Below, one piece after another: positions 1 through 57,986 of a stretch of DNA of 57,986 bases (within the stretch, counting starts at the first letter, position 1; the number at the start of each line of letters is the position of its first letter). Below the pieces are notes generated by a model. That model was not told where the DNA came from and ran no database searches. It worked only from the letters and a program-made list of their open reading frames with translations. The position numbers and the translations under genes are program-made. Source of the stretch: an uncultured Thermoanaerobaculia bacterium (GTDB taxonomy: Bacteria > Acidobacteriota > Thermoanaerobaculia > Thermoanaerobaculales > Sulfomarinibacteraceae); NCBI GenBank assembly GCA_964565045.1, contig CAZMED010000002.1, positions 1-57,986 on the forward strand, in the 5' to 3' direction.

Positions 1-86
1 ACGCCGAGATCACCTACGTCAACGTCGACGACGATCGGCGGCCGCTGCCGATCGGCGACCGGGATCCGACCAGCGGCGATGGCTGA
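1..86 (+). CDS. 3' end of a CDS truncated by the left window edge (product unknown)
   Basis: Frame 3 is open from the window edge (..AEITYVNVDDDRRPLPIGDRDPTSGDG) to TGA 84-86 and overlaps the next ATG (79) by 8 nt. Too short to assign a function. Confidence 0.3.
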   Translation, partial: AEITYVNVDDDRRPLPIGDRDPTSGDG

Positions 87-1182
87 TCGCGGCCGGCCGG
101 TCCGCACCCTCCTCGAACGGGCCGCCAGGGCCGGTCAGGCCACCGGGGCGGTCGCCGTGTGGGGGAGGGACGAGGCCTCCTTGCAGGGCGTCCGCGCCGG
201 TTGCGCGGCGCTGCGGCCATTCGCTGTCCCGGCCGTCGACGAGACCTGGTTCGATCTCGCATCGCTGACCAAGCCCCTGGTTACGACAACCCTCGCCCTG
301 CTCGGGTTCCGGTCCGGTGCTCTCGGGCCGACGAGCCGGATCGGCGAGCTGCTGCCGGAGACCCGCGGGTCGGCGATTGCGGACCTCGATTTCGCCTCGC
401 TCCTGACCCACACCTCGGGGCTGCCCGCGTGGCTGCCCCTGTACTGCCTGGCCGAGGGCGAGCCGCGGCGTCTGCCCGGGCGACTGGGGCGCATCGGGCT
501 CGAGGCGCGTCCCGGGACGAGGGTCCGGTACTCCTGCGTCGGCTTCGTCATCGCCGCCATGATGCTCGAGCGGGCCGCAGGACGAGACCTCGATCGGCTG
601 TTCGCCGAGCAGGTCCTGCGCCCGCTCGGCCTCGAGGAGCGGCTCGGCTTCCACCCGGACCCGGGACGCCGGAAGCTGGCCGGTGCGGCCTCGGCGCCCG
701 ACGCCGAGACCCTCCTGGTGCGGGAGCTCGGGGCCGACCCTTCCTACATCCCGCCGGTCGGCCCGGGTCTGCCCGATGACGGCAACGCCCGCTTTCTCGG
801 CGGCGCCGCCGGCAACGCCGGGCTCTTCGGTTCGGCCCGCGGCGTGTGGCGGCTCGCGGCCGAGTACGCCAACCCCGTGGGCGGACTGCTGACTGCCGGC
901 GAGGCGGCGGCCGCGACCCGGTCCTCCACCGACGGCCTGGAGCAGGCGCGCGGCTACGGCTGGCAGCTGGCCGCGACCGCCGGTTGCTCGGCGGGCCCGG
1001 CGCTGCCCCCGAACGCCTTCGGGCACACTGGGTTCACCGGGGTCTCGGTGTGGGCGGAGCGCGGCGGATCCACCTGCGTACTGCTCGCCAACCGCGTCCA
1101 TCCGGCCCATCGCAGCGTCGACCTGCACCCGCTGCGCCGTCGTTTCCACCAGCTGGCGAGGGCTGCCCTCCCGCATTGCTGA
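79..1182 (+). CDS. serine hydrolase, beta-lactamase/esterase (class C-like) family
   Basis: 367-aa ORF with an SxxK nucleophile motif (ASLTKPLV) near the N-terminus and a C-terminal HTGFTG box, typical of this fold. Confidence 0.8.
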   Translation: MADRGRPVRTLLERAARAGQATGAVAVWGRDEASLQGVRAGCAALRPFAVPAVDETWFDLASLTKPLVTTTLALLGFRSGALGPTSRIGELLPETRGSAIADLDFASLLTHTSGLPAWLPLYCLAEGEPRRLPGRLGRIGLEARPGTRVRYSCVGFVIAAMMLERAAGRDLDRLFAEQVLRPLGLEERLGFHPDPGRRKLAGAASAPDAETLLVRELGADPSYIPPVGPGLPDDGNARFLGGAAGNAGLFGSARGVWRLAAEYANPVGGLLTAGEAAAATRSSTDGLEQARGYGWQLAATAGCSAGPALPPNAFGHTGFTGVSVWAERGGSTCVLLANRVHPAHRSVDLHPLRRRFHQLARAALPHC

Positions 1183-1207
1183 GCGGCCGGCGCGAGCTTC
1201 CGGGCGT

Positions 1208-1223
1208 TGTCGGCATGCCGACA
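1208..1223. promoter_or_regulatory. 16-bp perfect palindrome TGTCGGCATGCCGACA (copy 1), candidate ParB-binding (parS-like) site
   Basis: Exact palindrome in the convergent gap between the hydrolase and lptF/G. An identical 16-mer recurs inside parB at 4323-4338. Confidence 0.35.
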
Positions 1224-1254
1224 CCGCGGAGCGGCGGTGCCCGGCGCGGCGTCC

Positions 1255-3705
1255 TCAGGTGCGCAGGGTGGTCAGGCGGTTGACGCCGAAGAGAACGGCG
1301 AGCAGGATCGGCGACCATGCGCCGAGCACCGGCGGCAGGATCTCGACCTCGCCGAGCTTGCCGAAGAGCGCGATCAGCATCGAGTAGACGATGCCGAGCG
1401 TGAGCGCGACCGCGATCCCCTGCATGGTGGTCACCCGGCGCCCCCCCCGGCTCAGGGCGTAGGGCAGCGCGAGCAGCACCATCGCGAAGGTCGAGAGGGG
1501 ATAGGTGAACTTCTGGTGCCAGCGCACGATGAGGCTCACCGGCCGGTAGCCGGAGTCCGCGAGCTCCTGAACGTAGGCGCGCAGCTCGCCCACCGACATC
1601 TCGGACGGACGGCGGTACTCCTGGCTGAAGTACGACGGTCCCTCCTCGATATCGAGAGCCATGGGGGAGGTGATCCTCCGGAACTCGTCGGTGCCGTCAC
1701 TGTAGAACTGCCGGAACCAGCCGGAATCCGCGATCCAGACGCCGTCGAGGTAGCGGGCGCGGCGGGTGGAGAGGTGGAAGCGCAGGTTCATGTCCTCGTC
1801 GAGTCGGAACATGGTGAATCGAACCAGGGTGCGCGAGGGATCGTCGTAGCGGAGGAAGTTGTACAGGGTCTCGTCATCGCGCGACAGCATCCACTGGCGG
1901 TCGCTCGCCACGTACGAGCGGGCCGTGTCCCGCCCCTCGATCCGGTCCAGCAGCCGCTGCGCCTCGCGGTTGGCGTCCGGAACCACCACCTCGCCGAGGA
2001 ACCACAACCCGACCGTGGCCACCGAGGCGACCAGCAGGATCGGCACCATCAGCCGGTACAACGAGATCCCCGCCGCCTTGACGGCGGTCAGCTCCTGGTG
2101 TCGCTCCAGCATGGTCAGCAGGATGAGGACCGCGATCATCAGCGCGAACGGCGTCACGTCGAGGAAGACCTGCGGCACCAGGTTGGCGTAGTACCGGACG
2201 ATCACCTCGAGGGGAACCCTGTTCTTGGTCATGGTCTCGAGGTTGTCGCTGAGATCGGCCACCACGTAGAGGAGTGCGGTGCTGCCCAGGACCAGGAGCA
2301 GGGGAGGGATGAGGCGGCGGGTGAGGTAGCGGTCGAGGAGCGCCGGGAAACGGTTGGCGTAGCGGCGCCGCTGGATGACGATGGGGAAGCTGCCGCTCAT
2401 TTCGGTCGCCAGCTTTCCCTGCCTCGTGCCGGCGCGCCAGCTGCGCCAGCGCTCGACGGCCGCCTTGAGCAGCCGGGCCAGCGGACCCTCGCGGCCCTCC
2501 CGCTCGCCGAGCCAGCGCCCCATGCGCGCCATCAGGACCAGCGCCACCGCCGTCAGCACGATGTTCGGAAGCCAGATCCCGAGAAACGGCGGCACCACGC
2601 CCTCGATGGCCAGGATCTCGCCCTGATTGGCGACCAGATAGTAGGCGAGGACCACCGCCACCGAAATCACGAATCCCCTGCCGCGGCCTCCGGACCCCGA
2701 GCCGACCCCGAGCGGCAGCGCGAGCAGGGCGAAGACGACGCTCGCAAAGGGAATCGCCACCCGTTTGTTGAGCTCGATGCCCGCGTGGCGGCGTCCGGGG
2801 TCGCCGTCCACGCCGAGGTCCGGCTCCGCCTCGTCCTCGACGGCGTCGTCGAGCGTGCCGCCGCGCAGGTAGCGGAAGAGCTCGCCACTGCTGCGCTCCC
2901 GCATGCTGAGTCGATATCGGACCTGGTTTCGGCTGCCGAGGGCCGGGCGCACGAGCTGGGTCGTGGTCCGGTTGACGCGATAGGTCTCCGGGTCCTCGCG
3001 CGAAAACTGGTGGGTGACGACGTCCTCGAGGCGGATCCACTGCTCGACCTCCGGCAGGGTGCCGCCCGGGGAGTGCGGGACCACCTGGCCGGGACCGCCG
3101 GTGAGGACCATGCGGCCCCGGCGCGCCAGGGTGAGACGCTCCTCCCCGGGGTCGGTGGTGTCGAAGAGGAGGATGTCGCGCCAGTCCCCGCTCGCCGGGT
3201 CGATGTCCCGGAGGTACAGGAGGACGTTCGGAATCTCCTCATGGAAGACCTTCGGCTCGAGACGGCCCAGATTTCTCGCCTCGGTGAAGAGCCGCACCTT
3301 GAGCTCGCGGAGGCTGCGGCTCGATTGGGGGATGAACTGCAGGTAGAGGTAGCCGTTGGCCATCGCCAGCAACACGCCGATCAGGAGGACGGGCCGCAGG
3401 AGGCGGCGCATCGGGACACCACCGGCCTGGAGGGCGATCAGTTCGTTGTCACCGCTCATCCGACCGACCGCCAGCAGGACCCCGAACAGGAAGCTCATGG
3501 GAATCGTCAGGATCACCACGTGCGGCAGGGTGATGAGGAGGACCTTGGCGGCATCGACCATCGATACGCCGCGCACCAGGACCTGTTCGATGAGGCCGTA
3601 GAGCCCGCGCAGGACGATCAGGAAGGTGTAGGTGATGAAGCCCAGAATCGTCGGTGGCAGCACCTCACGGATCACCAGGCGATCGACGGCGCTGAGGAGC
3701 TTCAT
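1255..3705 (-). CDS. fused LptF/LptG-family LPS export permease (two YjgP/YjgQ modules in one polypeptide)
   Basis: Start chosen at the internal ATG (MKLLSAVDRLVIREVLPP..), a typical LptF N-terminus. A second module starts near ..LLDRYLTRRLIPPLLLVLG.. (LptG-like). The upstream 70 codons of the tracked ORF are Arg-rich and were discarded. Confidence 0.8.
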   Translation of the reverse strand: MKLLSAVDRLVIREVLPPTILGFITYTFLIVLRGLYGLIEQVLVRGVSMVDAAKVLLITLPHVVILTIPMSFLFGVLLAVGRMSGDNELIALQAGGVPMRRLLRPVLLIGVLLAMANGYLYLQFIPQSSRSLRELKVRLFTEARNLGRLEPKVFHEEIPNVLLYLRDIDPASGDWRDILLFDTTDPGEERLTLARRGRMVLTGGPGQVVPHSPGGTLPEVEQWIRLEDVVTHQFSREDPETYRVNRTTTQLVRPALGSRNQVRYRLSMRERSSGELFRYLRGGTLDDAVEDEAEPDLGVDGDPGRRHAGIELNKRVAIPFASVVFALLALPLGVGSGSGGRGRGFVISVAVVLAYYLVANQGEILAIEGVVPPFLGIWLPNIVLTAVALVLMARMGRWLGEREGREGPLARLLKAAVERWRSWRAGTRQGKLATEMSGSFPIVIQRRRYANRFPALLDRYLTRRLIPPLLLVLGSTALLYVVADLSDNLETMTKNRVPLEVIVRYYANLVPQVFLDVTPFALMIAVLILLTMLERHQELTAVKAAGISLYRLMVPILLVASVATVGLWFLGEVVVPDANREAQRLLDRIEGRDTARSYVASDRQWMLSRDDETLYNFLRYDDPSRTLVRFTMFRLDEDMNLRFHLSTRRARYLDGVWIADSGWFRQFYSDGTDEFRRITSPMALDIEEGPSYFSQEYRRPSEMSVGELRAYVQELADSGYRPVSLIVRWHQKFTYPLSTFAMVLLALPYALSRGGRRVTTMQGIAVALTLGIVYSMLIALFGKLGEVEILPPVLGAWSPILLAVLFGVNRLTTLRT

Positions 3706-3813
3706 GCCCCCGAGCCCAGGTTGCGGACAGGCGTTGCGCGCATCCTGGAATTCTACACGGATTTGCGCGCCGGACCTCACCGTTCGGCGGCGGGGAAGGC
3801 GTCGGAGCGCAGG

Positions 3814-3851
3814 GTTTCCACAAGATTTCCACAAGCTCCCGAAATTCCACA
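3814..3851 (+). promoter_or_regulatory. three direct DnaA-box-like repeats (GTTTCCACA, ATTTCCACA, AATTCCACA)
   Basis: 9-mers at 3814-3822, 3825-3833 and 3843-3851 share the core TTCCACA. The first two are 11 nt apart. The AT-rich tract 3862-3895 lies immediately next to them. Confidence 0.3.
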
Positions 3852-3975
3852 CCCGCAACCGTTGATTCAATGTCCGATAAGATATATTATGTAAACCTGA
3901 ACATCTGAGAACCACACCGATGAGGCCGAAGACTCGTTCAGGACGATCCTGAAGGGCGGCGTTCCCTTCCCCAAC

Positions 3976-4896
3976 TCAGTTCGCGGCGTCGCTGTCTCCG
4001 ATCTCGATGCCGGCCTCGATCTCACGAATCATGGCGCGGAGGGCTTCGATGACCTGCTGCGGCTCGGGCTCGGACTCGGTGCGGAACGCGAGCGACACCG
4101 AGACCGTGCGGTCGGAGCTGCGGAACTGGAAGCGGAACGGCTTGCGGCCCGGCGCCGCGTCGTCGGCCGGTGAGGCTCCGGCCTCGGATTCCTCGAGCTC
4201 GTGCCGTCGGTCGCGCAGCGCGGCGCGATCGAGCCGGAGCTCGATGATCTCACGCACCAGCTGCTCCATCGCCGCTTCGTCGGGTGCACGGGCGATCTCC
4301 AGGAGCACGCTCTTGGCGGTGATGTCGGCATGCCGACACAGATCGCGGATGGACGGCGGGATGCGGAGGGTCTGGAGGCTCTCCGTGACCGTGACCCGCG
4401 AACGCCCGACCGCCTGTGCCACCTGCTCGTGGGTGTAGCGGTACTTGTCGATGAGGGTGCGGTAGCCCTCGCCCTCCTCGAACGCCGTCAGGTCCTTGCG
4501 CTGGAGGTTTTCGATCAGCGCGATCTCGAGCGCCTGCTGGTCGGTGACGCTGAGCTCGATGCACGGAACCTCGGTCAGTCCCACGGCCATGGCGGCATGG
4601 AAGCGGCGTTCACCGGAAACCAGCTCGTAGTTGCCCTCGCCGAGGGGCCGCACGAGCAGCGGCTCGAGAATGCCGTGGGTGTCGATCGACGACTCGAGGT
4701 CGTCGAGGTCGCCGAGGTTCGAGCGCGGCTGGTCCTGGTTGCTGGTAATGGCGGTGATACGGACCATCCGGCCGATGCCCTCGCCCATGCGCTGGGTGAG
4801 CTCGTCGACGAAGTGCCGGTCGTGGCGCATGCGCCGGTGGGACGGCAGGCCGGCCTTGGGCTTAGTCGGACCCGACACGCTGCAGAACCTCCTCAC
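3976..4896 (-). CDS. parB: chromosome partitioning protein ParB/Spo0J
   Basis: ParB box motifs are present (ILEPLLVRP, ELVSGERRFHAA, ALIENLQRKDLTAFEEGEGY), plus an HTH (THEQVAQAVGRSRVTVTESL). The exact start is uncertain: the ORF overlaps the parA stop, and GTG 4878 or ATG 4830 are also possible. Confidence 0.9.
   Translation of the reverse strand: MRRFCSVSGPTKPKAGLPSHRRMRHDRHFVDELTQRMGEGIGRMVRITAITSNQDQPRSNLGDLDDLESSIDTHGILEPLLVRPLGEGNYELVSGERRFHAAMAVGLTEVPCIELSVTDQQALEIALIENLQRKDLTAFEEGEGYRTLIDKYRYTHEQVAQAVGRSRVTVTESLQTLRIPPSIRDLCRHADITAKSVLLEIARAPDEAAMEQLVREIIELRLDRAALRDRRHELEESEAGASPADDAAPGRKPFRFQFRSSDRTVSVSLAFRTESEPEPQQVIEALRAMIREIEAGIEIGDSDAAN
4323..4338. promoter_or_regulatory. 16-bp perfect palindrome TGTCGGCATGCCGACA (copy 2), inside parB
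   Basis: Identical to the 16-mer at 1208-1223. It lies in the C-terminal half of the parB coding sequence, where it encodes ..CRHADI... Confidence 0.35.
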
Positions 4897-5623
4897 AGAG
4901 ACGGTAATACTCGTAGGCGCCGCTCGACGAGGGCGCGTGGCTGAAGATGCTCGCCCGGTGCGCCGGCGACTCCTCGAGCCGCACGGACTTCGTGATCAGG
5001 GTATCGAACACGAGGTCGCCGAAGACCTGGTCGATCTCCTCCTTGACCTGGCGCGCGAGCACGGTGCGACGGTCGAACATCGTGATCAGGACCCCGAGCA
5101 TCCGCAGCTCGGTGTTCGGCCGCGCCTTGATCTTGTCGATGGTCTCGAGCAGGTCGTCGGTGCCCTCGAGCGCGAAGTAGGACGCCTGAATCGGCACCAG
5201 CACATGGCTCGCCGCGACCAACGCGTTGACGGTCAGCAGGCCCAGCGTCGGCGGCGTGTCGATGATGACCGCGTCGAAGTGGCGCTCGAGCCGCTCGATG
5301 GTGTCCTTGAGGCGGTAGGGCGCATCGAGCTCCCCCACCAGGTGGACCTCGAGCTTGGCCATCGCAATGCGCGACGGGGCGATCCACAGATTGGCGTCCG
5401 CCCCTTCGACGATCACCTCGTCGAGTGTCCGCAATCCACGCATGACATCGTACATGTTGCCGTCGAGCGCCTCCAGGTCGATGTTCGACATCGTGGAGTT
5501 GGCCTGAGGGTCGAGATCGATGAGAAGGGTCTGAAGGCCCTTCTGGGCGAGCCCCGCCGCGAGGTTGATGGCGGTGGTGGTCTTGCCGACACCGCCTTTC
5601 TGATTGGTGATGGCGATTCTCAT
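4862..5623 (-). CDS. parA: chromosome partitioning ATPase ParA/Soj
   Basis: Deviant Walker A motif at the N-terminus (MRIAITNQKGGVGKTTTAINLA). Start set at that ATG; the 24 upstream codons were discarded. Confidence 0.9.
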   Translation of the reverse strand: MRIAITNQKGGVGKTTTAINLAAGLAQKGLQTLLIDLDPQANSTMSNIDLEALDGNMYDVMRGLRTLDEVIVEGADANLWIAPSRIAMAKLEVHLVGELDAPYRLKDTIERLERHFDAVIIDTPPTLGLLTVNALVAASHVLVPIQASYFALEGTDDLLETIDKIKARPNTELRMLGVLITMFDRRTVLARQVKEEIDQVFGDLVFDTLITKSVRLEESPAHRASIFSHAPSSSGAYEYYRLCEEVLQRVGSD

Positions 5624-5722
5624 AAAGCTCCGGGACCCGCGGACGACGACGGCGGTGCTGGGGCCACTATAGGGGTGCCGGGTTTCGGGTGTCAACGAAG
5701 GGCCCGCACGCCGCGACCGAGG

Positions 5723-6223
5723 TCACATCTCGTAGTCGCCCATGTCCTCGGGCCGCATGTTCTCCAGCATGTCGCGAACCGTCTCCTCGAGGGACTTCTC
5801 GCTCATGACCGCTCGTTCGAGCACCGAAGGATCCACCAGCACGTCGACCTTGGCGCGCAGGGCGAGCGCGATGGCGTCCGAGGGTCGCGAGTCGACCCGA
5901 TGGGTGATCGACCGGGCGTCGCGGAGCTGGATCCAGGCCTTGAAGACACTGTCCTCGAGGCTGTGGATGAAGATGTGGTCGACGACGCAGCCCGCGGTTT
6001 CTATGAGATTGCGAATCAGATCGTGTGTCATCGGCCGCGGTGGGGCGACGCCTTCGAGCTCGAGGGCGATGGAGTTGGCCTCACACACACCGATCCAGAT
6101 CGGGAGGAACGTCTTGCCCTCGATGTTCTCCAGAATCACGACCGGCATGTTGGAGTTGGGGTCCATGACCAGGCCCCGCACGTGCATCTTGACGGCCTTG
6201 TCGTGATCGCGGCTCGGTTCCAT
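5723..6223 (-). CDS. bifunctional nuclease family protein (BFN/DUF151)
   Basis: The 166-aa C-terminal part of the tracked ORF (MEPSRDHDKAVKMHVRGLVMDPNSNMPVVILEN..IWIG..EA..I) matches the DUF151 pattern. The upstream 130 codons are Arg/Gly-rich and were rejected. Confidence 0.75.
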   Translation of the reverse strand: MEPSRDHDKAVKMHVRGLVMDPNSNMPVVILENIEGKTFLPIWIGVCEANSIALELEGVAPPRPMTHDLIRNLIETAGCVVDHIFIHSLEDSVFKAWIQLRDARSITHRVDSRPSDAIALALRAKVDVLVDPSVLERAVMSEKSLEETVRDMLENMRPEDMGDYEM

Positions 6224-6254
6224 ACTCCCAATGTGTCGGTGACGGCGCCCGATG

Positions 6255-7598
6255 TCAAGCGGCGCCGCCGACCACGGGAAGCCCGGGGCCGCCCTGCGGA
6301 CGCTCGCCGCCCAACGAGTGTGGTCCGGCGCGAAGCACCCGTACGTCGACGATCTGGCCCACACCCTCGCGTCCGGTCTTCGGGAAGTTGACGATGCGGT
6401 TGTCCTCGCCCCTCCCCTGCCAGGTCCCGGGGTCGCGCCGGCTGTCGCCGTCGACCAGCACCGGCACCACGGCGCCCACGAGCTCCCGGTTGAGCTCGAG
6501 CGTGATCCGGTCGGTGAGCTCGAAGAGCCGGTGCAGCCGGTTCTTCTTGACCTCGTCGGGCACCTGCAGCTCGTACCGCGCCGCCGGCGTGCGCGGTCGC
6601 GGCGAGTAGGCAAAGGCGAACACCTGGCCGAATCGGACCTCCTCGAGCAGCTCCAGGCTGTGGCCGAAGTCGGCCTCGTCCTCCCCCGGAAACCCCACGA
6701 TCACGTCGGTCGAGAGGTTGATGCCGGGCACGGCCTCGCGCAGCCGCGCCACGAGGTCCAGATACTCCGCGCGCGTGTACCGTCGGTGCATGCGCTCGAG
6801 GATGCGGTCGGAGCCCGATTGGAACGGCAGATGCAGGTAGCGCGAAACCTTCGGGTTGGCGGCCAACGTGTCGATGAGGCGCTGGTGGAAGTGGCGCGGA
6901 TGCGAGGTGACGTAGCGCACCCGCTCGATCTTCTGGACTGCACCGACGGTGGCGAGCAGATCGCTGAAGTCGGCGCCGGTCCGTGGGCAGCGATAGGCGT
7001 TGATGGTCTGGCCGAGGAGCTCCACCTCCTTGAGGCCGTCCTCGGCAAGGGCCTCCACCTCGCGGAGGATGTCGGCCATGGGTCGGCTGAGCTCGCGCCC
7101 GCGGGTGTAGGGCACCACGCAGAAGGTGCAGAACTCGTTGCAGCCCTCGACCACGGTCACCATCCCGCGGGTCGGGCTGGAGCGGAAGTGGAGCTCGAAG
7201 TCATGCTCCCGCTCGGGGTCGAAATCGACCAGCACCGGCCGGCCGCCGTCCGCGACCGTGCTCAATGCCTCCCCCACCCGGCCCACGGCGCCCGGGCCGA
7301 GCACGAAGCCGACCCGACTCGAGCGCGCCAGCAGCGAGTCGCCCTCCTGCTGTGCGACGCAGCCGCAGACGCCGATGAGGGGCGGTCGCGGGAGCTTTTC
7401 GAGGGCGCCGATACGGCTCGTGATCTTGTGCACGGGCCGCTCGCGCACCGAGCAGGTATTGAGGATCACGAGGTCGGCGTCGTCGGCGGTCGCCGACGGG
7501 CTCAAGCCGTGCCGGCGGAGCTGCCCCTCGATCAGCTCGCTGTCGTGCTGATTCATCTGACAGCCCCAGGTCTCGATGAAATAGCTTCTCATTCGCAA
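6255..7598 (-). CDS. miaB: tRNA-i6A37 methylthiotransferase MiaB
   Basis: N-terminal FIETWGCQMNQHDSE (UPF0004 domain), radical-SAM motif CNEFCTFCVVPYTRG and a C-terminal TRAM-like region. Confidence 0.9.
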   Translation of the reverse strand: MRMRSYFIETWGCQMNQHDSELIEGQLRRHGLSPSATADDADLVILNTCSVRERPVHKITSRIGALEKLPRPPLIGVCGCVAQQEGDSLLARSSRVGFVLGPGAVGRVGEALSTVADGGRPVLVDFDPEREHDFELHFRSSPTRGMVTVVEGCNEFCTFCVVPYTRGRELSRPMADILREVEALAEDGLKEVELLGQTINAYRCPRTGADFSDLLATVGAVQKIERVRYVTSHPRHFHQRLIDTLAANPKVSRYLHLPFQSGSDRILERMHRRYTRAEYLDLVARLREAVPGINLSTDVIVGFPGEDEADFGHSLELLEEVRFGQVFAFAYSPRPRTPAARYELQVPDEVKKNRLHRLFELTDRITLELNRELVGAVVPVLVDGDSRRDPGTWQGRGEDNRIVNFPKTGREGVGQIVDVRVLRAGPHSLGGERPQGGPGLPVVGGAA

Positions 7599-7675
7599 AT
7601 CCGCGTCCGGGCGCGGCGAGTGTAGCCTCTGAAGCTGCCCCCGGCAAGCCTCGAGTCCCTGCCGCGTCGTGGAGC

Positions 7676-8383
7676 TCAGTCGCTCACCGCCCCCGGCGGC
7701 GGGGTCGGGGGGAGCGGCGCCGGCGTCGGGATGCCGCGGAACCAGCCCGGTTCGGCGCCGTCCGCGCGGGCCTGACTCTTGATCTCCGTCAGGCGCGGCC
7801 CCGCCGTCGCGAGCTGCTCCTCGAGCTTCTGACGCCGCGCCATCGCGGCATCGAGCTTGGGTTTGATCACGCCGTCGCGATAGGCCGGATCGTCGCGCGA
7901 ATAGAAGTCCCGCCAGAGCCCCGGAATTTCCTGATCGAGGACCTGGATCTGCCGCTGCAGGGTCTCGATGAGCTCGACCTGGCGCTCGTACTGGCTGCGC
8001 CAGTAGCGCCGCCGCTCGTCCGTGTGTTGCGGGTCGCTGTCCACCACCGTGACCTGGCCCGGCTGCCGCACCGGCCGTCGGCCGGCACCGCTCCCCGCGC
8101 CCTTCTCGACCGAGGTCACCGATCCCTGTTCGGCGATCTCTGCGAGGTTCTCATTGCTGATCACGATCGGCGTGCCGCTGGCGGCGCCCTTGAGCTCGGT
8201 GTCCTTGCCGATCTCCTGGAGCGATCGGCCGCCCGCCGGGCGCGGTGTCGGCGACTGGGACGGCGTCGCCGTCGCCGTCGGCGTCGGCGTCGGCCGCTCC
8301 TCGGCGAGGCCGACGGCGGAAGCCGCGGCCAGCAGCCCTGCGAACACGATGCCGAGAATCGTCGACCGCTTCCTGATCTTCAT
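7676..8383 (-). CDS. hypothetical secreted protein with Pro/Thr linker and coiled-coil C-terminus
   Basis: Start at MKIRKRSTILGIVFAGLLAAASAVG (signal-peptide-like), then a PTPTPTATATPSQSPTP linker and a heptad-like region (QYERQVELIETLQRQIQVLDQE). I do not recognise a family. Confidence 0.55.
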   Translation of the reverse strand: MKIRKRSTILGIVFAGLLAAASAVGLAEERPTPTPTATATPSQSPTPRPAGGRSLQEIGKDTELKGAASGTPIVISNENLAEIAEQGSVTSVEKGAGSGAGRRPVRQPGQVTVVDSDPQHTDERRRYWRSQYERQVELIETLQRQIQVLDQEIPGLWRDFYSRDDPAYRDGVIKPKLDAAMARRQKLEEQLATAGPRLTEIKSQARADGAEPGWFRGIPTPAPLPPTPPPGAVSD

Positions 8384-8432
8384 CGGCGCCCCCTTGCCCC
8401 GGACCTCGCGCCCGACCCCCAGTGAGACCGGC

Positions 8433-8804
8433 TCACGGTGCATTGGTTCCCTTCCGCCCGTAGCGGTCGTCGAGACGTACCACGTCGTCGAGGTGGTTGG
8501 TCGACACCTCGAGGAGGCGGCAGTCGGTGGCCGCCACCATGCGGTGCAGCTCCCGCGGTGCGACGTGGAACACGTCCCCGCTCTGCAGGCGCTGACTCTG
8601 CAGGCGGTCGACCGCCGCACCGGACACCATCTCGAGCTCGCCGTCGAGTACCCGCAGGGTCTCTTCCTTGCGCTCGTGGTACTGGAGGCTCAGCGCCTCT
8701 CCTCGACGGATGAAGAGAATCTTCCCGACGTAGCCCTCGGTCTCGGCAAAGATCTCCTCGTGCCCCCACGGTTTCTCGACCAAGCGTGCTTTGCGGATTC
8801 CCAT
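8433..8804 (-). CDS. cupin-domain protein (mannose-6-phosphate isomerase type II C-terminal-like)
   Basis: 123-aa 3' portion of the tracked ORF (KPWGHEEIFAETEGYVGKILFIRRGEALSLQYHERKEETL..GDVFHV) has a cupin signature. The rest of the 611-aa ORF is an artefact overlapping ptsI. Confidence 0.65.
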   Translation of the reverse strand: MGIRKARLVEKPWGHEEIFAETEGYVGKILFIRRGEALSLQYHERKEETLRVLDGELEMVSGAAVDRLQSQRLQSGDVFHVAPRELHRMVAATDCRLLEVSTNHLDDVVRLDDRYGRKGTNAP

Positions 8805-8812
8805 ACCCGTCC

Positions 8813-10579
8813 CTACACGTGAATTTTGTTCCTGGCGAGCAGGAAGGCAAGCCGTTCGAGGAGGTACTCCTCGACGTCCCGGGCGGTCACCATCTGCAGC
8901 GCGCGGCGCGCGATCTGGGCCGACTCGCGGAACGAGAGGTGGCGCACCAGACCGCGCACCACCGGGATCGAGTGCGGGTTGACGCTGAACTTCTCGAGCC
9001 CGAGCCCGATGAGCACCGGGACCATCAGCGGATCGGCGGCCATCTCCCCGCACATCGAGACATCCACCCGCTCCTCGCGCCCCGCCGCGATCACCTCGGC
9101 GATCAGCCGCAGGATCGCCGGGCTGGTCGGCTTGTACAGTCCCGCCACCAGGTTGTTCGAGCGGTCGACGGCGAGCACGTACTGAATCAGGTCGTTCGTG
9201 CCGATGGAGAGGAAGTCCACCTCGCGGGCGAGCTCGCGCGCCATCACCGCGGCCGACGGCACCTCGACCATGGCTCCGAGGGGCACCTCGGCGTGGGTGG
9301 GGTGGCCGGCCGCAGCGAGCTCCGCGGTAATCTCCCGCACCAGGAGGCGCACGATGCGGAACTCCTCGATGCCACTGATCAAAGGGAACAGGATGCGGAC
9401 CCGACCAAGCGGAAACTCGCCGGCAACCCTCAGGATGGCGCGCAGCTGCGTGCGGAAGAACTCGGGCTGTGAGAAGCACAGGCGGATGCCGCGGAGCCCC
9501 AGCACCGGATTGGCCTCGTCCCCCCCGCCGATGATCTCGCGCGCCAGCTTGCGGCCTCCGAGGTCGAAGGTCCGAATGGTGACCGAAGCCTCCCCCATCT
9601 TCGAGACCATCTCGCGATAGGTCTGCAGGTGCTGCTTCTCCGTCGGCAGGGCGGGGCTCATCAGCATGTAGAGGAACTCGGAGCGGTAGAGGCCGACCCC
9701 GGAAGCGTTCCACATCAGGGCCTTGTCGACCTCCGCCGGGAGCTCGATGTTGGCGTGGAGCTCGATCGCGCGTCCGTCGCGGGTAACGGTCGGCAGGCTG
9801 CGCATGTGCAGCAGGGCGGACTGCTGCTCCCGGTACTCGCGCTGGCGCGACTGGTACTCGGAGAGATCGGCCGGATTGGGGTCGAAGACGATCTTGCCTT
9901 CGAAGGCGTCGAGCGCCAGCAGACGCGAGCGTTTGGCCTGCTCGCAGGCGCCCGCGGCGCCGACGATGACCGGGATGCCGAGCGAGCGCGCGATGATCGT
10001 GGTGTGGGAGGTCGGGCCGCCCATCTCGAGGGCGAAGCCGAGCATCTTGTCGAGAGGCAGCTGGACGGCGGCCGATGGCGGCAGGTCGTCGGCGACGAGG
10101 ATCACGGGCCGGTCGAGCTTGTCGAGCTGCCCGAGGTCGATGCCGTGCAGCGCTCCCAGGATCTGGGTCGCGACGTCGAGCACGTCGAGCTTGCGATCGG
10201 CGAGGTACTCGTCGGGCAGGGCCTCGAAGCGCGAGATCAGCTGCTGGAGCACCTGGTCGACCGCCCACCCGGCATTGACCCCGTCCTCTCGAATCACCTT
10301 CTCGACGGTCTCGGTGAAGGTGGGGTCGGAGGCGATCAGCTGGTGCGCCTCGAAGATGGCGGCGTACTCCTCCCCCATCTGCTGCGCCGCGCGGTCGCGG
10401 TTTTCCCTGATGCGCTCGATGGCGGTTGCAGTCGCGGCGTGAAACCGCGCGACCTCGGCCTCGATCCGTTCCGGAGGCACGGTGATCCGCAGGGTCGAGA
10501 TCGGCCGGGTCTCGTGGACCACCGGCTCACCGATCGCGATCCCCGGGCTCACGCCGAGGCCGGACAGGGCCTGGCTCAC
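8813..10579 (-). CDS. ptsI: phosphoenolpyruvate-protein phosphotransferase (PTS Enzyme I)
   Basis: 588 aa with the active-site His region GGPTSHTTIIARSLGIPVIVG and a C-terminal PEP-utilising domain (FLSIGTNDLIQY). Confidence 0.9.
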   Translation of the reverse strand: MSQALSGLGVSPGIAIGEPVVHETRPISTLRITVPPERIEAEVARFHAATATAIERIRENRDRAAQQMGEEYAAIFEAHQLIASDPTFTETVEKVIREDGVNAGWAVDQVLQQLISRFEALPDEYLADRKLDVLDVATQILGALHGIDLGQLDKLDRPVILVADDLPPSAAVQLPLDKMLGFALEMGGPTSHTTIIARSLGIPVIVGAAGACEQAKRSRLLALDAFEGKIVFDPNPADLSEYQSRQREYREQQSALLHMRSLPTVTRDGRAIELHANIELPAEVDKALMWNASGVGLYRSEFLYMLMSPALPTEKQHLQTYREMVSKMGEASVTIRTFDLGGRKLAREIIGGGDEANPVLGLRGIRLCFSQPEFFRTQLRAILRVAGEFPLGRVRILFPLISGIEEFRIVRLLVREITAELAAAGHPTHAEVPLGAMVEVPSAAVMARELAREVDFLSIGTNDLIQYVLAVDRSNNLVAGLYKPTSPAILRLIAEVIAAGREERVDVSMCGEMAADPLMVPVLIGLGLEKFSVNPHSIPVVRGLVRHLSFRESAQIARRALQMVTARDVEEYLLERLAFLLARNKIHV

Positions 10580-10845
10580 CGACCCTCTCCGAACTTGTCG
10601 GCGAAGAGGGCGGCGATCGCCCGCACGGCCGCTTCCTCGTCGATTCCCTCGGCACGGACGTTCAGCGGCGTGCCCTTGCTGGCGGCAAGGGTCAGGATCC
10701 CGAGAATCGACTTCGCGTTGACCTCTTCGTGGTCGGTCCCGATGTAGATCTCGGACTCGAACTCGCTGGCGGTGTGCACGAGCTTGGCCGCGGCTCGGGC
10801 GTGGAGGCCGAGCTTGTTGGTGATGATCACCTGCTCCCGTTTCAT
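10576..10845 (-). CDS. ptsH: phosphocarrier protein HPr
   Basis: 89 aa with the His15 context ITNKLGLHARAAAKLV and Ser46-like context (VNAKSILG). There is a 4-nt overlap with the ptsI start. Confidence 0.85.
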   Translation of the reverse strand: MKREQVIITNKLGLHARAAAKLVHTASEFESEIYIGTDHEEVNAKSILGILTLAASKGTPLNVRAEGIDEEAAVRAIAALFADKFGEGR

Positions 10846-10954
10846 TCCTGGCGACTCCTCGGTGGTTGAACTGCCGTGAGCAGGGTTGCGCGGCGCGGCC
10901 CCGACCTCGGCTCCTATTGTATCTGGGGTGCTTCCCGGCCGTGAGGGCCGATGC

Positions 10955-11374
10955 TCAGCCCGGCGACGACCTGGCGTTCAGGAACTCGCTCGCAACCTGG
11001 ATGCTCTTCTGGCCGGCGGCGGTGAGCCCAGCGGCGAGCTCCCGCAGCGGCATGGGGCGCGCCTTGAGCGAACCGAGCTTGACCAGCATCGGCAGATTGA
11101 CGCCGGTCACGACCTCGACCTTGTCGGGCTCCAGGAACGGCAGCGCGAGATTGGTGGCGGTGCCTCCGAACATGTCGGTCAGAATGAGCGCGCCCTCGCC
11201 GCGGTCGAGCTCGCGCAGCAGCCTCTTGAGCGAACGGCTGGCCTCGTCGGAGTCCACGTCCCACGGCAAGGACATGGCGGAGGTCATCTCGCTCAGGTTG
11301 GGGTCGATCGTACACGCAGCCTGGAGGAGTTCGTTGGCGAGGTTGCCGTGGGTGAGGACGAGGACCGGGATCAT
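10955..11374 (-). CDS. PTS EIIA component, mannose/fructose/sorbose family
   Basis: 139 aa. The N-terminal MIPVLVLTHGNLANELL matches the EIIA-Man phospho-His loop, and DMFGGT.. is also present. Confidence 0.8.
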   Translation of the reverse strand: MIPVLVLTHGNLANELLQAACTIDPNLSEMTSAMSLPWDVDSDEASRSLKRLLRELDRGEGALILTDMFGGTATNLALPFLEPDKVEVVTGVNLPMLVKLGSLKARPMPLRELAAGLTAAGQKSIQVASEFLNARSSPG

Positions 11375-12252
11375 GACGAGTACCTCCAGCGTTCCTTGTC
11401 GCGGTGGTGCACGACCACCTCATGGCCGGCCCCGGCGAGCTCGCGCGCCACCCTTTCGGCCGCGTAGACCGATCGGTGCTTGCCGCCGGTACAGCCGAAC
11501 GCGATCCCGAGGTGCGTCTTCATTTCCTTGACGTACCTCGGCAGCAGGAACGATACCAGGTCCATGATGCGGCTGACCGCCTCCTCGACCTCGGGGTAGG
11601 CGTCGAGCCAGGCCTTGACTTCGTCGTTGTCCCCCGACAGCGCCCGGAGCTCCTGCACGAAGAACGGATTGGGGAGGAACCTCACGTCGAACACCAGGCT
11701 CGCGGTGGCGGGGACCCCCTGCATGTAGGAGAAGCTCTGCACCTCGATGGTGAGCCGCGACCGGCGGTCGTCATCGCCGCCGAGGGTCTGGACCTGCCGC
11801 CTCAGATCGTGCGGCGACAGGTTCGTGGTGTCGATGATCAGGTCGGCGAGCTCGCGGAACTCGGCCAGCGCGGACCGCTCCTCGGTGATGGCCCTCTCCA
11901 GCGTCAGCTCGCGCAGCGGGTGCGGCCGGCGGGCGACCGAGAATCGCCGCAACAGGATTTCCGGGGAGGCCTCCACGAACACCAGTCGGACGCCCGGGTA
12001 CGTGCTCCTGAGCTCTCTGAAGAACTCCGGAAAGAGCTGGATCATGCCCCGGGTACGGACGTCGAGCACCACCACCAGACGGTCCTTCTCCTCCTCGGTG
12101 CGGGCGAAGAGGAGAGGCACGAGCTCGAGCGGGATGTTGTCTACGCAGAGGTAGCCGATGTCCTCGAGGCTGCGGCTGAGCAGCGTCTTGCCGGCGCCGG
12201 AGAGCCCGGTGATCACGAACGGACCGCTGAAGGTGGACTCAGCCGCCGTCAC
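11371..12252 (-). CDS. rapZ: RNase adapter / nucleotide-binding protein RapZ (YhbJ family)
   Basis: P-loop ITGLSGAGKT at the N-terminus, C-terminal FGCTGGKHRS motif and the right length (293 aa). It lies in the rpoN-ptsN neighbourhood. Confidence 0.85.
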   Translation of the reverse strand: MTAAESTFSGPFVITGLSGAGKTLLSRSLEDIGYLCVDNIPLELVPLLFARTEEEKDRLVVVLDVRTRGMIQLFPEFFRELRSTYPGVRLVFVEASPEILLRRFSVARRPHPLRELTLERAITEERSALAEFRELADLIIDTTNLSPHDLRRQVQTLGGDDDRRSRLTIEVQSFSYMQGVPATASLVFDVRFLPNPFFVQELRALSGDNDEVKAWLDAYPEVEEAVSRIMDLVSFLLPRYVKEMKTHLGIAFGCTGGKHRSVYAAERVARELAGAGHEVVVHHRDKERWRYSS

Positions 12253-13231
12253 GGTGACCGCCCTGGGCCATCAGGTTGACGTTCTCGAGGAAACCGCGCT
12301 CGTCCTGGATCCCCCGCTGCGCCAGCAGGCACTTGCGCACCGCAGTCTCGACCATGATCGCGAGGTCGCGGCCCGGCGCCACCACCATGGTGTACTTCGG
12401 GACCTCGACGCCCAGGATCTCCTGGGTCGATGTCCACGCGCTGGGGCGCTCCATCATCTCCTCGCGCCACCGCTGCTCCATCTCCCGCGCCTGGGGTGTC
12501 AGCTTGGTGAGCTGGATGACCAGCGACACCGACACCGCCGGCGAGGTGGCGGTCATGCCGAAGTGCTTGCGGACGTCGATGATTCCGACGCCGCGCAGCT
12601 CGAGGTAGTTCTCGAGCAGCTCGTGCGGGCCGCCGAGGAGGCCGTGGTGGTGGGTGCGCCGGATGACCACCGTGTCGTCGGCGACAAGGCGGTGTCCCCG
12701 GTACACGAGCTCCAGCGCACACTCGCTCTTGCCGATGCCCGGGTCGCCGATGATCAGGGTACCGAGCGAGAACACGTCGATCAGCACGCCGTGCAGCTGG
12801 ACCCGCGGTGCCAGGGTGTCCTCGAGGTAGTCGGAGATCAGCTCGATGGCCTCGGCGGTCTTGACCGGCGTGACCAGGAGCGGGACCTCGGCCGCGTCGG
12901 CGGCCTCGCAGACGCCGGGGCTCGGGCGCTTGCCCTTGGTCGACACGACGCACGGCACCTCGAGCTGCATCAGGCAGGCGAGCCGGCGTTCGGCCTCGGC
13001 CTCGGGAAAGGTGGCCAGGAAGTCGTACTCCGATTCGCCGAGAATCTGCAGCCGTCCGGCCTTGACGTACGGGAGGTAGCCGGCCAGGGCGAGGCCCGGT
13101 TTCTGGATGCGCGGGTTGGAGATTCGGCGGCGGGCCAGGCCCCCTTCGCCGGCCACGACCTCGAGGCGGAGCGGCGCGAGCCGCTTCTCCTCGAGGAGCA
13201 GCGAGACCGGCGTCGCCCGCGGAGCGGTCAC
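12239..13231 (-). CDS. hprK: HPr kinase/phosphorylase
   Basis: Walker A GDPGIGKSECALELVYRGHRLVADD and the signature LELRGVGIIDV. Confidence 0.9.
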   Translation of the reverse strand: MTAPRATPVSLLLEEKRLAPLRLEVVAGEGGLARRRISNPRIQKPGLALAGYLPYVKAGRLQILGESEYDFLATFPEAEAERRLACLMQLEVPCVVSTKGKRPSPGVCEAADAAEVPLLVTPVKTAEAIELISDYLEDTLAPRVQLHGVLIDVFSLGTLIIGDPGIGKSECALELVYRGHRLVADDTVVIRRTHHHGLLGGPHELLENYLELRGVGIIDVRKHFGMTATSPAVSVSLVIQLTKLTPQAREMEQRWREEMMERPSAWTSTQEILGVEVPKYTMVVAPGRDLAIMVETAVRKCLLAQRGIQDERGFLENVNLMAQGGHRDGG

Positions 13232-13692
13232 AGCCCCTCCGCGGCGGCAGTCTCGCAGACAGCCTCGGCGACCTCTTCCGCGGTGGCCGCCGCCAGCAGC
13301 GCCGACCGGAGGTCGCGGCGCTTGAGGACGCGTGCGATCTGCGAAAGGACCTGCAGGTGCGCGGCCGGCTGGTCCGGCGGCGACAGAACCACGAACATGA
13401 ATGAAACCGGCGTTCCGCTGCCGTCACCGAAGTCGACCCCCGTCCGCAGACGGGCGAGCGAGATGGCGATCGTCCTCAGCCCCTGCAGCTTGCAGTGCGG
13501 AATCGCGAAGCCCTCCCCGACCGTGGTCGAACCGAGTGCCTCCCGCGCCAGCAGGCCCTCGACCAGCTCTTTCCGGTCCAGGTCGAGCGCCGGCGCCCAG
13601 CGCTCGGCAACCGCCGCCAGGGCGGACCGCACATCCTCGGCTTCGATGCCGAGGAAGACGTTCCCGGGGTCGATCAGGTTGTGGATCTTCAT
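13228..13692 (-). CDS. ptsN: PTS EIIA-Ntr (nitrogen regulatory IIA)
   Basis: 154 aa of the EIIA-Fru/Ntr type with the active His context GEGFAIPHCK. Positioned between hpf and hprK. Confidence 0.85.
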   Translation of the reverse strand: MKIHNLIDPGNVFLGIEAEDVRSALAAVAERWAPALDLDRKELVEGLLAREALGSTTVGEGFAIPHCKLQGLRTIAISLARLRTGVDFGDGSGTPVSFMFVVLSPPDQPAAHLQVLSQIARVLKRRDLRSALLAAATAEEVAEAVCETAAAEGL

Positions 13693-14240
13693 TCCAGCTC
13701 GGGAGTGATCAATCCCAGGTTTCTGTCATCGCGCCGGTACAGGACGTTGATCCGATCGGTGGAGGCATTGCGGAAGACCAGGAAGCCCTGCCCGAGGTCG
13801 TCGAGTTGGAGGACCGCCTCCTCGATCGACATCGGCTTGATGGCGATCGAGCTGCGCTCGACGATCCGCGGCTCGCCGGAGGCGATCGACTCGGTCTCGA
13901 GCACGTCGAGCGTCCATCCCTGATCGACCTTGGCTTCCGAGCCGGCGCGTTTCTTGTGGTCCTTGAGTCGCGCTTTCGCGCGCCGAGCCTGGATCTCCAG
14001 CTTGTCCACCGCCTCCTGAATGGCGGCCATCATGTCCTTGTTCTGGGTCCTCGACTGGACGTCGAAGTCCTTGCCCTTGATCGACAGATCGACGACGTGC
14101 AGGTGGCGCTCGAGGCCGACCTCCAGCCGGATGTCCAGGATGTCGTTGAAGTACTTGGAGATCTTGGCCAGCTTCTTCTCGGCCAGCTGCTTCGATTGAT
14201 CGGTCAGGACGACTTTGCGGGCGATGTAGTCGACTTTCAT
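13689..14240 (-). CDS. hpf: ribosome hibernation promoting factor, long form
   Basis: 183 aa with an N-terminal sigma54-modulation/RaiA domain (KLAKISKYF..) and a C-terminal dimerisation domain (FLVFRNASTDRINVLYRRDD). Lies directly downstream of rpoN. Confidence 0.85.
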   Translation of the reverse strand: MKVDYIARKVVLTDQSKQLAEKKLAKISKYFNDILDIRLEVGLERHLHVVDLSIKGKDFDVQSRTQNKDMMAAIQEAVDKLEIQARRAKARLKDHKKRAGSEAKVDQGWTLDVLETESIASGEPRIVERSSIAIKPMSIEEAVLQLDDLGQGFLVFRNASTDRINVLYRRDDRNLGLITPELE

Positions 14241-14253
14241 GCCATTCTCCCGT

Positions 14254-15747
14254 TCAGAATATCTTCTTCCGCTTGTCGGACGAGGGGATCATCATCTCCT
14301 CGCGGTACTTGGCGACGGTGCGCCGCGCGAGCCTGATGCCTTCCTTCTGCAGCATCCGCATGATCTTGGAATCCGACAGAGGCCTCTCCGGATCTTCGGC
14401 CTCGATCAGCTTCCGGATCCGCTCCTTGACCACCATCGACGAGATGTTCTCGCCCCGCGCGGAGTCCACCCCGGAGTGGAAGAAGTACTTCATCGGGAAC
14501 ATCCCACGCGGGGTGTACATGTACTTGTTGCTGACCACCCGGGAGATCGTCGACTCGTGCATGCCGATGTCCTCGGCCACCTGGCGTAGAACCATCGGCC
14601 GCAGGTGCTCGATCCCGTGGTCGAGAAAGTCGCTCTGGAAGCTGACGATGCTCTGCGCCACCTTGTAGATGGTGCGCTGGCGCTGATCGATGCTCTTCAT
14701 CAGCCACAGCGCCGAGCGCATCTTGTCCCGCAGGTAGTCGCTGGCCTGCGGATCCAGGCTACGGCCCTTGAGCAGGTTGTGGTACCGGGAGTTGATGCGC
14801 AGCCGGGGAAGACCGTCGTCGTTGAGCGTGATGACGTGCTCTCCGTCCACTTTCCGCACGTAGACGTCGGGCTCGATGTACTGGTTGTCGTCCCGGGTGT
14901 AGGCGCGCCCGGGCTTCGGCTCCAGGCTCTGGATGACGTCCAGGATCGGCCGCAGCTCCGCGACCTCCGCACACCCGATCGCCGCCGCGAGCGGGTCCCA
15001 GCGCTGGTGCAGGAGATCGTCCCAGCAGTTCGAGATCGCCAGCCAGGCCCGCTCCAGCACCTCGATCTGCTCGGGCTCCGTGCCGTCCCGCAGCAGCTGC
15101 TTCACCTGCGCCGCCAGGCACTCCTGGAGATTCGAAGCCGCGATCCCCGGCGGGTCGAGCGAGCGCACCACCTCGACGGCGGTCATGGCGCAGGCCTCGC
15201 CGCAGCCCGTCCCATCCATGATCTCCTCGGTCGAGGCTCGCAGGAAACCGTCCTCGTCGAGGTTGCCGATGATGAACTCGCACGCCTCCAGGATCTCCGT
15301 CGGACAGTCGAGGAGATGGAGCTGCCACAGCAGGTGGTCGTACAGGCTGCCGCTCGCGGAGACGATGTTCTCGAGCCGGTTGTCCTGCTCGGTCGACGGC
15401 GCCGACATCGACGGGCCCTCGCTGCGGGCGTCGCCGAGGTAATCGGCGAAGAAGGCCTCGACGTCGATGTCGGCGTAGGTCTCCTCCTCCGAAGGAAGTC
15501 CGTCGTCCGCCGGCGCCGCGGTCTCGGCGGTCGCCTCCTCCGCGGCGCCGTCGAGCGGGCCTTCGCCGGCGACCGCGTCGTCGGCCGGCTCGTCGTCCTC
15601 GAGCATCGGGTTCTCGAGGATCTCCTGCGCGAGGGTCTCCTCGAGCTCCAGCCGCGACAGCTGGAGCAGCTTGATCGCCTGCTGCAGCGACGGTGTCATC
15701 ACCAGCCGCTGCGCCAGCTTCAAGCGGAGTTTCTGTTCCAATGCCAT
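14254..15747 (-). CDS. rpoN: RNA polymerase sigma-54 factor
   Basis: Start at MALEQKLRLKLAQRLVMTPSLQQAIKLLQLS (region I). The C-terminal RpoN box ARRTVAKYRE and the HTH (HESTISRVV) are present. Confidence 0.9.
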   Translation of the reverse strand: MALEQKLRLKLAQRLVMTPSLQQAIKLLQLSRLELEETLAQEILENPMLEDDEPADDAVAGEGPLDGAAEEATAETAAPADDGLPSEEETYADIDVEAFFADYLGDARSEGPSMSAPSTEQDNRLENIVSASGSLYDHLLWQLHLLDCPTEILEACEFIIGNLDEDGFLRASTEEIMDGTGCGEACAMTAVEVVRSLDPPGIAASNLQECLAAQVKQLLRDGTEPEQIEVLERAWLAISNCWDDLLHQRWDPLAAAIGCAEVAELRPILDVIQSLEPKPGRAYTRDDNQYIEPDVYVRKVDGEHVITLNDDGLPRLRINSRYHNLLKGRSLDPQASDYLRDKMRSALWLMKSIDQRQRTIYKVAQSIVSFQSDFLDHGIEHLRPMVLRQVAEDIGMHESTISRVVSNKYMYTPRGMFPMKYFFHSGVDSARGENISSMVVKERIRKLIEAEDPERPLSDSKIMRMLQKEGIRLARRTVAKYREEMMIPSSDKRKKIF

Positions 15748-15826
15748 CTCGTTCCAGCACCTCGTCAGCGACGGGCGGCCGTGTCGCGCTTCACGGGACC
15801 CGGCGGCGGCTTCGAGCCTTCGCGGC

Positions 15827-16561
15827 TCAGAGTCTGAAGTCCTCGCCGAGGTAGATTCGACGCACATCCAGGTTTTCAGACAGATCGACGGGCTCGCCCG
15901 TAGCAAAAATCTTGCCGTCTTTGATTATATAGGCCCGATCCGTGATCTTCAACGTCTCGCGGACGTTGTGATCCGTAATTAAAACGCCTATTCCCAATGA
16001 CTTGAGCCTTCGGATGATGCGCTGGAGGTCGAGCACCGCGAGCGGGTCGATGCCGGCGAAGGGCTCGTCGAGGAGGATGAAGGTCGGTTCGGTGGCCAGC
16101 GCGCGCGCGACCTCGAGCCGCCGGCGTTCGCCGCCGGAGAGGGTCTCGGCGCGCTGCCCGTGCAGGTTGGCGAGGCCGAAGTCCTCGAGCAGGTTCCGGA
16201 TCCGGCGGTGCGCCTCCTTGGCGTCGACGCCGAGCGCCTCGAGGATCAGCCAGATGTTGTCCTCGACCGTCAGCCGACGAAACGAGCTCGGTTCCTGGGC
16301 CAGGTAGGAGACGCCCATGCGCGCGCGGCGGTACATCGGCTCGTGGGTGATCTCCCGGTCGCCGAGGATGACCCGCCCCTCGTCGGGGCGCACCAATCCG
16401 ACCATCATGTAGAAGGTGGTGGTCTTCCCTGCACCGTTGGGCCCCAGCAGCCCGACGATTTCTCCCGGCGCGATGTCGAGGGTGATGTCATCGACCACCC
16501 AGCGCCCGCGGTAGGCCTTGCGCAAGCCCTTCGCCGCCAGGTCGAGCGCTTTCGGGCTCAA
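15827..16561 (-). CDS. lptB: LPS export ABC transporter ATP-binding protein LptB
   Basis: Walker [10 protein letters not shown], signature [13 protein letters not shown] and Walker [10 protein letters not shown]. There is no in-frame ATG, so the start is proposed at TTG 16561-16559, overlapping the upstream TGA (TTGA). This gives 244 aa. The rest of the 604-aa tracked ORF is an artefact. Confidence 0.88.
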
Positions 16562-18510
16562 GGCCGCTCCTCCGGGAAGTAGATGGTCTCGGTCCCTCCG
16601 GTGACCGAGACCGTACCATCGGCCTGATTCCAGGTCAACGAAGAACCAGAGACCTCGTTGCCGCGGGGGTCGGCGATCTTCACCGGCGAGCCGGTCACCG
16701 TCACCAGCTGGGTGCTGGTCTCGCGCCGAGCGAACTGCCCGGTCATTCGACGCCCGGTCTCCAGGATGACGATCTCCACCGCCCCGACAGCCTCCACCGC
16801 CGCGATGTCGTCGTGGTCGTCGAAGAAAATGCTCAGCTCGGCCGCAGCCAGCGTATGCTCCGGGTCCGAGTACCGGACGTTGCCGCGGTACACCGCCGAG
16901 GCCGCGGCCTGGTCGTAGTCGAGCGACCTGGCCACGACCACGACGTCCGCGCCGGGGTCCCCCTCGACCCCGAACTCGGTGGCCGGAAGCGTCGTTCGAA
17001 CGTGACCCGAGGCGCGCAGGCTCACCGGATCGGCGTGGCGGAGGACCACGTCGTCGGCGAGCAGCAGGCGGTGTCCCTGCCACAGCCGGGCCGATCCGCT
17101 CAGGTGGTAGACCCCGCCTTCCTCCGTCACCTCGAGCGTGTCGCTGGCGAAGTGCGCGGGCTGGCTGGCCGCGGCGTCGGCGCCGCCCACCAGTGACACG
17201 TCGCGAATCTCGCCCTGCACGTTGCCGCGGGCCTCGGACCTCCCCTCGCGGTTGAAGAGCTGCGCCTGATCGCAGCTCAGCCGCCCCCGCTCGGACGTCA
17301 GCAGCACCCGTTCCGGTCCGGTGGGGTCGCCGTGCAGCATGACCAGGCCGGCCTGCGGCGCCATGCGCGCCCGGTGCCCCCTTGCCTCCACGCCCTCGCT
17401 GCGGACCACGACATTGCGCAGCAGCTCCACGTCCGTCGCGCTGCCGTCGGCGAACCACACCCGGGCGGCAACGGACTCTCCCAGTCGGACCGCGCCCTCG
17501 GTCGGGACCTCGCGAATGCAGACGCCTCCCTCCGCGCGCAGGTTGACGAGCCCTTCCTGACCGAGTGCGGCGCGAATGACCCAGCTCTCCAGCTCGCGCT
17601 CGAAGTAGCCCTCGCCGCCGAGGAAGCGCACCCGCACCCACGGTCCGGTGGTCGTGGCGTCGACCTGCCAGCGCCCGGCGCCGTCGCGGACGGCGACGAC
17701 CCTCTCCATCCAGGCCTCGAGTTCGCCGAGGCCGTCCGGCGTCAGCGAGCGGGCCTCGACCCCGCCCGACATCTCGACCCTCCGCGGCGGGCCGTCGCCG
17801 GGCTCGAGGTGGGCCGCCATCTCCGGCGCCTCGATCCGGGTTTCCGCGAAGCGGAGCTCGGCACCCTCGGGGAAGGCCACCCTGCCCCGGGTGCGCTCGT
17901 AGACCGTCCGCGGAGCGATCAGGGTGGCGCCGTCTCCGGTGTGGAGGGTGGTCCCCCCGTCGAGGACGATCTCATCCCGCTCGAGGTCGTAGCTGGCGCT
18001 CCCCGCCCGGCCGAAGGTCGCGCCGGAGACGAATCGCACCTCCGCGCCGGCCCTGAAGACGCGCGAGCTCGCAGAGAAGCTGCCGGCGTCGGTGGTCAGG
18101 CTGGCGCCGCTCGGCAGCTCCAGGCGCACGCTCCCCGCGAGCTCCGCGTCCCGCGTCTGGATGTTGAACCGCGCGCCGTCGCAGGTCAGGACCGGCCCCG
18201 GCTCACCGTCGCGGTAGAACTGCAGGCGCACGCCCTCGATCTCGTGCCAGCCCGACGACAGGCCGAGGGTCCGCTTGGACATCAGTCGGAAGATCTCGCG
18301 CCCGGCAACCCTCTCGACGAACTCGAAACCCGTGTAGATGCCGACGGCCCGGTCGCCGTCGCCGTTGCCGATCTGGTCGCCGTCGAGCGCTTCGATCGGC
18401 GTCTGCAGGAGGCGCAGGCGGTCGGCGATGAAGCCGCCGAGGGTCAGGAGGAGGAGGAGGATACCGGCCGCGCTCACCCTGCGGATCCAGCGCCGCGATG
18501 CAACGCTCAT
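16558..18510 (-). CDS. membrane-anchored LptC/LptA (OstA-like) multi-domain protein
   Basis: Start at [26 protein letters not shown] (single TM anchor as in LptC). It is followed by ~600 aa of beta-rich repeats with OstA-like endings ([15 protein letters not shown]). It sits exactly where lptC-lptA lie upstream of lptB. Domain boundaries were not resolved. Confidence 0.55.
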
Positions 18511-18598
18511 CGCCGCCGCCCCGGAGGCGTCCGGGCCCCGCCGAGTGCGCGCCGCGTCGGGGACTGAAGCTCGCTGGAAGGGTGCATCGACTCGCCGA

Positions 18599-19555
18599 TC
18601 AACGGTCGCTGAAGATCCCCATCGCCCTGAACTTCTTGTAGCGCCGGGCCATGAGTGCCTCCGGCTTGATCTTGCGCAGGGCGCGCAGGTTGCGCTGGAT
18701 CGCGGCCGCAATGGTCTCGGCCATCCTCGGCGGATCCATGTGGGCGCCGCCCGGGGGCTCGGGCAGGATCTCGTCGATCACGCGGAACCCCTTGAGGTCT
18801 TTGGCGGTCAGTCGCAGGGCCCGGGCGGCGTCCTCGGCGCGGGCCTGGTCCTTCCACAGGATCGCGGCGCAGCCCTCCGGCGAGATCACCGAGTAGATGG
18901 CGTGCTCGAGCATCAGCACGCGGTCGCCGATCCCCAGTGCGAGAGCCCCGCCCGAGCCGCCTTCCCCGGTCACGATGACGATGACCGGCACCGGTAAGGC
19001 GGCCATCTCGATCAGGTTGTTGGCGATCGCCTCGGCCTGGCCCCGCTCCTCGGCGTCGATTCCCGGGTAGGCGCCCGGCGTGTCGACGAAGGAGATGATC
19101 GGCCGCCGGAAACGGGCCCCCAACTGCATCACCCGCAGCGCCTTCCGATAACCCTCGGGCCGGGGCATGCCGAAGTTGCGCCGCAGCTTCTCGGCCGTGT
19201 CGCGGCCCTTCTGGTGGCCCACCACGACCACCGGCTCGCCCTGGAAGCGGGCGAGGCCGGCGACCACCGCGGCATCGTCGGCGTAGCGTCGGTCTCCGTG
19301 GAGCTCCGTGAACTCGGTGAAGATGCTGTGCGTGTACGCCAGGGTGTGGGGTCGCTCCGCGTGGCGCGCGAGCTGGCACTGCTGCCACGGAGTGAGGGAG
19401 GAAAACACCTGCTTGATCGTCGCTTCGAGCTCGCGCCGGGCGATCTCGAGGTCCTCGGCGGTGTGCGAGTCCGAGGTCCCCGCGGACTCCAGCTCGAGCA
19501 CGCGCGCACGCAACTCCTGGATCGTGTCGAGAAACTGTGGCGTCGGTGCAGCCAT
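18599..19555 (-). CDS. accA: acetyl-CoA carboxylase carboxyltransferase subunit alpha
   Basis: 318 aa with ..FGMPRPEGYRKALR.. and FVDTPGAYPGIDAEERGQAEAIA, both typical of AccA. Confidence 0.9.
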   Translation of the reverse strand: MAAPTPQFLDTIQELRARVLELESAGTSDSHTAEDLEIARRELEATIKQVFSSLTPWQQCQLARHAERPHTLAYTHSIFTEFTELHGDRRYADDAAVVAGLARFQGEPVVVVGHQKGRDTAEKLRRNFGMPRPEGYRKALRVMQLGARFRRPIISFVDTPGAYPGIDAEERGQAEAIANNLIEMAALPVPVIVIVTGEGGSGGALALGIGDRVLMLEHAIYSVISPEGCAAILWKDQARAEDAARALRLTAKDLKGFRVIDEILPEPPGGAHMDPPRMAETIAAAIQRNLRALRKIKPEALMARRYKKFRAMGIFSDR

Positions 19556-19592
19556 CCCGCGACTCTACCCTTAAACTTCCCCGAAATCCACT

Positions 19593-21332
19593 TCAGGGCG
19601 CCGCCGGCCGCTGCTTCTGGCGCACCAGAGGCAACAGATAATCGTCTGGTGGGGCGAAGCCCAGCATGAGGAGCAGGGTCGGCGCGAGATGGGCGATGCC
19701 GGGTTCGGGCGGGAGGTCCGGGTTGGGTTCGAAGTGCTCCGCCATCTCGCCGCTCAGGCACCAGGGCACCGGCGAGAGGGTGTGGCTGGTCTTCAGCTGC
19801 GGCCGACCCTGAGGGTCGTGCTTGACGGCCCCGCTGTCGGGGTCCACTTCCCACATCATCTCGAGGTTGCCGTGGTCGGCGGTCACGATCAGGGTCGCCC
19901 CGGCACTCCGCGCTGCGGTCTCGATCCTGCCCACGCACCCGTCGACGACCTCCATCGCCCGCACTGCGGCCGCCAGAGAGCCGGTGTGGCCCACCATGTC
20001 GCCGTTGGCGAAGTTGGCGCGAATGAAGCGGTGTGAGCGGGCGTTCAGGGCGTCGACGACGACCTGGCAGACCTCGCGCGCCTTCATCTCCGGTTGGCGG
20101 TCGAAGGGCAGATCGTCGCTTGGAACCTCGACCCAGGTTTCCATCGAGCGGTCGAAGGGCTCGGAGTTGTTGCCGTTCCAGAAGTAGGTCACGTGGCCGA
20201 ACTTCTGGGTCTCGGCCGTCGCCAGCTGCGTGATGCCGTTGTGCGCCAGGTACTCCGAGACCGTGCGCGAGATCGCGGGCGGGCTCACGAGGTAGCGCGG
20301 CGGGATCTTGAGATCGCCGTCGTACTCCATCATCCCGGCGTACAGCACGTCCGGTGTGCGACCGCGGTCGAAGACGTCGAAGTCCTCCTCGGTGAAGGCG
20401 CGGGAGATCTCGATCGCCCGGTCGCCGCGGAAGTTGAAGAACACCACCGAATCGCCGTCTCGCATGGGGCCCAGCGGCAGGCCGTCGGGATCCGTGATCA
20501 CGAAAGGCGGGAGGTCCTGGTCGATGATGTCGGGCTGCTCGCGCCGCAGGACCTCCACCGCTTCCCGGGCGCTGCGGAACGGCCGCGCGTCGCCGTGCAC
20601 GTGGGTCTCCCAGCCCTGGCGCACCATCTTCCAGTCGGCGCCGTATCGATCCATGGTGATCTTCATCCGCCCGCCGCCCGACGCCACCGCAGCGTCGGTG
20701 CCGGCGGCGCGCACCTCGGCGAGCACCTCCTCGAGGCGATCCAGGTAGCGGTGGTAGGACACCGGCTCGACGTCGCGTCCGTCCGCGAGCGCGTGGACCC
20801 GGACTCGGGCGACGCCCTCCTCCGCCAGCCTGCGGATCAGAGCCGTGAGGTGGTCGATGTGGCTGTGGACGTTGCCGTCGGAAAGCAGCCCCACCAGGTG
20901 GAATGTGCCAGCGCGTTCCCTGACCCGGCCGACGAGCTCGCGCCAGCTCGAGCCTGCGAACAACGAACCGTCGGCGATGGCGCCGTTGACGAGCCGCGCG
21001 CCCTGCTCGAAGATCCGCCCCGCACCCATCGCGTTGTGGCCGACCTCCGAGTTGCCCATGTCGGCGTCGCTCGGCAGGCCGACCGCCGTACCGTGCGCCT
21101 TGAGCTTCATGAAGACCGGCGCCTCGGCGAAAAGGCGGTCGAGGTGGGGGGTTGCCGCGAGGTCGTAGGCATTGCCCTCGAAACCCTCGGCCCGGCCCTT
21201 GAACAAGCCGACGCCGTCCAGGATCAACAGCACCAGCTGACCTGGAACTCCTGCGAAACCGGCGTACGGCTCGAGCTTGAATGCGTCCATCGGGTCCTCC
21301 GTGCCTGTCAACCGCTCTGTCGGGACGGTCAT
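19593..21332 (-). CDS. gpmI: 2,3-bisphosphoglycerate-independent phosphoglycerate mutase
   Basis: iPGM motifs are present (LLILDGVG, GNSEVGHNAMGAGR, ADHGN). Start taken at ATG 21332, which forms an ATGA overlap with the upstream stop; ATG 21290 is an alternative. Confidence 0.88.
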   Translation of the reverse strand: MTVPTERLTGTEDPMDAFKLEPYAGFAGVPGQLVLLILDGVGLFKGRAEGFEGNAYDLAATPHLDRLFAEAPVFMKLKAHGTAVGLPSDADMGNSEVGHNAMGAGRIFEQGARLVNGAIADGSLFAGSSWRELVGRVRERAGTFHLVGLLSDGNVHSHIDHLTALIRRLAEEGVARVRVHALADGRDVEPVSYHRYLDRLEEVLAEVRAAGTDAAVASGGGRMKITMDRYGADWKMVRQGWETHVHGDARPFRSAREAVEVLRREQPDIIDQDLPPFVITDPDGLPLGPMRDGDSVVFFNFRGDRAIEISRAFTEEDFDVFDRGRTPDVLYAGMMEYDGDLKIPPRYLVSPPAISRTVSEYLAHNGITQLATAETQKFGHVTYFWNGNNSEPFDRSMETWVEVPSDDLPFDRQPEMKAREVCQVVVDALNARSHRFIRANFANGDMVGHTGSLAAAVRAMEVVDGCVGRIETAARSAGATLIVTADHGNLEMMWEVDPDSGAVKHDPQGRPQLKTSHTLSPVPWCLSGEMAEHFEPNPDLPPEPGIAHLAPTLLLMLGFAPPDDYLLPLVRQKQRPAAP

Positions 21333-22144
21333 TCCTCGGCGGCGCCGAGCCCCCACGCCCTCTGCAGGCGCCGGACGGCCTCGACGAAACCCTGCGGACC
21401 GGAGCTGGCGATCCGCTGCACCCCGGCCGGCACGGCCGAGGCTTCGACCGCGTCGCCGAGGAGAAAACCGAGGTCGACGAGCGCGAGCATCGGCAGATCG
21501 TTCCAGGCGTCGCCGACCGCCGCCGTCGCCTCAGGGCGCCCGCCAGGCCAGGAATCGCACAACGCGGCGACGGCGGTGCCCTTGTCGACGCCCGCGCCGA
21601 GAAGGTGCCAGAAGCGACCCCCGCGAACGATCGCCGCCCGGTGCGCGCCTGCCGTTTCCCGCATCAGCTCGAGTCCCCGTGGCCCGAGCTCATCGAGCGC
21701 GACGAAGGGTTCGGAACCCGACCGCTGCATCGCGCGGGCGGCGGCGGCCGACGTCAACCCCGTGCGGCTGGACACCTCCTCCACCGTCATCTCCGACATG
21801 CCGCGCACCGGCAGCTGGAGCCGCTGCACCTCGCGCAGCACCTCGAGCAGGGCCGCTCTCGGCGGGCCGATCAGGCGCTGACACCCGCTCTCCCGGAGCA
21901 CTACGGCGCCCCCCTCCGTCACCGCGGGCCCCGTCAGCCCGAGCTCCACCATCAGCGGCGCCACCTCCGCGGCGGTCTTCGAGCTCACGGGCACGACCGC
22001 CACCCCGGCCGCCGCGAGCGTTCGCAGGGCCGCTCTCGCCTCGTCCGTCGCCTGGTAGCTGTGAAAATCGATCAGGGTCCCGTCGAGGTCGGAGAACAGC
22101 GCGTATCGGGGACTCTGCGGTCGGCGCGAGAGCGGCGCCTTCAC
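21329..22144 (-). CDS. HAD-IIB family hydrolase (mannosyl-/glucosyl-3-phosphoglycerate phosphatase-like)
   Basis: HAD motif I (LFSDLDGTLIDF) and a distal GDAWNDLPML motif. A GTG start at 22144 is proposed, just after the PP2C stop. Confidence 0.7.
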   Translation of the reverse strand: MKAPLSRRPQSPRYALFSDLDGTLIDFHSYQATDEARAALRTLAAAGVAVVPVSSKTAAEVAPLMVELGLTGPAVTEGGAVVLRESGCQRLIGPPRAALLEVLREVQRLQLPVRGMSEMTVEEVSSRTGLTSAAAARAMQRSGSEPFVALDELGPRGLELMRETAGAHRAAIVRGGRFWHLLGAGVDKGTAVAALCDSWPGGRPEATAAVGDAWNDLPMLALVDLGFLLGDAVEASAVPAGVQRIASSGPQGFVEAVRRLQRAWGLGAAEE

Positions 22145-22148
22145 GGAC

Positions 22149-22955
22149 TCACGCCGGCTGCTCGGGCACCTGCTTCGGCCGCAGCAGCACCACACTGACG
22201 TTGTCGTTGCCGCCCCGCTGGTTGGCGGCGTTGATCAGCCGCTCGCAGGTTTCCTCGAGGGACCCCTCGGGCTCGAGCAGGCCCGCGATCTCGTCGTCGG
22301 TGAGCATGGAGTTGAGGCCGTCCGAGCAGAGCAGGAAGAGATCGCCGTCCTCGAAGGCCACCTCGCGAACGTCGACCCGGGGTTCGCTGCTTCCCCCGAG
22401 CGCCTGGGTGACGACGTTCTTCAGCGGGTGGGTACGGGCCGCCTCCTCGGAGAGAAACCCGGCCGCCACCTGCTCGTGGACCCAGGAGTGGTCGCTGGTC
22501 AGGAGGTGGAGGTGGCCACCGCGGAGGCAGTATGCGCGGCTGTCCCCGACGTGGCAGATGACCAGCGTCTTCTTGCCCAGCTCGTGCACCGCCACCACGA
22601 CGGTCGTCCCCATGCCCTTGAGGTCCATGTCGTCGTTCATCACATCGGTGACGCGATGGTGGCCTGCGACGACGGCGTCGACGAGCAGGTTTGCGGCCGC
22701 GCTGCGCTTGGGGTCCCAGTGCTCGGGCCAGTTCTCGCCGCTGCCCTGCCTGAAGATCCTCAGGATCTCCTCAGCAGCCACCCGGGACGCGACCTCGCCT
22801 GCCGCGTGCCCGCCCATGCCGTCGGCAACCAGGTAGAGATCGTGCTCCGGATCGAGAACGAACACGTCCTCGTTGATGCGGCGCTTCAGCCCGACGTCGG
22901 TCTTTCCCGTCGCCTCGATCTCGAATCGACGGTTTGCAGGTCCGACCACCCTCAC
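22149..22955 (-). CDS. PP2C-family Ser/Thr protein phosphatase
   Basis: PPM motifs are present (DVGLKRRINEDVF, VADGMGGHAAGEVAS, LCSDGL, GGNDNVSVV). Confidence 0.85.
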   Translation of the reverse strand: MRVVGPANRRFEIEATGKTDVGLKRRINEDVFVLDPEHDLYLVADGMGGHAAGEVASRVAAEEILRIFRQGSGENWPEHWDPKRSAAANLLVDAVVAGHHRVTDVMNDDMDLKGMGTTVVVAVHELGKKTLVICHVGDSRAYCLRGGHLHLLTSDHSWVHEQVAAGFLSEEAARTHPLKNVVTQALGGSSEPRVDVREVAFEDGDLFLLCSDGLNSMLTDDEIAGLLEPEGSLEETCERLINAANQRGGNDNVSVVLLRPKQVPEQPA

Positions 22956-22956
22956 C

Positions 22957-23622
22957 TCAATTCCGGCGCCTGAACCGTTGCAGCAGGCCGCCCCCCTTGT
23001 CGTCGTCGGTGGCCTTCGCCTGACTGAGCACCTCGCTTGCGCGAGCGTTGGTCGGATCGAGTCCGAGGGCCTCGTCGGCGAGGCGCGCGGCGCGGCTCTT
23101 CATGCCCGCTGCGAGAGCTAGAGCGGAGGCCTCCGCCTTCATGGTCGCGTTACCGGGTTCGAGCGACGCCGCCCGTTCCATGTGGCGCAGCGCGTCGGGC
23201 GCCTTGCTCGGGACCTTGCCGAGGGCGAGCCCGTAGAAATAGTGGGCCCGTGCATTGTCGTCATCGTGGTCGATGGCGGCCTTGAGGGTCTCGAGGGCTT
23301 CGGCCACCTTCCCCTCGCGCAGGCACTGCGAGCCCTTGGCAGCCAGCCGGCGGGAGATCTCGCGCACGTCCATCGCCTGGTTGTTGGTGCCCTTGGAGAT
23401 CTCGATGTCGTACTTCTCGCGGCTTCGCGGGTGGCTGAGAACGTTGAAAGCCTCGGTGATGGCCTGGAACCGCTCCTCGGCCGCCGCCCTCTTGTCGCCC
23501 GAGTAGCGATCCGGGTGGTGCTGCAGCGCGAGGCGGCGGAACGCCCCCCGAACCTGCTCGTCCGTCGCATCGCGCTCGATGCCCAGGGTGTCGTAATGGG
23601 TTAACTTGCGACGCATCCTCAC
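22957..23622 (-). CDS. J-domain (DnaJ-like) protein with C-terminal TPR repeats
   Basis: J domain with the HPD motif (YDTLGIERDATDEQVRGAFRRLALQHHPDR), followed by TPR-like helices (AHYFYGLALGK..). Confidence 0.8.
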   Translation of the reverse strand: MRMRRKLTHYDTLGIERDATDEQVRGAFRRLALQHHPDRYSGDKRAAAEERFQAITEAFNVLSHPRSREKYDIEISKGTNNQAMDVREISRRLAAKGSQCLREGKVAEALETLKAAIDHDDDNARAHYFYGLALGKVPSKAPDALRHMERAASLEPGNATMKAEASALALAAGMKSRAARLADEALGLDPTNARASEVLSQAKATDDDKGGGLLQRFRRRN

Positions 23623-23708
23623 TCACTCCAAGACCACAAATCGAAACTACCACGTCCCTCAAACCCATGCAACGAAATCGGATCTCGGGCCGGAGCGCAC
23701 CCGGGCGA

Positions 23709-24788
23709 TCAGCTGCGACGGGTGCTGAGGAGGCGGGCGGCCATCTGCCGCGTCACGGGATTGATGTTGCGGTCCCGCGAAACCCGCACCTTGTCGCGTT
23801 GCGACAGCCGCGCCAGGATCTTGTTGGCCGTGTAGACCGGCGTCTTGGGGTTGAGGGCCAGCGCGATGATCACCGGGTAGAACCGGGTCCAGCGTCGGTT
23901 TTCGGCGATCTGGATGATGACCTCCTCGGCGACGCTGCGCGAGGAGGCGAAGCGCTCGATCTCGATGTCCGTGAGCTTCGGACTCGCCAGCACCGAGCGC
24001 TGCACGAGCCGGTTGCGGCTGTTGATGAGAATCGCCCGTTCCTCCTTGGTTCCGCGCAGGGCCCTGCCGATCCGCTCGTGGACGCTCATCCGGAGCAACC
24101 GGGCATGGGCGTCCTGGTGGGCGGAGTGCTTGATGGCCTCGGCCAGGGAGGGGTCGTCGGCGTCCGGGTACGGCATCGAGTCCTCTTTCGGGATGTGGGC
24201 GCCGATCGAGTGCAGGGCCTCGATGGCTTCCTCGATGCTCTGACGCGAGGCCTCGAGAGCCTCCTCCTGCTCGGCCAGGACCTTCTGGATGAACTCCTCC
24301 TCGAACTCGCGCACCCGCCGCAGGACGACCTGGTTGACCTGCTTGTTGGCCCGCAGATCATCCAGGATCTCGAGGCAGTTGAGGAGCCGCACCTGGTTGG
24401 TGATGATGATGTCCTGGACCAGAGGGCTGGCATTGCGCGCCAGCACCCGCAGGGTCTCGTCGGAGGCGTTCGGATGGCTCGCGACCGCGCTCCAGATCGC
24501 CTCGCTGTCCCGCACGCGGATCAGGAGATCCAGGACCAGCGAGCTCGGCGGGCTGTGGCGCAGCCACGCCAGAATCGTCTCCTCGTCCTCGCCCTGGATC
24601 GATTTCGCGGCGATTTCGGCGAGCTCCTCGTCGGGGTCCGCGGAGAGGATCAACTGCAGGCTGAGCAGTTCCTCCCGCGCCACCGGCAGCAGGCCCTGGG
24701 CCGCGAACAACCGCACCTGCCGCGGCACCTCGCCTTTGACGATGCCGCTGATCAGACTCTCGGCCGAGGTCGCCCTGGCGTTACTCAC
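23709..24788 (-). CDS. hypothetical alpha-helical repeat protein (HEAT/LRV-like)
   Basis: 359-aa ORF with good coding character and repeated L..NP.TP / LASP helix-turn motifs. I do not recognise a family. Confidence 0.5.
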   Translation of the reverse strand: MSNARATSAESLISGIVKGEVPRQVRLFAAQGLLPVAREELLSLQLILSADPDEELAEIAAKSIQGEDEETILAWLRHSPPSSLVLDLLIRVRDSEAIWSAVASHPNASDETLRVLARNASPLVQDIIITNQVRLLNCLEILDDLRANKQVNQVVLRRVREFEEEFIQKVLAEQEEALEASRQSIEEAIEALHSIGAHIPKEDSMPYPDADDPSLAEAIKHSAHQDAHARLLRMSVHERIGRALRGTKEERAILINSRNRLVQRSVLASPKLTDIEIERFASSRSVAEEVIIQIAENRRWTRFYPVIIALALNPKTPVYTANKILARLSQRDKVRVSRDRNINPVTRQMAARLLSTRRS

Positions 24789-25605
24789 TGCGAGCCCTCG
24801 GGCCCAGGACCTCGAGGCCGTCCGAGCTCACCTCGGTATGGACCACCTGCCCCGGCCGTCCGAGGTCGGCGTAGACCCTGCCGCCGACCTCGACGCTCGC
24901 CGCCCCGGCATCACCGATCGTGAGCTTGATCGGGCCGGCGAGCTCGATCTCCTCCACCGTCCCTCCGCCCAGCAGTCGCCCGCCGGCCGCTCCGTTGTGG
25001 TCCCGGTAATGGACCCAGCACTCGGTCCCGGGGCGGACCCTGACCACGAGAGAGACGACATCGGGCTCATTGGCGATCTCCGATGCGGAAGCAACGGGCG
25101 ACGCCGTCGGCCGGAACTCGGCGAGCGAGGGCGGCGCGGTCCTCAGGCCGGCGCGGTCGACCGGCGCCACGACCCGCTGGCCTGCATCGAGCTCGCCCTG
25201 GAGGACCGAGCTCCGCCAGATCACCGCCACGGCGACGATGGCGATGGCGGCCGCCGCGAAGACCGGGCCCCAGAAGCGCCAGCGGATCGTCCGCACCAAC
25301 GGAACCTCGTCGACGACCAGGCTCGGGTAGGATCCCGAGGCGAGCTGGAAGCGCTCCCAGGCGGCCTCGAAGGCGTCGACGAGAGTGGAAGGGTTCGCTC
25401 CGACGATGCTCGCGTACTGCGCGACAAAATTGCGGCAGAAGATCTTCTGCGGCAGGAACTGGAAATCCCCGTTCTCGAGGTTGCGCAGGATCTGGCGCGA
25501 GATCTTCGTCTCCGCCGCGATGTCGTCGACGCTCAGCCCCGCGCTCTCGCGCAGACGCTGCATCTCCTCACCGAAGGTCTTCGGGTGGTTGGGCGGCCCC
25601 TCCAT
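24781..25605 (-). CDS. RodZ-like HTH/transmembrane protein with C-terminal DUF4115-like domain
   Basis: Start at MEGPPNHPKTFGEEMQRLRE. It has an XRE-type HTH (LSVDDIAAETKISRQILRNLENGDF), one TM segment (WGPVFAAAAIAIVAVAVIW) and a C-terminal beta domain (ECWVHYRD..IKLTIGDAGAASVEVGG). Confidence 0.7.
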   Translation of the reverse strand: MEGPPNHPKTFGEEMQRLRESAGLSVDDIAAETKISRQILRNLENGDFQFLPQKIFCRNFVAQYASIVGANPSTLVDAFEAAWERFQLASGSYPSLVVDEVPLVRTIRWRFWGPVFAAAAIAIVAVAVIWRSSVLQGELDAGQRVVAPVDRAGLRTAPPSLAEFRPTASPVASASEIANEPDVVSLVVRVRPGTECWVHYRDHNGAAGGRLLGGGTVEEIELAGPIKLTIGDAGAASVEVGGRVYADLGRPGQVVHTEVSSDGLEVLGPRARSE

Positions 25606-26344
25606 CGCCGTGATCACCCTCGGAGTGTACCACCCCGCGGAGACCGCGTGCCTCGCGCTCGAGCAGCGACTCCGCGGCACTCCGGACGTCGTCCTTGAGG
25701 TCGCGCCGGTCGAGCATCGCGCGCAGCTCGCCGCGGGTCAGCAGGACCAGGAGGCTGAGGGCCAGAGGAAGCGGGGTATGCGGCGATCCGGCGAGTGCCC
25801 GGCGCACGTCGCGGTACTGCCCCCAACGCGGGTGGCGTGCGAGCTCCTGGAGAAACTCCGTGGGGGCCTGGGCGGTGTTGACGACGACCAGGATGTCGTT
25901 CTCGACGAGGCGGGGGTTGTTGAGCAGCGCGATCAGGATCTGCGGATCGTCGGTCGTGGTGAGGGCGCGGAACAGTGCGCGGTGGGCACGGCGCGCGAGG
26001 GCGATTTTCTCCCCCAGCGCCATCGACGGCAGCTGGAGCAGCAGCTTGCGCTCGGCCTGGCGCCGGATCACGGGAGGGGTCTTCGGAGTCTGCGACAGCG
26101 CGAGCAGCGAGTTCCAGGGAAGGGTCGCGAGGAGGTCGACGGCACGGGCGAAGTTGAGCCCCGGGAAACCGGCCAGGAGCTCGCGCACGCCGTGCAGGCC
26201 GAGGAGGCTCCGGTCGGACGCGATCAGCTCGGCGATCTGCGGCGTGCAGTAGGGGCTCCTCAGGACCCGCATCGCCTCGAGTTCGTCGAGCCTTCCGCTG
26301 CGAACGAGCTCGAGAAGCTCGTGCGAGTCGAGATCTGCGATCAT
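25568..26344 (-). CDS. hypothetical alpha-helical repeat protein (LRV-like)
   Basis: 258-aa 3' part of the tracked 602-aa ORF, starting at MIADLDSHELLELV. Repeats of the type L..NPRL / TPKTP resemble the 23709-24788 product. The upstream part of the ORF overlaps PrsW and was rejected. Confidence 0.5.
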   Translation of the reverse strand: MIADLDSHELLELVRSGRLDELEAMRVLRSPYCTPQIAELIASDRSLLGLHGVRELLAGFPGLNFARAVDLLATLPWNSLLALSQTPKTPPVIRRQAERKLLLQLPSMALGEKIALARRAHRALFRALTTTDDPQILIALLNNPRLVENDILVVVNTAQAPTEFLQELARHPRWGQYRDVRRALAGSPHTPLPLALSLLVLLTRGELRAMLDRRDLKDDVRSAAESLLEREARGLRGVVHSEGDHGDGGAAQPPEDLR

Positions 26345-26442
26345 CGGGTCCCCCACCCCATGGTACCTGCCGACCGCCGGTGCCCCGCGCCGCGCGAGCC
26401 TGTTCAACAGTTTTTTGACAATCGGCGCCGGCAGCTCGGACT

Positions 26443-27456
26443 TCAGTCGTCCGCCGGGGAGACTGGAGCGAGGATCGCCCGCAGCCGCTGCCGCAGCCGC
26501 ACCACCTCGAGCGAGGCGATGGCTGCTTCGTTGCTCGGCAGATGGCGCAGAGCCTGCTTGCGGAAAGCGACCCGGGTCAGCAGCCGGGCGATCACCGTCC
26601 GCTCGGTGCGGTTGGGCCACCAGTCCCCGCGCACCCGACGCCGGTAGTACGGGATGACGTCCACGACCCAGGGCGGCGCGAGCTGCAGCGCCACCTCCTC
26701 CGCGAGCTGTCGCTTCAGGATGCGCTGCTCCGAATGCAGAAACGCGGCCAGGACCACCAGGTAGGCGGCATAGACGATCGGCACCACCAGCAGCCACCCG
26801 CGCAGCCTGCCGAAGGCGGAGAACGGCCCGACCAGCACCAGGGCCGCGTTCCACACCCCGTGCAGCGCGGCGGCGGCGACCAGCCCGGCCGCCGCCCACG
26901 CCACGCGGACGCTGCGCCGGCGCGAGAGCAGCGCGTACCCGAGGAAGCCGCCGAAAGTCGCGCTGCTCACCGCGTGCACGCCGGCCGAGAACAGGGTCCT
27001 TCCCACCGACAATGCCAGCACGCCGTGCCCGTCGAACGGTAGGGTGGCGCCCAGACCGATGCCGTAGAGCGAGTTTTCGGCCACCGCGAAACCGAGGCCC
27101 GCCGCGGTGCCGTAGACCATGCCGTCGGTCGGGTTGTCGAAGTTCCGCGTCAGCAGCACGACCAGGACGACGCCGAGCGCCTTCGCGACCTCCTCGACCA
27201 GGGGACCCGCGATCCCGACGCCGGCCAGCGACTGCGGGGCGATCCCGATCCCCTGCGACACCGGCTCGACCGCTTTGAAGAAGAGAATGGTGGCGGTGGG
27301 CGCGACGGCCGCACCCCACAGGAAGACGGCCGCCACCATGTGCAGCGGCTCGCGGTCGTAGCGGTCCACGAACCACACGAGCAGCACCACCAGGAGAAGG
27401 AACCCGGCAGAGACCACGAGCGAGGAGAGCAGCACGAGGGCGCTGCCGATGCTCAC
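26443..27456 (-). CDS. PrsW-family intramembrane metalloprotease
   Basis: Multi-pass membrane protein with an EExxK motif (LVEEVAKALG) and downstream His motifs (GVHAVSSATFGG, LHGVWNA), as in PrsW. Confidence 0.75.
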   Translation of the reverse strand: MSIGSALVLLSSLVVSAGFLLLVVLLVWFVDRYDREPLHMVAAVFLWGAAVAPTATILFFKAVEPVSQGIGIAPQSLAGVGIAGPLVEEVAKALGVVLVVLLTRNFDNPTDGMVYGTAAGLGFAVAENSLYGIGLGATLPFDGHGVLALSVGRTLFSAGVHAVSSATFGGFLGYALLSRRRSVRVAWAAAGLVAAAALHGVWNAALVLVGPFSAFGRLRGWLLVVPIVYAAYLVVLAAFLHSEQRILKRQLAEEVALQLAPPWVVDVIPYYRRRVRGDWWPNRTERTVIARLLTRVAFRKQALRHLPSNEAAIASLEVVRLRQRLRAILAPVSPADD

Positions 27457-28418
27457 GGCAGGACCAGCTTCAGGTGTTCGACCGGTTGCTCCGCGAAGAA
27501 TCTCCGGGCGTCCTCGGCATCGCGGCGGATCTGCGCCATCAACTGGGCGGTGGATGCGAAGGTGCGTTCCTCCCGCAGCCGCTCGAGGAAGAACAGGCGC
27601 ACCCGCTCGCGATACACGTCGGCGGTGAAGTCCAGCAGGTGACTCTCGATCGTCGTCAACGAGTTCTGATAGACGGTCGGCCGCACGCCGATGTTGGTGA
27701 CCGCCGGGAAGGTGCGGGCGAAGGAGGGGATGTGGACGGCGGTGACGTAGACGCCGTGTCCGGGCTCGATCTCGTTCTCGATCTCGATGTTGAGGGTCGG
27801 GAAACCCAGCTTGCGGCCGAGGCGCTTGCCCTCGAGCACGTGGCCCTCGATGAAGTGAGACCTTCCGAGCAGCTCGGCGACCTCCCCCACCCGCCCCGCC
27901 GAGACCGCCTCGCGGACCCGGGTCGACGACACCACGCCGCCTGCGGCCTCGACGATCGGCGAGGACTCGGCGCGAAAGCCGAGCTCGGCACCCATCCCGC
28001 GCAGGAGGGCGACGTCGCCGCCGCGGTCCGCGCCGAAGCGGAAATTCTTGCCGATGTAGATCTCCTGAACCGCCAGCAGCGCCACGAGCACCTCGCGGAC
28101 GAACTCGGCGGCGGTCATCCGAGCGAGCCGGTGGGTGAACGGCGTCACCAGCGTCGTGTCGATCCCGGTGCGGGCGATGAGATCGAGGCGTTGGTCGAGC
28201 GTCGTCAGCAGGCGCGGCGCCTCACTCGGCCGCAGGAGCTTCACCGGGTGGGGGTCGAAGGTCATGGCAACGGCTGCCGTCCCCTGCTCGCGCGCCCTGC
28301 CCACCACGTGCCTCAGAACCGCCTGGTGCCCGAGGTGCACGCCGTCGAAGTTGCCGATGCTCATCACCGCCCCGCGCGGAGGATCATCGTCGCCGAGCGG
28401 ATCGCGGAGGATCAGCAT
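27453..28418 (-). CDS. ribF: bifunctional riboflavin kinase / FMN adenylyltransferase
   Basis: Start at MLILRDP... The motif IGNFDGVHLGHQ is present, as is the C-terminal kinase motif (GFPTLN, ..ESHLLDF..DLYG-like ..VYRERV). Confidence 0.9.
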   Translation of the reverse strand: MLILRDPLGDDDPPRGAVMSIGNFDGVHLGHQAVLRHVVGRAREQGTAAVAMTFDPHPVKLLRPSEAPRLLTTLDQRLDLIARTGIDTTLVTPFTHRLARMTAAEFVREVLVALLAVQEIYIGKNFRFGADRGGDVALLRGMGAELGFRAESSPIVEAAGGVVSSTRVREAVSAGRVGEVAELLGRSHFIEGHVLEGKRLGRKLGFPTLNIEIENEIEPGHGVYVTAVHIPSFARTFPAVTNIGVRPTVYQNSLTTIESHLLDFTADVYRERVRLFFLERLREERTFASTAQLMAQIRRDAEDARRFFAEQPVEHLKLVLP

Positions 28419-28428
28419 CGCCGGGCCT

Positions 28429-29844
28429 CTACCCCACCACCGGCAGCCGCACGGCGGGTCGCGTGCCGGCACGGAGAACCCTGACGATGCCCCCGACGAG
28501 GTCGTAGGGATGGGCGTCGGTGAGCTCGACCTCGACCAGCGACCCGGGCGACGCCGTGCCGTCGTTGATCAGCAGACGGCCGTCGATTTCGGGAGCCTGC
28601 CGACGCAGTCTGCCCTCGAGCAGCAGCTCCATCTCCGGCAGTGGCCCTGCGACCAGGGCCTCGAGGGTCGACCCGATCAGGCCGCGGTTTCTCTCGAGAG
28701 CGATGCCCTGCTGCGTCTCGAGCAGGATCTCCCGCCGGCGGGCCTTGTCCTCCGCCGCGACGGGGTCGCCGAGCGAGGCTCCGGGGTTCTCCTCCTGCCA
28801 GGAATAGGTGAACGCCCCGAGATGGTCGAAGCGGATCTCGCGGACGAAATCGAGCAGCTCTTCGAACTCGGCTTCGCCCTCGCCCGGGAAGCCGACGATG
28901 AAGGTGGTCCGGACCGCGAGCTCGGGGACGATCGAACGCGCGCGCTCGATCAGTGCGCGGTAGCTCCGCGCGTCGCCTCCCCTTTTCATGGACTTGAGGA
29001 CGCGGCGGCTGGCGTGCTGGAGGGGAATGTCGAGGTAGGGCAGGAACCGCGGCTCGGCGGCCATGAGCTCGAAGAGCCCCTCGTCCAGGGTCGCGGGGTA
29101 GGCGTAGAGGAACCGCAGCCACGGCAGGGAGGTCCCCGCGATCAAGGCCTCGACGAGCGTGCGCAGCCCGGTCTCGAGACCGAGGTCCTCGCCGTAGCGG
29201 GTGGTGTCCTGGGCCACCAGGACCAACTCCTGCACGCCCTGCTCTTCGAGCGCCCGCGCCTCGCGCACGAGATCGTCGATCGCGCGGGAGCGGAACGACC
29301 CGCGCATCGCCGGAATGTGGCAGAAGGTGCACGGATTGTCGCAGCCCTCGGCGACCTTGAGGTAGGCGTAGCTGCCGGTCGACACCACGCGCGGGCTGCT
29401 GTGGTCGTAGACCCTGACCGCTCCCCGCTGGTCGGGCAGGTGCGCCCCGAGCTCGCCGCGGACGGCTTCGGCGATGCGTTCGAGCTCGTCGAGGCCGATG
29501 AAGGCGTCGATCTCAGGGATCTCCCGCTGCAGCTCGGAGGCGTAGGCCTGCGCCATGCAGCCCGCGACGACCAACCGCCGCACCCTGCCCTCCTCCTTGG
29601 CGCGCACGATCTCGAGGATCGCATCGATCGACTCGCGCTTGGCCTCGTCGATGAAGCCGCACGTGTTCACCACCACGACGTCCGCCTCGCCGGCGTCCGC
29701 GGTCAACTCGAGCTGCGCCCGCTGGAGATGGCCGAGCATCAGCTCGCCGTCCACCAGGTTCTTGGCGCAGCCGAGGCTGATCATGCCGACCCGGAGTCGC
29801 GGCAACGGCGGCTGCTGAGCGGTCTTCCGATCGGCCTCGGTCAA
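28429..29844 (-). CDS. rimO: ribosomal protein S12 methylthiotransferase RimO
   Basis: N-terminal ISLGCAKNLVDGE, radical-SAM motif CDNPCTFCHIPAMRG and a C-terminal TRAM domain. Confidence 0.9.
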   Translation of the reverse strand: MTEADRKTAQQPPLPRLRVGMISLGCAKNLVDGELMLGHLQRAQLELTADAGEADVVVVNTCGFIDEAKRESIDAILEIVRAKEEGRVRRLVVAGCMAQAYASELQREIPEIDAFIGLDELERIAEAVRGELGAHLPDQRGAVRVYDHSSPRVVSTGSYAYLKVAEGCDNPCTFCHIPAMRGSFRSRAIDDLVREARALEEQGVQELVLVAQDTTRYGEDLGLETGLRTLVEALIAGTSLPWLRFLYAYPATLDEGLFELMAAEPRFLPYLDIPLQHASRRVLKSMKRGGDARSYRALIERARSIVPELAVRTTFIVGFPGEGEAEFEELLDFVREIRFDHLGAFTYSWQEENPGASLGDPVAAEDKARRREILLETQQGIALERNRGLIGSTLEALVAGPLPEMELLLEGRLRRQAPEIDGRLLINDGTASPGSLVEVELTDAHPYDLVGGIVRVLRAGTRPAVRLPVVG

Positions 29845-29919
29845 AGCGCCTCCTCCAGACGGGGGATTCTAACCCAACCGCCGAACCCGCCGCGCCGCAT
29901 GCCGGGCGCGGCCATCGGG

Positions 29920-31053
29920 TCACCCGGCCCCGGCGTCGGCGAGATGCTCGGCGACCGCCTCGGCGGCGCTGCGCGACGCACCCTGCCCGCCGAGGCGCCG
30001 CCGCACCGTGGTGAGGCCCCGCCTCTGCTCGGCACCGGCGCCGAGCAGCAGCCGCTCCGACTCCCGCGCGAGCACGCCGGGAGTCCATCGACCCTGCAGG
30101 AGCTCCGGCACCACGGCCTCTTCGGCGATGAGGTTCACGAGAGCCACGTGCGGCACCCGAACCAGGAGCTTGGCGAGCGCGAACGAGAACGGGCGCAGCC
30201 GGTAGCCGACGATCATCGGCACGTCGAGCAGGGCGCACTCCAGGGTCGCGGTTCCGGAAGCCGTCCACGCCAGCGAGGCCTGTGCCAGCTCTCGTCGGCG
30301 CAGGTCCCCGCGCACGCGGCGCAACCGCGAGTCGCCGGGGCAGGCCTCGAGCACGCCGTCGACGACGCCCGCCACGCCCGGCGCCTCGACCAGGACCGCC
30401 TCCCGGACCAGCTCGGCGGAAAGCGCCCTCAGCGCGTCGATCATCACCGGCAGCAGCTGGTGGATCTCCATCGCCCGGGAGCCCGGCAGCAGGGCGAGCC
30501 GGCCCGGCGCCGGGGCCAGGCCGTGGTCGAGGAGCCCGACCCGGGCGATCTCGTCCACCAGCGGGTGGCCGACGTAGCGCGCCCGCACGCCGTGGGCGGC
30601 GTAGAACGGCACCTCGAACGGCAGCAGGCACAAGACCTCGCGCGCGAGCCGCGCCACCGTCCGCACCCTTCCCCGCCGCCACGCCCAAAGCTGGGGCGAC
30701 ACGTAGAGCACCACCGGGACGCCGATGGCGCCAAGCCGTGCCGCGAGCCGCAGGTTGAAGTCGGGCGAGTCGACGAGCACCGCGAGCGCCGGGCCTCTGC
30801 GCCGCGCCTCGTCAACCAGCCTGTTCATCAGTCGGCGGATCCGCGGCAGCTCGCGCAGCACCTCGACCAGGCCCATGTGCGCCAGCTCGTCGCTCGTGGC
30901 GACGGCCTCGAGCCCGGAGTCGAGCAGCCGCTCGCCTCCGATGCCGAAGGCGTGGACGTCCGGCGTGAGCACGCGCAGCTCGCGCAGCAGGTTGCCGGCG
31001 TGGGTGTCACCCGAGGCCTCCCCCGCCACGATCAACAGCTCAGCTCGAGCCAC
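29920..31053 (-). CDS. lpxB: lipid-A-disaccharide synthase
   Basis: LIVAGEASGDTHAGNLLRELR at the N-terminus and a PGSR motif (LLPGSRAMEI). A GTG start at 31053 is preferred by alignment logic; the maximal ORF reaches 31104. Confidence 0.85.
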   Translation of the reverse strand: MARAELLIVAGEASGDTHAGNLLRELRVLTPDVHAFGIGGERLLDSGLEAVATSDELAHMGLVEVLRELPRIRRLMNRLVDEARRRGPALAVLVDSPDFNLRLAARLGAIGVPVVLYVSPQLWAWRRGRVRTVARLAREVLCLLPFEVPFYAAHGVRARYVGHPLVDEIARVGLLDHGLAPAPGRLALLPGSRAMEIHQLLPVMIDALRALSAELVREAVLVEAPGVAGVVDGVLEACPGDSRLRRVRGDLRRRELAQASLAWTASGTATLECALLDVPMIVGYRLRPFSFALAKLLVRVPHVALVNLIAEEAVVPELLQGRWTPGVLARESERLLLGAGAEQRRGLTTVRRRLGGQGASRSAAEAVAEHLADAGAG

Positions 31054-31135
31054 GGTCCACCCCGGGTCCACGGGCCGGCACCAGGATCGCGAGGGATCGC
31101 CCACGCCGGGACACCAACGGAATCATCGTCGTCCG

Positions 31136-31303
31136 TCAGGGGAAGGGGTACATCAGCCAGCCGAGCAGGGTGCTGCCGACGACCATGATGAGGAAGGTCT
31201 TGAGGAAGAGATTGCGACGCCCGCGCCCCGAGGAGCGCCACAGGAAGGCGAAGAACACCGAGACCAGGAGGGCGTGCCAGAACATCAGCAACAGGTGGTC
31301 CAT
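31136..31303 (-). CDS. small hypothetical membrane protein (55 aa), absent from the ORF track
   Basis: Hand-translated as MDHLLLMFWHALLVSVFFAFLWRSSGRGRRNLFLKTFLIMVVGSTLLGWLMYPFP. It has two hydrophobic segments. Its ATG overlaps the stop of the upstream gene by one nucleotide (TGATG). Confidence 0.4.
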   Translation of the reverse strand: MDHLLLMFWHALLVSVFFAFLWRSSGRGRRNLFLKTFLIMVVGSTLLGWLMYPFP

Positions 31304-31767
31304 CACGCCTTCTCCCCGCGAGCGATGTCCGAGACATCGAGCACCAAGAGCAGGTTCATGAGACCGCCGGTGTAGAAAAACGTGTTGCCGTAGGCGAAGC
31401 CCCCCGACGTCGCATCACCGCCGCCGACCAGCCCGAAGGGCAGGGCGCTGATCAGGTCACCGAGGCCGTTGAGCCACGCCATCCGGGCGACGTACAGGAG
31501 CCCGTTGCCGAGGCACGCGAAGGTCGCCAGCCACGAGAACGGCTGGTGCGGCTTCGGTGTTCCGAGCTCTCCTTCGAGGAGCACGCCGGTGCAGAACGCG
31601 CTGACCACGATGACGGCGAACACGATCGCCCGGAGGCGCTTGCCGAGGATCCAGTGCCCGAGCCCGGGCACCGCCCACGACACGGCCAACAGCCACGCGG
31701 GGGCTCGCTCACCCGAGCCCTCGGCTCGCACCGTGGCCCCCGCGTCGGTCGATTCAGCGCCCTTCAC
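31303..31767 (-). CDS. hypothetical integral membrane protein
   Basis: GTG start at 31767 forms a GTGA overlap with the HIT gene stop. There are 3-4 hydrophobic segments (WLLAVSWAVPGLGHWILG, IVFAVIVVSAFCTGVLL..). I do not recognise a family. Confidence 0.55.
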   Translation of the reverse strand: MKGAESTDAGATVRAEGSGERAPAWLLAVSWAVPGLGHWILGKRLRAIVFAVIVVSAFCTGVLLEGELGTPKPHQPFSWLATFACLGNGLLYVARMAWLNGLGDLISALPFGLVGGGDATSGGFAYGNTFFYTGGLMNLLLVLDVSDIARGEKA

Positions 31768-32279
31768 CGGTTCACCTCCCGCATTCTGAGGAGCGCTTCC
31801 TGCAGCCGTTCGTGGGTCACGGCGAGGTCTTCGGGGATCACCCGCGTGCCGCCGATCACGGTCATCATGTTGGCGTCGCCGCGCCACCTCGGAACCACGT
31901 GCAGGTGGAGGTGCTCCTCGATGCCGGCACCGGCCGCCTCGCCGAGATTGAACCCGACGTTGAACCCGTGCGGGTGGTAGAGCTCGCGCAGCGCGGCCGT
32001 GAGGTCCCTGGCGACGGACATGATCTCCGTCAGGGCGTCGACCGACACGTCGGCGAAATCTTCACAGTGCCGGATCGGGGCGACCATCGCGTGCCCGGTC
32101 GTGTACGGATAGAGGTTGAGGAGGGCGAATGAGTGCCGTCCTCGGTACAGGGTGAGCGTCGCCCGGTCGTCCGAGGACTCGAAGGCAGTGCAGAAGACGC
32201 ACGATCTGCGGTCGCGGCGGTCGGCCGAGGACACGTAGGCGAGCCGCCACGGGGCGTAGAGAATGGCCGCCACGTTCAC
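31764..32279 (-). CDS. HIT-family nucleotide hydrolase/phosphorylase (Ap4A phosphorylase-like)
   Basis: Histidine triad motif EEHLHLHVVPRW, plus the N-terminal CVFC motif. Confidence 0.85.
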   Translation of the reverse strand: MNVAAILYAPWRLAYVSSADRRDRRSCVFCTAFESSDDRATLTLYRGRHSFALLNLYPYTTGHAMVAPIRHCEDFADVSVDALTEIMSVARDLTAALRELYHPHGFNVGFNLGEAAGAGIEEHLHLHVVPRWRGDANMMTVIGGTRVIPEDLAVTHERLQEALLRMREVNR

Positions 32280-32564
32280 TCACTGCTGCAGCAGCTCTTC
32301 CCTGAGGTGTTTGCCGGGCTTGAAGTAGGGGATCTTCTTGGGCGGCACGTGAACCTGGTCGCCGGTCTTGGGATTGCGTCCCGTGCGCTCGCCGCGCTGC
32401 CGGATGCGGAAGGACCCGAAGCCGCGCAGCTCGACCTTCTCATTGTTGCGAAGCGCGGAGATGATGCTCTCCAAGATCACCTGAACGACTTCGTCTGCCT
32501 GCTTGCGCGGGACATCCACGGCGTCCGCGACGGTTTCCACCAGGTCCGCCTTGGTCATGGTCAT
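32280..32564 (-). CDS. ihfB: integration host factor subunit beta (HU/IHF family)
   Basis: MTKADLVETV.., VELRGFGSF, RTGRNPKTGDQV and YFKPGKHLRE match IHF-beta more closely than IHF-alpha. The cmk-rpsA-ihfB gene order is conserved, as in E. coli. Confidence 0.8.
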   Translation of the reverse strand: MTMTKADLVETVADAVDVPRKQADEVVQVILESIISALRNNEKVELRGFGSFRIRQRGERTGRNPKTGDQVHVPPKKIPYFKPGKHLREELLQQ

Positions 32565-32603
32565 CGGTGGTGCTCCTTGGTCCCCTGCTGTCTCGTGTTC
32601 CAC

Positions 32604-34556
32604 TCAGGATTTCTCGTCGTCGCCGCTTTCGTCGGTATCGGCGTCGGTCCCACTCTCTTCGGCTCCCTCGATCCCGGACTCCCCGGTTCCGAGCACGTCC
32701 GCCGCTGCGTCGGCCTCGTCACCGGACTCCTCCGCCTCCGCCGTGGCGGCGGCCTCCGCGGCAGACTCCCCGGGCTCGGCGGGGGCGGCTTCGGCCTCCT
32801 CGGGCGCCACCGACGGCTCGGCATCGGCCGCCGCCTCCACGCCCTCGTCCGGCTCGGCTTCCGCTTCGAGCGCTTCGTCCTCCGTCTTCTCTTCAACCAC
32901 GCCACCTGCCCGCAGGGCGACGGCCATGGCCGTTTCACCGGTTGCGGAGGCGCTCGCAGCGCCCGCCGGCGCCGCCTCGACGTCGTCCTGGTCGATGCCG
33001 TGCATCGACAGGCCGATCCGGCTCTCGTGCCAGTCCACCCGGAGGATCCGGCATTGGACCGGCTGCCCGGTGTTGAACATCTCCGCCAACGGCAGACCCT
33101 GGTCGCGGTCGATCTCCGAGATGTGGCACAGGCCCTCGACGCCGGGCGCCAGCTCGACGAAGACGCCGAAGTCCGTGATGTTGGTGACCGTGCCCGTCAC
33201 CACGTCGCCGACCCCGTGGGTGTTCGCGTACTCCTCCCACTCGTTCGGCAGCAGCTCCTTCATGGAGAGCGAGATGCGCTGGTTGTAGGAGTCGACCGAC
33301 GTGATCACGGCCTCGACCTCCTCACCCTTCTGCACGACCTCGCTCGGGTGGTTGATGCGTCGGGTCCAGGACATGTCCGAGATGTGCACCAGGCCGTCGA
33401 CGCCGGGGATGATCTCCACGAAGGCGCCGAAATCGGTGAGGTTGCGGACCACCCCCTTGATGGTGCTGCCGACGCTGTACGACTCGGCGACCTGCTCCCA
33501 GGGGTTGGGCTGCGTGGCGCGCAGCGACAGTGACAGCCGCCGCTTCTCCGCATCGACCTCGGAGACCACGACCTCGACCTCCTCGTCGATCTCGAGGATC
33601 GAGCGCGGGTTCTTGACCTTCTTGGTCCACGACATCTCGCTGACGTGGATCAGGCCTTCGACCCCCTCCTCGAGCACGACGAAGGCGCCGTAGTCGACGA
33701 TGCTGACCACCTTGCCCTGGACGCGCTTGCCGACGGGGTACTTCTCGGGGACCAGGATCCACGGGTCCTCGAAGCGCTGCTTGTAGCCGAGCGAGACGCG
33801 CTCGCGCTCGCGATCGAAGCGCAGGATGACCACGTCGACCTCGTCGCCGACCTTGAAGTACTCCGAGGGGTGGCCGACCCGGCCCCACGAGATGTCGGTG
33901 ATGTGCAGCAGGCCGTCGAGCCCGCCGAGGTCGACGAACACCCCGTAGTCGGTGATGTTCTTGACCATGCCGCTGACCAGCTTGCCCTCTTCGAGGACCG
34001 CCATGGTCTCTTCCTTGACCTTGCCCTGCTGCTCTTCGAGGATGGCCTTGCGCGAGAGCACGACGTTGGAGCGGCGGCGGTCGAAGGAGATGATCCGCGC
34101 CTCGATCTCCTGCCCGAGGTAGTCCTCGAGGCGCCGGTTCGGCAGCAGGTCGACGAGCGAGCCGGGCAGAAACGCGCGCACGCCGATGTCGACCGACAGG
34201 CCGCCCTTGACCCGCTCGAGAACGGTGCCGCTGACCGGGCTCGCGTTCTTGAAGGCCTCCTCGATCGAGCGCCAGGTCTTGAGCTTGGCGGCGCGGTCGC
34301 GGGACAGCCGGACCCGCCCCTCGACCTCGTCGAGGCGCTCGACGAACACCTCGACCTCATCGTTGACCTTCACCTGGATCTCGTTGGTTTCGGGGTCCGT
34401 GAACTCGGCCACCGGGACGCTGCCCTCGCACTTGAAGCCGATGTCGACGAGCACCTCTTCGCCGGTGACGGCAACGACCGTGCCGTGCACGACCTCTCCC
34501 TCGCGCAGGGACTGCAGCGAGGTCTCCATGAGCTGTTCCATGGAGAGCTCGTTCAT
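32604..34556 (-). CDS. rpsA: 30S ribosomal protein S1 with a ~130-aa acidic C-terminal extension
   Basis: Six S1 repeats (e.g. GEVVHGTVV, GKLVSGMVKNITDYGVFVDLG, GSTIKGVVRNLTDFGAFVEI). Start set at MNELSMEQLMETSLQ; an upstream TTG at 34604, preceded by GAGGAGG, is an alternative. Confidence 0.9.
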   Translation of the reverse strand: MNELSMEQLMETSLQSLREGEVVHGTVVAVTGEEVLVDIGFKCEGSVPVAEFTDPETNEIQVKVNDEVEVFVERLDEVEGRVRLSRDRAAKLKTWRSIEEAFKNASPVSGTVLERVKGGLSVDIGVRAFLPGSLVDLLPNRRLEDYLGQEIEARIISFDRRRSNVVLSRKAILEEQQGKVKEETMAVLEEGKLVSGMVKNITDYGVFVDLGGLDGLLHITDISWGRVGHPSEYFKVGDEVDVVILRFDRERERVSLGYKQRFEDPWILVPEKYPVGKRVQGKVVSIVDYGAFVVLEEGVEGLIHVSEMSWTKKVKNPRSILEIDEEVEVVVSEVDAEKRRLSLSLRATQPNPWEQVAESYSVGSTIKGVVRNLTDFGAFVEIIPGVDGLVHISDMSWTRRINHPSEVVQKGEEVEAVITSVDSYNQRISLSMKELLPNEWEEYANTHGVGDVVTGTVTNITDFGVFVELAPGVEGLCHISEIDRDQGLPLAEMFNTGQPVQCRILRVDWHESRIGLSMHGIDQDDVEAAPAGAASASATGETAMAVALRAGGVVEEKTEDEALEAEAEPDEGVEAAADAEPSVAPEEAEAAPAEPGESAAEAAATAEAEESGDEADAAADVLGTGESGIEGAEESGTDADTDESGDDEKS

Positions 34557-34686
34557 CCCCCCTTCCGATTTCTGATCGCCATTCACATCCCGGTCCGTAT
34601 TCAAGACTCATCCTCCTCGCTAGATGCACCCCATTGTGAACCTAGCCTCCGTAATTCCATGACCTTAGGGGTTCTCATGTGGACTG

Positions 34687-35472
34687 TCAAGCGCCCTCCG
34701 ACAAATGCTGACGCACCTCGGACACCAGGCGCTCGACAACCTCGTCCAGGCTCGATCCGGTGGTGTCCACGACCAGCGACCCGGGCGCGACCTGGAGCGG
34801 GGACTCGCTCCGTGACGTGTCCTGCAGGTCGCGCTGCTGCTGCTGCCTGCGGACCTCGTCCAGGCTGATGTCCGGGCCGGGCGAAGCCTGGAGGTCGCGG
34901 TGCCGGCGGCGCGCGCGCTCGTCGGGGCTCGCGGTGAGAAAGAACTTGAACGCGGCGTCCGGGAGCACGACGGTGCCGATGTCCCGCCCCTCGACCACGC
35001 CGCCGCCGGCCTCGGCCAGCCGTCGTTGCAGCGGCACCAGGGCACGGCGGACCTCGGGCAGCGCGGACACCGACGAGGCCATCAGCGAGCACTCGGCGCT
35101 GCGGATCTGCGCGGCCACGTCCTCGCCGTCGATGAGCACCCGGGTGCCGTCGACGTGGGCCTCGACCTCGATGCGGTGCGTCCCGAGGAGCCCCTTCACC
35201 GTCTCCGCGTCGGCGGCTCCGAGAGGCGGCCGCAACCCGTGCCGCAGAGCCAGCAGGCCGACCGCACGGTACATCGCGCCGGTGTCGATGTAGGGAATGC
35301 CGAGCCGCATCGCAAGGCGGGCGGCCACCGTCGACTTGCCGGCGCCGGCCGGCCCGTCGATCGCGATCAGGATGCGCGGAGCGGGATTCGGGGAGAATGC
35401 TGGCGACACCGGGGCGGGTCCTTTCGCGGCCTGACGAGCGGCGATTGTACAGGGTGTCGGCGGATCGGCCAA
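34687..35472 (-). CDS. cmk: cytidylate kinase
   Basis: P-loop IAIDGPAGAGKSTVA, plus ..YIDTGAMYRAV... The true start may be a GTG downstream of 35472. Confidence 0.9.
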   Translation of the reverse strand: MADPPTPCTIAARQAAKGPAPVSPAFSPNPAPRILIAIDGPAGAGKSTVAARLAMRLGIPYIDTGAMYRAVGLLALRHGLRPPLGAADAETVKGLLGTHRIEVEAHVDGTRVLIDGEDVAAQIRSAECSLMASSVSALPEVRRALVPLQRRLAEAGGGVVEGRDIGTVVLPDAAFKFFLTASPDERARRRHRDLQASPGPDISLDEVRRQQQQRDLQDTSRSESPLQVAPGSLVVDTTGSSLDEVVERLVSEVRQHLSEGA

Positions 35473-35496
35473 CCGACGCGTCGCCGTCCTCGGGGC

Positions 35497-36666
35497 CTAC
35501 CGGCCTCCCCCGACCCTCGGCGTCCCGTTCGGGGCCCGCACCGGCCGCCGGCTCGCCGCTCGCGAGGGCGCCACCAGCACCGGCACCTCGACCCGGGGGT
35601 GCTCGCCGTCGTCGGTCGTGACCCGGATCCAACCGCGCACTCCGGCACCCAGACTGTCGCGCTCCAACCCTTCGGCCAACCGCACCCGCAGCATCTGCCG
35701 CGTCCCCTCCGCCTGCGGTATCAGCACCGCCGCGAAGAGCTCCGGGTGGGAGACCTCGACTCCGGCGATCGAGAAGGCGCGCCCGCCGTTGTGGCGGAGA
35801 GTCACGAGCAGGGAGCGGCCGGGATCGTTGGAGGGTGCGGTCGCCCACAGGCGCACCGCGTCGGGATGGGGCTCCAGCATCGGGCGCACCCGAACCGTGT
35901 ACGGAAGCTCGAGCTGCGGCGCATCGGGGTGGTTGGTGGCCACCCGCAGGGTGCCGGAGTACACCCCCGGCGCGGTGACCGGGGCGGCGCTCAGCTCGAG
36001 CCAGACGTCGCCGGGCCGCGCTTCGGGTTCTTTCGAGCCCCTCCGCGCCTGCCCCCACGGAGCGGGATTGTCGGCTGCGGTCTGTTGCGCCGGCTCCCGG
36101 GGCTCTGCACCCGCGGCGCGGGCGCTGACCGTCAGACCCTCCGTGCCGAGCTCCGGCGGGACGACCCGGAGCGCCTGCCCGTCGACCCGGGACAGCAGCA
36201 GGCGCGCGCTGCCGGAGCTGCCCTCGACGAGGGTGATCGCGAGCCGCGGGCCCGGCTTGACCGCGATCGGCATGAAGAGCTCGACGGCGAAACGGAGACG
36301 AATCTCGCGCGCCGCGGCGTCGTCGGTGACGACCCCGATCGACTTCGAGACACGCCCGGTCTGGGTGCTGCGGGTGGCCATCTTTGCGCGGAGCGTGCCC
36401 GACGAACCTGCCGGGATGACCGAGTCGTACTCGGCCACCGCGCAGCCTCAGGAGGGCGCTGCGCGCAGGATCCGCACGGCCCGGTCGGTGTCGTTGACGA
36501 ACACGAAGGTGGCCGTCACCGTCGATCCCGCGACCGCCCTGCCGAGATCGAGATCGGCGTCCTCCACCCGGAAGCCCACAGGCTGCCCGCCCGTCGCCGC
36601 GAAGGCGCTCAGGGCGAGAGACGCCGCCGCGATCGCGAGGCAGAGTCGGCGGCGGTCTTCGTCCAT
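35497..36666 (-). CDS. secreted DUF1573-type protein interrupted by one in-frame TGA (36448-36450): candidate selenoprotein, or a pseudogene
   Basis: Tracked ORFs 36448..36822 and 35497..36438 are in the same frame, separated only by TGA + GGC TGC GCG. The read-through sequence ..VFVNDTDRAVRILRAAPS-[TGA]-GCAVAEYDSVIPAGSSGTLRAKM.. reproduces the DUF1573 ..S-C-G-C-.. core, with TGA at the first Cys. The N-terminus MDEDRRRLCLAIAAASLALSAFA is signal-peptide-like. Confidence 0.5.
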
Positions 36667-36739
36667 CGGGTCCTCCGGGCCGGTCGAGTCTTCGGGGCGC
36701 GCGCAGACCAGCGGCGGCGTCCCCAAGTCTTCGATTGTA

Positions 36740-37498
36740 TCAGCCGGCGACGCGGTGCCCGGACAGGACCCGTCCCCCGGTCGCCACGACCACGCACTCC
36801 ACGGGCACCTGCCGACGGGCACGTCGGGAGGCCTCCTCGGCGAGGGTGACGAGGCCGCGGCAGCACGGGACCTCCATCACCACCACCTGCAACGAGCGGA
36901 TTCCCGCCTCGTCGATCATCGCCACCAGCTTCTCGAGGTACACCTCCTGGCGGCTGTCGAGCTTGGGACAGGCGATCGCCAGGGACCGCCCCGCGAGGAA
37001 GCGCTGGTGGAAGTCCCCCGCCGCGAAGGCGACGCAGTCGGCTGCGAGCAGGACGTCCGCGCCGCGGAAGAACGGCGCGGAGGGGGCCACGAGGTGGAGC
37101 TGCACCGGCCAGTGTCTCAGCTGCGACGGCGATCCCTCCCCGGAAGTCGCGGCGGCGGGCTCGAAGAGCTGCGCGCGCGACCCGGGACAGCCGCCGGGCG
37201 CGGGCTGCGCGACAACGTGCAGAGCCGGCCGGGGCGGCGCCGGATCCGTCGGCTGTCGCTGCGCGAGATGGCGGGCGACGGCCGCCTCGTCGAAGGTCTC
37301 CGCCTCGCGCCGGGTGACCGTGATCGCCCCCTGGGGGCAGTGCCCGAGGCACGCGCCGAGGCCGTCGCAGTAGGAATCGCTGATCAGCCTCGCCTTGCCT
37401 TCGATGATGGCGATCGCCCCCTCGGCGCAGGAGCTCACGCAGTCGCCGCAGCCGTCACACAGCTCGCCGTCGATCTCGACCACGTCGCGGATCGGCAT
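36740..37498 (-). CDS. 4Fe-4S dicluster-domain protein
   Basis: N-terminal CDGCGDCVSSC ... CDGLGACLGHCP, two ferredoxin-type CxxCxxCxxxC(P) motifs. The C-terminal ~170 aa is Cys-containing (CPKL, VPCCRG). Confidence 0.75.
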   Translation of the reverse strand: MPIRDVVEIDGELCDGCGDCVSSCAEGAIAIIEGKARLISDSYCDGLGACLGHCPQGAITVTRREAETFDEAAVARHLAQRQPTDPAPPRPALHVVAQPAPGGCPGSRAQLFEPAAATSGEGSPSQLRHWPVQLHLVAPSAPFFRGADVLLAADCVAFAAGDFHQRFLAGRSLAIACPKLDSRQEVYLEKLVAMIDEAGIRSLQVVVMEVPCCRGLVTLAEEASRRARRQVPVECVVVATGGRVLSGHRVAG

Positions 37499-37501
37499 GG
37501 T

Positions 37502-37861
37502 TCACTCCGCCTGAGCTTCGCGCAGCATGGTCAGCAGCATGCGGCACGGCTCCGGCGCCCGCAGCGCGTGCGGAACCCCCGCCGGCATGCGCACGATCTC
37601 GCCCCCGCCCACCATCACGTCCTTGCCGCCGATGGTCAGCTCGAGCGAACCGTCCAGTACCTGAACCAGGGCGTCGAAGGGCGCCGTGTGCTCGGACAGG
37701 CCCTGGCCGCCGTCGAAGGCGAAGAGCGTGACGCTGCCGCCGCTGCTCTTGGCGAGCACCCGGCTGACGATCGAGCCTTCGGCGACCTCGACCAGCGCCG
37801 CGAGGGCGCTCGCGCGGTCGCCGGGAAGCTGTTCCGCCGATTTCGAACCCGTTGTCTTCAT
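37502..37861 (-). CDS. cupin-domain protein
   Basis: Start at MKTTGSKSAE. A small beta-barrel signature is present (TLFAFDGGQGLSEHTAPFDALVQVLDGS..GEIVRMPAGVPHAL). Confidence 0.7.
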   Translation of the reverse strand: MKTTGSKSAEQLPGDRASALAALVEVAEGSIVSRVLAKSSGGSVTLFAFDGGQGLSEHTAPFDALVQVLDGSLELTIGGKDVMVGGGEIVRMPAGVPHALRAPEPCRMLLTMLREAQAE

Positions 37862-37944
37862 GATGGACCTCCGCTGTCCGTCTCGGATCACCGGACCCAG
37901 TGTGCCCTGCGTGGCGCACCGCGTCCTTGACGCCGGTCAAGTGG

Positions 37945-39216
37945 TCAGGTCGGCCGCGGGTACACGGCCCGGGACGCCATCACGCCGACCCTCGCGCCGG
38001 GCCGCAGCGAGCGCCACTCCTCGGCGACCGCCTCCGGGTCCGGGGCGGGATCGAAGCCGAGCCGGCGCGCGAGGCCCTCCTCGAGGCCGGAGCAGAGACG
38101 GACGCGGAAGCGTTCGGTCTTCTCGACCAGGCGCAGGGTGGTGTGCCCGTACTGGACCCAGCCTTCGGCGAGCCGTCCGAGGATCGCCTCCGGCCGAGGG
38201 TCGTCGAGGAATGGCGCCATCGCCGCCGAGCCCGCTCCGCGGTCGAGGGCGGCGACGTACAGCAGCTCGCCGCCCGGAGCCAGAAAGGAGCACGCGGCGT
38301 CGAGCGCCTTGTGGGCCTGGATCAGCGTGGCATCCGAAGGCCATCCTCCCGCGCTCGCGACCATGAGCTCGAGGGGCTCCCCCACCGCCACCTCGAAGCC
38401 CTCCCGCACCCGCGCGACGGCCGCATCGAAGGCCTGCCGCCACGGGCCGGCGAAAGCTCCGGCGACGCCGCCGTCGCGTCCCGGCACGAGACAGATCGCC
38501 ATAGACGGCGGACGGAGCTCGGCGGCCCCCGCGATCTCCTCCGCCACCGGGTTGCCCTCGAGGCGGCCCGGTCCGCACCCCGGGTGGCGCCGCCGCGAGC
38601 TGCCGCCGGCCGACTCCAGCACCAGGGCGTGGTTGGCCTGAATCTCGGCGTGCCCTGCGACACCGGGGAAGACCATCTTCGGACCGCCGCCGAAACCCGC
38701 GAAGTAGTGGTGGCTCACGGTGCCGACCGTGATCAGCAGGTCGCAGGCGACCGCGCTGCGGTGGAGGCGCAACTTCAGCCCCGGGCGCAGCTCCCCCACC
38801 GCTCGTAGCGAGGCGTCGTCGCGGCTGTCGTGCTCGATGAGCGTCACGCCCTCCGGCAGGGGCCCGACGACCTCGCCGAGGCGCTCCGGTCCGACTCCTG
38901 GATGGGTGCCGCAGGCGACGAGCACGGTGGTTCGCTGCGCCTCGACGCCGCCCTCGCGCAGGCGCGCGATGATCGGCGGCAACACCTGCGGCAGCGCGGC
39001 GCTCCGCGTCGCATCGGGCACCACGATCGTCGCGCTGCCGGATCCGCGAGCGAGCTGTGAGAGCGCCGGTCCGGCGAGCGGTCGATCGACGGCCTCCGTC
39101 ACCAGAGGCGCGGGATTGCCCGCGGCTGGAGGTGCCGAAGGGGTGAGGGGCCGCACCTTCAGACCCCGCAGGTCGACGGCCAGATGGCCGTCCGCGTACG
39201 GGAGTTTGACAATCAC
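37945..39216 (-). CDS. LarA-like (nickel-pincer-dependent lactate racemase family, DUF2088) protein
   Basis: 423 aa. The N-terminal ..IVVPDATRSAALPQVLP..VLVACGTHPG and later HHYFAGFGGGPK motifs are typical of the LarA family. Confidence 0.8.
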   Translation of the reverse strand: MIVKLPYADGHLAVDLRGLKVRPLTPSAPPAAGNPAPLVTEAVDRPLAGPALSQLARGSGSATIVVPDATRSAALPQVLPPIIARLREGGVEAQRTTVLVACGTHPGVGPERLGEVVGPLPEGVTLIEHDSRDDASLRAVGELRPGLKLRLHRSAVACDLLITVGTVSHHYFAGFGGGPKMVFPGVAGHAEIQANHALVLESAGGSSRRRHPGCGPGRLEGNPVAEEIAGAAELRPPSMAICLVPGRDGGVAGAFAGPWRQAFDAAVARVREGFEVAVGEPLELMVASAGGWPSDATLIQAHKALDAACSFLAPGGELLYVAALDRGAGSAAMAPFLDDPRPEAILGRLAEGWVQYGHTTLRLVEKTERFRVRLCSGLEEGLARRLGFDPAPDPEAVAEEWRSLRPGARVGVMASRAVYPRPT

Positions 39217-39241
39217 CGCGGCACCATATCATTGTGGCCTG

Positions 39242-39826
39242 GTGGTGGAGACGGCCGGGGGGCCCTTCTTCGAGCCGATCGGAAGCGAGGCGCGGAGCTT
39301 CCTGTTGCGCCTGGCGCGCGCGACCATCGCCGCCAGGCTCGGCGGTCGGGCGCTGCCGGCGGCAGCGCCCGAAGATCCGGTGCTCCTCGAGCCGCGCGGG
39401 GCCTTCGTCACGCTCACCTCGAGCGGCCGCCTGCGGGGCTGCATCGGGCACGTCGTCGGCGTGTCGCCGCTGTGGATGTCGGTTCGCGACAACGCCCTCG
39501 CCGCGGCGTTCGGCGACCCCCGCTTCCCGCCGCTGGCCGGGCACGAGCTGGCGGCGGTGCAAATCGAGATCTCGGCGCTGACACCGCTCGTCCGGTGCGC
39601 GCCCGAGGAAATCACCGTCGGCCGCGACGGGGTCCTGATCGAGCGCGGCACCGCCCGCGGGTTGCTGCTGCCCCAGGTCGCCGTCGAGCACGCATGGGAC
39701 CGCGAGACCTTCCTCGATCACACGTGCCGCAAGGCGGGCCTCGCGGCGAACTCCTGGCACGAGCCGGACACGGTCCTCTTCAGGTTCGCGGCGGAGGTGT
39801 TCGGGGAGCGCGCGGTCAGTCCGTGA
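39242..39826 (+). CDS. AMMECR1-domain protein
   Basis: GAFVTLTSSGRLRGCIGH.. and ..DPRFPPL..EISALTP.. are AMMECR1 hallmarks. There is no ATG, so a GTG start at 39242/39245 is proposed, only ~25 nt from the divergent LarA-like start. Confidence 0.8.
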   Translation: MVETAGGPFFEPIGSEARSFLLRLARATIAARLGGRALPAAAPEDPVLLEPRGAFVTLTSSGRLRGCIGHVVGVSPLWMSVRDNALAAAFGDPRFPPLAGHELAAVQIEISALTPLVRCAPEEITVGRDGVLIERGTARGLLLPQVAVEHAWDRETFLDHTCRKAGLAANSWHEPDTVLFRFAAEVFGERAVSP

Positions 39827-41768
39827 TCCCCAGCACCTGCCTCTGGTACTGCTCCAGTGACGGGAACGACTGCGGCGGGCGGCCGCGCACGGCCTCCCAG
39901 CTCGGCATGGGAATCGCCACGGAGGTCTCGAGCACGCGGGTCACGAAGGTCCAGAAGGACATCATGCGGTCTTCGCCGCCGACCATGGCCCGCGGATCGA
40001 AGCTGTCGCTGAAAATGCGCGTCGCGGGGAGCGTGCCGCTGCACTGCCCAGGCGGCTCGATCAGCAGATCGACAAGCGCGACAGGCTTACGGCCCTGGCG
40101 GACGAGCAGAGCGGCCGCCACCGCCTGCACGGAGCGCAGGTCGATGGACTGGAAGTGGCCGCTGCAGTCGACGGTCAGCTCATGTCCCTTCAAGGCAAAG
40201 GGGACCGCGGTCGTCACCTCGATGCCCGCCATCGTGTCGGCTCCCGGCGGCAGTGCCGGTCTGGCGCGTTCGCCGGTGTCGGGTGCGGCGGACGGCGTGG
40301 GGCGGCGTTTCTCGATGCCCCACAGGGCCACCTCGAGCTCCGGTCGGGCGTCGCCAGGGACCTCCGGGTTGGCCAGCGCCGCCCGCACCATCGCCTCGGC
40401 GCTCGGCGCCTCGATGGCGAGGCCGAGCCTGGCCATCCGCAGCAGGACGGCGCCGGGCGTCGAGTCATCGGTGCGCCGCAGGGCCAGCTCGAGGGTCTCG
40501 ACCGCGGACATGACCCTCTGCGCATCGTCGAGGATCTCCGCGATGCGCACCGCGAGCAGCGGATCGACCTCGGCCTCGGGGTCGTGGATCAGCAACTCCT
40601 CCCAGTGCGAAATCACGAAGTGCCGATCCCCCGTGCGCACCGCCCCGGAGATGGCGCGCAGGATCGGCTCCACCCCACGGTGCGCCTGGCCTCGGGTGAC
40701 AGCGAGATTCCACAGCGCCATCGCGGCGTCGACGTTGTCCGGATCGGCGGCGATCTCGCGCTCGAGCGCGGCCAGTGCCCAGTCGAGGTCGCCCGCCCGG
40801 GCGCGGGCGAGCGCCGTCTCGACGGCGACGTTGTCGAGCATCGTGACCTTGGACTCGATGGCGGGGTGCAGGTAGCGTTCCTCGATCCGGAAGTGCACCA
40901 CCGCCCATGCGAACACGACTCCGAAGGCGAAGCCCCAGACGTGCGCCCAGAACGCGACCCCTCCCGCAGCTCCCTCCGGGAGGCCGGCATCCATGAACTG
41001 CGCCGAGGCCAGCTGGATCGCGAACCACATCGGGAACAGCACCCAGGCCGGCGCCTGGAGGGGCCCGATCGGGACCGCGATCCAGAGCACGAAACGGATG
41101 CGGCTGCGCAGGTAGCGGACCAGAAAGGCCCCCATGACGCCGGCCACGGCCCCCGAGGCGCCGACCAGCGGCAGCTCGAGCTCCGGGTACCGGACCGCGA
41201 ACATGAGACCGGCGACGGCGCCGGCGGCGAGGTAGAAGCCCGCGAACAGCGGACGTCCCCACACATCCTCGACGAACGGCGCGACGACGAACAGCATCAG
41301 CATGTTGAAGAGCAGGTGCAGCCACCCCGAGTGCAGGAACGGATAGGTGAAGAGGTTCGCCGCTCTCAGGTCCGCCGGGACCAATCCGAGGCGGCTCAGC
41401 ATCGACCGCTCCAGGCTCTGATGGTAACCGTCGACCATGGTGTCGAACCGCCGCTGCTCGCGGTCGAGAACGTCCGGATCTTCAGGCGGCTGAGGCCCCA
41501 CCTGCCGCATGTAGTCGGTGAAGGCCTGCGCCTCCTCGACGCCGAAATCGCTGGCGAAGATCCGCTGGAAACGCGGGTCGATCTCGAGGTAGGGGTGCTG
41601 GGTGAAGTAGCCGAGCGCCTGGTGCAGCCGGAAGAAGCTCTCCATCTGGATGCGGTGCTCGCCCGGCGCCATCAACACGAACACGACGACGCAGATGGCC
41701 ATGATCGCGAAGGTCACCCACGGCAGCCGCCGCACGGTCGTCTGCTCGTGCCCGAGAGGAATGATCAT
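39816..41768 (-). CDS. rhomboid-family intramembrane serine protease with long C-terminal TPR-like and unknown extension
   Basis: Rhomboid core (FLHSGWLHLLFNMLMLF, GASGAVAGVMGAF), then TPR-like helices (ALARARAGDLDWALAALEREIAADPDN) and ~200 aa of unknown sequence. Its 3' end overlaps the AMMECR1 3' end by 11 nt. Confidence 0.8.
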   Translation of the reverse strand: MIIPLGHEQTTVRRLPWVTFAIMAICVVVFVLMAPGEHRIQMESFFRLHQALGYFTQHPYLEIDPRFQRIFASDFGVEEAQAFTDYMRQVGPQPPEDPDVLDREQRRFDTMVDGYHQSLERSMLSRLGLVPADLRAANLFTYPFLHSGWLHLLFNMLMLFVVAPFVEDVWGRPLFAGFYLAAGAVAGLMFAVRYPELELPLVGASGAVAGVMGAFLVRYLRSRIRFVLWIAVPIGPLQAPAWVLFPMWFAIQLASAQFMDAGLPEGAAGGVAFWAHVWGFAFGVVFAWAVVHFRIEERYLHPAIESKVTMLDNVAVETALARARAGDLDWALAALEREIAADPDNVDAAMALWNLAVTRGQAHRGVEPILRAISGAVRTGDRHFVISHWEELLIHDPEAEVDPLLAVRIAEILDDAQRVMSAVETLELALRRTDDSTPGAVLLRMARLGLAIEAPSAEAMVRAALANPEVPGDARPELEVALWGIEKRRPTPSAAPDTGERARPALPPGADTMAGIEVTTAVPFALKGHELTVDCSGHFQSIDLRSVQAVAAALLVRQGRKPVALVDLLIEPPGQCSGTLPATRIFSDSFDPRAMVGGEDRMMSFWTFVTRVLETSVAIPMPSWEAVRGRPPQSFPSLEQYQRQVLGITD

Positions 41769-41807
41769 CGGCTCACCGGATTCCCTCCGCAGTTATTATA
41801 GCTTTCG

Positions 41808-42548
41808 ATGCCAGTGGCGGCCGTGATCCTCGTCGAGCCCTCGCAGGCCGGAAACCTCGGCGCCGTGATGCGGGTCGCCGCGAACTTCGGCATCTCCCGA
41901 CTCGAGCTGGTGCGGCCGGCGGTCGATCCCGCCGACGAGGAGGTCCGGAGCTGGGCCTGCGGCGGCGATCGGCGGCTCGAGTGCCGCAGCTGGGGCAGCC
42001 TCGCCGAGGCCGCGGCCTCCTACCGCACCCTCGCCGCAGCGGCCTCCGGACGCGGACGCCTGCGGCTGCCGGCGCTGGCGCCGCGGCAGGCGGTCGCGCT
42101 GCTCGCCGATCGCGGCCTCGAAAGCGCGGCGCTGGTGTTCGGCAACGAGACCCGCGGGCTCTGCCGCGAGGACATCGACCGCTGCGACCTGGTCATCACC
42201 ATCCCGACCGAGCCGGACTTTCCCGTCCTCAACCTCGCTCAGGCGGTCGCGATCCTGGCCGCCGAGGTTCACGCCGTCGAACCCGACCGTCAGCAGAGCG
42301 CGCACGAGCCGGCGCCGCTGAAGATGGTCGACGGGCTCATGGCCCACCTTCAAAGCAGCCTGCTGCGCATCGGGTTTCTCGATCCCGCGAACCCGCAGCG
42401 CATCCTGCGCAAGCTGCGGCGCCTGCTCGGACGCGCCGGCGTCACCGCGGGAGAGGTCAGGATCCTGCGCGGCATCTGCCGCCAGATGGAGTGGGCCGCC
42501 GGCGCCAACCCGGATCCGATCGAGAGACACGGGGCCGACCCCGACTGA
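41808..42548 (+). CDS. trmJ: SPOUT-class tRNA 2'-O-methyltransferase (TrmJ-like)
   Basis: VILVEPSQAGNLGAVMRVAANFGISRLELV and FGNETRGL..IPT...LNLAQAV are SpoU/TrmJ motifs. Confidence 0.75.
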   Translation: MPVAAVILVEPSQAGNLGAVMRVAANFGISRLELVRPAVDPADEEVRSWACGGDRRLECRSWGSLAEAAASYRTLAAAASGRGRLRLPALAPRQAVALLADRGLESAALVFGNETRGLCREDIDRCDLVITIPTEPDFPVLNLAQAVAILAAEVHAVEPDRQQSAHEPAPLKMVDGLMAHLQSSLLRIGFLDPANPQRILRKLRRLLGRAGVTAGEVRILRGICRQMEWAAGANPDPIERHGADPD

Positions 42549-42611
42549 CGCCGCTCGGGCCGGACTCAAACGGGGCGCGGGCGCGCCGTCTGCCCCACGT
42601 TCTTCGCGACG

Positions 42612-43865
42612 CTATCTCGCACCGATCTCGCGCCGCAGACGCTCGGTCAGCTCGATCAGGACCGGGTCGGTCGGATGGCGGTCGAGCGCGCGCGAGACCG
42701 CGATCGCGGCTTCCGCGTAGCGACCCTGCCGAATCTGCAATGCCACGAGCCGCGCCGCCGCAGCGGGGGACTCCGGGTTGACCTCGACCGCCCTCTCGAG
42801 GGCCAGCAGCGCATCCGCCGGCCGCCCGGCCTGCTCGGCGACGCGCGCGATCCGTGTCAACAGACCGACATCCGTCGGCGACATCCCCCACGCCCGACGC
42901 AGGTGCCCGAGGGCGGCCTCGAAATCCCCGCGGCTCTCGGCAAGCGCGGCGAGAGTCATCCAGGGGTGGGGCGATTCGGGCTCGAGCGCGAGCGCCCGGT
43001 CGGCGGCGGCGAGTGCCCCCGAGCGGTCGCCGTCGAGCTCTCGCACCAGCGCAAGCATCGCCCACGCGCGCGATCGCTGGCTCCGCGGGCACGCCCGGTC
43101 GCCGATCACGGCGTCGAGCCGAATCGCCGCATCGGTCCTGTCGCCGTCGTCGATGGCCCACCGCGCCATCTCGAGCTGCACCTCCGGATGCTCTGCGTGA
43201 GCGGCCAGAAGGCCCTCCGCCGTCGCGGTCTCGCCCGCCGAGCGGAGTGCGCGCGCAAGCGCAAGGGCATTGTCGACCCGGCGCCGCGGGTAGTACCGGT
43301 CCCGGAGCTCGAGCGCCCGCAGGCGGACCCGCGCCTCCTCCTCCGCGACCAGCTGCACCGGGGGGCTGCGGAGACCTGGCGCGATCGCTTCAGCGACCGC
43401 CAGAGACTCGAGAGCGGCCGCGACCTCGCCCTGCATCAGCAGCACCGCGGCCGCCAGGCGCTGGAGGCGCGCCGACGTCGGGCTCCTGGCGAGAGCTGCT
43501 TCGAGGTGGATTCCGGCCTCGTTCACCCGCCCGCGGAGGAGCTCGGCGCGCGCGAGGTCCGTGAAACCTGCCGGATGCGCAGGCAGCCAGGCCCGCTGCA
43601 GGCCGCCGAAGCGTTCCAGCAGATCCGCGAGAAGCGGCCGCGGCACCGACTCGAGGGCGGCGGCCGGCAGTCGCCGGGCCCGCACGACCATCGGCGGCCA
43701 AGCCGCGAGCCCCGACCTGCAGAGGCGACCGGCGGCAGCGTTCGGGTTGACGCGGGCCAGCCCCTGCAGCTGCTGCCACCACCACCAACCCGCAACCTCG
43801 GCCGCCATCACCGCAACCGCCGCCGAGGCCAGGAGGATCCGCACTCGGTCGCCCCACCGGGTCAC
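42612..43865 (-). CDS. TPR-repeat protein with N-terminal membrane anchor
   Basis: N-terminal hydrophobic segment (ILLASAAVAVMAAEVAGWWWW), then repeated TPR-like A..AL.L.P motifs through to the C-terminus. Confidence 0.65.
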   Translation of the reverse strand: MTRWGDRVRILLASAAVAVMAAEVAGWWWWQQLQGLARVNPNAAAGRLCRSGLAAWPPMVVRARRLPAAALESVPRPLLADLLERFGGLQRAWLPAHPAGFTDLARAELLRGRVNEAGIHLEAALARSPTSARLQRLAAAVLLMQGEVAAALESLAVAEAIAPGLRSPPVQLVAEEEARVRLRALELRDRYYPRRRVDNALALARALRSAGETATAEGLLAAHAEHPEVQLEMARWAIDDGDRTDAAIRLDAVIGDRACPRSQRSRAWAMLALVRELDGDRSGALAAADRALALEPESPHPWMTLAALAESRGDFEAALGHLRRAWGMSPTDVGLLTRIARVAEQAGRPADALLALERAVEVNPESPAAAARLVALQIRQGRYAEAAIAVSRALDRHPTDPVLIELTERLRREIGAR

Positions 43866-44773
43866 GGGTCGATCACTCCGCCATCCTCGTCGACGAACCG
43901 CAAGGCCGAGCGAAGCTCGCGGCCGTTCAGCCGAATTGCCTCCTCCGCGACCGCGCGGGCGAGCTCGAGCACGTCGGCCGCCCGCGCGGACCTGGAGGTG
44001 CAGACCCGGTTGACGTGCTCCGCCGAAAGCTGGGCGCCGCCCACCGCCATCCCCCGGCGTCCCATGTCGGCGACCAGCTCCTCGGCCCGACTTCCCGGCT
44101 CAACGAGGACGAAGGGCCAGGCCGAGCGGGGCTCTCGGATCGAAGCCGGCCGCGGGATCTCGTCCGTTCCTCCGGGCGCCTCCGGCGCCGGGACACCGGA
44201 AAGCTGCAGCCGCGCCCGCACGACCACGCCCCGGTTGAGGTCGAACCCCGATTCGCGAGGCCGGGCACCGCCGAAGCGGATCCGCTCGACCGGCCGCCCG
44301 GGCCGCGCGACATCCATCCACCTGATGAGGCCGTTGCAGGGGTGGCTTCCTCGCAACGAGGCCTCGACGGCCCCTCCGATCGTCCCCGGAGCGGCGACCG
44401 AGGTGCCCAGCGACGGCAGCCCGGTTCGTGCCGCGGCGCGACACACCTGTGCCAGGTTGGCACCGCCACCGGCCACCGCGCCCTCGAGGTCGAGCTCCCA
44501 GAGACCCACGGTTCCGCTGAGGTTCAGGAGTGGGACCCGCAGGCCCCGGTCGGGAGGGACCAGCCGGCTGCCGGAGCCGAGAACCAGCCAAGGCTGGCCA
44601 TGGGTCGCGAGCACGTCGAGGGCGCGCTGAAGCCCGTCAGCACTGCGACATCGGATCAGGAGGTCGGCCGGACCTCCGACCCCGAGGGCGGTCCACGCGC
44701 GGAGGTCGACCCGCTCGTGAACCTCCGGATCGCCGCCCTGCTGCTGGCTCCGGAGATCGGATTTGAGGGTCAC
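43862..44773 (-). CDS. murB: UDP-N-acetylenolpyruvoylglucosamine reductase
   Basis: FAD-binding PCMH region (LGVGGPADLL..LVLGSGSRLV) and the C-terminal GGAQLSAEHVN.. motif. Confidence 0.85.
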   Translation of the reverse strand: MTLKSDLRSQQQGGDPEVHERVDLRAWTALGVGGPADLLIRCRSADGLQRALDVLATHGQPWLVLGSGSRLVPPDRGLRVPLLNLSGTVGLWELDLEGAVAGGGANLAQVCRAAARTGLPSLGTSVAAPGTIGGAVEASLRGSHPCNGLIRWMDVARPGRPVERIRFGGARPRESGFDLNRGVVVRARLQLSGVPAPEAPGGTDEIPRPASIREPRSAWPFVLVEPGSRAEELVADMGRRGMAVGGAQLSAEHVNRVCTSRSARAADVLELARAVAEEAIRLNGRELRSALRFVDEDGGVIDP

Positions 44774-44813
44774 GCGGCTCTTCCGCCCGATTTCACGCTA
44801 CTCCCTGGAATAC

Positions 44814-44829
44814 TGGCACGCGCCTTGCT
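44814..44829 (+). promoter_or_regulatory. sigma54 (-24/-12) promoter
   Basis: TGGCAC-GCGCC-TTGCT: GG at 44815-16 and GC at 44827-28 with exact 10-nt spacing. This is a full match to the TGGCAC-N5-TTGC core. Confidence 0.6.
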
Positions 44830-44839
44830 TATTGTTCGG

Positions 44840-44919
44840 GTGCCGGGCACACGACGATCCGGTACACGACATCATACCTCCTCCTTCCTCCTGCGGGCTT
44901 TCGAGCCCGCCCTTTTTTT
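44840..44919 (+). ncRNA. candidate sigma54-dependent small RNA (~80 nt)
   Basis: Bounded by the sigma54 promoter and a + strand-only intrinsic terminator, with no + strand CDS. It has a 5' hairpin (44840-46 / 44859-65) and an unpaired CCUCCUCCUUCCUCCU tract (44877-92). Confidence 0.5.
44893..44919 (+). terminator. rho-independent terminator (7-bp GC stem, UUCG tetraloop, U7 tail)
   Basis: GCGGGCT-TTCG-AGCCCGC (44893-44910) followed by CC + TTTTTTT (44913-44919). On the minus strand no U-tract follows the stem. Confidence 0.75.
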
Positions 44920-45001
44920 GGGGGGTCCCGCGCGGGGCGTCGTCGACGGACCCGGGGGCTCTCGCGCGCTCGACGTCGGCGACCGCTTCGATGCCTCCGC
45001 C

Positions 45002-48000
45002 TCACCCGGCGCCCTTGAGCCCGAGATTCCGGATGTGGTAGAGCAGTGCCTGGCGAGAGATACCGAGCTCGCGCGCGGTCGCGCTGCGGTTGCCGCCGTT
45101 GCGCTTCAGCGCGGCGCTCAGGAAGCGGCGGCGGAACTCGCGCTGCGCCGCGTCCCAGGAGCCACCGATTTCGGAGCTCGTGGCGGCGATCGGCAGGTGC
45201 TCGGGGCGGACCGTCTCCCCCTGGGCCCGCACCATCGCCACCTCCACGACCTGCCGCAGCTCGCGGACATTTCCCGGCCAGTGGTAGCGGCGCAGCAGGC
45301 TCTCGGACTCGGGGCTCCAGGCCGGCCGCGGCAGCCCGTGGCGCGCGTGGGCCTCGCGTTCGAAGACCTCTCGAAACAGCGGAATATCGTCGGTGCGGGC
45401 GCGCAGCGGGGGGATCGACACCGCCGGTGCCGCGATTCGGAAGTAGAGGTCGCGCCGGAAATCGCCTTCCCGGATCTGCCGGTCGAGATCGCGGTGGGTC
45501 GCCGACACGATCCGCACGTCCACCTCCCTGCTGAGGTGGGTACCGACCGCTCGCACCTCGCGCGACTCGATGAAACGTAGGAGCTTGACCTGGAGCCCGG
45601 GCTCCAGGTCGCCGATCTCGTCGAGGAACAGGGTGCCTGCGTCGGCTGCGATCGCGAGGCCGCGCCGCGACCGGTCGGCGCCCGTGTAGGCTCCTTTCAC
45701 CGATCCGAAGAGCTCGGCCTCGAGCAGGGCCGCTGGAATCGCCGCGACGTTGACCGCGACGAAGGCGCCCTTTCTTCGCGAGAGCGTGTGCAGCGCCCGC
45801 GCCGCCACCTCCTTGCCGACCCCGGTCTCCCCCACCAGAAGCACCGGCAGGTGGGTCGGCCCGAGCTCGCGCAGCTCGCGCCGCAGCGCGCGCGCCGCAT
45901 CGGACACGCCGAAGAAACCCGTCTCGTCGGCGCCGCAGTCCGCCGTCTCCGGCCGCCTCGGCAGCACGAGATCGAGCACGCCCAGCAGGAGGCGACCCGA
46001 GGGGCCCTCGTCCAGAATGCCCCCGAGCGGCACGGCGACCAGTCGTCCTCGGCGCACCTCACCGCCGGGCGCGCCGTGTCCGTGCCGCCAGACCGGAGTG
46101 CCGTCGAGGGCGTCCCGGATCTCCAACCCGGTGACTCCGAGACTCGCCTCGAGCCTTTCGACGTCCTGCGGATCGAGGGCTTCGAGGCCGCCCGCCTCGA
46201 CGACCCGGGCGAGGACGGCGACGATGCCGCCGGCCCGCTCCCCGAGGCCGCTGAGGGACTCCGCCCAGCCCTCGAGACCCGAGCGGCGAAGCAGCGCTGC
46301 GAGACGCGAACGGAGCTTTGCGGGCACCGGGAATCTCTCCCCCCGCACCCGTTCCCCCAGCGCGAGCGCGAAGCCGTCTCCGAGGCGGTCCGCCCGGAGG
46401 GCTAGCGTCGCCGCCTTCGAATCCCCGGGCCCGGGACCGCCCACGAGCTCCGCCGCGAGCGACACGCCCCACGCATCCGGCTCGGCCGGCTCTACGGGCT
46501 CGCCGGCGACGGAAGCTGCGAGGGCCCTCCAGGCCTCGCCCTCCTGCCCTGCCCGCTGGAGCAGGTGCATCGCGCGCCGCGGCTCGCCGTCGAGCAGGGC
46601 GCGGGCGCCGCGCAGCAGCGCGAGGCCCTCCGCAAAACGCGGGTCTTCGGCGTCGATCTCATGCTCGAAATCCTCCAGGCGTCGACAAAAGAGGGGCTCG
46701 TCGCCGCTCGCCAGCGCCAGCCGCGCGCACTCACCGAGCACGAACGGCTCCCGGGGATCGTCGGCCGCCAGGTCGCCCAGGCGCTCGGCGGCCCGCGGCA
46801 ACCGCAGCTGGTCCACGTCGGCGACTGCGAGGTTGAAGAGCGGCAGCGAGGTTCGATGGCGAAAACCGGCCGCGCGCAACAGGTGAAACGCGCGCAGGTG
46901 GTGGCCTTCCGCCTCCCGGCTCCGCCCTTCGCTCAACGCCACGGCCCCGAGGTCGAGCTCGACCATTCCCCGCAGCCCCGGGCCGACAAGGTCACGCGAG
47001 ACCAGCTCGAGGAGGCGCCGCGCCGTGCGCGGCCTGCCGCAGTCGAGATGCCAGAGCGCCCGGCGGTGCGCGAGCTGGGCGCGGAGGCCGGGATGTCCAG
47101 CCGTGGCGAGGCGTCGCCAGGCGGGGTCTTCGAGGCGTTCGGGCGTGAGCCGGTAGGCGAGCTCGATGTCGAGCCGGTGGGACAGCAGCTCCGCGAGGCG
47201 TCGGCGGCAGCTGTCGATCATCGCAGCCGCCTCGGAAGCAGCCGAGCGCTCCGAGCGGCCGACGTCGTCGAGCACCAGAGCGGCCGTCTCCGCGGCCGCC
47301 CGCGGGTTCTCCACCGCATCGCGGGGGCCCGGCAGGCGGCGCGGCACGGCGGGTTTCGGATCGAGGGCTTCGCACCACAGCTCGACGGCCACCCGCCTCC
47401 TTTCAGGCAGTGGCGACAGGGCGGAGCGCGCGCCGAACAGATCCAGAACAGCGAGACAGGCCTCCGCCAGCAGAAGCTGCACGGATTCGCCGAGAGCGCC
47501 GCCGGCGACCATCGACAACAGCTCCCGAACCGGAACTGCGTCGAGGCGGTCCAACCGCGACCTCGCCCAGACTTCGAGCGCCGCGGTGTCGCCGCTGCCG
47601 AGGGCGGTGTGCAGGAGGTGCAGCGGATCATCGGGCGGATAGAGTCCGGCCACCTTCAGGTGCCGTGGGTCCCTCTCGAGGGGAACCGGCTCGGGCAGCC
47701 GCCAGCGGGGTCCGACCTCGACCACAGCCGATCTCCGGCGCTCGACCTCGAGCCGTGCGGGAACCAAACCGCCCTGCAGCGCGATGAAACCCGGAGGCAG
47801 TCCGTCCGGCGACAGCCCCAGCCAGCTGGTCAGCGCGCCACCGGGATGGCCGCGATCCGCGGTTCTGCGGCCGGAACGGCGCGGCGCCAGGGCGCCGCGG
47901 AGGCTCTCGGTCAGGGCCACCCGGTCGGAATCCTCGAAGGGTGCGAAGCGGTCCTGCCGCCCCTCGAGGAATTTCCGTGCGACATCGGGTGGCAACCCGG

Positions 48001-48865
48001 CGACCGCGAGACGCCCGGTCAGAGACCCGCAGCCCCTCGGCGGCGGCTCCGCTCGCCACCCGCGCGGGAAGAGGCCGATCCCGACGGCGCTGCAACCGCT
48101 GCGGGCGGCCCATCGCGCCATCGAGTTGAGCTCCGCGTTCGACAGCCGGCCGACGATGATCACCGTGCCGGCGCCACGGACCGCCGGAATCGGCGGCGGG
48201 CCCGACGCGCCGTCCTCGGCCGGCCACACCCAGGCCCGCATGCCGCGCCTGCGGACCTCGCACCACAGCGCCGCCGCCAAACGCCGTGCGGCTGCCGGCA
48301 CGGGCACTCTCCACAGAGCGATCAAACCCTCTTCCGGCGGCGGCAGCGGGTTCCATCGCAGCGCCCACAGCGCGCGGGCGGTCTCGTGGTCGAGCGGCCG
48401 GGGCAGCTCCCGGAGCTGGCGGGCAATCAGTGCATCGAAGGACGACAAGCCCGGGCCCGGCCGCTCGACCTCGAGCTCGGACGCGGAAAGGCCGACGGCC
48501 TCGGCGATCCGCCCCAGCACCGTCGACCACGCCGCCTCGGTCGCGGCCTCGCCGCCGCCAAGCCGGTCGACCAGCTGCGACAGCGGCAGAGGATAGCGCG
48601 CGAGGACCGGACGGATGCCGTCGGACGAGCGGAACAGGCGATCGCCCGAGAATGCCGATCGCGGCAGCCAGAGATCGAACTCGGCGAGCAGGGCGGCGGC
48701 GGCGGTCAGCCGGGCCGCGGCGCGGTAGCGCTCGCGCTTCGGCAACGAGGCAGGGCGCACCGCCGCCGCCGGCTCCCCCATCTCCTCGCGAACGGCGCCT
48801 GCGATCTCCGGGTCGGGGAGCGTCGGGTGCTCGACGAGCAGTGCCGCCGGGTGCGGGATCCGCAC
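45002..48865 (-). CDS. sigma54-dependent Fis-family transcriptional activator with ~900-aa non-receiver N-terminal region
   Basis: AAA+ EBP core (LLVGETGVGKEVAARALH, GAYTGA loop, FLDEIGDL, WPGNVRELRQVVE) and a C-terminal Fis-type HTH (RSATARELGISRQALLYHIRNLGL). The N-terminus is helical-repeat-rich. Start proposed at GTG 48865 (or ATG 48781), because the first ~145 codons of the tracked ORF overlap aroA. Confidence 0.85.
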   Translation of the reverse strand: MRIPHPAALLVEHPTLPDPEIAGAVREEMGEPAAAVRPASLPKRERYRAAARLTAAAALLAEFDLWLPRSAFSGDRLFRSSDGIRPVLARYPLPLSQLVDRLGGGEAATEAAWSTVLGRIAEAVGLSASELEVERPGPGLSSFDALIARQLRELPRPLDHETARALWALRWNPLPPPEEGLIALWRVPVPAAARRLAAALWCEVRRRGMRAWVWPAEDGASGPPPIPAVRGAGTVIIVGRLSNAELNSMARWAARSGCSAVGIGLFPRGWRAEPPPRGCGSLTGRLAVAGLPPDVARKFLEGRQDRFAPFEDSDRVALTESLRGALAPRRSGRRTADRGHPGGALTSWLGLSPDGLPPGFIALQGGLVPARLEVERRRSAVVEVGPRWRLPEPVPLERDPRHLKVAGLYPPDDPLHLLHTALGSGDTAALEVWARSRLDRLDAVPVRELLSMVAGGALGESVQLLLAEACLAVLDLFGARSALSPLPERRRVAVELWCEALDPKPAVPRRLPGPRDAVENPRAAAETAALVLDDVGRSERSAASEAAAMIDSCRRRLAELLSHRLDIELAYRLTPERLEDPAWRRLATAGHPGLRAQLAHRRALWHLDCGRPRTARRLLELVSRDLVGPGLRGMVELDLGAVALSEGRSREAEGHHLRAFHLLRAAGFRHRTSLPLFNLAVADVDQLRLPRAAERLGDLAADDPREPFVLGECARLALASGDEPLFCRRLEDFEHEIDAEDPRFAEGLALLRGARALLDGEPRRAMHLLQRAGQEGEAWRALAASVAGEPVEPAEPDAWGVSLAAELVGGPGPGDSKAATLALRADRLGDGFALALGERVRGERFPVPAKLRSRLAALLRRSGLEGWAESLSGLGERAGGIVAVLARVVEAGGLEALDPQDVERLEASLGVTGLEIRDALDGTPVWRHGHGAPGGEVRRGRLVAVPLGGILDEGPSGRLLLGVLDLVLPRRPETADCGADETGFFGVSDAARALRRELRELGPTHLPVLLVGETGVGKEVAARALHTLSRRKGAFVAVNVAAIPAALLEAELFGSVKGAYTGADRSRRGLAIAADAGTLFLDEIGDLEPGLQVKLLRFIESREVRAVGTHLSREVDVRIVSATHRDLDRQIREGDFRRDLYFRIAAPAVSIPPLRARTDDIPLFREVFEREAHARHGLPRPAWSPESESLLRRYHWPGNVRELRQVVEVAMVRAQGETVRPEHLPIAATSSEIGGSWDAAQREFRRRFLSAALKRNGGNRSATARELGISRQALLYHIRNLGLKGAG

Positions 48866-48873
48866 GCCTGCCC

Positions 48874-50148
48874 CTACGACGGCGGGAGCTTCGTGAGCCG
48901 GGCCCACATGTCCCAGAAATCGGGGAAGGACTTGCCGACGCAGCTGCCGTCGTCGAGCGCGAGCGCCCCCCCTCCGAGCGCCGCGACCGCCATCGCCATC
49001 GCGATGCGGTGGTCGCCTTCCGCAACCACCGGGCGAGGCGGACCGTCGAGGCGTTCGAGACCCGAGACCACGGCCAGAGTGGAGTCCGTCACCTCGAGCT
49101 CGGCGCCCAACCGGCCCAGGTTCTCGACCATCGCCCGCAGCCGGTCGCTCTCCTTGTGGGCGAGGTGTTCGAGACCACTCATCATCGAACCCGGCGGAGC
49201 ACACGCGGCGACAGCGGCAAGCGCCGGAAAGAGGTCGGGCGTGTGGCGCAGGTCGGCCACGATCGGACGCTCCAGAGGTCCGCGTGCCACGAGCCTCTCG
49301 CCCTCCCATCCGAGGTCGAGCCCCGCCCCGCCGAGAATCCCGACGATCGCGCGGTCTCCCTGGCGGCTCGCGCGATGGAGCGGACCGACGGCGACGCGGC
49401 CCCCCGCGACGGCGACCGCCGCGAGCGCGAAGGCGGCGGCAGACCAGTCACCCTCGACGGTGACCGCGGCCGGGCACAACGATCCGGGCGGCACCGTCCA
49501 GCGCCGCCGGTCCGCGCTCGCGAGGACCGTGCTGCCGAAGGCGCGGAGCACGTCCTCGGTCAGGTCGAGGTAGGGCGCCGAAGGCAGAGACCCCTCCACC
49601 ACGAGGTCGAGGCCCCTCCGCATCAAGGGCGCGGCGAGCAGCAGCGACGAAACGAACTGTGACGAGGACTCGGGCCGGACGGTGAGGGCGCCCCCCTCGA
49701 GCTCGGCGCCTTCCACGGAAACCGGCAGGCGACCGCCGGTGCTCCTGATGCGGGCTCCGAGGAATGCGAGGGCATCACAGAGAGGCGACATCGGACGCTC
49801 TCGGAGGCGGGCACTTCCGGTGATCGTCGCGCCCCCCGGCGTAACGCTCAGCAGGCCGAGGAGCAATCGTGCACCGGTTCCCGAGTCCGCCAGGTCGAGA
49901 ACCGGAGGCTCGTCGGGGATCGTGCGCTCCCCGACCTCGATCGCCGGACCCCACTCGAGGTGCCAGCCCGCGGTGCGAAGCGCCTCCGCGAGAACCCGGG
50001 TGTCGTCGCAGTCCAGCGGCCGTTCGATGCGGCCGCCGCCGGACGCCGCGGCAGCGATCAGGGCGCGGTTGGTGATGCTCTTCGAGGTCGGCACCTCGAC
50101 GTCCGCGGCGAGGCCCGACAGCGGCCCGGGCAGCACTCGGGGCGTCAC
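48874..50148 (-). CDS. aroA: 3-phosphoshikimate 1-carboxyvinyltransferase (EPSP synthase)
   Basis: VPTSKSITNRALIAAAAS, ..LAHKESDRL.. and ..DHRIAMAMAVAAL.. motifs. GTG start at 50148 forms a GTGA overlap with the upstream stop. Confidence 0.9.
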   Translation of the reverse strand: MTPRVLPGPLSGLAADVEVPTSKSITNRALIAAAASGGGRIERPLDCDDTRVLAEALRTAGWHLEWGPAIEVGERTIPDEPPVLDLADSGTGARLLLGLLSVTPGGATITGSARLRERPMSPLCDALAFLGARIRSTGGRLPVSVEGAELEGGALTVRPESSSQFVSSLLLAAPLMRRGLDLVVEGSLPSAPYLDLTEDVLRAFGSTVLASADRRRWTVPPGSLCPAAVTVEGDWSAAAFALAAVAVAGGRVAVGPLHRASRQGDRAIVGILGGAGLDLGWEGERLVARGPLERPIVADLRHTPDLFPALAAVAACAPPGSMMSGLEHLAHKESDRLRAMVENLGRLGAELEVTDSTLAVVSGLERLDGPPRPVVAEGDHRIAMAMAVAALGGGALALDDGSCVGKSFPDFWDMWARLTKLPPS

Positions 50149-50927
50149 GGTCCGGCCCCGACCGGTTCCAGCGGGACCTGGCCGTCGATCTCGAGCGGCA
50201 GCGGTTCGAATTCCGTGCCGACCAGGTTCATCTCCCCCGCCGCACCGACGACCAGGCTGGTCCGGGTCTCGAGCCACGCCGGCATGACCAGGGCCATGCG
50301 CTCGCCACGCCTACACATCCACGGCGAGTGGAAGTGACCCCACAGCAGCACGTCCACGCCGCCCGCCCATGCCCTGTCGGCGCTCCGCTCGAGGTCCTGA
50401 ACCGGTTTCATGGATCGGAAGCGCTGGTTGGTCTTGGCCAGGTGGCTCTCCATGTGGCGGACGATCGCCACCGCCAGACCGCGGGGCAGGAGCCGGGCCC
50501 ACAGGCGGGCGACACCGGACTTCGAGACCGTCGACCAGAATCGGTAGGCCAGGTCCCTGCGGTTGACGAGATCGCCGTGGACCAGCAGAAAGTGCCGGCC
50601 GCCGGAAGAGAAGCTCTTCCTGCGTCCGCTCCAGTCGAGCTCGGCGGCAAGCTCGGGCTCGTCGAGGAAGAAGTCGCGATTGCCCTCGACCACGCCGATC
50701 TGAACGTTCTGGGCCCGCAGCTCCCGCCACACGGCCAGCACCTCATACACCGACGAGGTCCAGAACTTCGACATGCCGATCAGGTACTGGAAGGCGTCGC
50801 CGAGGTAGATGATCTCGCCGATGCCGCGCCGGGCGGCGAGCCGGAGATGGGCCTTCATGGCGGCCGCGTCGTCGTCCCCTTGGCCGACGTGCGAGTCTGC
50901 GATGATGAGACGTTGCACGCCGGCCAT
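50145..50927 (-). CDS. metallophosphoesterase, UDP-2,3-diacylglucosamine diphosphatase (LpxH)-like
   Basis: Start at MAGVQRLIIADSHVG. The calcineurin-like motif series is present: DxH, GDAF, GNRDFF, HGD, GHFH. Confidence 0.7.
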   Translation of the reverse strand: MAGVQRLIIADSHVGQGDDDAAAMKAHLRLAARRGIGEIIYLGDAFQYLIGMSKFWTSSVYEVLAVWRELRAQNVQIGVVEGNRDFFLDEPELAAELDWSGRRKSFSSGGRHFLLVHGDLVNRRDLAYRFWSTVSKSGVARLWARLLPRGLAVAIVRHMESHLAKTNQRFRSMKPVQDLERSADRAWAGGVDVLLWGHFHSPWMCRRGERMALVMPAWLETRTSLVVGAAGEMNLVGTEFEPLPLEIDGQVPLEPVGAGP

Positions 50928-50953
50928 GGTAGCGCACGCCGGAACGTCGTTAC

Positions 50954-51588
50954 ACGTTCGAACGTTCGAACGTTGCACGTTCCACCCACCCACCCGGGTT
51001 CGGTACGGGGGCGGGAGTGCGGAGCGTTCGGCTCAGAACGGAATCTGCAAGATGGGAAACCGTCGAATTCGGAATTCGGAATCAGGAATTAGGAATGCCG
51101 CCCGCCCGCCTGTTTCGGATTTCGGAATTCGAATTTCGGATTTCCACACAACCACCCGCTGAGCATGCGGCGGTGCAGGTCCGCGGTGTCAACAGTGGCC
51201 GGGGCAGTGGCAGTGGCAGCCGCAGTGGCCGTAGACAGCGGCAGCGGCAGTGGACAGCGACAGCGTCCAGGCGCGCGTGAGCACAGCCCTTGACTCCGGC
51301 TGCCCCACCGGCTATCCCCCGACGTGAACGATCCGGAGGTGGCCATGCCGCGGTTGCACCGCCTGCAATGCCCCGGTCGCTGCCACGGACGCGGCCCTCT
51401 GACGCTGTGACTGTCACTGAAACTGCCACTGAGACTGTCACTGCCATCTGCCGCTGTCTCTGAACCTGAATCCGGTCACCGAGACGGAGACGGGCTCGGG
51501 TCGTATCCGATGCCTCCACCTCATCAAATCCGGATGCGCTGAACGTTCCAACGTTTCGCGTTTGAACGTTCGAACGCCGCAACGTATG
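50954..51588. repeat. composite island of short tandem repeats with nested inverted symmetry
   Basis: Contains 8-nt units ACGTTCGA (50954-50977) and AACGTTCG-like units (51541-51588). Also 7-nt units GAATTCG x5 (51065-51099) and TTTCGGA x5 (51113-51147). Also 6-nt units CAGTGG-like x12 (51193-51265) and their complement ACTGNN x11 (51404-51469). Confidence 0.8.
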
Positions 51589-51598
51589 ACGCTGCGCG

Positions 51599-52684
51599 TC
51601 AGCCGTTGCGCCGGGCGAACTCCTCCATGAAGGCAGCGAGAGCGTCCACGCCCTCCTGCGGCATGGCGTTGTAGATCGAGGCCCGGCAGCCTCCCACCGA
51701 GCGGTGGCCCTTGAGGCCGACCATGTCGGCGGCCTTCGCTTCGGCCACGAACCTGGCCTCGAGCTCCTCGTTGGGGAGGCGGAAGACGACGTTCATGTAC
51801 GAGCGGCTGCTCTTCTCGACCGGGCAGCTGTAGAAGGTCGGGTGGGCCTCGATCACCCCGTAGAGGCGATCGCCCTTGGCGCGGTTGCGCCGCTCCATGG
51901 CCTCGAGGCCGCCCTCGTCGCGCACCCACTCGAGCACGTTGCGCACCATATAGATGGCGAAGGTCGGCGGCGTGTTGTAGAGCGATTCCTTCTCCACGAA
52001 GGTCGCGTAGCGCAGCATGGTGGGCAGATCGGAGTTGGCCTTTTCGAGCCACGACTTCCGCATGATCACGATCGTGACACCGGAGGGGCCGATGTTCTTC
52101 TGCGCGCCGGCGTAGATGAGGTGGAAGCGGTTGGCGTCGAAGGGGCGCCACAGGATGTCGGATGACATGTCCGCCACCAGCGGAACTTCGCCGGTGTCCG
52201 GGAACGAGTGGAACTGGGTCCCCTTGATGGTGTTGTTCGAGGTGATGTGGACGTAAGCGGCCTGCGGGTCGAGGTCGTAGGCAGCCCGCTCCGGAATGCG
52301 GGTGAAGCCGTTGTCCTCGCCGGACGCCGCGACCCGCGCGGCGGCGACGATCTTCGCCTCCTTGAGGGCCTTCTGCGACCACGAGCCGGTGATCACGTAG
52401 TCCGCCGAGCCGCCATGAGGGATGAAGTTCATCGGCAGCATGGCGAACTGCAGCGACGCGCCGCCCTGGATGAAGAGCACCTCGTGGTCGTCGTCGAGCC
52501 CGAGGAGGCTCTTCATCAGGCTGATGGCTTCCTGGTGGACGGCGTCGTACTCGGCGGAGCGGTGCGACGTCTCCATCACCGACATGCCGGTGCCGGCCCA
52601 GTTCGGGATGTCGGCCTTGGCGCGCTCCAGCGCTGCCTGCGGCAGCACGGCGGGTCCGGCGTAGAAGTTCCAGGTGCGGTTCAT
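51599..52684 (-). CDS. serC: phosphoserine aminotransferase
   Basis: 361 aa with N-terminal NFYAGPAVLPQAALE and the PLP-Lys region (YAGAQKNIGPSGVTIV). Confidence 0.9.
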   Translation of the reverse strand: MNRTWNFYAGPAVLPQAALERAKADIPNWAGTGMSVMETSHRSAEYDAVHQEAISLMKSLLGLDDDHEVLFIQGGASLQFAMLPMNFIPHGGSADYVITGSWSQKALKEAKIVAAARVAASGEDNGFTRIPERAAYDLDPQAAYVHITSNNTIKGTQFHSFPDTGEVPLVADMSSDILWRPFDANRFHLIYAGAQKNIGPSGVTIVIMRKSWLEKANSDLPTMLRYATFVEKESLYNTPPTFAIYMVRNVLEWVRDEGGLEAMERRNRAKGDRLYGVIEAHPTFYSCPVEKSSRSYMNVVFRLPNEELEARFVAEAKAADMVGLKGHRSVGGCRASIYNAMPQEGVDALAAFMEEFARRNG

Positions 52685-52692
52685 GGCCTCTC

Positions 52693-53574
52693 CTATGCTG
52701 TGTGCTGTTGGAAGTCCTCGAGAATTCTCACCACAACGTCGCCGATGCGCAACATGTTCTCACGGCTCGAGGCGCCGAGGTGCGGGGTCATGATCGCGTT
52801 CGGTGCTTCGTACAGCGGGCAAAGGTCCTCGGGCGGGTCCGAGTACCAAACGTCGGTCGCGTAGGCCCGCACCTTGCCCGACTTCATGGCCTCCACCAGG
52901 TCGGCTTCGACCACACAGCCGCCGCGGGCGGTGTTGATGATGGTGACGCCGTCCTTCATGGTGGCGATGGTGTCGGAGTTGATCATGCCGCGGGTGGTGT
53001 CGGTGAGCGGCACGTGCAGCGAGATGTAGTCGGACTGCCCGAACAGCTCTTCCAGGCTGACCAGATCGACGCACTCGTGGCTCTTGAGCAGCGGGTCGTA
53101 GGCGATCACCCGCATCCCGAAGGCGATGGCGCGGCGCGCGAGCTCGGTGCCGATGTTGCCGGCGCCGACGAGACCCAGCGTCTTGCCCATGAGCTCGGTG
53201 CGCTTGAGCTCCTTCTTGAGCCACTGCCGGTTCCGCATCCCGATGTGGCCCTCCACCAGTCGGGTGGGCACCGCGATCATGAGGGCGAAGGCGAGCTCGG
53301 CCACCGCCACCGCCGAGGCCTCCGCGGTGTTGAACACCTGAATGCCCTTGGATCGCGCGTACTCCACGTCGATGTTGTCCAGCCCGACCCCCCCCCGGAT
53401 GATCAGCCGCAGGTTCTTCGCCTGGTCGATGTACTCGCGGGTGCACTTGGTTTTCGATCGCACCAGCACCACGTCCACTTCGGCCAGGCGCTCCTTGTCG
53501 TCCGTCACCTCGCCGAACACGTCGAGCTTGGCCGGGAGCGAAGGATCGAAGGCGTCCGAGATGAGAATTTTCAT
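52693..53574 (-). CDS. serA: D-3-phosphoglycerate dehydrogenase, short form (2-hydroxyacid dehydrogenase family, no ACT domain)
   Basis: NAD-binding motif GLVGAGNIGTELARRA and a catalytic His region (TPHLGASS). Adjacent to serC. Confidence 0.75.
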   Translation of the reverse strand: MKILISDAFDPSLPAKLDVFGEVTDDKERLAEVDVVLVRSKTKCTREYIDQAKNLRLIIRGGVGLDNIDVEYARSKGIQVFNTAEASAVAVAELAFALMIAVPTRLVEGHIGMRNRQWLKKELKRTELMGKTLGLVGAGNIGTELARRAIAFGMRVIAYDPLLKSHECVDLVSLEELFGQSDYISLHVPLTDTTRGMINSDTIATMKDGVTIINTARGGCVVEADLVEAMKSGKVRAYATDVWYSDPPEDLCPLYEAPNAIMTPHLGASSRENMLRIGDVVVRILEDFQQHTA

Positions 53575-53592
53575 GGGTCCCCCTTGGAGTCG

Positions 53593-54834
53593 TCAGTCAT
53601 CGAGCGGCCTCACGATGAGGCCCGATCGCAGCTTCGGTTCGAACCAGGTGGACTTGGGCGGCATGACGAGCCCCGCGTCGGCGACCGCGAACAGCTGGTC
53701 GATCGAGGTCGGGTGCAGCGCGAACGCGACCTGCCAGTCGCCCGACGCCACCCGTCGCTCGAGCTCGCCGAGACCCCGGATACCGCCCACGAAATCGATC
53801 CGCTCGTCCGACCGCGGGTCGCCGATCCCGAGCACCGGTCCCAGGAGGTTCTCTTGCAGAATCGAGACGTCGAGGCTCTTCACCGGATCGTCGGACGGGA
53901 AGGTGCCGGGCTTCGCGCGCAGGCGATACCACTGCCGATCGAGGTACATCCCGAACTCGGCAGGCCGCTGCGGTGCGCCGTCGTCCGCGCGCTCGACCGC
54001 GAAACGGGCGCCGACCGTCTCCAGGAACCCGCCGGCGTCGAGGCCGTTCAGATCGCGCACCACCCGGTTGTAGTCGAGGATCTTCATCTGCCGGTCGGGG
54101 AAGATGACCGCGAGGAAGAAATTGTACGGCTCCTCCCCGGTGTGGGAGGGGTTGGCGTCGCGGCGCATGGCCCGGATCCTCGTCGCCGCCGCCGAGCGGT
54201 GGTGTCCGTCGGCGACGTAGAGCTCGGGCACGCGGCGGAAGGCGTCCACCAGGGCGTCCCGATCGGATGCCCCGACGACCACCCACAGGACGTGTTGGAT
54301 GCCGTCCGGGGCGACGAAGTCGTACACCGGCGGTGGGGCGGTCAGACGCTCCACGAGCGCGTCGATCTCCGGGCTGGACTTGTAGGTCAGGAAGACCGGA
54401 CCGGTGTTGGCGTTGAGGGCGTCCACATGGCGCGTACGGTCGTCTTCTTTGACGCGGCGCGTGTGCTCGTGCTTCTTGATCAGGTCCGCCTCGTACTCAT
54501 CGACGCTGGCGCCGGCGACGAGCCCGGTCTGCACGTGGTCGCCCATGCGCTGGCGGTACAGATAGAGGGCCGGAACCGGCTCGCGCAGGAGAGCCCCTTC
54601 GGCCTGCAGCCGCCGCAGGTTCTCGGCGCCCTTGGCGTAGACCGCGTCCGAGTACACGTCGGTGCCGGGCGGAAGGTCGATCTCGGGCTTGTTGACGTGC
54701 AGGAAGGACAGCGGGTTGCCGGCGGCCATTTCCCGCGCCTCGTCGCTCGACAGCACGTCGTAGGGCGGGCTCGCCACCTGGGCTGCCAGGTGAGGCTGCG
54801 GACGCCACGCGCGGAAGGGTTCGATTCGAGCCAT
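53593..54834 (-). CDS. DUF1015-domain protein
   Basis: Start at MARIEPFRAWRP.....VASPPYDVLSSDEAREM.., the characteristic DUF1015 N-terminus, with ADGHHR later. Confidence 0.8.
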   Translation of the reverse strand: MARIEPFRAWRPQPHLAAQVASPPYDVLSSDEAREMAAGNPLSFLHVNKPEIDLPPGTDVYSDAVYAKGAENLRRLQAEGALLREPVPALYLYRQRMGDHVQTGLVAGASVDEYEADLIKKHEHTRRVKEDDRTRHVDALNANTGPVFLTYKSSPEIDALVERLTAPPPVYDFVAPDGIQHVLWVVVGASDRDALVDAFRRVPELYVADGHHRSAAATRIRAMRRDANPSHTGEEPYNFFLAVIFPDRQMKILDYNRVVRDLNGLDAGGFLETVGARFAVERADDGAPQRPAEFGMYLDRQWYRLRAKPGTFPSDDPVKSLDVSILQENLLGPVLGIGDPRSDERIDFVGGIRGLGELERRVASGDWQVAFALHPTSIDQLFAVADAGLVMPPKSTWFEPKLRSGLIVRPLDD

Positions 54835-54865
54835 GCTTCTCTCCCGTTCGGATACCCGGCGGGGC

Positions 54866-54881
54866 CTGCCGAGCACGTGAA
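54866..54881. promoter_or_regulatory. CRP/FNR-type palindrome (TGTGA-N6-TCACG on the minus strand)
   Basis: The plus strand reads CGTGAAATCTATCACA, centred ~39 nt upstream of the DUF1015 ATG. It is AT-rich relative to the surroundings and has one mismatch to TGTGA-N6-TCACA. Confidence 0.3.
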
Positions 54882-54951
54882 ATCTATCACATGCCCCCGG
54901 ACGGCGCCACTCCAGGGCCTTCGCCGGTTGACGTGTCGTCGGGAGAGACCG

Positions 54952-55536
54952 TCAGGAGATGTAGAGTCGCAGGCGGATCGGCGCTTCCCAGCCCTCGCCC
55001 TGAACGGCGAGGAAGAAGGGCTTGCCCGGCGCCAGCGTCCGCGGCCGCTCGAAGTACAAGAGGTCGGCCATGCCGAAACCGCGGCGCAGGGTGACGACAT
55101 CGCGGGTCGTCGCGCCGCGCGTGGCCCTCAGGTCGGGGAAGAAGTTGGTCGAACCGAAACGGCCGCTCCGCGCCCAGACCTCCCACGGGATGCCGCCGGT
55201 CGTCAGCAGGCGCCGGTCGAGCGACGCGTGGTCGTAGTTCTTACGCCACTCCTTGACCGAGGGGACGGTATAGATCACGCCCTCGAGATCCGACAGCCAG
55301 AAGCTCTCGCGGGTGAGCTTGAGCTTGGCGGAGCTCTGATTCTGGACGCCGATCACCATCGGCACGTAGGGCTCGGTGATGCGTTGGCCGGTAAGGCTCA
55401 GATTCGCCCACACCGTGCCCTGCTCGTTCTCGGCTGTGAAGAGGATCCTGCCTGGCTCGTCCCCATCCTGGGCGAGCGCCGCGGCCACGGCCAGGAGACC
55501 GGCTGCTGCGAGCACCATCGAACTGCGGAACACCAT
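54952..55536 (-). CDS. hypothetical secreted protein
   Basis: Start at MVFRSSMVLAAAGLLAVAAALAQDG (signal peptide). The sequence is beta-rich and I do not recognise a family. Confidence 0.5.
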   Translation of the reverse strand: MVFRSSMVLAAAGLLAVAAALAQDGDEPGRILFTAENEQGTVWANLSLTGQRITEPYVPMVIGVQNQSSAKLKLTRESFWLSDLEGVIYTVPSVKEWRKNYDHASLDRRLLTTGGIPWEVWARSGRFGSTNFFPDLRATRGATTRDVVTLRRGFGMADLLYFERPRTLAPGKPFFLAVQGEGWEAPIRLRLYIS

Positions 55537-55667
55537 CGGCCAACCTCCACACACTCACAGTGGCAACCGCCGCGCGTCCGAGAATGTTCCTCCGCAGGGG
55601 GCGTTCGACCTCAACCGCCCGCCGGTTGGGAAGTGCGTCGGCGGGCAATCTGTCGACCCGGCGTAGA

Positions 55668-56882
55668 ATGAACCCCGTTTTGAAGGGTCTTCACCCGATA
55701 CCCGTTGATCTCAGGCGCGCCCTGCTGGCGACCGTGTTCTTCGGCGCCGCCTCCGGCATCTTCACGGCGACCCTCAACAACTACCTCGCTGAGGTGCACC
55801 TGCTCGACGCTGAGGCGCGCGGCTGGCTCGAGCTCCCGCGCGAGCTGCCCGGCTTCCTGATCATGTTCGTGGCCGGGGCCATGCTGACGGTCTTCCGCGA
55901 GACGCAGATGGCGGCGGCGGCCATGCTCCTGACCGCGCTCGGCGCCCTCGGCCTCGGGTTTCTGGCCCCCACCCACGCGGCGCTGGTGCTCTTCATCGTC
56001 GTCTGGTCGCTCGGCGACCACATCATCTTCGCCGTCGAGGGACCGATCGGCCTCAAGCTCGCCGACGGCGGCCGCGAGGGGCACCGTCTCGGGCAGTTCG
56101 GAGGCGCCCGAAATCTCGGCACCATCCTCGGCGTGGGCACGATCTTCGTGCTGGCGCGGCTGCTCGGCGACCGCTTCTCCCTGTTCTACGCCGTGGCTGC
56201 AGCCAGTGCCGTCGCCGCCGGCGTGATGTACAGCCGCCTCCAGATCGGACGCGGCGACTCGCCTTCCCGCCGCCTGGTGTACAAGAAGAAGTACCGGCTC
56301 TTCTACGCCATCTCCGCCCTCTTCGGCATCCGCAAGCAGATCTTCCTCGCCTTCGGCGCCTGGGTCCTGGTCGAGATCCACGGGGTCTCGGTGAGCACCA
56401 TCGCCTTGCTGTATTTCATCGCCGCGACCCTCGGCGTCGTCATGCGGCCGCTGCTCGGCGACGTCATCGACTGGCTCGGCGAACGCACCGTGCTGGCGGC
56501 CGACGAGCTGCTGCTTCTGGGGATCTGCCTGACCTACGCCTTCGCCGGCGACCTGCTGAGCGGCCAGGCGGTGCTGCTCGCGCTGTACGGCGCCTACGTA
56601 CTCGACATGGTCCTCTTCGCCCTGCGCGTCGCGCGCACGACCTACCTCAAGAAGATCGTCGACGGTCCGGGCGACATCACGCCGACGATCTCGATGGGCA
56701 TCACCATCGACCACGCCGTCGCCATGACCCTGCCGGTCCTCTCCGGCTACATCTGGGAGGCGTTCGGCTTCCGCTGGGTCTTCATCCTCGCCGGCGCCTT
56801 CGCCCTCGTCGGGTTCTTCGTGTGTCTCCGTATTCGAACACCTGCTCCGGAAGTCGGGACGCTCGACCGTTTAAATCTCTGA
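55668..56882 (+). CDS. MFS transporter
   Basis: Start at MNPVLKGLHP... About 12 hydrophobic segments with a central loop (SRLQIGRGDSPSRRLVYKKKYR). The upstream 36 codons of the tracked ORF were discarded. Confidence 0.8.
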   Translation: MNPVLKGLHPIPVDLRRALLATVFFGAASGIFTATLNNYLAEVHLLDAEARGWLELPRELPGFLIMFVAGAMLTVFRETQMAAAAMLLTALGALGLGFLAPTHAALVLFIVVWSLGDHIIFAVEGPIGLKLADGGREGHRLGQFGGARNLGTILGVGTIFVLARLLGDRFSLFYAVAAASAVAAGVMYSRLQIGRGDSPSRRLVYKKKYRLFYAISALFGIRKQIFLAFGAWVLVEIHGVSVSTIALLYFIAATLGVVMRPLLGDVIDWLGERTVLAADELLLLGICLTYAFAGDLLSGQAVLLALYGAYVLDMVLFALRVARTTYLKKIVDGPGDITPTISMGITIDHAVAMTLPVLSGYIWEAFGFRWVFILAGAFALVGFFVCLRIRTPAPEVGTLDRLNL

Positions 56883-56899
56883 ACGCTGGGCGCGGGTGT

Positions 56900-56917
56900 G
56901 CGGCGGCACTGCGCCGC
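56900..56917 (+). terminator. possible weak terminator hairpin after the MFS gene
   Basis: GCGGCG-GCACTG-CGCCGC (6-bp stem) followed by TTCTAC. The U-tract is poor. Confidence 0.3.
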
Positions 56918-56919
56918 TT

Positions 56920-57986
56920 CTACTCCACCTTCGGCAACAGCAGGGCGTTGAACACCAGCTTGAAGGTGGCCGGCGTCGAGCCGCGAAACTGGGGGCGGAT
57001 CGCGAAAAGGACCAACTGCCCGTCACCGGCCCGCACCCACACGATCGCCGGCGTGTTCTGGAGCGCCTCTTCGCCCTCGAGGTAGCCGCTGAGCAGGAGG
57101 TCGCGCTCGGGATAAACGGCCACGACCCTGCGGTCGGTGTCGAGCCTCGGAATCGAGGTGGCGAGGACCGGGCGGCCGCGGCTGAAGGCACCGCCACGGG
57201 CCGGCATGCCCCAGGTCAGTGGGTGGTGCTGATCGTAGTCGACCGCCAGGAAGGCCCCCGGCACCATCACGTCCCCTGCCTCGTCCGTGATGTCGCGCAC
57301 CGGGAGCTCCACGGTGTCGCCCTCGCCCTCGTCCGCCGCCGGCGTCGGCAGCCCGTCGGTGAAGAGTGCGGTGGACCCGCCCCACGACACGACGGTGCCG
57401 CCGCCCTGGATGAAGGCGGTCAGCTCCGCCAGTCCCTTCTTCGAGATGGGCTCGCGAAACTCCGGAGGGTAGTCGTTGACCACGTAGCGGTCGCCGCGCT
57501 TGTACTTGCCCTTGGTGAGCACGTCCTTGCTGGCGTCCGGAAAGACGACGACGTCGAAATTCTTCGCCAGTCCGGCGCCTTCGATGTCGCCCGGGTGGAG
57601 GACCGAGTAGGGAATGCGGTAGCTGTCGAACAGGTATCGGGTCCAGCCTGCATCCATGTCGTGGAAGAAGGTCTCGACCAGGGCGATTCGCGGCATCGCC
57701 ACCGTTTCGAGCCCGCCGGGCGGGGCGCTCTCGACGACCTGCGGGCCGGCCCCGCCGACGTCCCCGATCTCGTTCAGGCGATCGGCCTCGATCAGGAAGC
57801 TGCCTGCCGCCAGCGACGCCTCGCCGTCGGCGGTGCGTACCGGCGCCGTCAGCCGGCGCACGGGAATCTCCTTGCGGAGCGCCTCGAAGACCGCCCGGTA
57901 GGAGCGGTTGCTGTCTGCAGGCAGCACGACCAGGGCGGGCGCGCCCGGCGGATCGAGCCGGGCCCCGAGATCGGCCTCCTCGACCG
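56920..57986 (-). CDS. hypothetical protein, C-terminal part (N-terminus beyond right window edge); possibly a GATase1-like domain of an M14-peptidase-type protein
   Basis: The frame stays open from 57927 to the window end (..VEEADLGARLDPPGAPALVVLPADSN..). The coding character is good, but the family assignment is only an impression. Confidence 0.5.
   Translation of the reverse strand, partial: VEEADLGARLDPPGAPALVVLPADSNRSYRAVFEALRKEIPVRRLTAPVRTADGEASLAAGSFLIEADRLNEIGDVGGAGPQVVESAPPGGLETVAMPRIALVETFFHDMDAGWTRYLFDSYRIPYSVLHPGDIEGAGLAKNFDVVVFPDASKDVLTKGKYKRGDRYVVNDYPPEFREPISKKGLAELTAFIQGGGTVVSWGGSTALFTDGLPTPAADEGEGDTVELPVRDITDEAGDVMVPGAFLAVDYDQHHPLTWGMPARGGAFSRGRPVLATSIPRLDTDRRVVAVYPERDLLLSGYLEGEEALQNTPAIVWVRAGDGQLVLFAIRPQFRGSTPATFKLVFNALLLPKVE

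Follow-up and report, generated by a model that had tools for sequence, protein, structure and literature searches.

Does a TGA codon that interrupts a DUF1573 gene in an uncultured Thermoanaerobaculia bacterium end translation, or is it read as selenocysteine (Sec)? The question arises from a locus on the minus strand of a 57,986-nt stretch of metagenome-type DNA, which we call the window. Public gene callers split this locus into a 72-aa and a 313-aa 'hypothetical protein' (fragments P0001 and P0006). A preliminary description, made from the letters of the window, had instead read the TGA as a candidate Sec codon that replaces the first cysteine (Cys) of the CxC motif of DUF1573 proteins and is followed by an mRNA hairpin. 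Here, we follow up this proposal by comparing the locus with its relatives, and we argue that the in-frame TGA is almost certainly, as judged from sequence comparison, a real Sec codon with its own recoding hairpin.

One reading frame across a TGA codon

The two open reading frames involved (36448..36822 and 35497..36438) lie in the same frame with a single TGA (36450..36448) between them, correct to the base as first described, and reading through gives ...RILRAAPS-[TGA]-GCAVAEYDSVIPAGSSGTLRAKM... again. The extent given to the upstream frame can be refined: with a start at ATG 36666, preceded by GGAGGA at 36676..36671, the upstream part comprises 72 codons instead of 124. The resulting gene and its parts are as follows.

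35497..36666, minus strand: proposed complete selenoprotein gene of 389 codons with U as residue 73, translated from ATG (36666..36664) to TAG (35499..35497)
36671..36676, minus strand: putative Shine-Dalgarno-like GGAGGA, read from the sequence, 4 nt (CCCG) before the ATG
36598..36666, minus strand: predicted N-terminal signal peptide MDEDRRRLCLAIAAASLALSAFA with an A-F-A cleavage motif, judged by eye
36448..36450, minus strand: in-frame UGA, codon 73, the proposed Sec codon, matching the first Cys of C-G-C
36289..36567, minus strand: DUF1573 (PF07610) Ig-like beta-sandwich with the S-U-G-C motif, residues 34–126
35542..36288, minus strand: two more Ig-like beta-sandwich domains, approximately residues 127–375, placed by alignment and the model of a relative (P0036)

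TGA terminates 34 of 43 crude gene calls in the window and is thus an ordinary stop codon here, which excludes a reassigned genetic code; genome-wide TGA reassignment was rejected on this basis. No second selenoprotein candidate was found in the window, where the other TGA-interrupted regions are antisense frames or adjacent same-frame genes only.

The read-through protein, with C written for U, gives a single unbroken match to the Pfam profile PF07610 that runs over the TGA (52 bits, cutoff 26.1, E = 7.6e-14; residues 34–126 on profile positions 3–94 of 98), and Cys-form homologues align with C-G-C-T in exactly the columns left open by the two fragments. This bears directly on whether the locus could be two separate genes, with a 72-aa product ending at the UGA and a 313-aa protein starting at a GTG 9 nt downstream. 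Every database record retrieved for the clade shows the same split (N-terminal parts of 72–76 aa, C-terminal parts of ~250–314 aa), but the supposed GTG start is present in only 29 of 88 sequences (the others having GTC in 35, GTT in 19, and GTA in 5), and in 30 of the 88, none of the 14 codons that follow the TGA is ATG, GTG, or TTG. Moreover, one DUF1573 domain crosses the junction, so that neither half could make up a complete beta-sandwich by itself, and both the Cys homologues and a Cys-containing positional orthologue (P0160) are single polypeptides. With a start codon that is not conserved, a domain that spans the junction, and single-chain Cys homologues, two independent genes are effectively refuted, and we consider this reading very improbable. 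The locus at 36666..35497 is, with high probability, a single gene in which the UGA at codon 73 is read as Sec, and whose product, of the DUF1573/OS_HP2 type, has three Ig-like domains and is exported.

A Sec/Cys column and the hairpins behind it

Comparison with related loci shows what occupies the interrupted position elsewhere. Among 126 loci, the column holds TGA in 100 and TGC or TGT in 26, as expected if TGA replaces the first Cys of the CxC motif; the alignment with DUF1573 homologues, suggested earlier as a check, indeed places C-G-C-T there. TGA is found in 46 of 46 genome loci, whose titles name Acidobacteriota metagenome-assembled genomes (MAGs; Sulfomarinibacteraceae, Thermoanaerobaculales, and Holophagae), with as sole exception the nearest one, labelled Chondromyces sp. 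The Sec forms fall into one pure clade (68/68 on a neighbor-joining tree) and are 27–82% identical to the window protein. In 71 loci, complete frames are present on both sides of the TGA, without other frame disruptions. dN/dS is 0.19–0.31 upstream and 0.33–0.70 downstream of the TGA, values that indicate purifying selection on both flanks. In the comparison of the window with two relatives (L007 and L009), dS is ~0.6–1.3 and falls to 0.2–0.4 over the 20 codons that follow the TGA.

A pseudogene or a sequencing or assembly error, i.e. a nonsense mutation or a miscalled base in a former Cys gene, might come to mind for a metagenome-type contig in which a single in-frame stop resembles a fresh nonsense mutation. 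However, 100 of 126 related loci, taken from many different samples, share the TGA, making a miscalled TGC or TGT very unlikely, while the 71 complete loci carry no other frame disruptions, dN/dS stays below 1 downstream of the stop, and a pseudogene would not be expected to conserve a hairpin together with its stop. The comparative data refute this explanation, which we regard as the least probable of all. The pattern named beforehand as speaking against Sec (independent frame disruptions and no hairpin conservation) is absent, and the orthologues that were to be sought, combining a TGA with a conserved hairpin, amount to 88 distinct Sec sequences.

Two conserved hairpins follow the TGA (alignment positions are counted from the U of UGA).

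36415..36439, minus strand: hairpin 1, a candidate SECIS, GGUGGCCGAGU-ACG-ACUCGGUCAUC, 11 bp with a 3-nt loop
36398..36415, minus strand: hairpin 2, CCCGGC-AGGUUC-GUCGGG, positions 36–41/48–53, directly 3′ of hairpin 1

Hairpin 1 is present at 36439..36415 as originally proposed, with its loop 20–22 nt after the UGA (apical ACG at 36428..36426; invariant loop G at 36426, +22). Folding of the window sequence by itself does not set it apart from chance in this 70% GC DNA (z = -1.34; 20 of 200 shuffles as good), so single-sequence folding statistics were rejected as evidence and the significance of the hairpin comes only from comparison across relatives. No Rfam match was obtained at gathering or permissive thresholds, and Rfam has no model for elements of this kind. 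Across the clade, 10 bp are conserved (positions 13–22/26–35), and the invariant core, CCGAGU-ACG-ACUCGG at 36434..36420 in the window, takes the form CCGAGU-WYG-ACUCGG in the 88 distinct Sec sequences. In these sequences, helix 1 is paired in 97% of cases, and the hairpin structure has 94.7% of its cells paired, a share that drops to at most 49% once the partners are shifted. No variation occurs in the 7-bp core, even at the 4-fold-degenerate sites at positions 18 and 30 (100% invariant), and pair 15–33 covaries (GC28/CG19/UG10/AU2/UA2/GU1; unpaired in 26 of 88). The observed covariation was reached by none of 500 shuffles, and RNAalifold recovers the structure unguided.

Over much of its length, hairpin 1 overlaps a conserved peptide, VAE[YF]DS[VA]IP, and part of its conservation could therefore lie at the protein level. 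The invariant 4-fold-degenerate sites and the decay of the hairpin in Cys forms argue against this being the whole explanation: pairing of the equivalent structure falls to 56% in 25 Cys forms, which does not exceed the level of shuffles, and the core pairs are disrupted in 23 of 25 and 25 of 25. The positional orthologue P0160 (locus L138) has TGT at the Sec column and a decayed hairpin core, in the same gene context (AMMECR1-LarA_N-cupin-Fer4-DUF1573-cmk-rpsA). The comparison shows that RNA-level constraint on the hairpin exists only where the codon is TGA, and it supports the view that the hairpin behaves as a SECIS.

Hairpin 2 shows a similar dependence, with helix 2 paired at 90.9% in Sec forms and 46% in Cys forms. 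Pair 39–50 occurs as GC70/UA6, and the third-codon positions 45, 48, and 51 are conserved at 92/88/99% in Sec forms versus 44/60/52% in Cys forms. Judging from these patterns, hairpin 2 may contribute to recoding as an accessory element.

The geometry is close to that of known bacterial elements. In the SECIS of E. coli fdhF, the minimal upper stem-loop is 17 nt long and lies ~11 nt downstream of the UGA; the bSECISearch consensus allows a UGA-to-loop spacing of 16–37 nt. Likewise, the window has an invariant 17-nt element (G16–U32) that begins 12 nt downstream of the UGA, with its apical-loop G at +22. It differs from fdhF in its loop, which has 3 nt (W-Y-G) where fdhF has a larger loop with a bulged U, and in the second conserved hairpin directly after it.

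Decoding of the UGA

The locus combines an in-frame UGA in a conserved domain, aligned with Cys, with conservation of that UGA in an intact frame under purifying selection on both sides, and with a SECIS-like stem-loop directly 3′ of the UGA that has a conserved apical-loop G. The candidate Sec codon of the preliminary description is thereby borne out by the Sec/Cys column, by a TGA kept down to 27% identity, by dN/dS below 1 on both sides, and by a covarying hairpin specific to TGA. In the mechanism we propose, translation would begin at ATG 36666, and the mRNA hairpin just 3′ of the UGA would serve as a bacterial SECIS when the ribosome arrives. The hairpin would recruit SelB-GTP-Sec-tRNA(Sec), leading to insertion of Sec instead of termination; both the dependence on SelB and the incorporation of selenium are inferred. 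Another 316 codons would then be translated up to the TAG at 35499..35497.

Recoding of the UGA by something other than Sec also needs to be weighed. A tRNA-Sec-like opal suppressor inserting Cys or Ser (an allo-tRNA and a tRNA-Cys of the selC* type are candidates) or near-cognate read-through stimulated by the hairpin would leave residue 73 as Cys, Ser, or Trp. Allo-tRNAs in Acidobacteria may act as nonsense suppressors, and a delta-proteobacterial selC* tRNA-Cys mimics tRNA-Sec (PMC5389517). Also in keeping with such recoding, no selA, selB, or selD was found by tblastn using the E. coli proteins, nor any tRNA-Sec by ARAGORN, in the 58-kb window (a whole contig rather than a whole genome) or in ~710 kb of related loci. 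On the other hand, the column alternates specifically with Cys, which is the signature of Sec sites, the hairpin directly 3′ of the UGA has published SECIS features including the conserved apical-loop G, and DUF1573/OS_HP2 is already a predicted selenoprotein family. It would be difficult to see why a costly UGA and its hairpin should be kept over more than 70% sequence divergence if only Cys were inserted, as TGC is a single mutation away, which P0160 illustrates. We consider recoding without Sec improbable, though less so than the two-gene and pseudogene readings, and favor insertion of Sec. Some related loci have tRNA-Ser genes nearby, which are ordinary and have the anticodon UGA.

A new clade within a predicted selenoprotein family

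Sec-containing DUF1573 proteins are already in the literature, contrary to the earlier impression that none had been described. OS_HP2, a pfam07610 protein with a UxC motif, was predicted as a selenoprotein in 2007 (Zhang & Gladyshev, NAR; PMC1976440), appeared with the motif 'UxC' in the GOS study (PLoS Genet 2008; PMC2398784), and is covered by the NCBIfam model NF041425. Reviews from 2022 and 2026 list a 'DUF1573 domain-containing protein, UGC' (PMC9312934, PMC13188914). The family stands in the literature as a computational prediction, for which we found no experimental validation, and in the sparse literature on DUF1573, with two selenoprotein reviews among it, no DUF1573 protein is known to have a demonstrated activity. 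Selenoproteins have also been reported in Acidobacteria (PMC1794560); we found no literature naming both Thermoanaerobaculia and selenocysteine, and the Sulfomarinibacter paper does not mention selenoproteins.

The window gene is a new member of these Sec-containing DUF1573 (OS_HP2) proteins. It shares with them PF07610, Sec at the first Cys of C-x-C (S-U-G-C in the window, at the same DUF1573 position), many Cys homologues, and a hairpin after the UGA. Against NF041425, the window protein scores 60.3 bits, below the cutoff of 100; other Sec forms score 63–92.5 (the highest being L047), and two Cys forms score 87.8 and 104.8, the latter (L103) above the cutoff. The family grades into the NF041425 model, and the window protein lies outside its curated boundary. 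OS_HP2 was first described from delta-proteobacterial Olavius symbionts, whereas the clade of the window protein is a deep one of Acidobacteriota (Thermoanaerobaculia/Holophagae), in which all retrieved public gene calls are split at the TGA. A further apparent difference from the published examples (CAB1076174.1 and MDJ0815992.1) is that the window protein carries two additional Ig-like domains, as well as a predicted signal peptide.

The architecture of the protein is best seen in an AlphaFold model of a Cys-form relative, P0036, which shares ~25% identity with the downstream fragment of the window protein and on which U was placed by alignment. It has three beta domains (pLDDT 92.1), preceded by an N-terminal helix (residues 4–15) and a low-confidence stretch (residues 16–22). 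All orthologues have a hydrophobic N-terminus, and the predicted signal peptide suggests that the window protein is probably exported, i.e. that it would be taken out of the cytoplasm. Domain 2 of the window protein carries a low-complexity insertion, AGAEPREPAQQTAADNPAPWGQARRGSKEPEARPG, and in a Cys form, the third domain has a 54-bit match to choice-of-anchor D (NF012200). Foldseek returned generic tandem HYDIN/ASH-type Ig arrays only and no functional lead, and a sequence search of the PDB gave no match.

In the mature protein, the U-G-C motif would sit in a tight turn between two beta-strands of domain 1. C-x-C motifs are known from redox chemistry, with C-G-C as a mimic of protein disulfide isomerase and CPC in Mia40. 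U-G-C resembles these in having two chalcogen residues one residue apart in an exposed turn of a (predicted) exported protein, but is related to them neither in sequence nor in fold, the fold here being an Ig-like/ASH beta-sandwich and not thioredoxin-like. The motif is probably a redox site forming a selenenylsulfide or a site binding soft metals or chalcogens. Gene neighbors offer little help, despite having been put forward as compatible with redox chemistry. LarA_N, cupin, and Fer4 genes are present at approximately half of the loci with Sec forms. However, they occur around the Cys orthologue P0160 as well and adjoin cmk-rpsA, so shared ancestry of the gene order, and not a functional link, may explain the association.

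The new part of these findings is modest: a large three-domain Acidobacteriota clade, split at the TGA in the retrieved gene calls, and a second conserved hairpin. They open no new category, and the function of U-G-C is not revealed by them alone. The mis-split annotation touches ~100 TGA-bearing loci and dozens of 50%-identity clusters, and could be repaired with a clade-specific model or with a lower NF041425 threshold combined with the CCGAGU-WYG-ACUCGG signature. Repaired annotation would provide an added marker of the Sec-decoding trait in Thermoanaerobaculia and Holophagae. The 88 Sec forms, 25 Cys forms, and single Cys positional orthologue make up a natural experiment, in which the Sec/Cys comparison shows a SECIS limiting codon choice, and even amino-acid choice (a fixed Ser codon), within a coding region. 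For Acidobacteriota, the clade adds a predicted exported selenoprotein without a thioredoxin fold. More tentatively, at somewhat under even odds, we see here a large, ancient, and monophyletic Acidobacteriota clade of exported three-domain U-G-C selenoproteins, undescribed at clade level, with a nearly invariant two-hairpin element and with about half of its members in a LarA_N-cupin-Fer4/AF_0155 neighborhood. If true, this would point to a specific selenium-dependent role in periplasmic redox or in metal or chalcogen handling in sulfur-cycling sediment bacteria.

An in-frame TGA in a DUF1573 gene

Read in codons, the minus strand within 35400-36950 runs ...CGC GCA GCG CCC TCC TGA GGC TGC GCG GTG GCC GAG TAC GAC TCG GTC ATC..., and the ORFs 36448..36822 and 35497..36438 share one frame with a single codon between them:

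36450..36448, minus strand, in-frame TGA, read from the sequence

As listed, the upstream ORF opens at a GTG much further upstream; the start that makes biological sense is the ATG at 36666, with GGAGGA ahead of it at 36676..36671. From this ATG, 72 codons (MDEDRRRLCLAIAAASLALSAFAATGG...RILRAAPS) are followed by the UGA, 316 codons and a TAG at 35499..35497, giving a read-through product 389 residues long in which U is residue 73. When C is substituted for U, residues 34-126 match Pfam DUF1573 (PF07610) as a single stretch that spans the TGA (52 bits; gathering score 26.1), which bears out the preliminary description in placing the codon within a DUF1573 coding region. Elsewhere in the window TGA is an ordinary stop, ending 34 of 43 crude gene calls, and genome-wide reassignment is thereby ruled out. 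The window has a GC content of 69.6% and a GC3 of about 0.9, and 40 of the 43 calls lie on its minus strand.

Relatives are referred to here as Sec forms (TGA at window codon 73) or Cys forms (TGC or TGT). Cys forms are full-length proteins (393 database matches of ~340 aa, some listed as 'DUF1573 domain-containing protein [Acidobacteria bacterium]'). When the two window fragments are aligned jointly with them, the N-terminal one ends opposite their ...VRPT and the C-terminal one starts opposite VAE..., leaving open exactly the C-G-C-T columns; the TGA stands, as proposed, at the first Cys of the CxC motif. The 'GTG start' that gene callers assign to the downstream piece is the fourth codon after the TGA and encodes Val. 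Among 88 distinct Sec-form sequences it is GTG in only 29 (GTC 35, GTT 19, GTA 5), and in 30 of the 88 the 14 codons after the TGA contain no ATG, GTG or TTG. Together, the bracketing of C-G-C-T, the full-length relatives and the inconstant start all but rule out two separate genes.

Every homologue retrieved with the domain was a protein of 72-76 aa ending in ...RAAPS; these are N-terminal fragments of orthologues cut by gene callers at the same place. The contigs of these orthologues (L001-L009) have the gene order of the window and a TGA in the matching column. Scanning the part downstream of the TGA against one-genome-per-species contigs and metagenome contigs yielded 126 further loci, with TGA in 100, TGC in 24 and TGT in 2; the homologues that lack the TGA thus have Cys in this column. 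TGA was present in 46/46 genome loci, by title Acidobacteriota MAGs (Candidatus Sulfomarinibacteraceae, Thermoanaerobaculales/-ia and Holophagae), with the nearest relative labelled 'Chondromyces sp.'. In a neighbour-joining tree of complete proteins, Sec forms constitute one pure clade (68/68), as do Cys forms (18/18); identity to the window protein is 27-82% for other Sec forms and 23-27% for Cys forms. Frames are complete and uninterrupted on both sides of the TGA in 71 Sec-form loci. Compared with L001, L007 and L009, the window gives a Nei-Gojobori dN/dS of 0.19-0.31 upstream and 0.33-0.70 downstream of the TGA, with dS of ~0.6-1.3 for the comparisons with L007 and L009. The shared TGA, intact frames and dN/dS pattern cannot stem from sequencing error, nor from a gene newly hit by a nonsense mutation or decaying into a pseudogene.

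The 'Chondromyces sp.' locus (L010; DATIVB010000056.1, GCA_035466375.1) is the closest relative of the window, with 98% identity in rpsA and 83% in DUF1573. Its label implies Myxococcota, while all other relatives are labelled Acidobacteriota, and the window rpsA is 86-90% identical to that of Sulfomarinibacteraceae MAGs; the label looks like a taxonomic mis-assignment.

RNA hairpins downstream of the UGA

The preliminary description had drawn a hairpin behind the UGA, GGUGGCCGAGU-ACG-ACUCGGUCAUC at 36439..36415. It exists as drawn and is conserved in Sec-form relatives, but single-sequence folding is unremarkable at 70% GC (MFE z-score -1.34, 20/200 shuffles as good), and its meaning therefore had to come from comparison. 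The orthologues sought, with TGA plus a conserved hairpin, are the 88 distinct Sec-form sequences of alignment A3. Here, numbered with the U of UGA as 1, bases 13-22 are paired to 26-35 around a W-Y-G loop whose G25, 22 nt after the UGA, is invariant, and the core C17-C18-G19-A20-G21-U22/A26-C27-U28-C29-G30-G31 shows zero variation. Positions 18 and 30, the fourfold degenerate third bases of a GCC Ala and a TCG Ser codon, are 100% conserved in Sec forms vs 52% and 84% in Cys forms. Pair 15-33, formed by the wobble positions of two Val codons, covaries (GC 28, CG 19, UG 10, AU 2, UA 2, GU 1) and is unpaired in 26 of the 88 sequences. Overall, 94.7% of cells are paired, vs 26-49% when partners are slid by 1-3 columns; the observed covariation score was reached by 0/500 shuffles, and RNAalifold predicted the same helices with no structure supplied.

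In a control of 25 Cys forms, the same structure is 56.3% paired and indistinguishable from shuffles (244/500). Within the core, pair 19-29 is lost in 23/25 of them and pair 20-28 in 25/25, because they encode Asp-Lys/Arg in place of the Asp-Ser (GAC UCG) of all Sec forms. The 57 nt that follow the codon have a lower mean MFE in Sec forms (-24.8 kcal/mol) than in Cys forms (-18.8 kcal/mol). These comparisons show that the hairpin is constrained at the RNA level where the codon is TGA. Its invariant 17-nt element starts after a 12-nt spacer and has the loop G at +22, a geometry close to the minimal SECIS of E. coli fdhF and inside the bSECISearch window.

A second helix follows directly 3' of the first:

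36415..36398, minus strand, hairpin 2 (CCCGGC-N6-GUCGGG, positions 36-41/48-53)

It is 90.9% paired in the 88 Sec-form sequences vs 46% in Cys forms, with a GC to UA switch of pair 39-50 in 6 sequences. Third-codon positions 45, 48 and 51 are conserved at 92/88/99% in Sec forms vs 44/60/52% in Cys forms. Judged from the alignment, hairpin 2 may contribute to the recoding signal as an accessory element.

A known family, a Cys orthologue and UGA decoding

Contrary to what was assumed, DUF1573 proteins containing Sec are already on record. A 2007 study introduced OS_HP2 ('Olavius symbiont hypothetical protein 2') as a selenoprotein family, new at the time, from the delta1 and delta4 symbionts (PMC1976440), the GOS study lists 'OS_HP2, pfam07610, UxC, 2 selenoproteins, 354 Cys homologs' (PMC2398784), and NCBIfam model NF041425 is named 'OS_HP2 family (seleno)protein'. 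The window protein scores 60.3 bits against this model, under its cutoff of 100; Sec-form relatives in the same clade score 63-92.5, and Cys-form relatives 87.8 and 104.8. On these scores, the window protein is a diverged member of the broad OS_HP2 family beyond the curated boundary. In all retrieved database records the clade is split at the TGA into N- and C-terminal pieces called 'hypothetical protein'. An exhaustive HMMER search gave 366 representatives at E <= 1e-3 and 43 at E <= 1e-30, and in nearly all of the best ones the match begins at their residue 1-2. A few selenoproteins are already known from Acidobacteria (PMC1794560); we found no literature linking Thermoanaerobaculia with selenocysteine.

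Among the proteins from this search is P0160, a full-length 358-aa protein, 44% identical to the downstream part of the window protein and carrying ...KPSCGCTVADYDRVIPAG...:

62-1138 of L138 (Ga0373587_0080254), P0160 gene, TGT codon

It lies in the same neighbourhood as the window gene (AMMECR1-LarA_N-cupin-Fer4/AF_0155-DUF1573-cmk-rpsA) and is therefore a positional orthologue. Its DNA has TGT at the Sec column, four sites invariant in 88/88 Sec forms are altered (GCTGACTACGATCGGG), and the hairpin no longer forms. P0160 is a naturally occurring exchange between Sec and Cys, placed either within the Sec clade or as its sister; the change may have run from Sec to Cys, or Cys may be ancestral. 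As far as we have checked, this orthologue, the clade-wide SECIS consensus and hairpin 2 are new to the literature.

Neither selA, selB and selD (tblastn, E. coli probes) nor tRNA-Sec was found in the window, which is the entire contig, or in ~710 kb of related loci. There is a small possibility that a non-Sec suppressor decodes the UGA, with allo-tRNAs in Acidobacteria or a selC*-type tRNA-Cys as candidates (PMC5389517). Decoding of codon 73 as selenocysteine is very probable, and the overall reading, a selenocysteine codon with a SECIS in a diverged, mis-annotated Acidobacteriota member of the DUF1573/OS_HP2 family, is well supported.

In a Sec-form subclade with the motif KPG-U-GC or KPS-U-GC and without the LarA/cupin/Fer4 context (L047, L048, L050, L052, L055, L094 and L097), a tRNA gene with anticodon UGA lies ~1.5-2.2 kb upstream of the TGA; it was rejected as tRNA-Sec, being an ordinary tRNA-Ser.

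Gene neighbourhood and protein architecture

Three genes precede the DUF1573 gene:

36740-37498, minus strand, Fer4/AF_0155
37502-37891, minus strand, cupin
37945-39216, minus strand, LarA_N-like

This block (36740-39216) is kept in about half of Sec-form loci, across Thermoanaerobaculia and Holophagae. Among 61 Sec-form loci with sufficient flanking sequence, 31 have Fer4/AF_0155 immediately upstream; LarA_N and cupin occur in 37/56 and 24/56, and cmk lies downstream in 35/54; none of the four is found near distant Cys forms. The LarA-like protein strongly matches the N-terminal Lar_N domain only, its LarA_C match being under threshold. These neighbours had been offered as a redox context, which is weak support: the same genes flank the Cys orthologue P0160, and the block adjoins cmk-rpsA, a housekeeping pair. 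Shared descent of the gene order within one class, and not function, may account for the linkage. By eye, secretion signs are not apparent in the upstream proteins (Fer4 N-terminus inspected).

In many Sulfomarinibacteraceae/Holophagae loci (including L011, L013-L017, L019 and L024), cmk lies ~1.5 kb further downstream than in the window. In L011, the sole such locus inspected, the gap holds an ORF of opposite orientation (3919-5649, minus) with a CxxxCxxC motif (CPEKCRYC), absent from the window, which looks like a radical-SAM protein.

An AlphaFold model of the Cys-form relative P0036 (60-row alignment; pLDDT 92.1, pTM 0.73) has an N-terminal helix (signal peptide) and three all-beta domains, with C73-G74-C75 in a short turn of domain 1 between strands 64-71 and 75-80. 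Foldseek matches in the PDB are tandem HYDIN/ASH-type Ig-like arrays, cadherins and adhesin repeats, with no enzyme fold among them, in agreement with a weaker Pfam match of the window protein to HYDIN_VesB_CFA65-like_Ig and a match to choice-of-anchor D in the third domain of one Cys form; sequence search of the PDB detected no solved structure. The window protein itself has a low-complexity insertion in domain 2 and a predicted Sec-type signal peptide (...LALSAFA/ATGG, cleaved at the slash), typical by eye. It is most likely an exported beta-sandwich protein displaying a U-G-C turn, which could serve in selenenylsulfide cycling or in binding of a soft metal or chalcogen.

Follow-up and report, generated by a model that had tools for sequence, protein, structure and literature searches.

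A predicted sigma54-type small RNA with an invariant anti-Shine-Dalgarno tract beside an enhancer-binding protein gene in Acidobacteriota

Genes and features at the locus

The window, by which we mean the whole 57,986-nucleotide stretch of DNA that was analysed, contains a gap between a gene for a MurB-like FAD-binding protein and a gene for a large sigma54 enhancer-binding protein, and it is this gap that holds the predicted small RNA (sRNA) gene described here. The features of the locus are collected in Table 1, where the length of the gap agrees with that of the original prediction. The murB-like gene is transcribed away from the sRNA gene, its start lying about 41 nt from the -24 box of the promoter.

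Table 1. Coordinates of the genes and predicted elements at the locus, numbered from the first letter of the window.
Feature	Coordinates	Strand	Description
Gap between murB-like and activator genes	44774-45001		228 bp; holds the sRNA gene
Sigma54 promoter (predicted)	44809-44831	+	core TGGCACG-CGCC-TTGCT at 44814-44829
sRNA (predicted)	44840-44919	+	about 78-80 nt; 3' end in the U run
5' hairpin	44840-44865	+	44840-44846 pairs with 44859-44865; loop 44848-44857
Single-stranded tract	44870-44892	+	CAUCAUACCUCCUCCUUCCUCCU; 23 nt, invariant
Intrinsic terminator	44893-44919	+	7-bp GC-rich stem, 4-nt loop, CC, U7
MurB-like FAD-binding gene	43862-44773	-	divergent; Pfam FAD_binding_4 and MurB_C above cut-offs
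Sigma54 enhancer-binding protein gene	45002-48865	-	1287 aa; presumed cognate activator; convergent with the sRNA gene
aroA	48874-50136	-	TIGR01356, 321 bits (cut-off 287); adjoins the activator gene, upstream of it
rpoN (sigma54 factor)	14254-15906	-	Sigma54_AID, Sigma54_CBD and Sigma54_DBD all match

The divergent gene had been called murB, a name that stands in part: the MurB-type Pfam domains pass their cut-offs, but the protein reaches at most 99 bits against the NCBIfam MurB equivalogs (cut-offs 144-277), all models staying below cut-off, and it is best described as divergent MurB-like. Its relatives are named merely "FAD-binding protein" at NCBI, and every MurB-like member that was examined adjoins this activator and the sRNA. 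On the far side of the activator lies a gene of the EPSP-synthase family, which was considered as murA and rejected, as the TIGR01356 match makes it aroA; a "murA-murB" reading of the gene row is therefore wrong. With aroA in place of murA and a MurB-like protein under the equivalog cut-offs, the interpretation of the row as a peptidoglycan operon is weakened. The conserved row consists of an LpxH-like phosphoesterase gene, aroA, the activator gene, the sRNA gene (on the opposite strand), the murB-like gene and a gene for a TPR protein. The gene for sigma54 itself is present in the same window, as had been predicted, with matches to all three sigma54 domains and the RpoN box RRTVAKYR in its product.

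The activator contains the Pfam domains Sigma54_activat, AAA_lid_14 and HTH_8 together with Walker A, Walker B and a GAYTGA loop, and this domain content agrees with the earlier description of an activator that lacks a receiver domain. No Pfam family matched its residues 1-980 (45926-48865, minus strand). An AlphaFold model (pLDDT 75) depicts an alpha/beta region at residues of about 180-265, a TPR-like superhelix at about 400-900 and a small beta domain at 913-947; the best fold matches of the N-terminus were TPR proteins and a STAND-TPR protein (6mfv), all with low TM-scores.

The longer open reading frames that overlap the gap on either strand matched no Pfam family. Immediately upstream of the murB-like gene is a mini-ORF of 8 codons (44770-44796, minus strand; GTG AAA TCG GGC GGA AGA GCC GCG TGA) with its own Shine-Dalgarno-like CAGGGAG, whose TGA overlaps the GTG start of the murB-like gene (GTGA, 44773-44770). 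This arrangement is kept in the clade of the window, and other clades have an upstream start codon in frame with MurB-like, which suggests that translation is coupled or that the start has shifted in a clade-specific way.

All named homologues of the MurB-like protein and the activator belong to Acidobacteriota (Thermoanaerobaculales, Holophagae or "Acidobacteriota bacterium"), and judged by these homologues the lineage of the window is Acidobacteriota, Thermoanaerobaculia-like. A myxobacterial origin was considered and rejected, every named homologue of either protein being from Acidobacteriota. The nearest genome (L001, DATIVB010000056.1), with an activator 89% identical to that of the window, is labelled as a "Chondromyces sp." MAG, a label that, given the Acidobacteriota homologues, is probably wrong.

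Promoter, hairpin and terminator of the predicted RNA

The sigma54 core that had been proposed, TGGCAC-GCGCC-TTGC at 44814-44828, was borne out, and the next base, a T, completes the TTGCW element. The GG of the -24 element (44815-44816) and the GC of the -12 element (44827-44828) stand at canonical spacing, and both the AATAC before the core and the G after TGGCAC fit the extended consensus mrNrY-TGGCACG-N4-TTGCW. Exact matches to TGGCACN5TTGCW number one in the 58-kb window, compared to 0.02 expected from shuffles. A start of the RNA near 44840 is predicted, given that transcription usually begins 12 nt from the -12 GC. Searches upstream of the promoter for an enhancer, using k-mers, dyads and anchored conservation, yielded only stretches that follow the codon pattern of the murB-like gene, with no conserved dyad distinct from this codon conservation and no binding site for the activator.

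At the other end of the unit, the terminator reads GCGGGCT-TTCG-AGCCCGC at 44893-44910, followed by CC and by T7 at 44913-44919. A scan of positions 44000-45600 found this as the sole terminator-like site, on the plus strand, confirming the claim that it is oriented for that strand only. The predicted plus-strand RNA contains no AUG, in agreement with the earlier observation that no coding sequence follows the promoter on this strand. The 5' hairpin that had been described between 44840-44846 and 44859-44865 is present, and it covaries across relatives. Its conserved core pairs join 44842-44847 with 44858-44863, and the two outer pairs are clade-specific. The fold energy of the predicted RNA (z = -1.7) is unremarkable alone, and the case that the unit exceeds chance is made by its conservation in relatives, as judged from sequence comparison, rather than by fold energy.

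Conservation of the unit in related genomes

In order to obtain relatives independently of the RNA, loci were retrieved by protein homology, with activator homologues leading to L001 and L005-L015 and MurB-like homologues to L092-L094. All 14 loci obtained in this way (12 distinct) carry the sRNA unit, at identities down to 38% for the activator N-terminus and 43% for MurB-like. Its elements in these loci are TGGCAY-N5-TTGCT, whose spacer varies, a hairpin, the stretch CATCATACCTCCTCCTTCCTCCTGCGGGC, which is the same in all, a second hairpin with a variable loop, and a T run. A further 76 metagenome loci, found by scanning with a 22-mer alone, also carry the unit, so that about 90 related loci from uncultured Acidobacteriota in all share the sRNA at the same position. 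As the 76 metagenome loci were selected by the 22-mer, they share it by construction, and its invariance is tested by the protein-retrieved loci only.

Wherever flanking sequence exists in the metagenome loci, the MurB-like gene lies divergent upstream and the 3' end of the activator gene convergent downstream, and with both neighbours always in place the sRNA never occurs away from this gene pair among the loci examined. In all loci with sufficient flank, the 22-mer is preceded at a distance of 54-59 nt by the TGGCAY-N5-TTGC motif and followed at 20-23 nt by 5-9 consecutive T. The four elements, namely promoter, hairpin, CU tract and terminator, were thus conserved together in every locus examined that keeps the flanking genes, which is the opposite of the loss that would have spoken against the original prediction. 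Mean nucleotide identity amounts to 88% for the sRNA versus 75% for the adjacent coding DNA.

In six loci (L017, L024, L025, L068, L075 and L083) the activator reading frame between stops is only about 430-460 aa long, only about 87 aa of the activator N-terminal region align, and the sRNA is intact. The long N-terminus of the activator is missing, split off or frameshifted in these six.

A covariance model (R1) and an alignment (A1) were built from 67 distinct sequences. The model has a single match in the window (44814-44920, 111 bits, E = 1e-28) and finds one copy per related locus; extra copies or paralogues were found neither in the window nor in about 450 kb of related DNA. In the alignment, T1, G2, G3, C4 and A5 and T12, T13, G14 and C15 of the promoter are invariant and the N5 spacer varies, and sequence conservation of the RNA starts at about the predicted +1. 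Across the two helices 94% of the cells are paired, compared to 26-48% for controls with slid partners, and RNAalifold recovers the same two helices from the alignment. Every cell of the terminator helix is paired. Four pairs show multiple pair types, and none of 500 shuffles reached the observed covariation score: in the 5' hairpin, alignment columns 34-50 occur as GU, AU and GC and columns 36-48 as GC, UA, GU, AU and CG, and in the terminator, columns 88-99 occur as GC, AU and GU and columns 90-97 as CG, UA and UG.

The loop of the 5' hairpin (44848-44857) has several positions that are at least 90% conserved over the 67 sequences, reading ACACAACGA in most sequences and ACACGACGA in the window. 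This conserved loop could be a second contact site, for example a kissing loop or a protein contact.

Taken together, the conserved promoter motif, covarying helices and terminator make it very likely that the locus is a real sigma54-type sRNA gene, and its product is most likely an independently transcribed, non-coding RNA of the predicted size. In the mechanism that we propose, RNA polymerase with sigma54 would sit at the promoter and the neighbouring activator would open it once its TPR-type sensor region receives a signal. The activator gene adjoins the sRNA gene in every locus with flank, and by analogy with known pairs of this kind control of the sRNA by the adjacent activator is likely.

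An invariant, unpaired anti-Shine-Dalgarno tract

Between the two hairpins lies the tract CAUCAUACCUCCUCCUUCCUCCU, which reads as an anti-start-codon sequence followed by three overlapping CCUCC anti-Shine-Dalgarno motifs and includes ACCUCCU, which we take to be the anti-Shine-Dalgarno motif of 16S rRNA. The 16-nt stretch at 44877-44892, for which an unpaired state had been predicted, is indeed unpaired in the minimum-energy fold, and the mean predicted unpaired probability of the whole tract over the 67 sequences is 0.98. Among the loci fetched through protein homology alone the tract does not vary, and the invariant run there extends from 44870 to 44898 (29 nt). Read in this way, the unpaired CAUCAUA-CCUCCUCCUUCCUCCU could pair with the purine-rich Shine-Dalgarno and start-codon regions of target mRNAs, and such pairing would block ribosome binding there, as in sRNAs with CCUCCUCCC anti-Shine-Dalgarno motifs. 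We place about even confidence in repression in trans at ribosome-binding sites as the main activity of the sRNA.

Candidate targets were sought by a duplex scan of the window and of the translation-start regions of neighbouring genes in 8 loci, which returned nothing beyond generic Shine-Dalgarno pairing. For the activator and TPR genes, pairing at the start region ranks at best near the 5th percentile of the background, a level that any Shine-Dalgarno sequence would reach, and the scan points to no specific target in trans.

The same tract has a second face: its minus-strand sequence, AGGAGGAAGGAGGAGG-U-AUGAUG, can be taken as a strong ribosome-binding site with start codons or alternatively as a -10-like TATGAT. 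The complement of the tract has this TATGAT without a recognisable -35 element, plus five GGA motifs, and a promoter scan called no promoter there (minus strand, 44870-44892). Part of the constraint on the tract could come from the minus strand. In its strongest form, such a reading would make the element a leader or intercistronic translation element of the murB-like gene, composed of a triple Shine-Dalgarno sequence, AUGAUG and a small ORF, with the plus-strand promoter and terminator incidental. Points in its favour are that the minus-strand sequence is invariant and that an ORF of 25 codons follows it in the window (44875 to 44798), but across loci the ORF ranges from 3 to 202 codons in three frames and encodes unrelated peptides. 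On the same grounds of length (3-202 codons), shifting frames and unrelated peptides, a small protein gene from the ATGATG at 44875 (minus strand) was rejected. In addition, pair 31-53 of the 5' hairpin is G-U in 67/67 sequences and pair 34-50 is G-U in 45/67, and since these pairs become C-A mismatches on the minus strand, the folded RNA is the plus-strand one. The conserved TGGCAY-N5-TTGC motif and the T run occur at fixed distances on the plus strand only, and the scans found no promoter or terminator on the minus strand, leaving a purely minus-strand element highly improbable.

A separate matter is what a minus-strand transcript of the operon would mean for a plus-strand sRNA. There is no terminator on the minus strand between the stop of the activator gene and the murB-like gene. 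A distance of 10-16 nt separates the murB-like ribosome-binding site from the complement of the -24 box, and in most loci the murB-like start is set upstream of the 22-mer at a nearly fixed distance of 95-99 nt. These three observations indicate that the operon mRNA probably runs antisense through the sRNA gene, and the sRNA would then probably be perfectly antisense to a read-through RNA of aroA, activator, murB-like and TPR genes. It may therefore act in cis on the operon mRNA, and an effect in cis besides the proposed action in trans is likely.

A role confined to cis is a different proposition, in which the sRNA, or convergent transcription as such, would act only on the opposite-strand operon RNA and have no targets in trans, tuning expression of the murB-like or the activator gene; the means could be transcriptional interference, cleavage triggered by the duplex, or occlusion of the strong ribosome-loading site upstream of the murB-like gene. 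The uninterrupted minus strand and the near-constant spacing fit this proposal, and the closeness of the ribosome-binding site to the promoter complement would leave little room for a separate murB-like promoter. The restriction of the sRNA to this locus is also consistent with it, as is its duplex with the antisense site, which at -54 kcal/mol far exceeds any other in the window. Against it stands a run of 23-29 nt that is invariant in loci where MurB-like has fallen to about 40% identity. Since any mutation changes both partners of a cis pair alike and leaves them complementary, a purely cis role fails to explain why the sequence does not change. The holding of an anti-Shine-Dalgarno tract in an unpaired state is, moreover, a hallmark of seeds that act in trans, and the minus-strand transcript across the gap is itself an inferred one. 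A purely cis-antisense function is accordingly considered unlikely.

The tract might also serve a protein rather than an mRNA, the pyrimidine tract, with or without the hairpin loop, binding or titrating a protein, or the sRNA mimicking the 3' tail of 16S rRNA through its presumed anti-Shine-Dalgarno ACCUCCU motif as a decoy. An invariant run of 23-29 nt exceeds typical seeds and the hairpin loop is conserved too, both of which would fit such a role. The conserved neighbourhood, however, encodes no candidate partner, and the repeated-motif layout of protein sponges is absent, there being one tract and one hairpin. Base pairing is a simpler reading of an unpaired, CCUCC-rich tract, for which NfeR1 provides a precedent (PMC10746234), and a protein-binding or decoy RNA appears quite improbable.

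Finally, the two strands might be considered jointly, with both strands of the 23-nt core functional and the sRNA acting as a translation brake triggered by the activator. In the operon mRNA, the core would serve as a triple Shine-Dalgarno sequence plus AUGAUG at which ribosomes load upstream of the murB-like gene, the sigma54-triggered plus-strand sRNA would mask that ribosome-loading site in cis, and its ACCUCCU copy would compete with ribosomes for Shine-Dalgarno sequences throughout the genome. Constraint on both strands would then explain why the tract never changes, but we regard this combination as improbable. Of all these readings, the best overall explanation is an sRNA driven by sigma54 and the activator that acts through anti-Shine-Dalgarno pairing, and we hold it with moderate confidence.

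Comparison with known small RNAs

A search of the whole window with Rfam 15 yielded no family at the gathering threshold, Qrr, GlmY, GlmZ, CrcZ and cuckoo included. The best sub-threshold hits reached about 13 bits with E above 2, so the earlier statement that the sequence resembles no recognised sRNA stood up to a covariance search. Membership in a known RNA family was rejected, the sub-threshold hits (SorX and malK-III, about 13 bits) being at chance level. SorX of Rhodobacter, the best of them, shares the layout of hairpin, ACCUCC linker and terminator, and scores 12.8 bits here against a gathering threshold of 46.6 (E = 2.2), a chance-level value driven by the terminator and the CCUCC. The locus had no match in the plasmid database, and searches of the literature found no description of this sRNA.

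Layouts in which an sRNA gene lies beside the gene of the activator that switches it on are known from Qrr/LuxO, GlmY/GlrR and CrcZ/CbrB. The Qrr1-5 RNAs of Vibrio are about 100 nt long, sigma54-dependent and driven by their activator, and one copy adjoins luxO. They pair with translation-start regions through a conserved region that is unpaired, and they feed back on the luxO mRNA. The activator LuxO is a receiver-domain protein under the control of a phosphorelay, and Qrr has four stem-loops and exists in several copies, whereas the present RNA has one copy, an activator with a TPR-type N-terminus and no Rfam match. In Enterobacteriaceae, the GlmY gene lies near that of its activator GlrR, and GlmY acts as a protein decoy for RapZ rather than through an anti-Shine-Dalgarno seed. 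GlmY is a sigma54-dependent sRNA tied to the synthesis of cell-envelope precursors (PMC3162934; PMC3045617); it has no homology to the present RNA, and the envelope link is weak here, with aroA in place of murA and a MurB-like protein below the equivalog cut-offs.

Pxr of Myxococcus xanthus and related myxobacteria is similar in that an apparently sigma54-driven sRNA with a terminator stem-loop lies beside an activator gene (PMC5568312). It is 108 nt long with three stem-loops and is located downstream of nla19, which encodes a response regulator, after an intergenic region of 262 nt that contains a predicted sigma54 promoter, and a NADH dehydrogenase gene follows it (PMC5568312). The RNA described here is, in contrast, about 80 nt long with two stem-loops, convergent with a receiver-less activator, and from Acidobacteriota. 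The resemblance to Pxr and Qrr that had been pointed out therefore holds as an analogy of layout but not as kinship, there being no match in sequence or structure and a different anatomy. A Pxr homologue was rejected on these grounds and on the non-myxobacterial lineage.

In its seed, the predicted RNA resembles the Alpha-r14/cuckoo family (NfeR1, CcsR1-4), in which ultraconserved unpaired CCUCCUCC-type anti-Shine-Dalgarno motifs block the ribosome-binding sites of many mRNAs (PMC10746234; PMC4615179), NfeR1 being a precedent for seeds of this kind (PMC10746234). The CCUCCUCCC motif of that family sits in two or three hairpins, the family is alphaproteobacterial, and the NfeR1 promoter has no sigma54 signature (PMC10746234), whereas at this locus a single linear tract of 16 nt separates two hairpins, and the RNA has no Rfam match. 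From its sequence, we conclude that the predicted RNA represents a previously undescribed sRNA family of a known type, namely that of sigma54/activator-linked sRNAs with an anti-Shine-Dalgarno seed.

Implications for Acidobacteriota

Acidobacteriota are a major phylum of soils and sediments; no regulatory RNA characterised in them is known to us, and a search of the literature found none. The family described here would give this phylum a well-defined sRNA family that is supported by comparison and comes with a ready covariance model. It would also extend to another phylum the pattern, seen in Qrr, GlmY, CrcZ and Pxr, of a sigma54 activator beside its own sRNA, with sensing by the activator here possibly achieved through a region of about 1000 aa that is modelled as TPR, possibly STAND-like, instead of through a receiver domain. 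As an anti-Shine-Dalgarno seed, the invariant tract of 23-29 nt would be concrete and testable, and the fixed place of the sRNA in the row of aroA, activator, murB-like and TPR genes would make it a testable case of one RNA that acts in cis and in trans.
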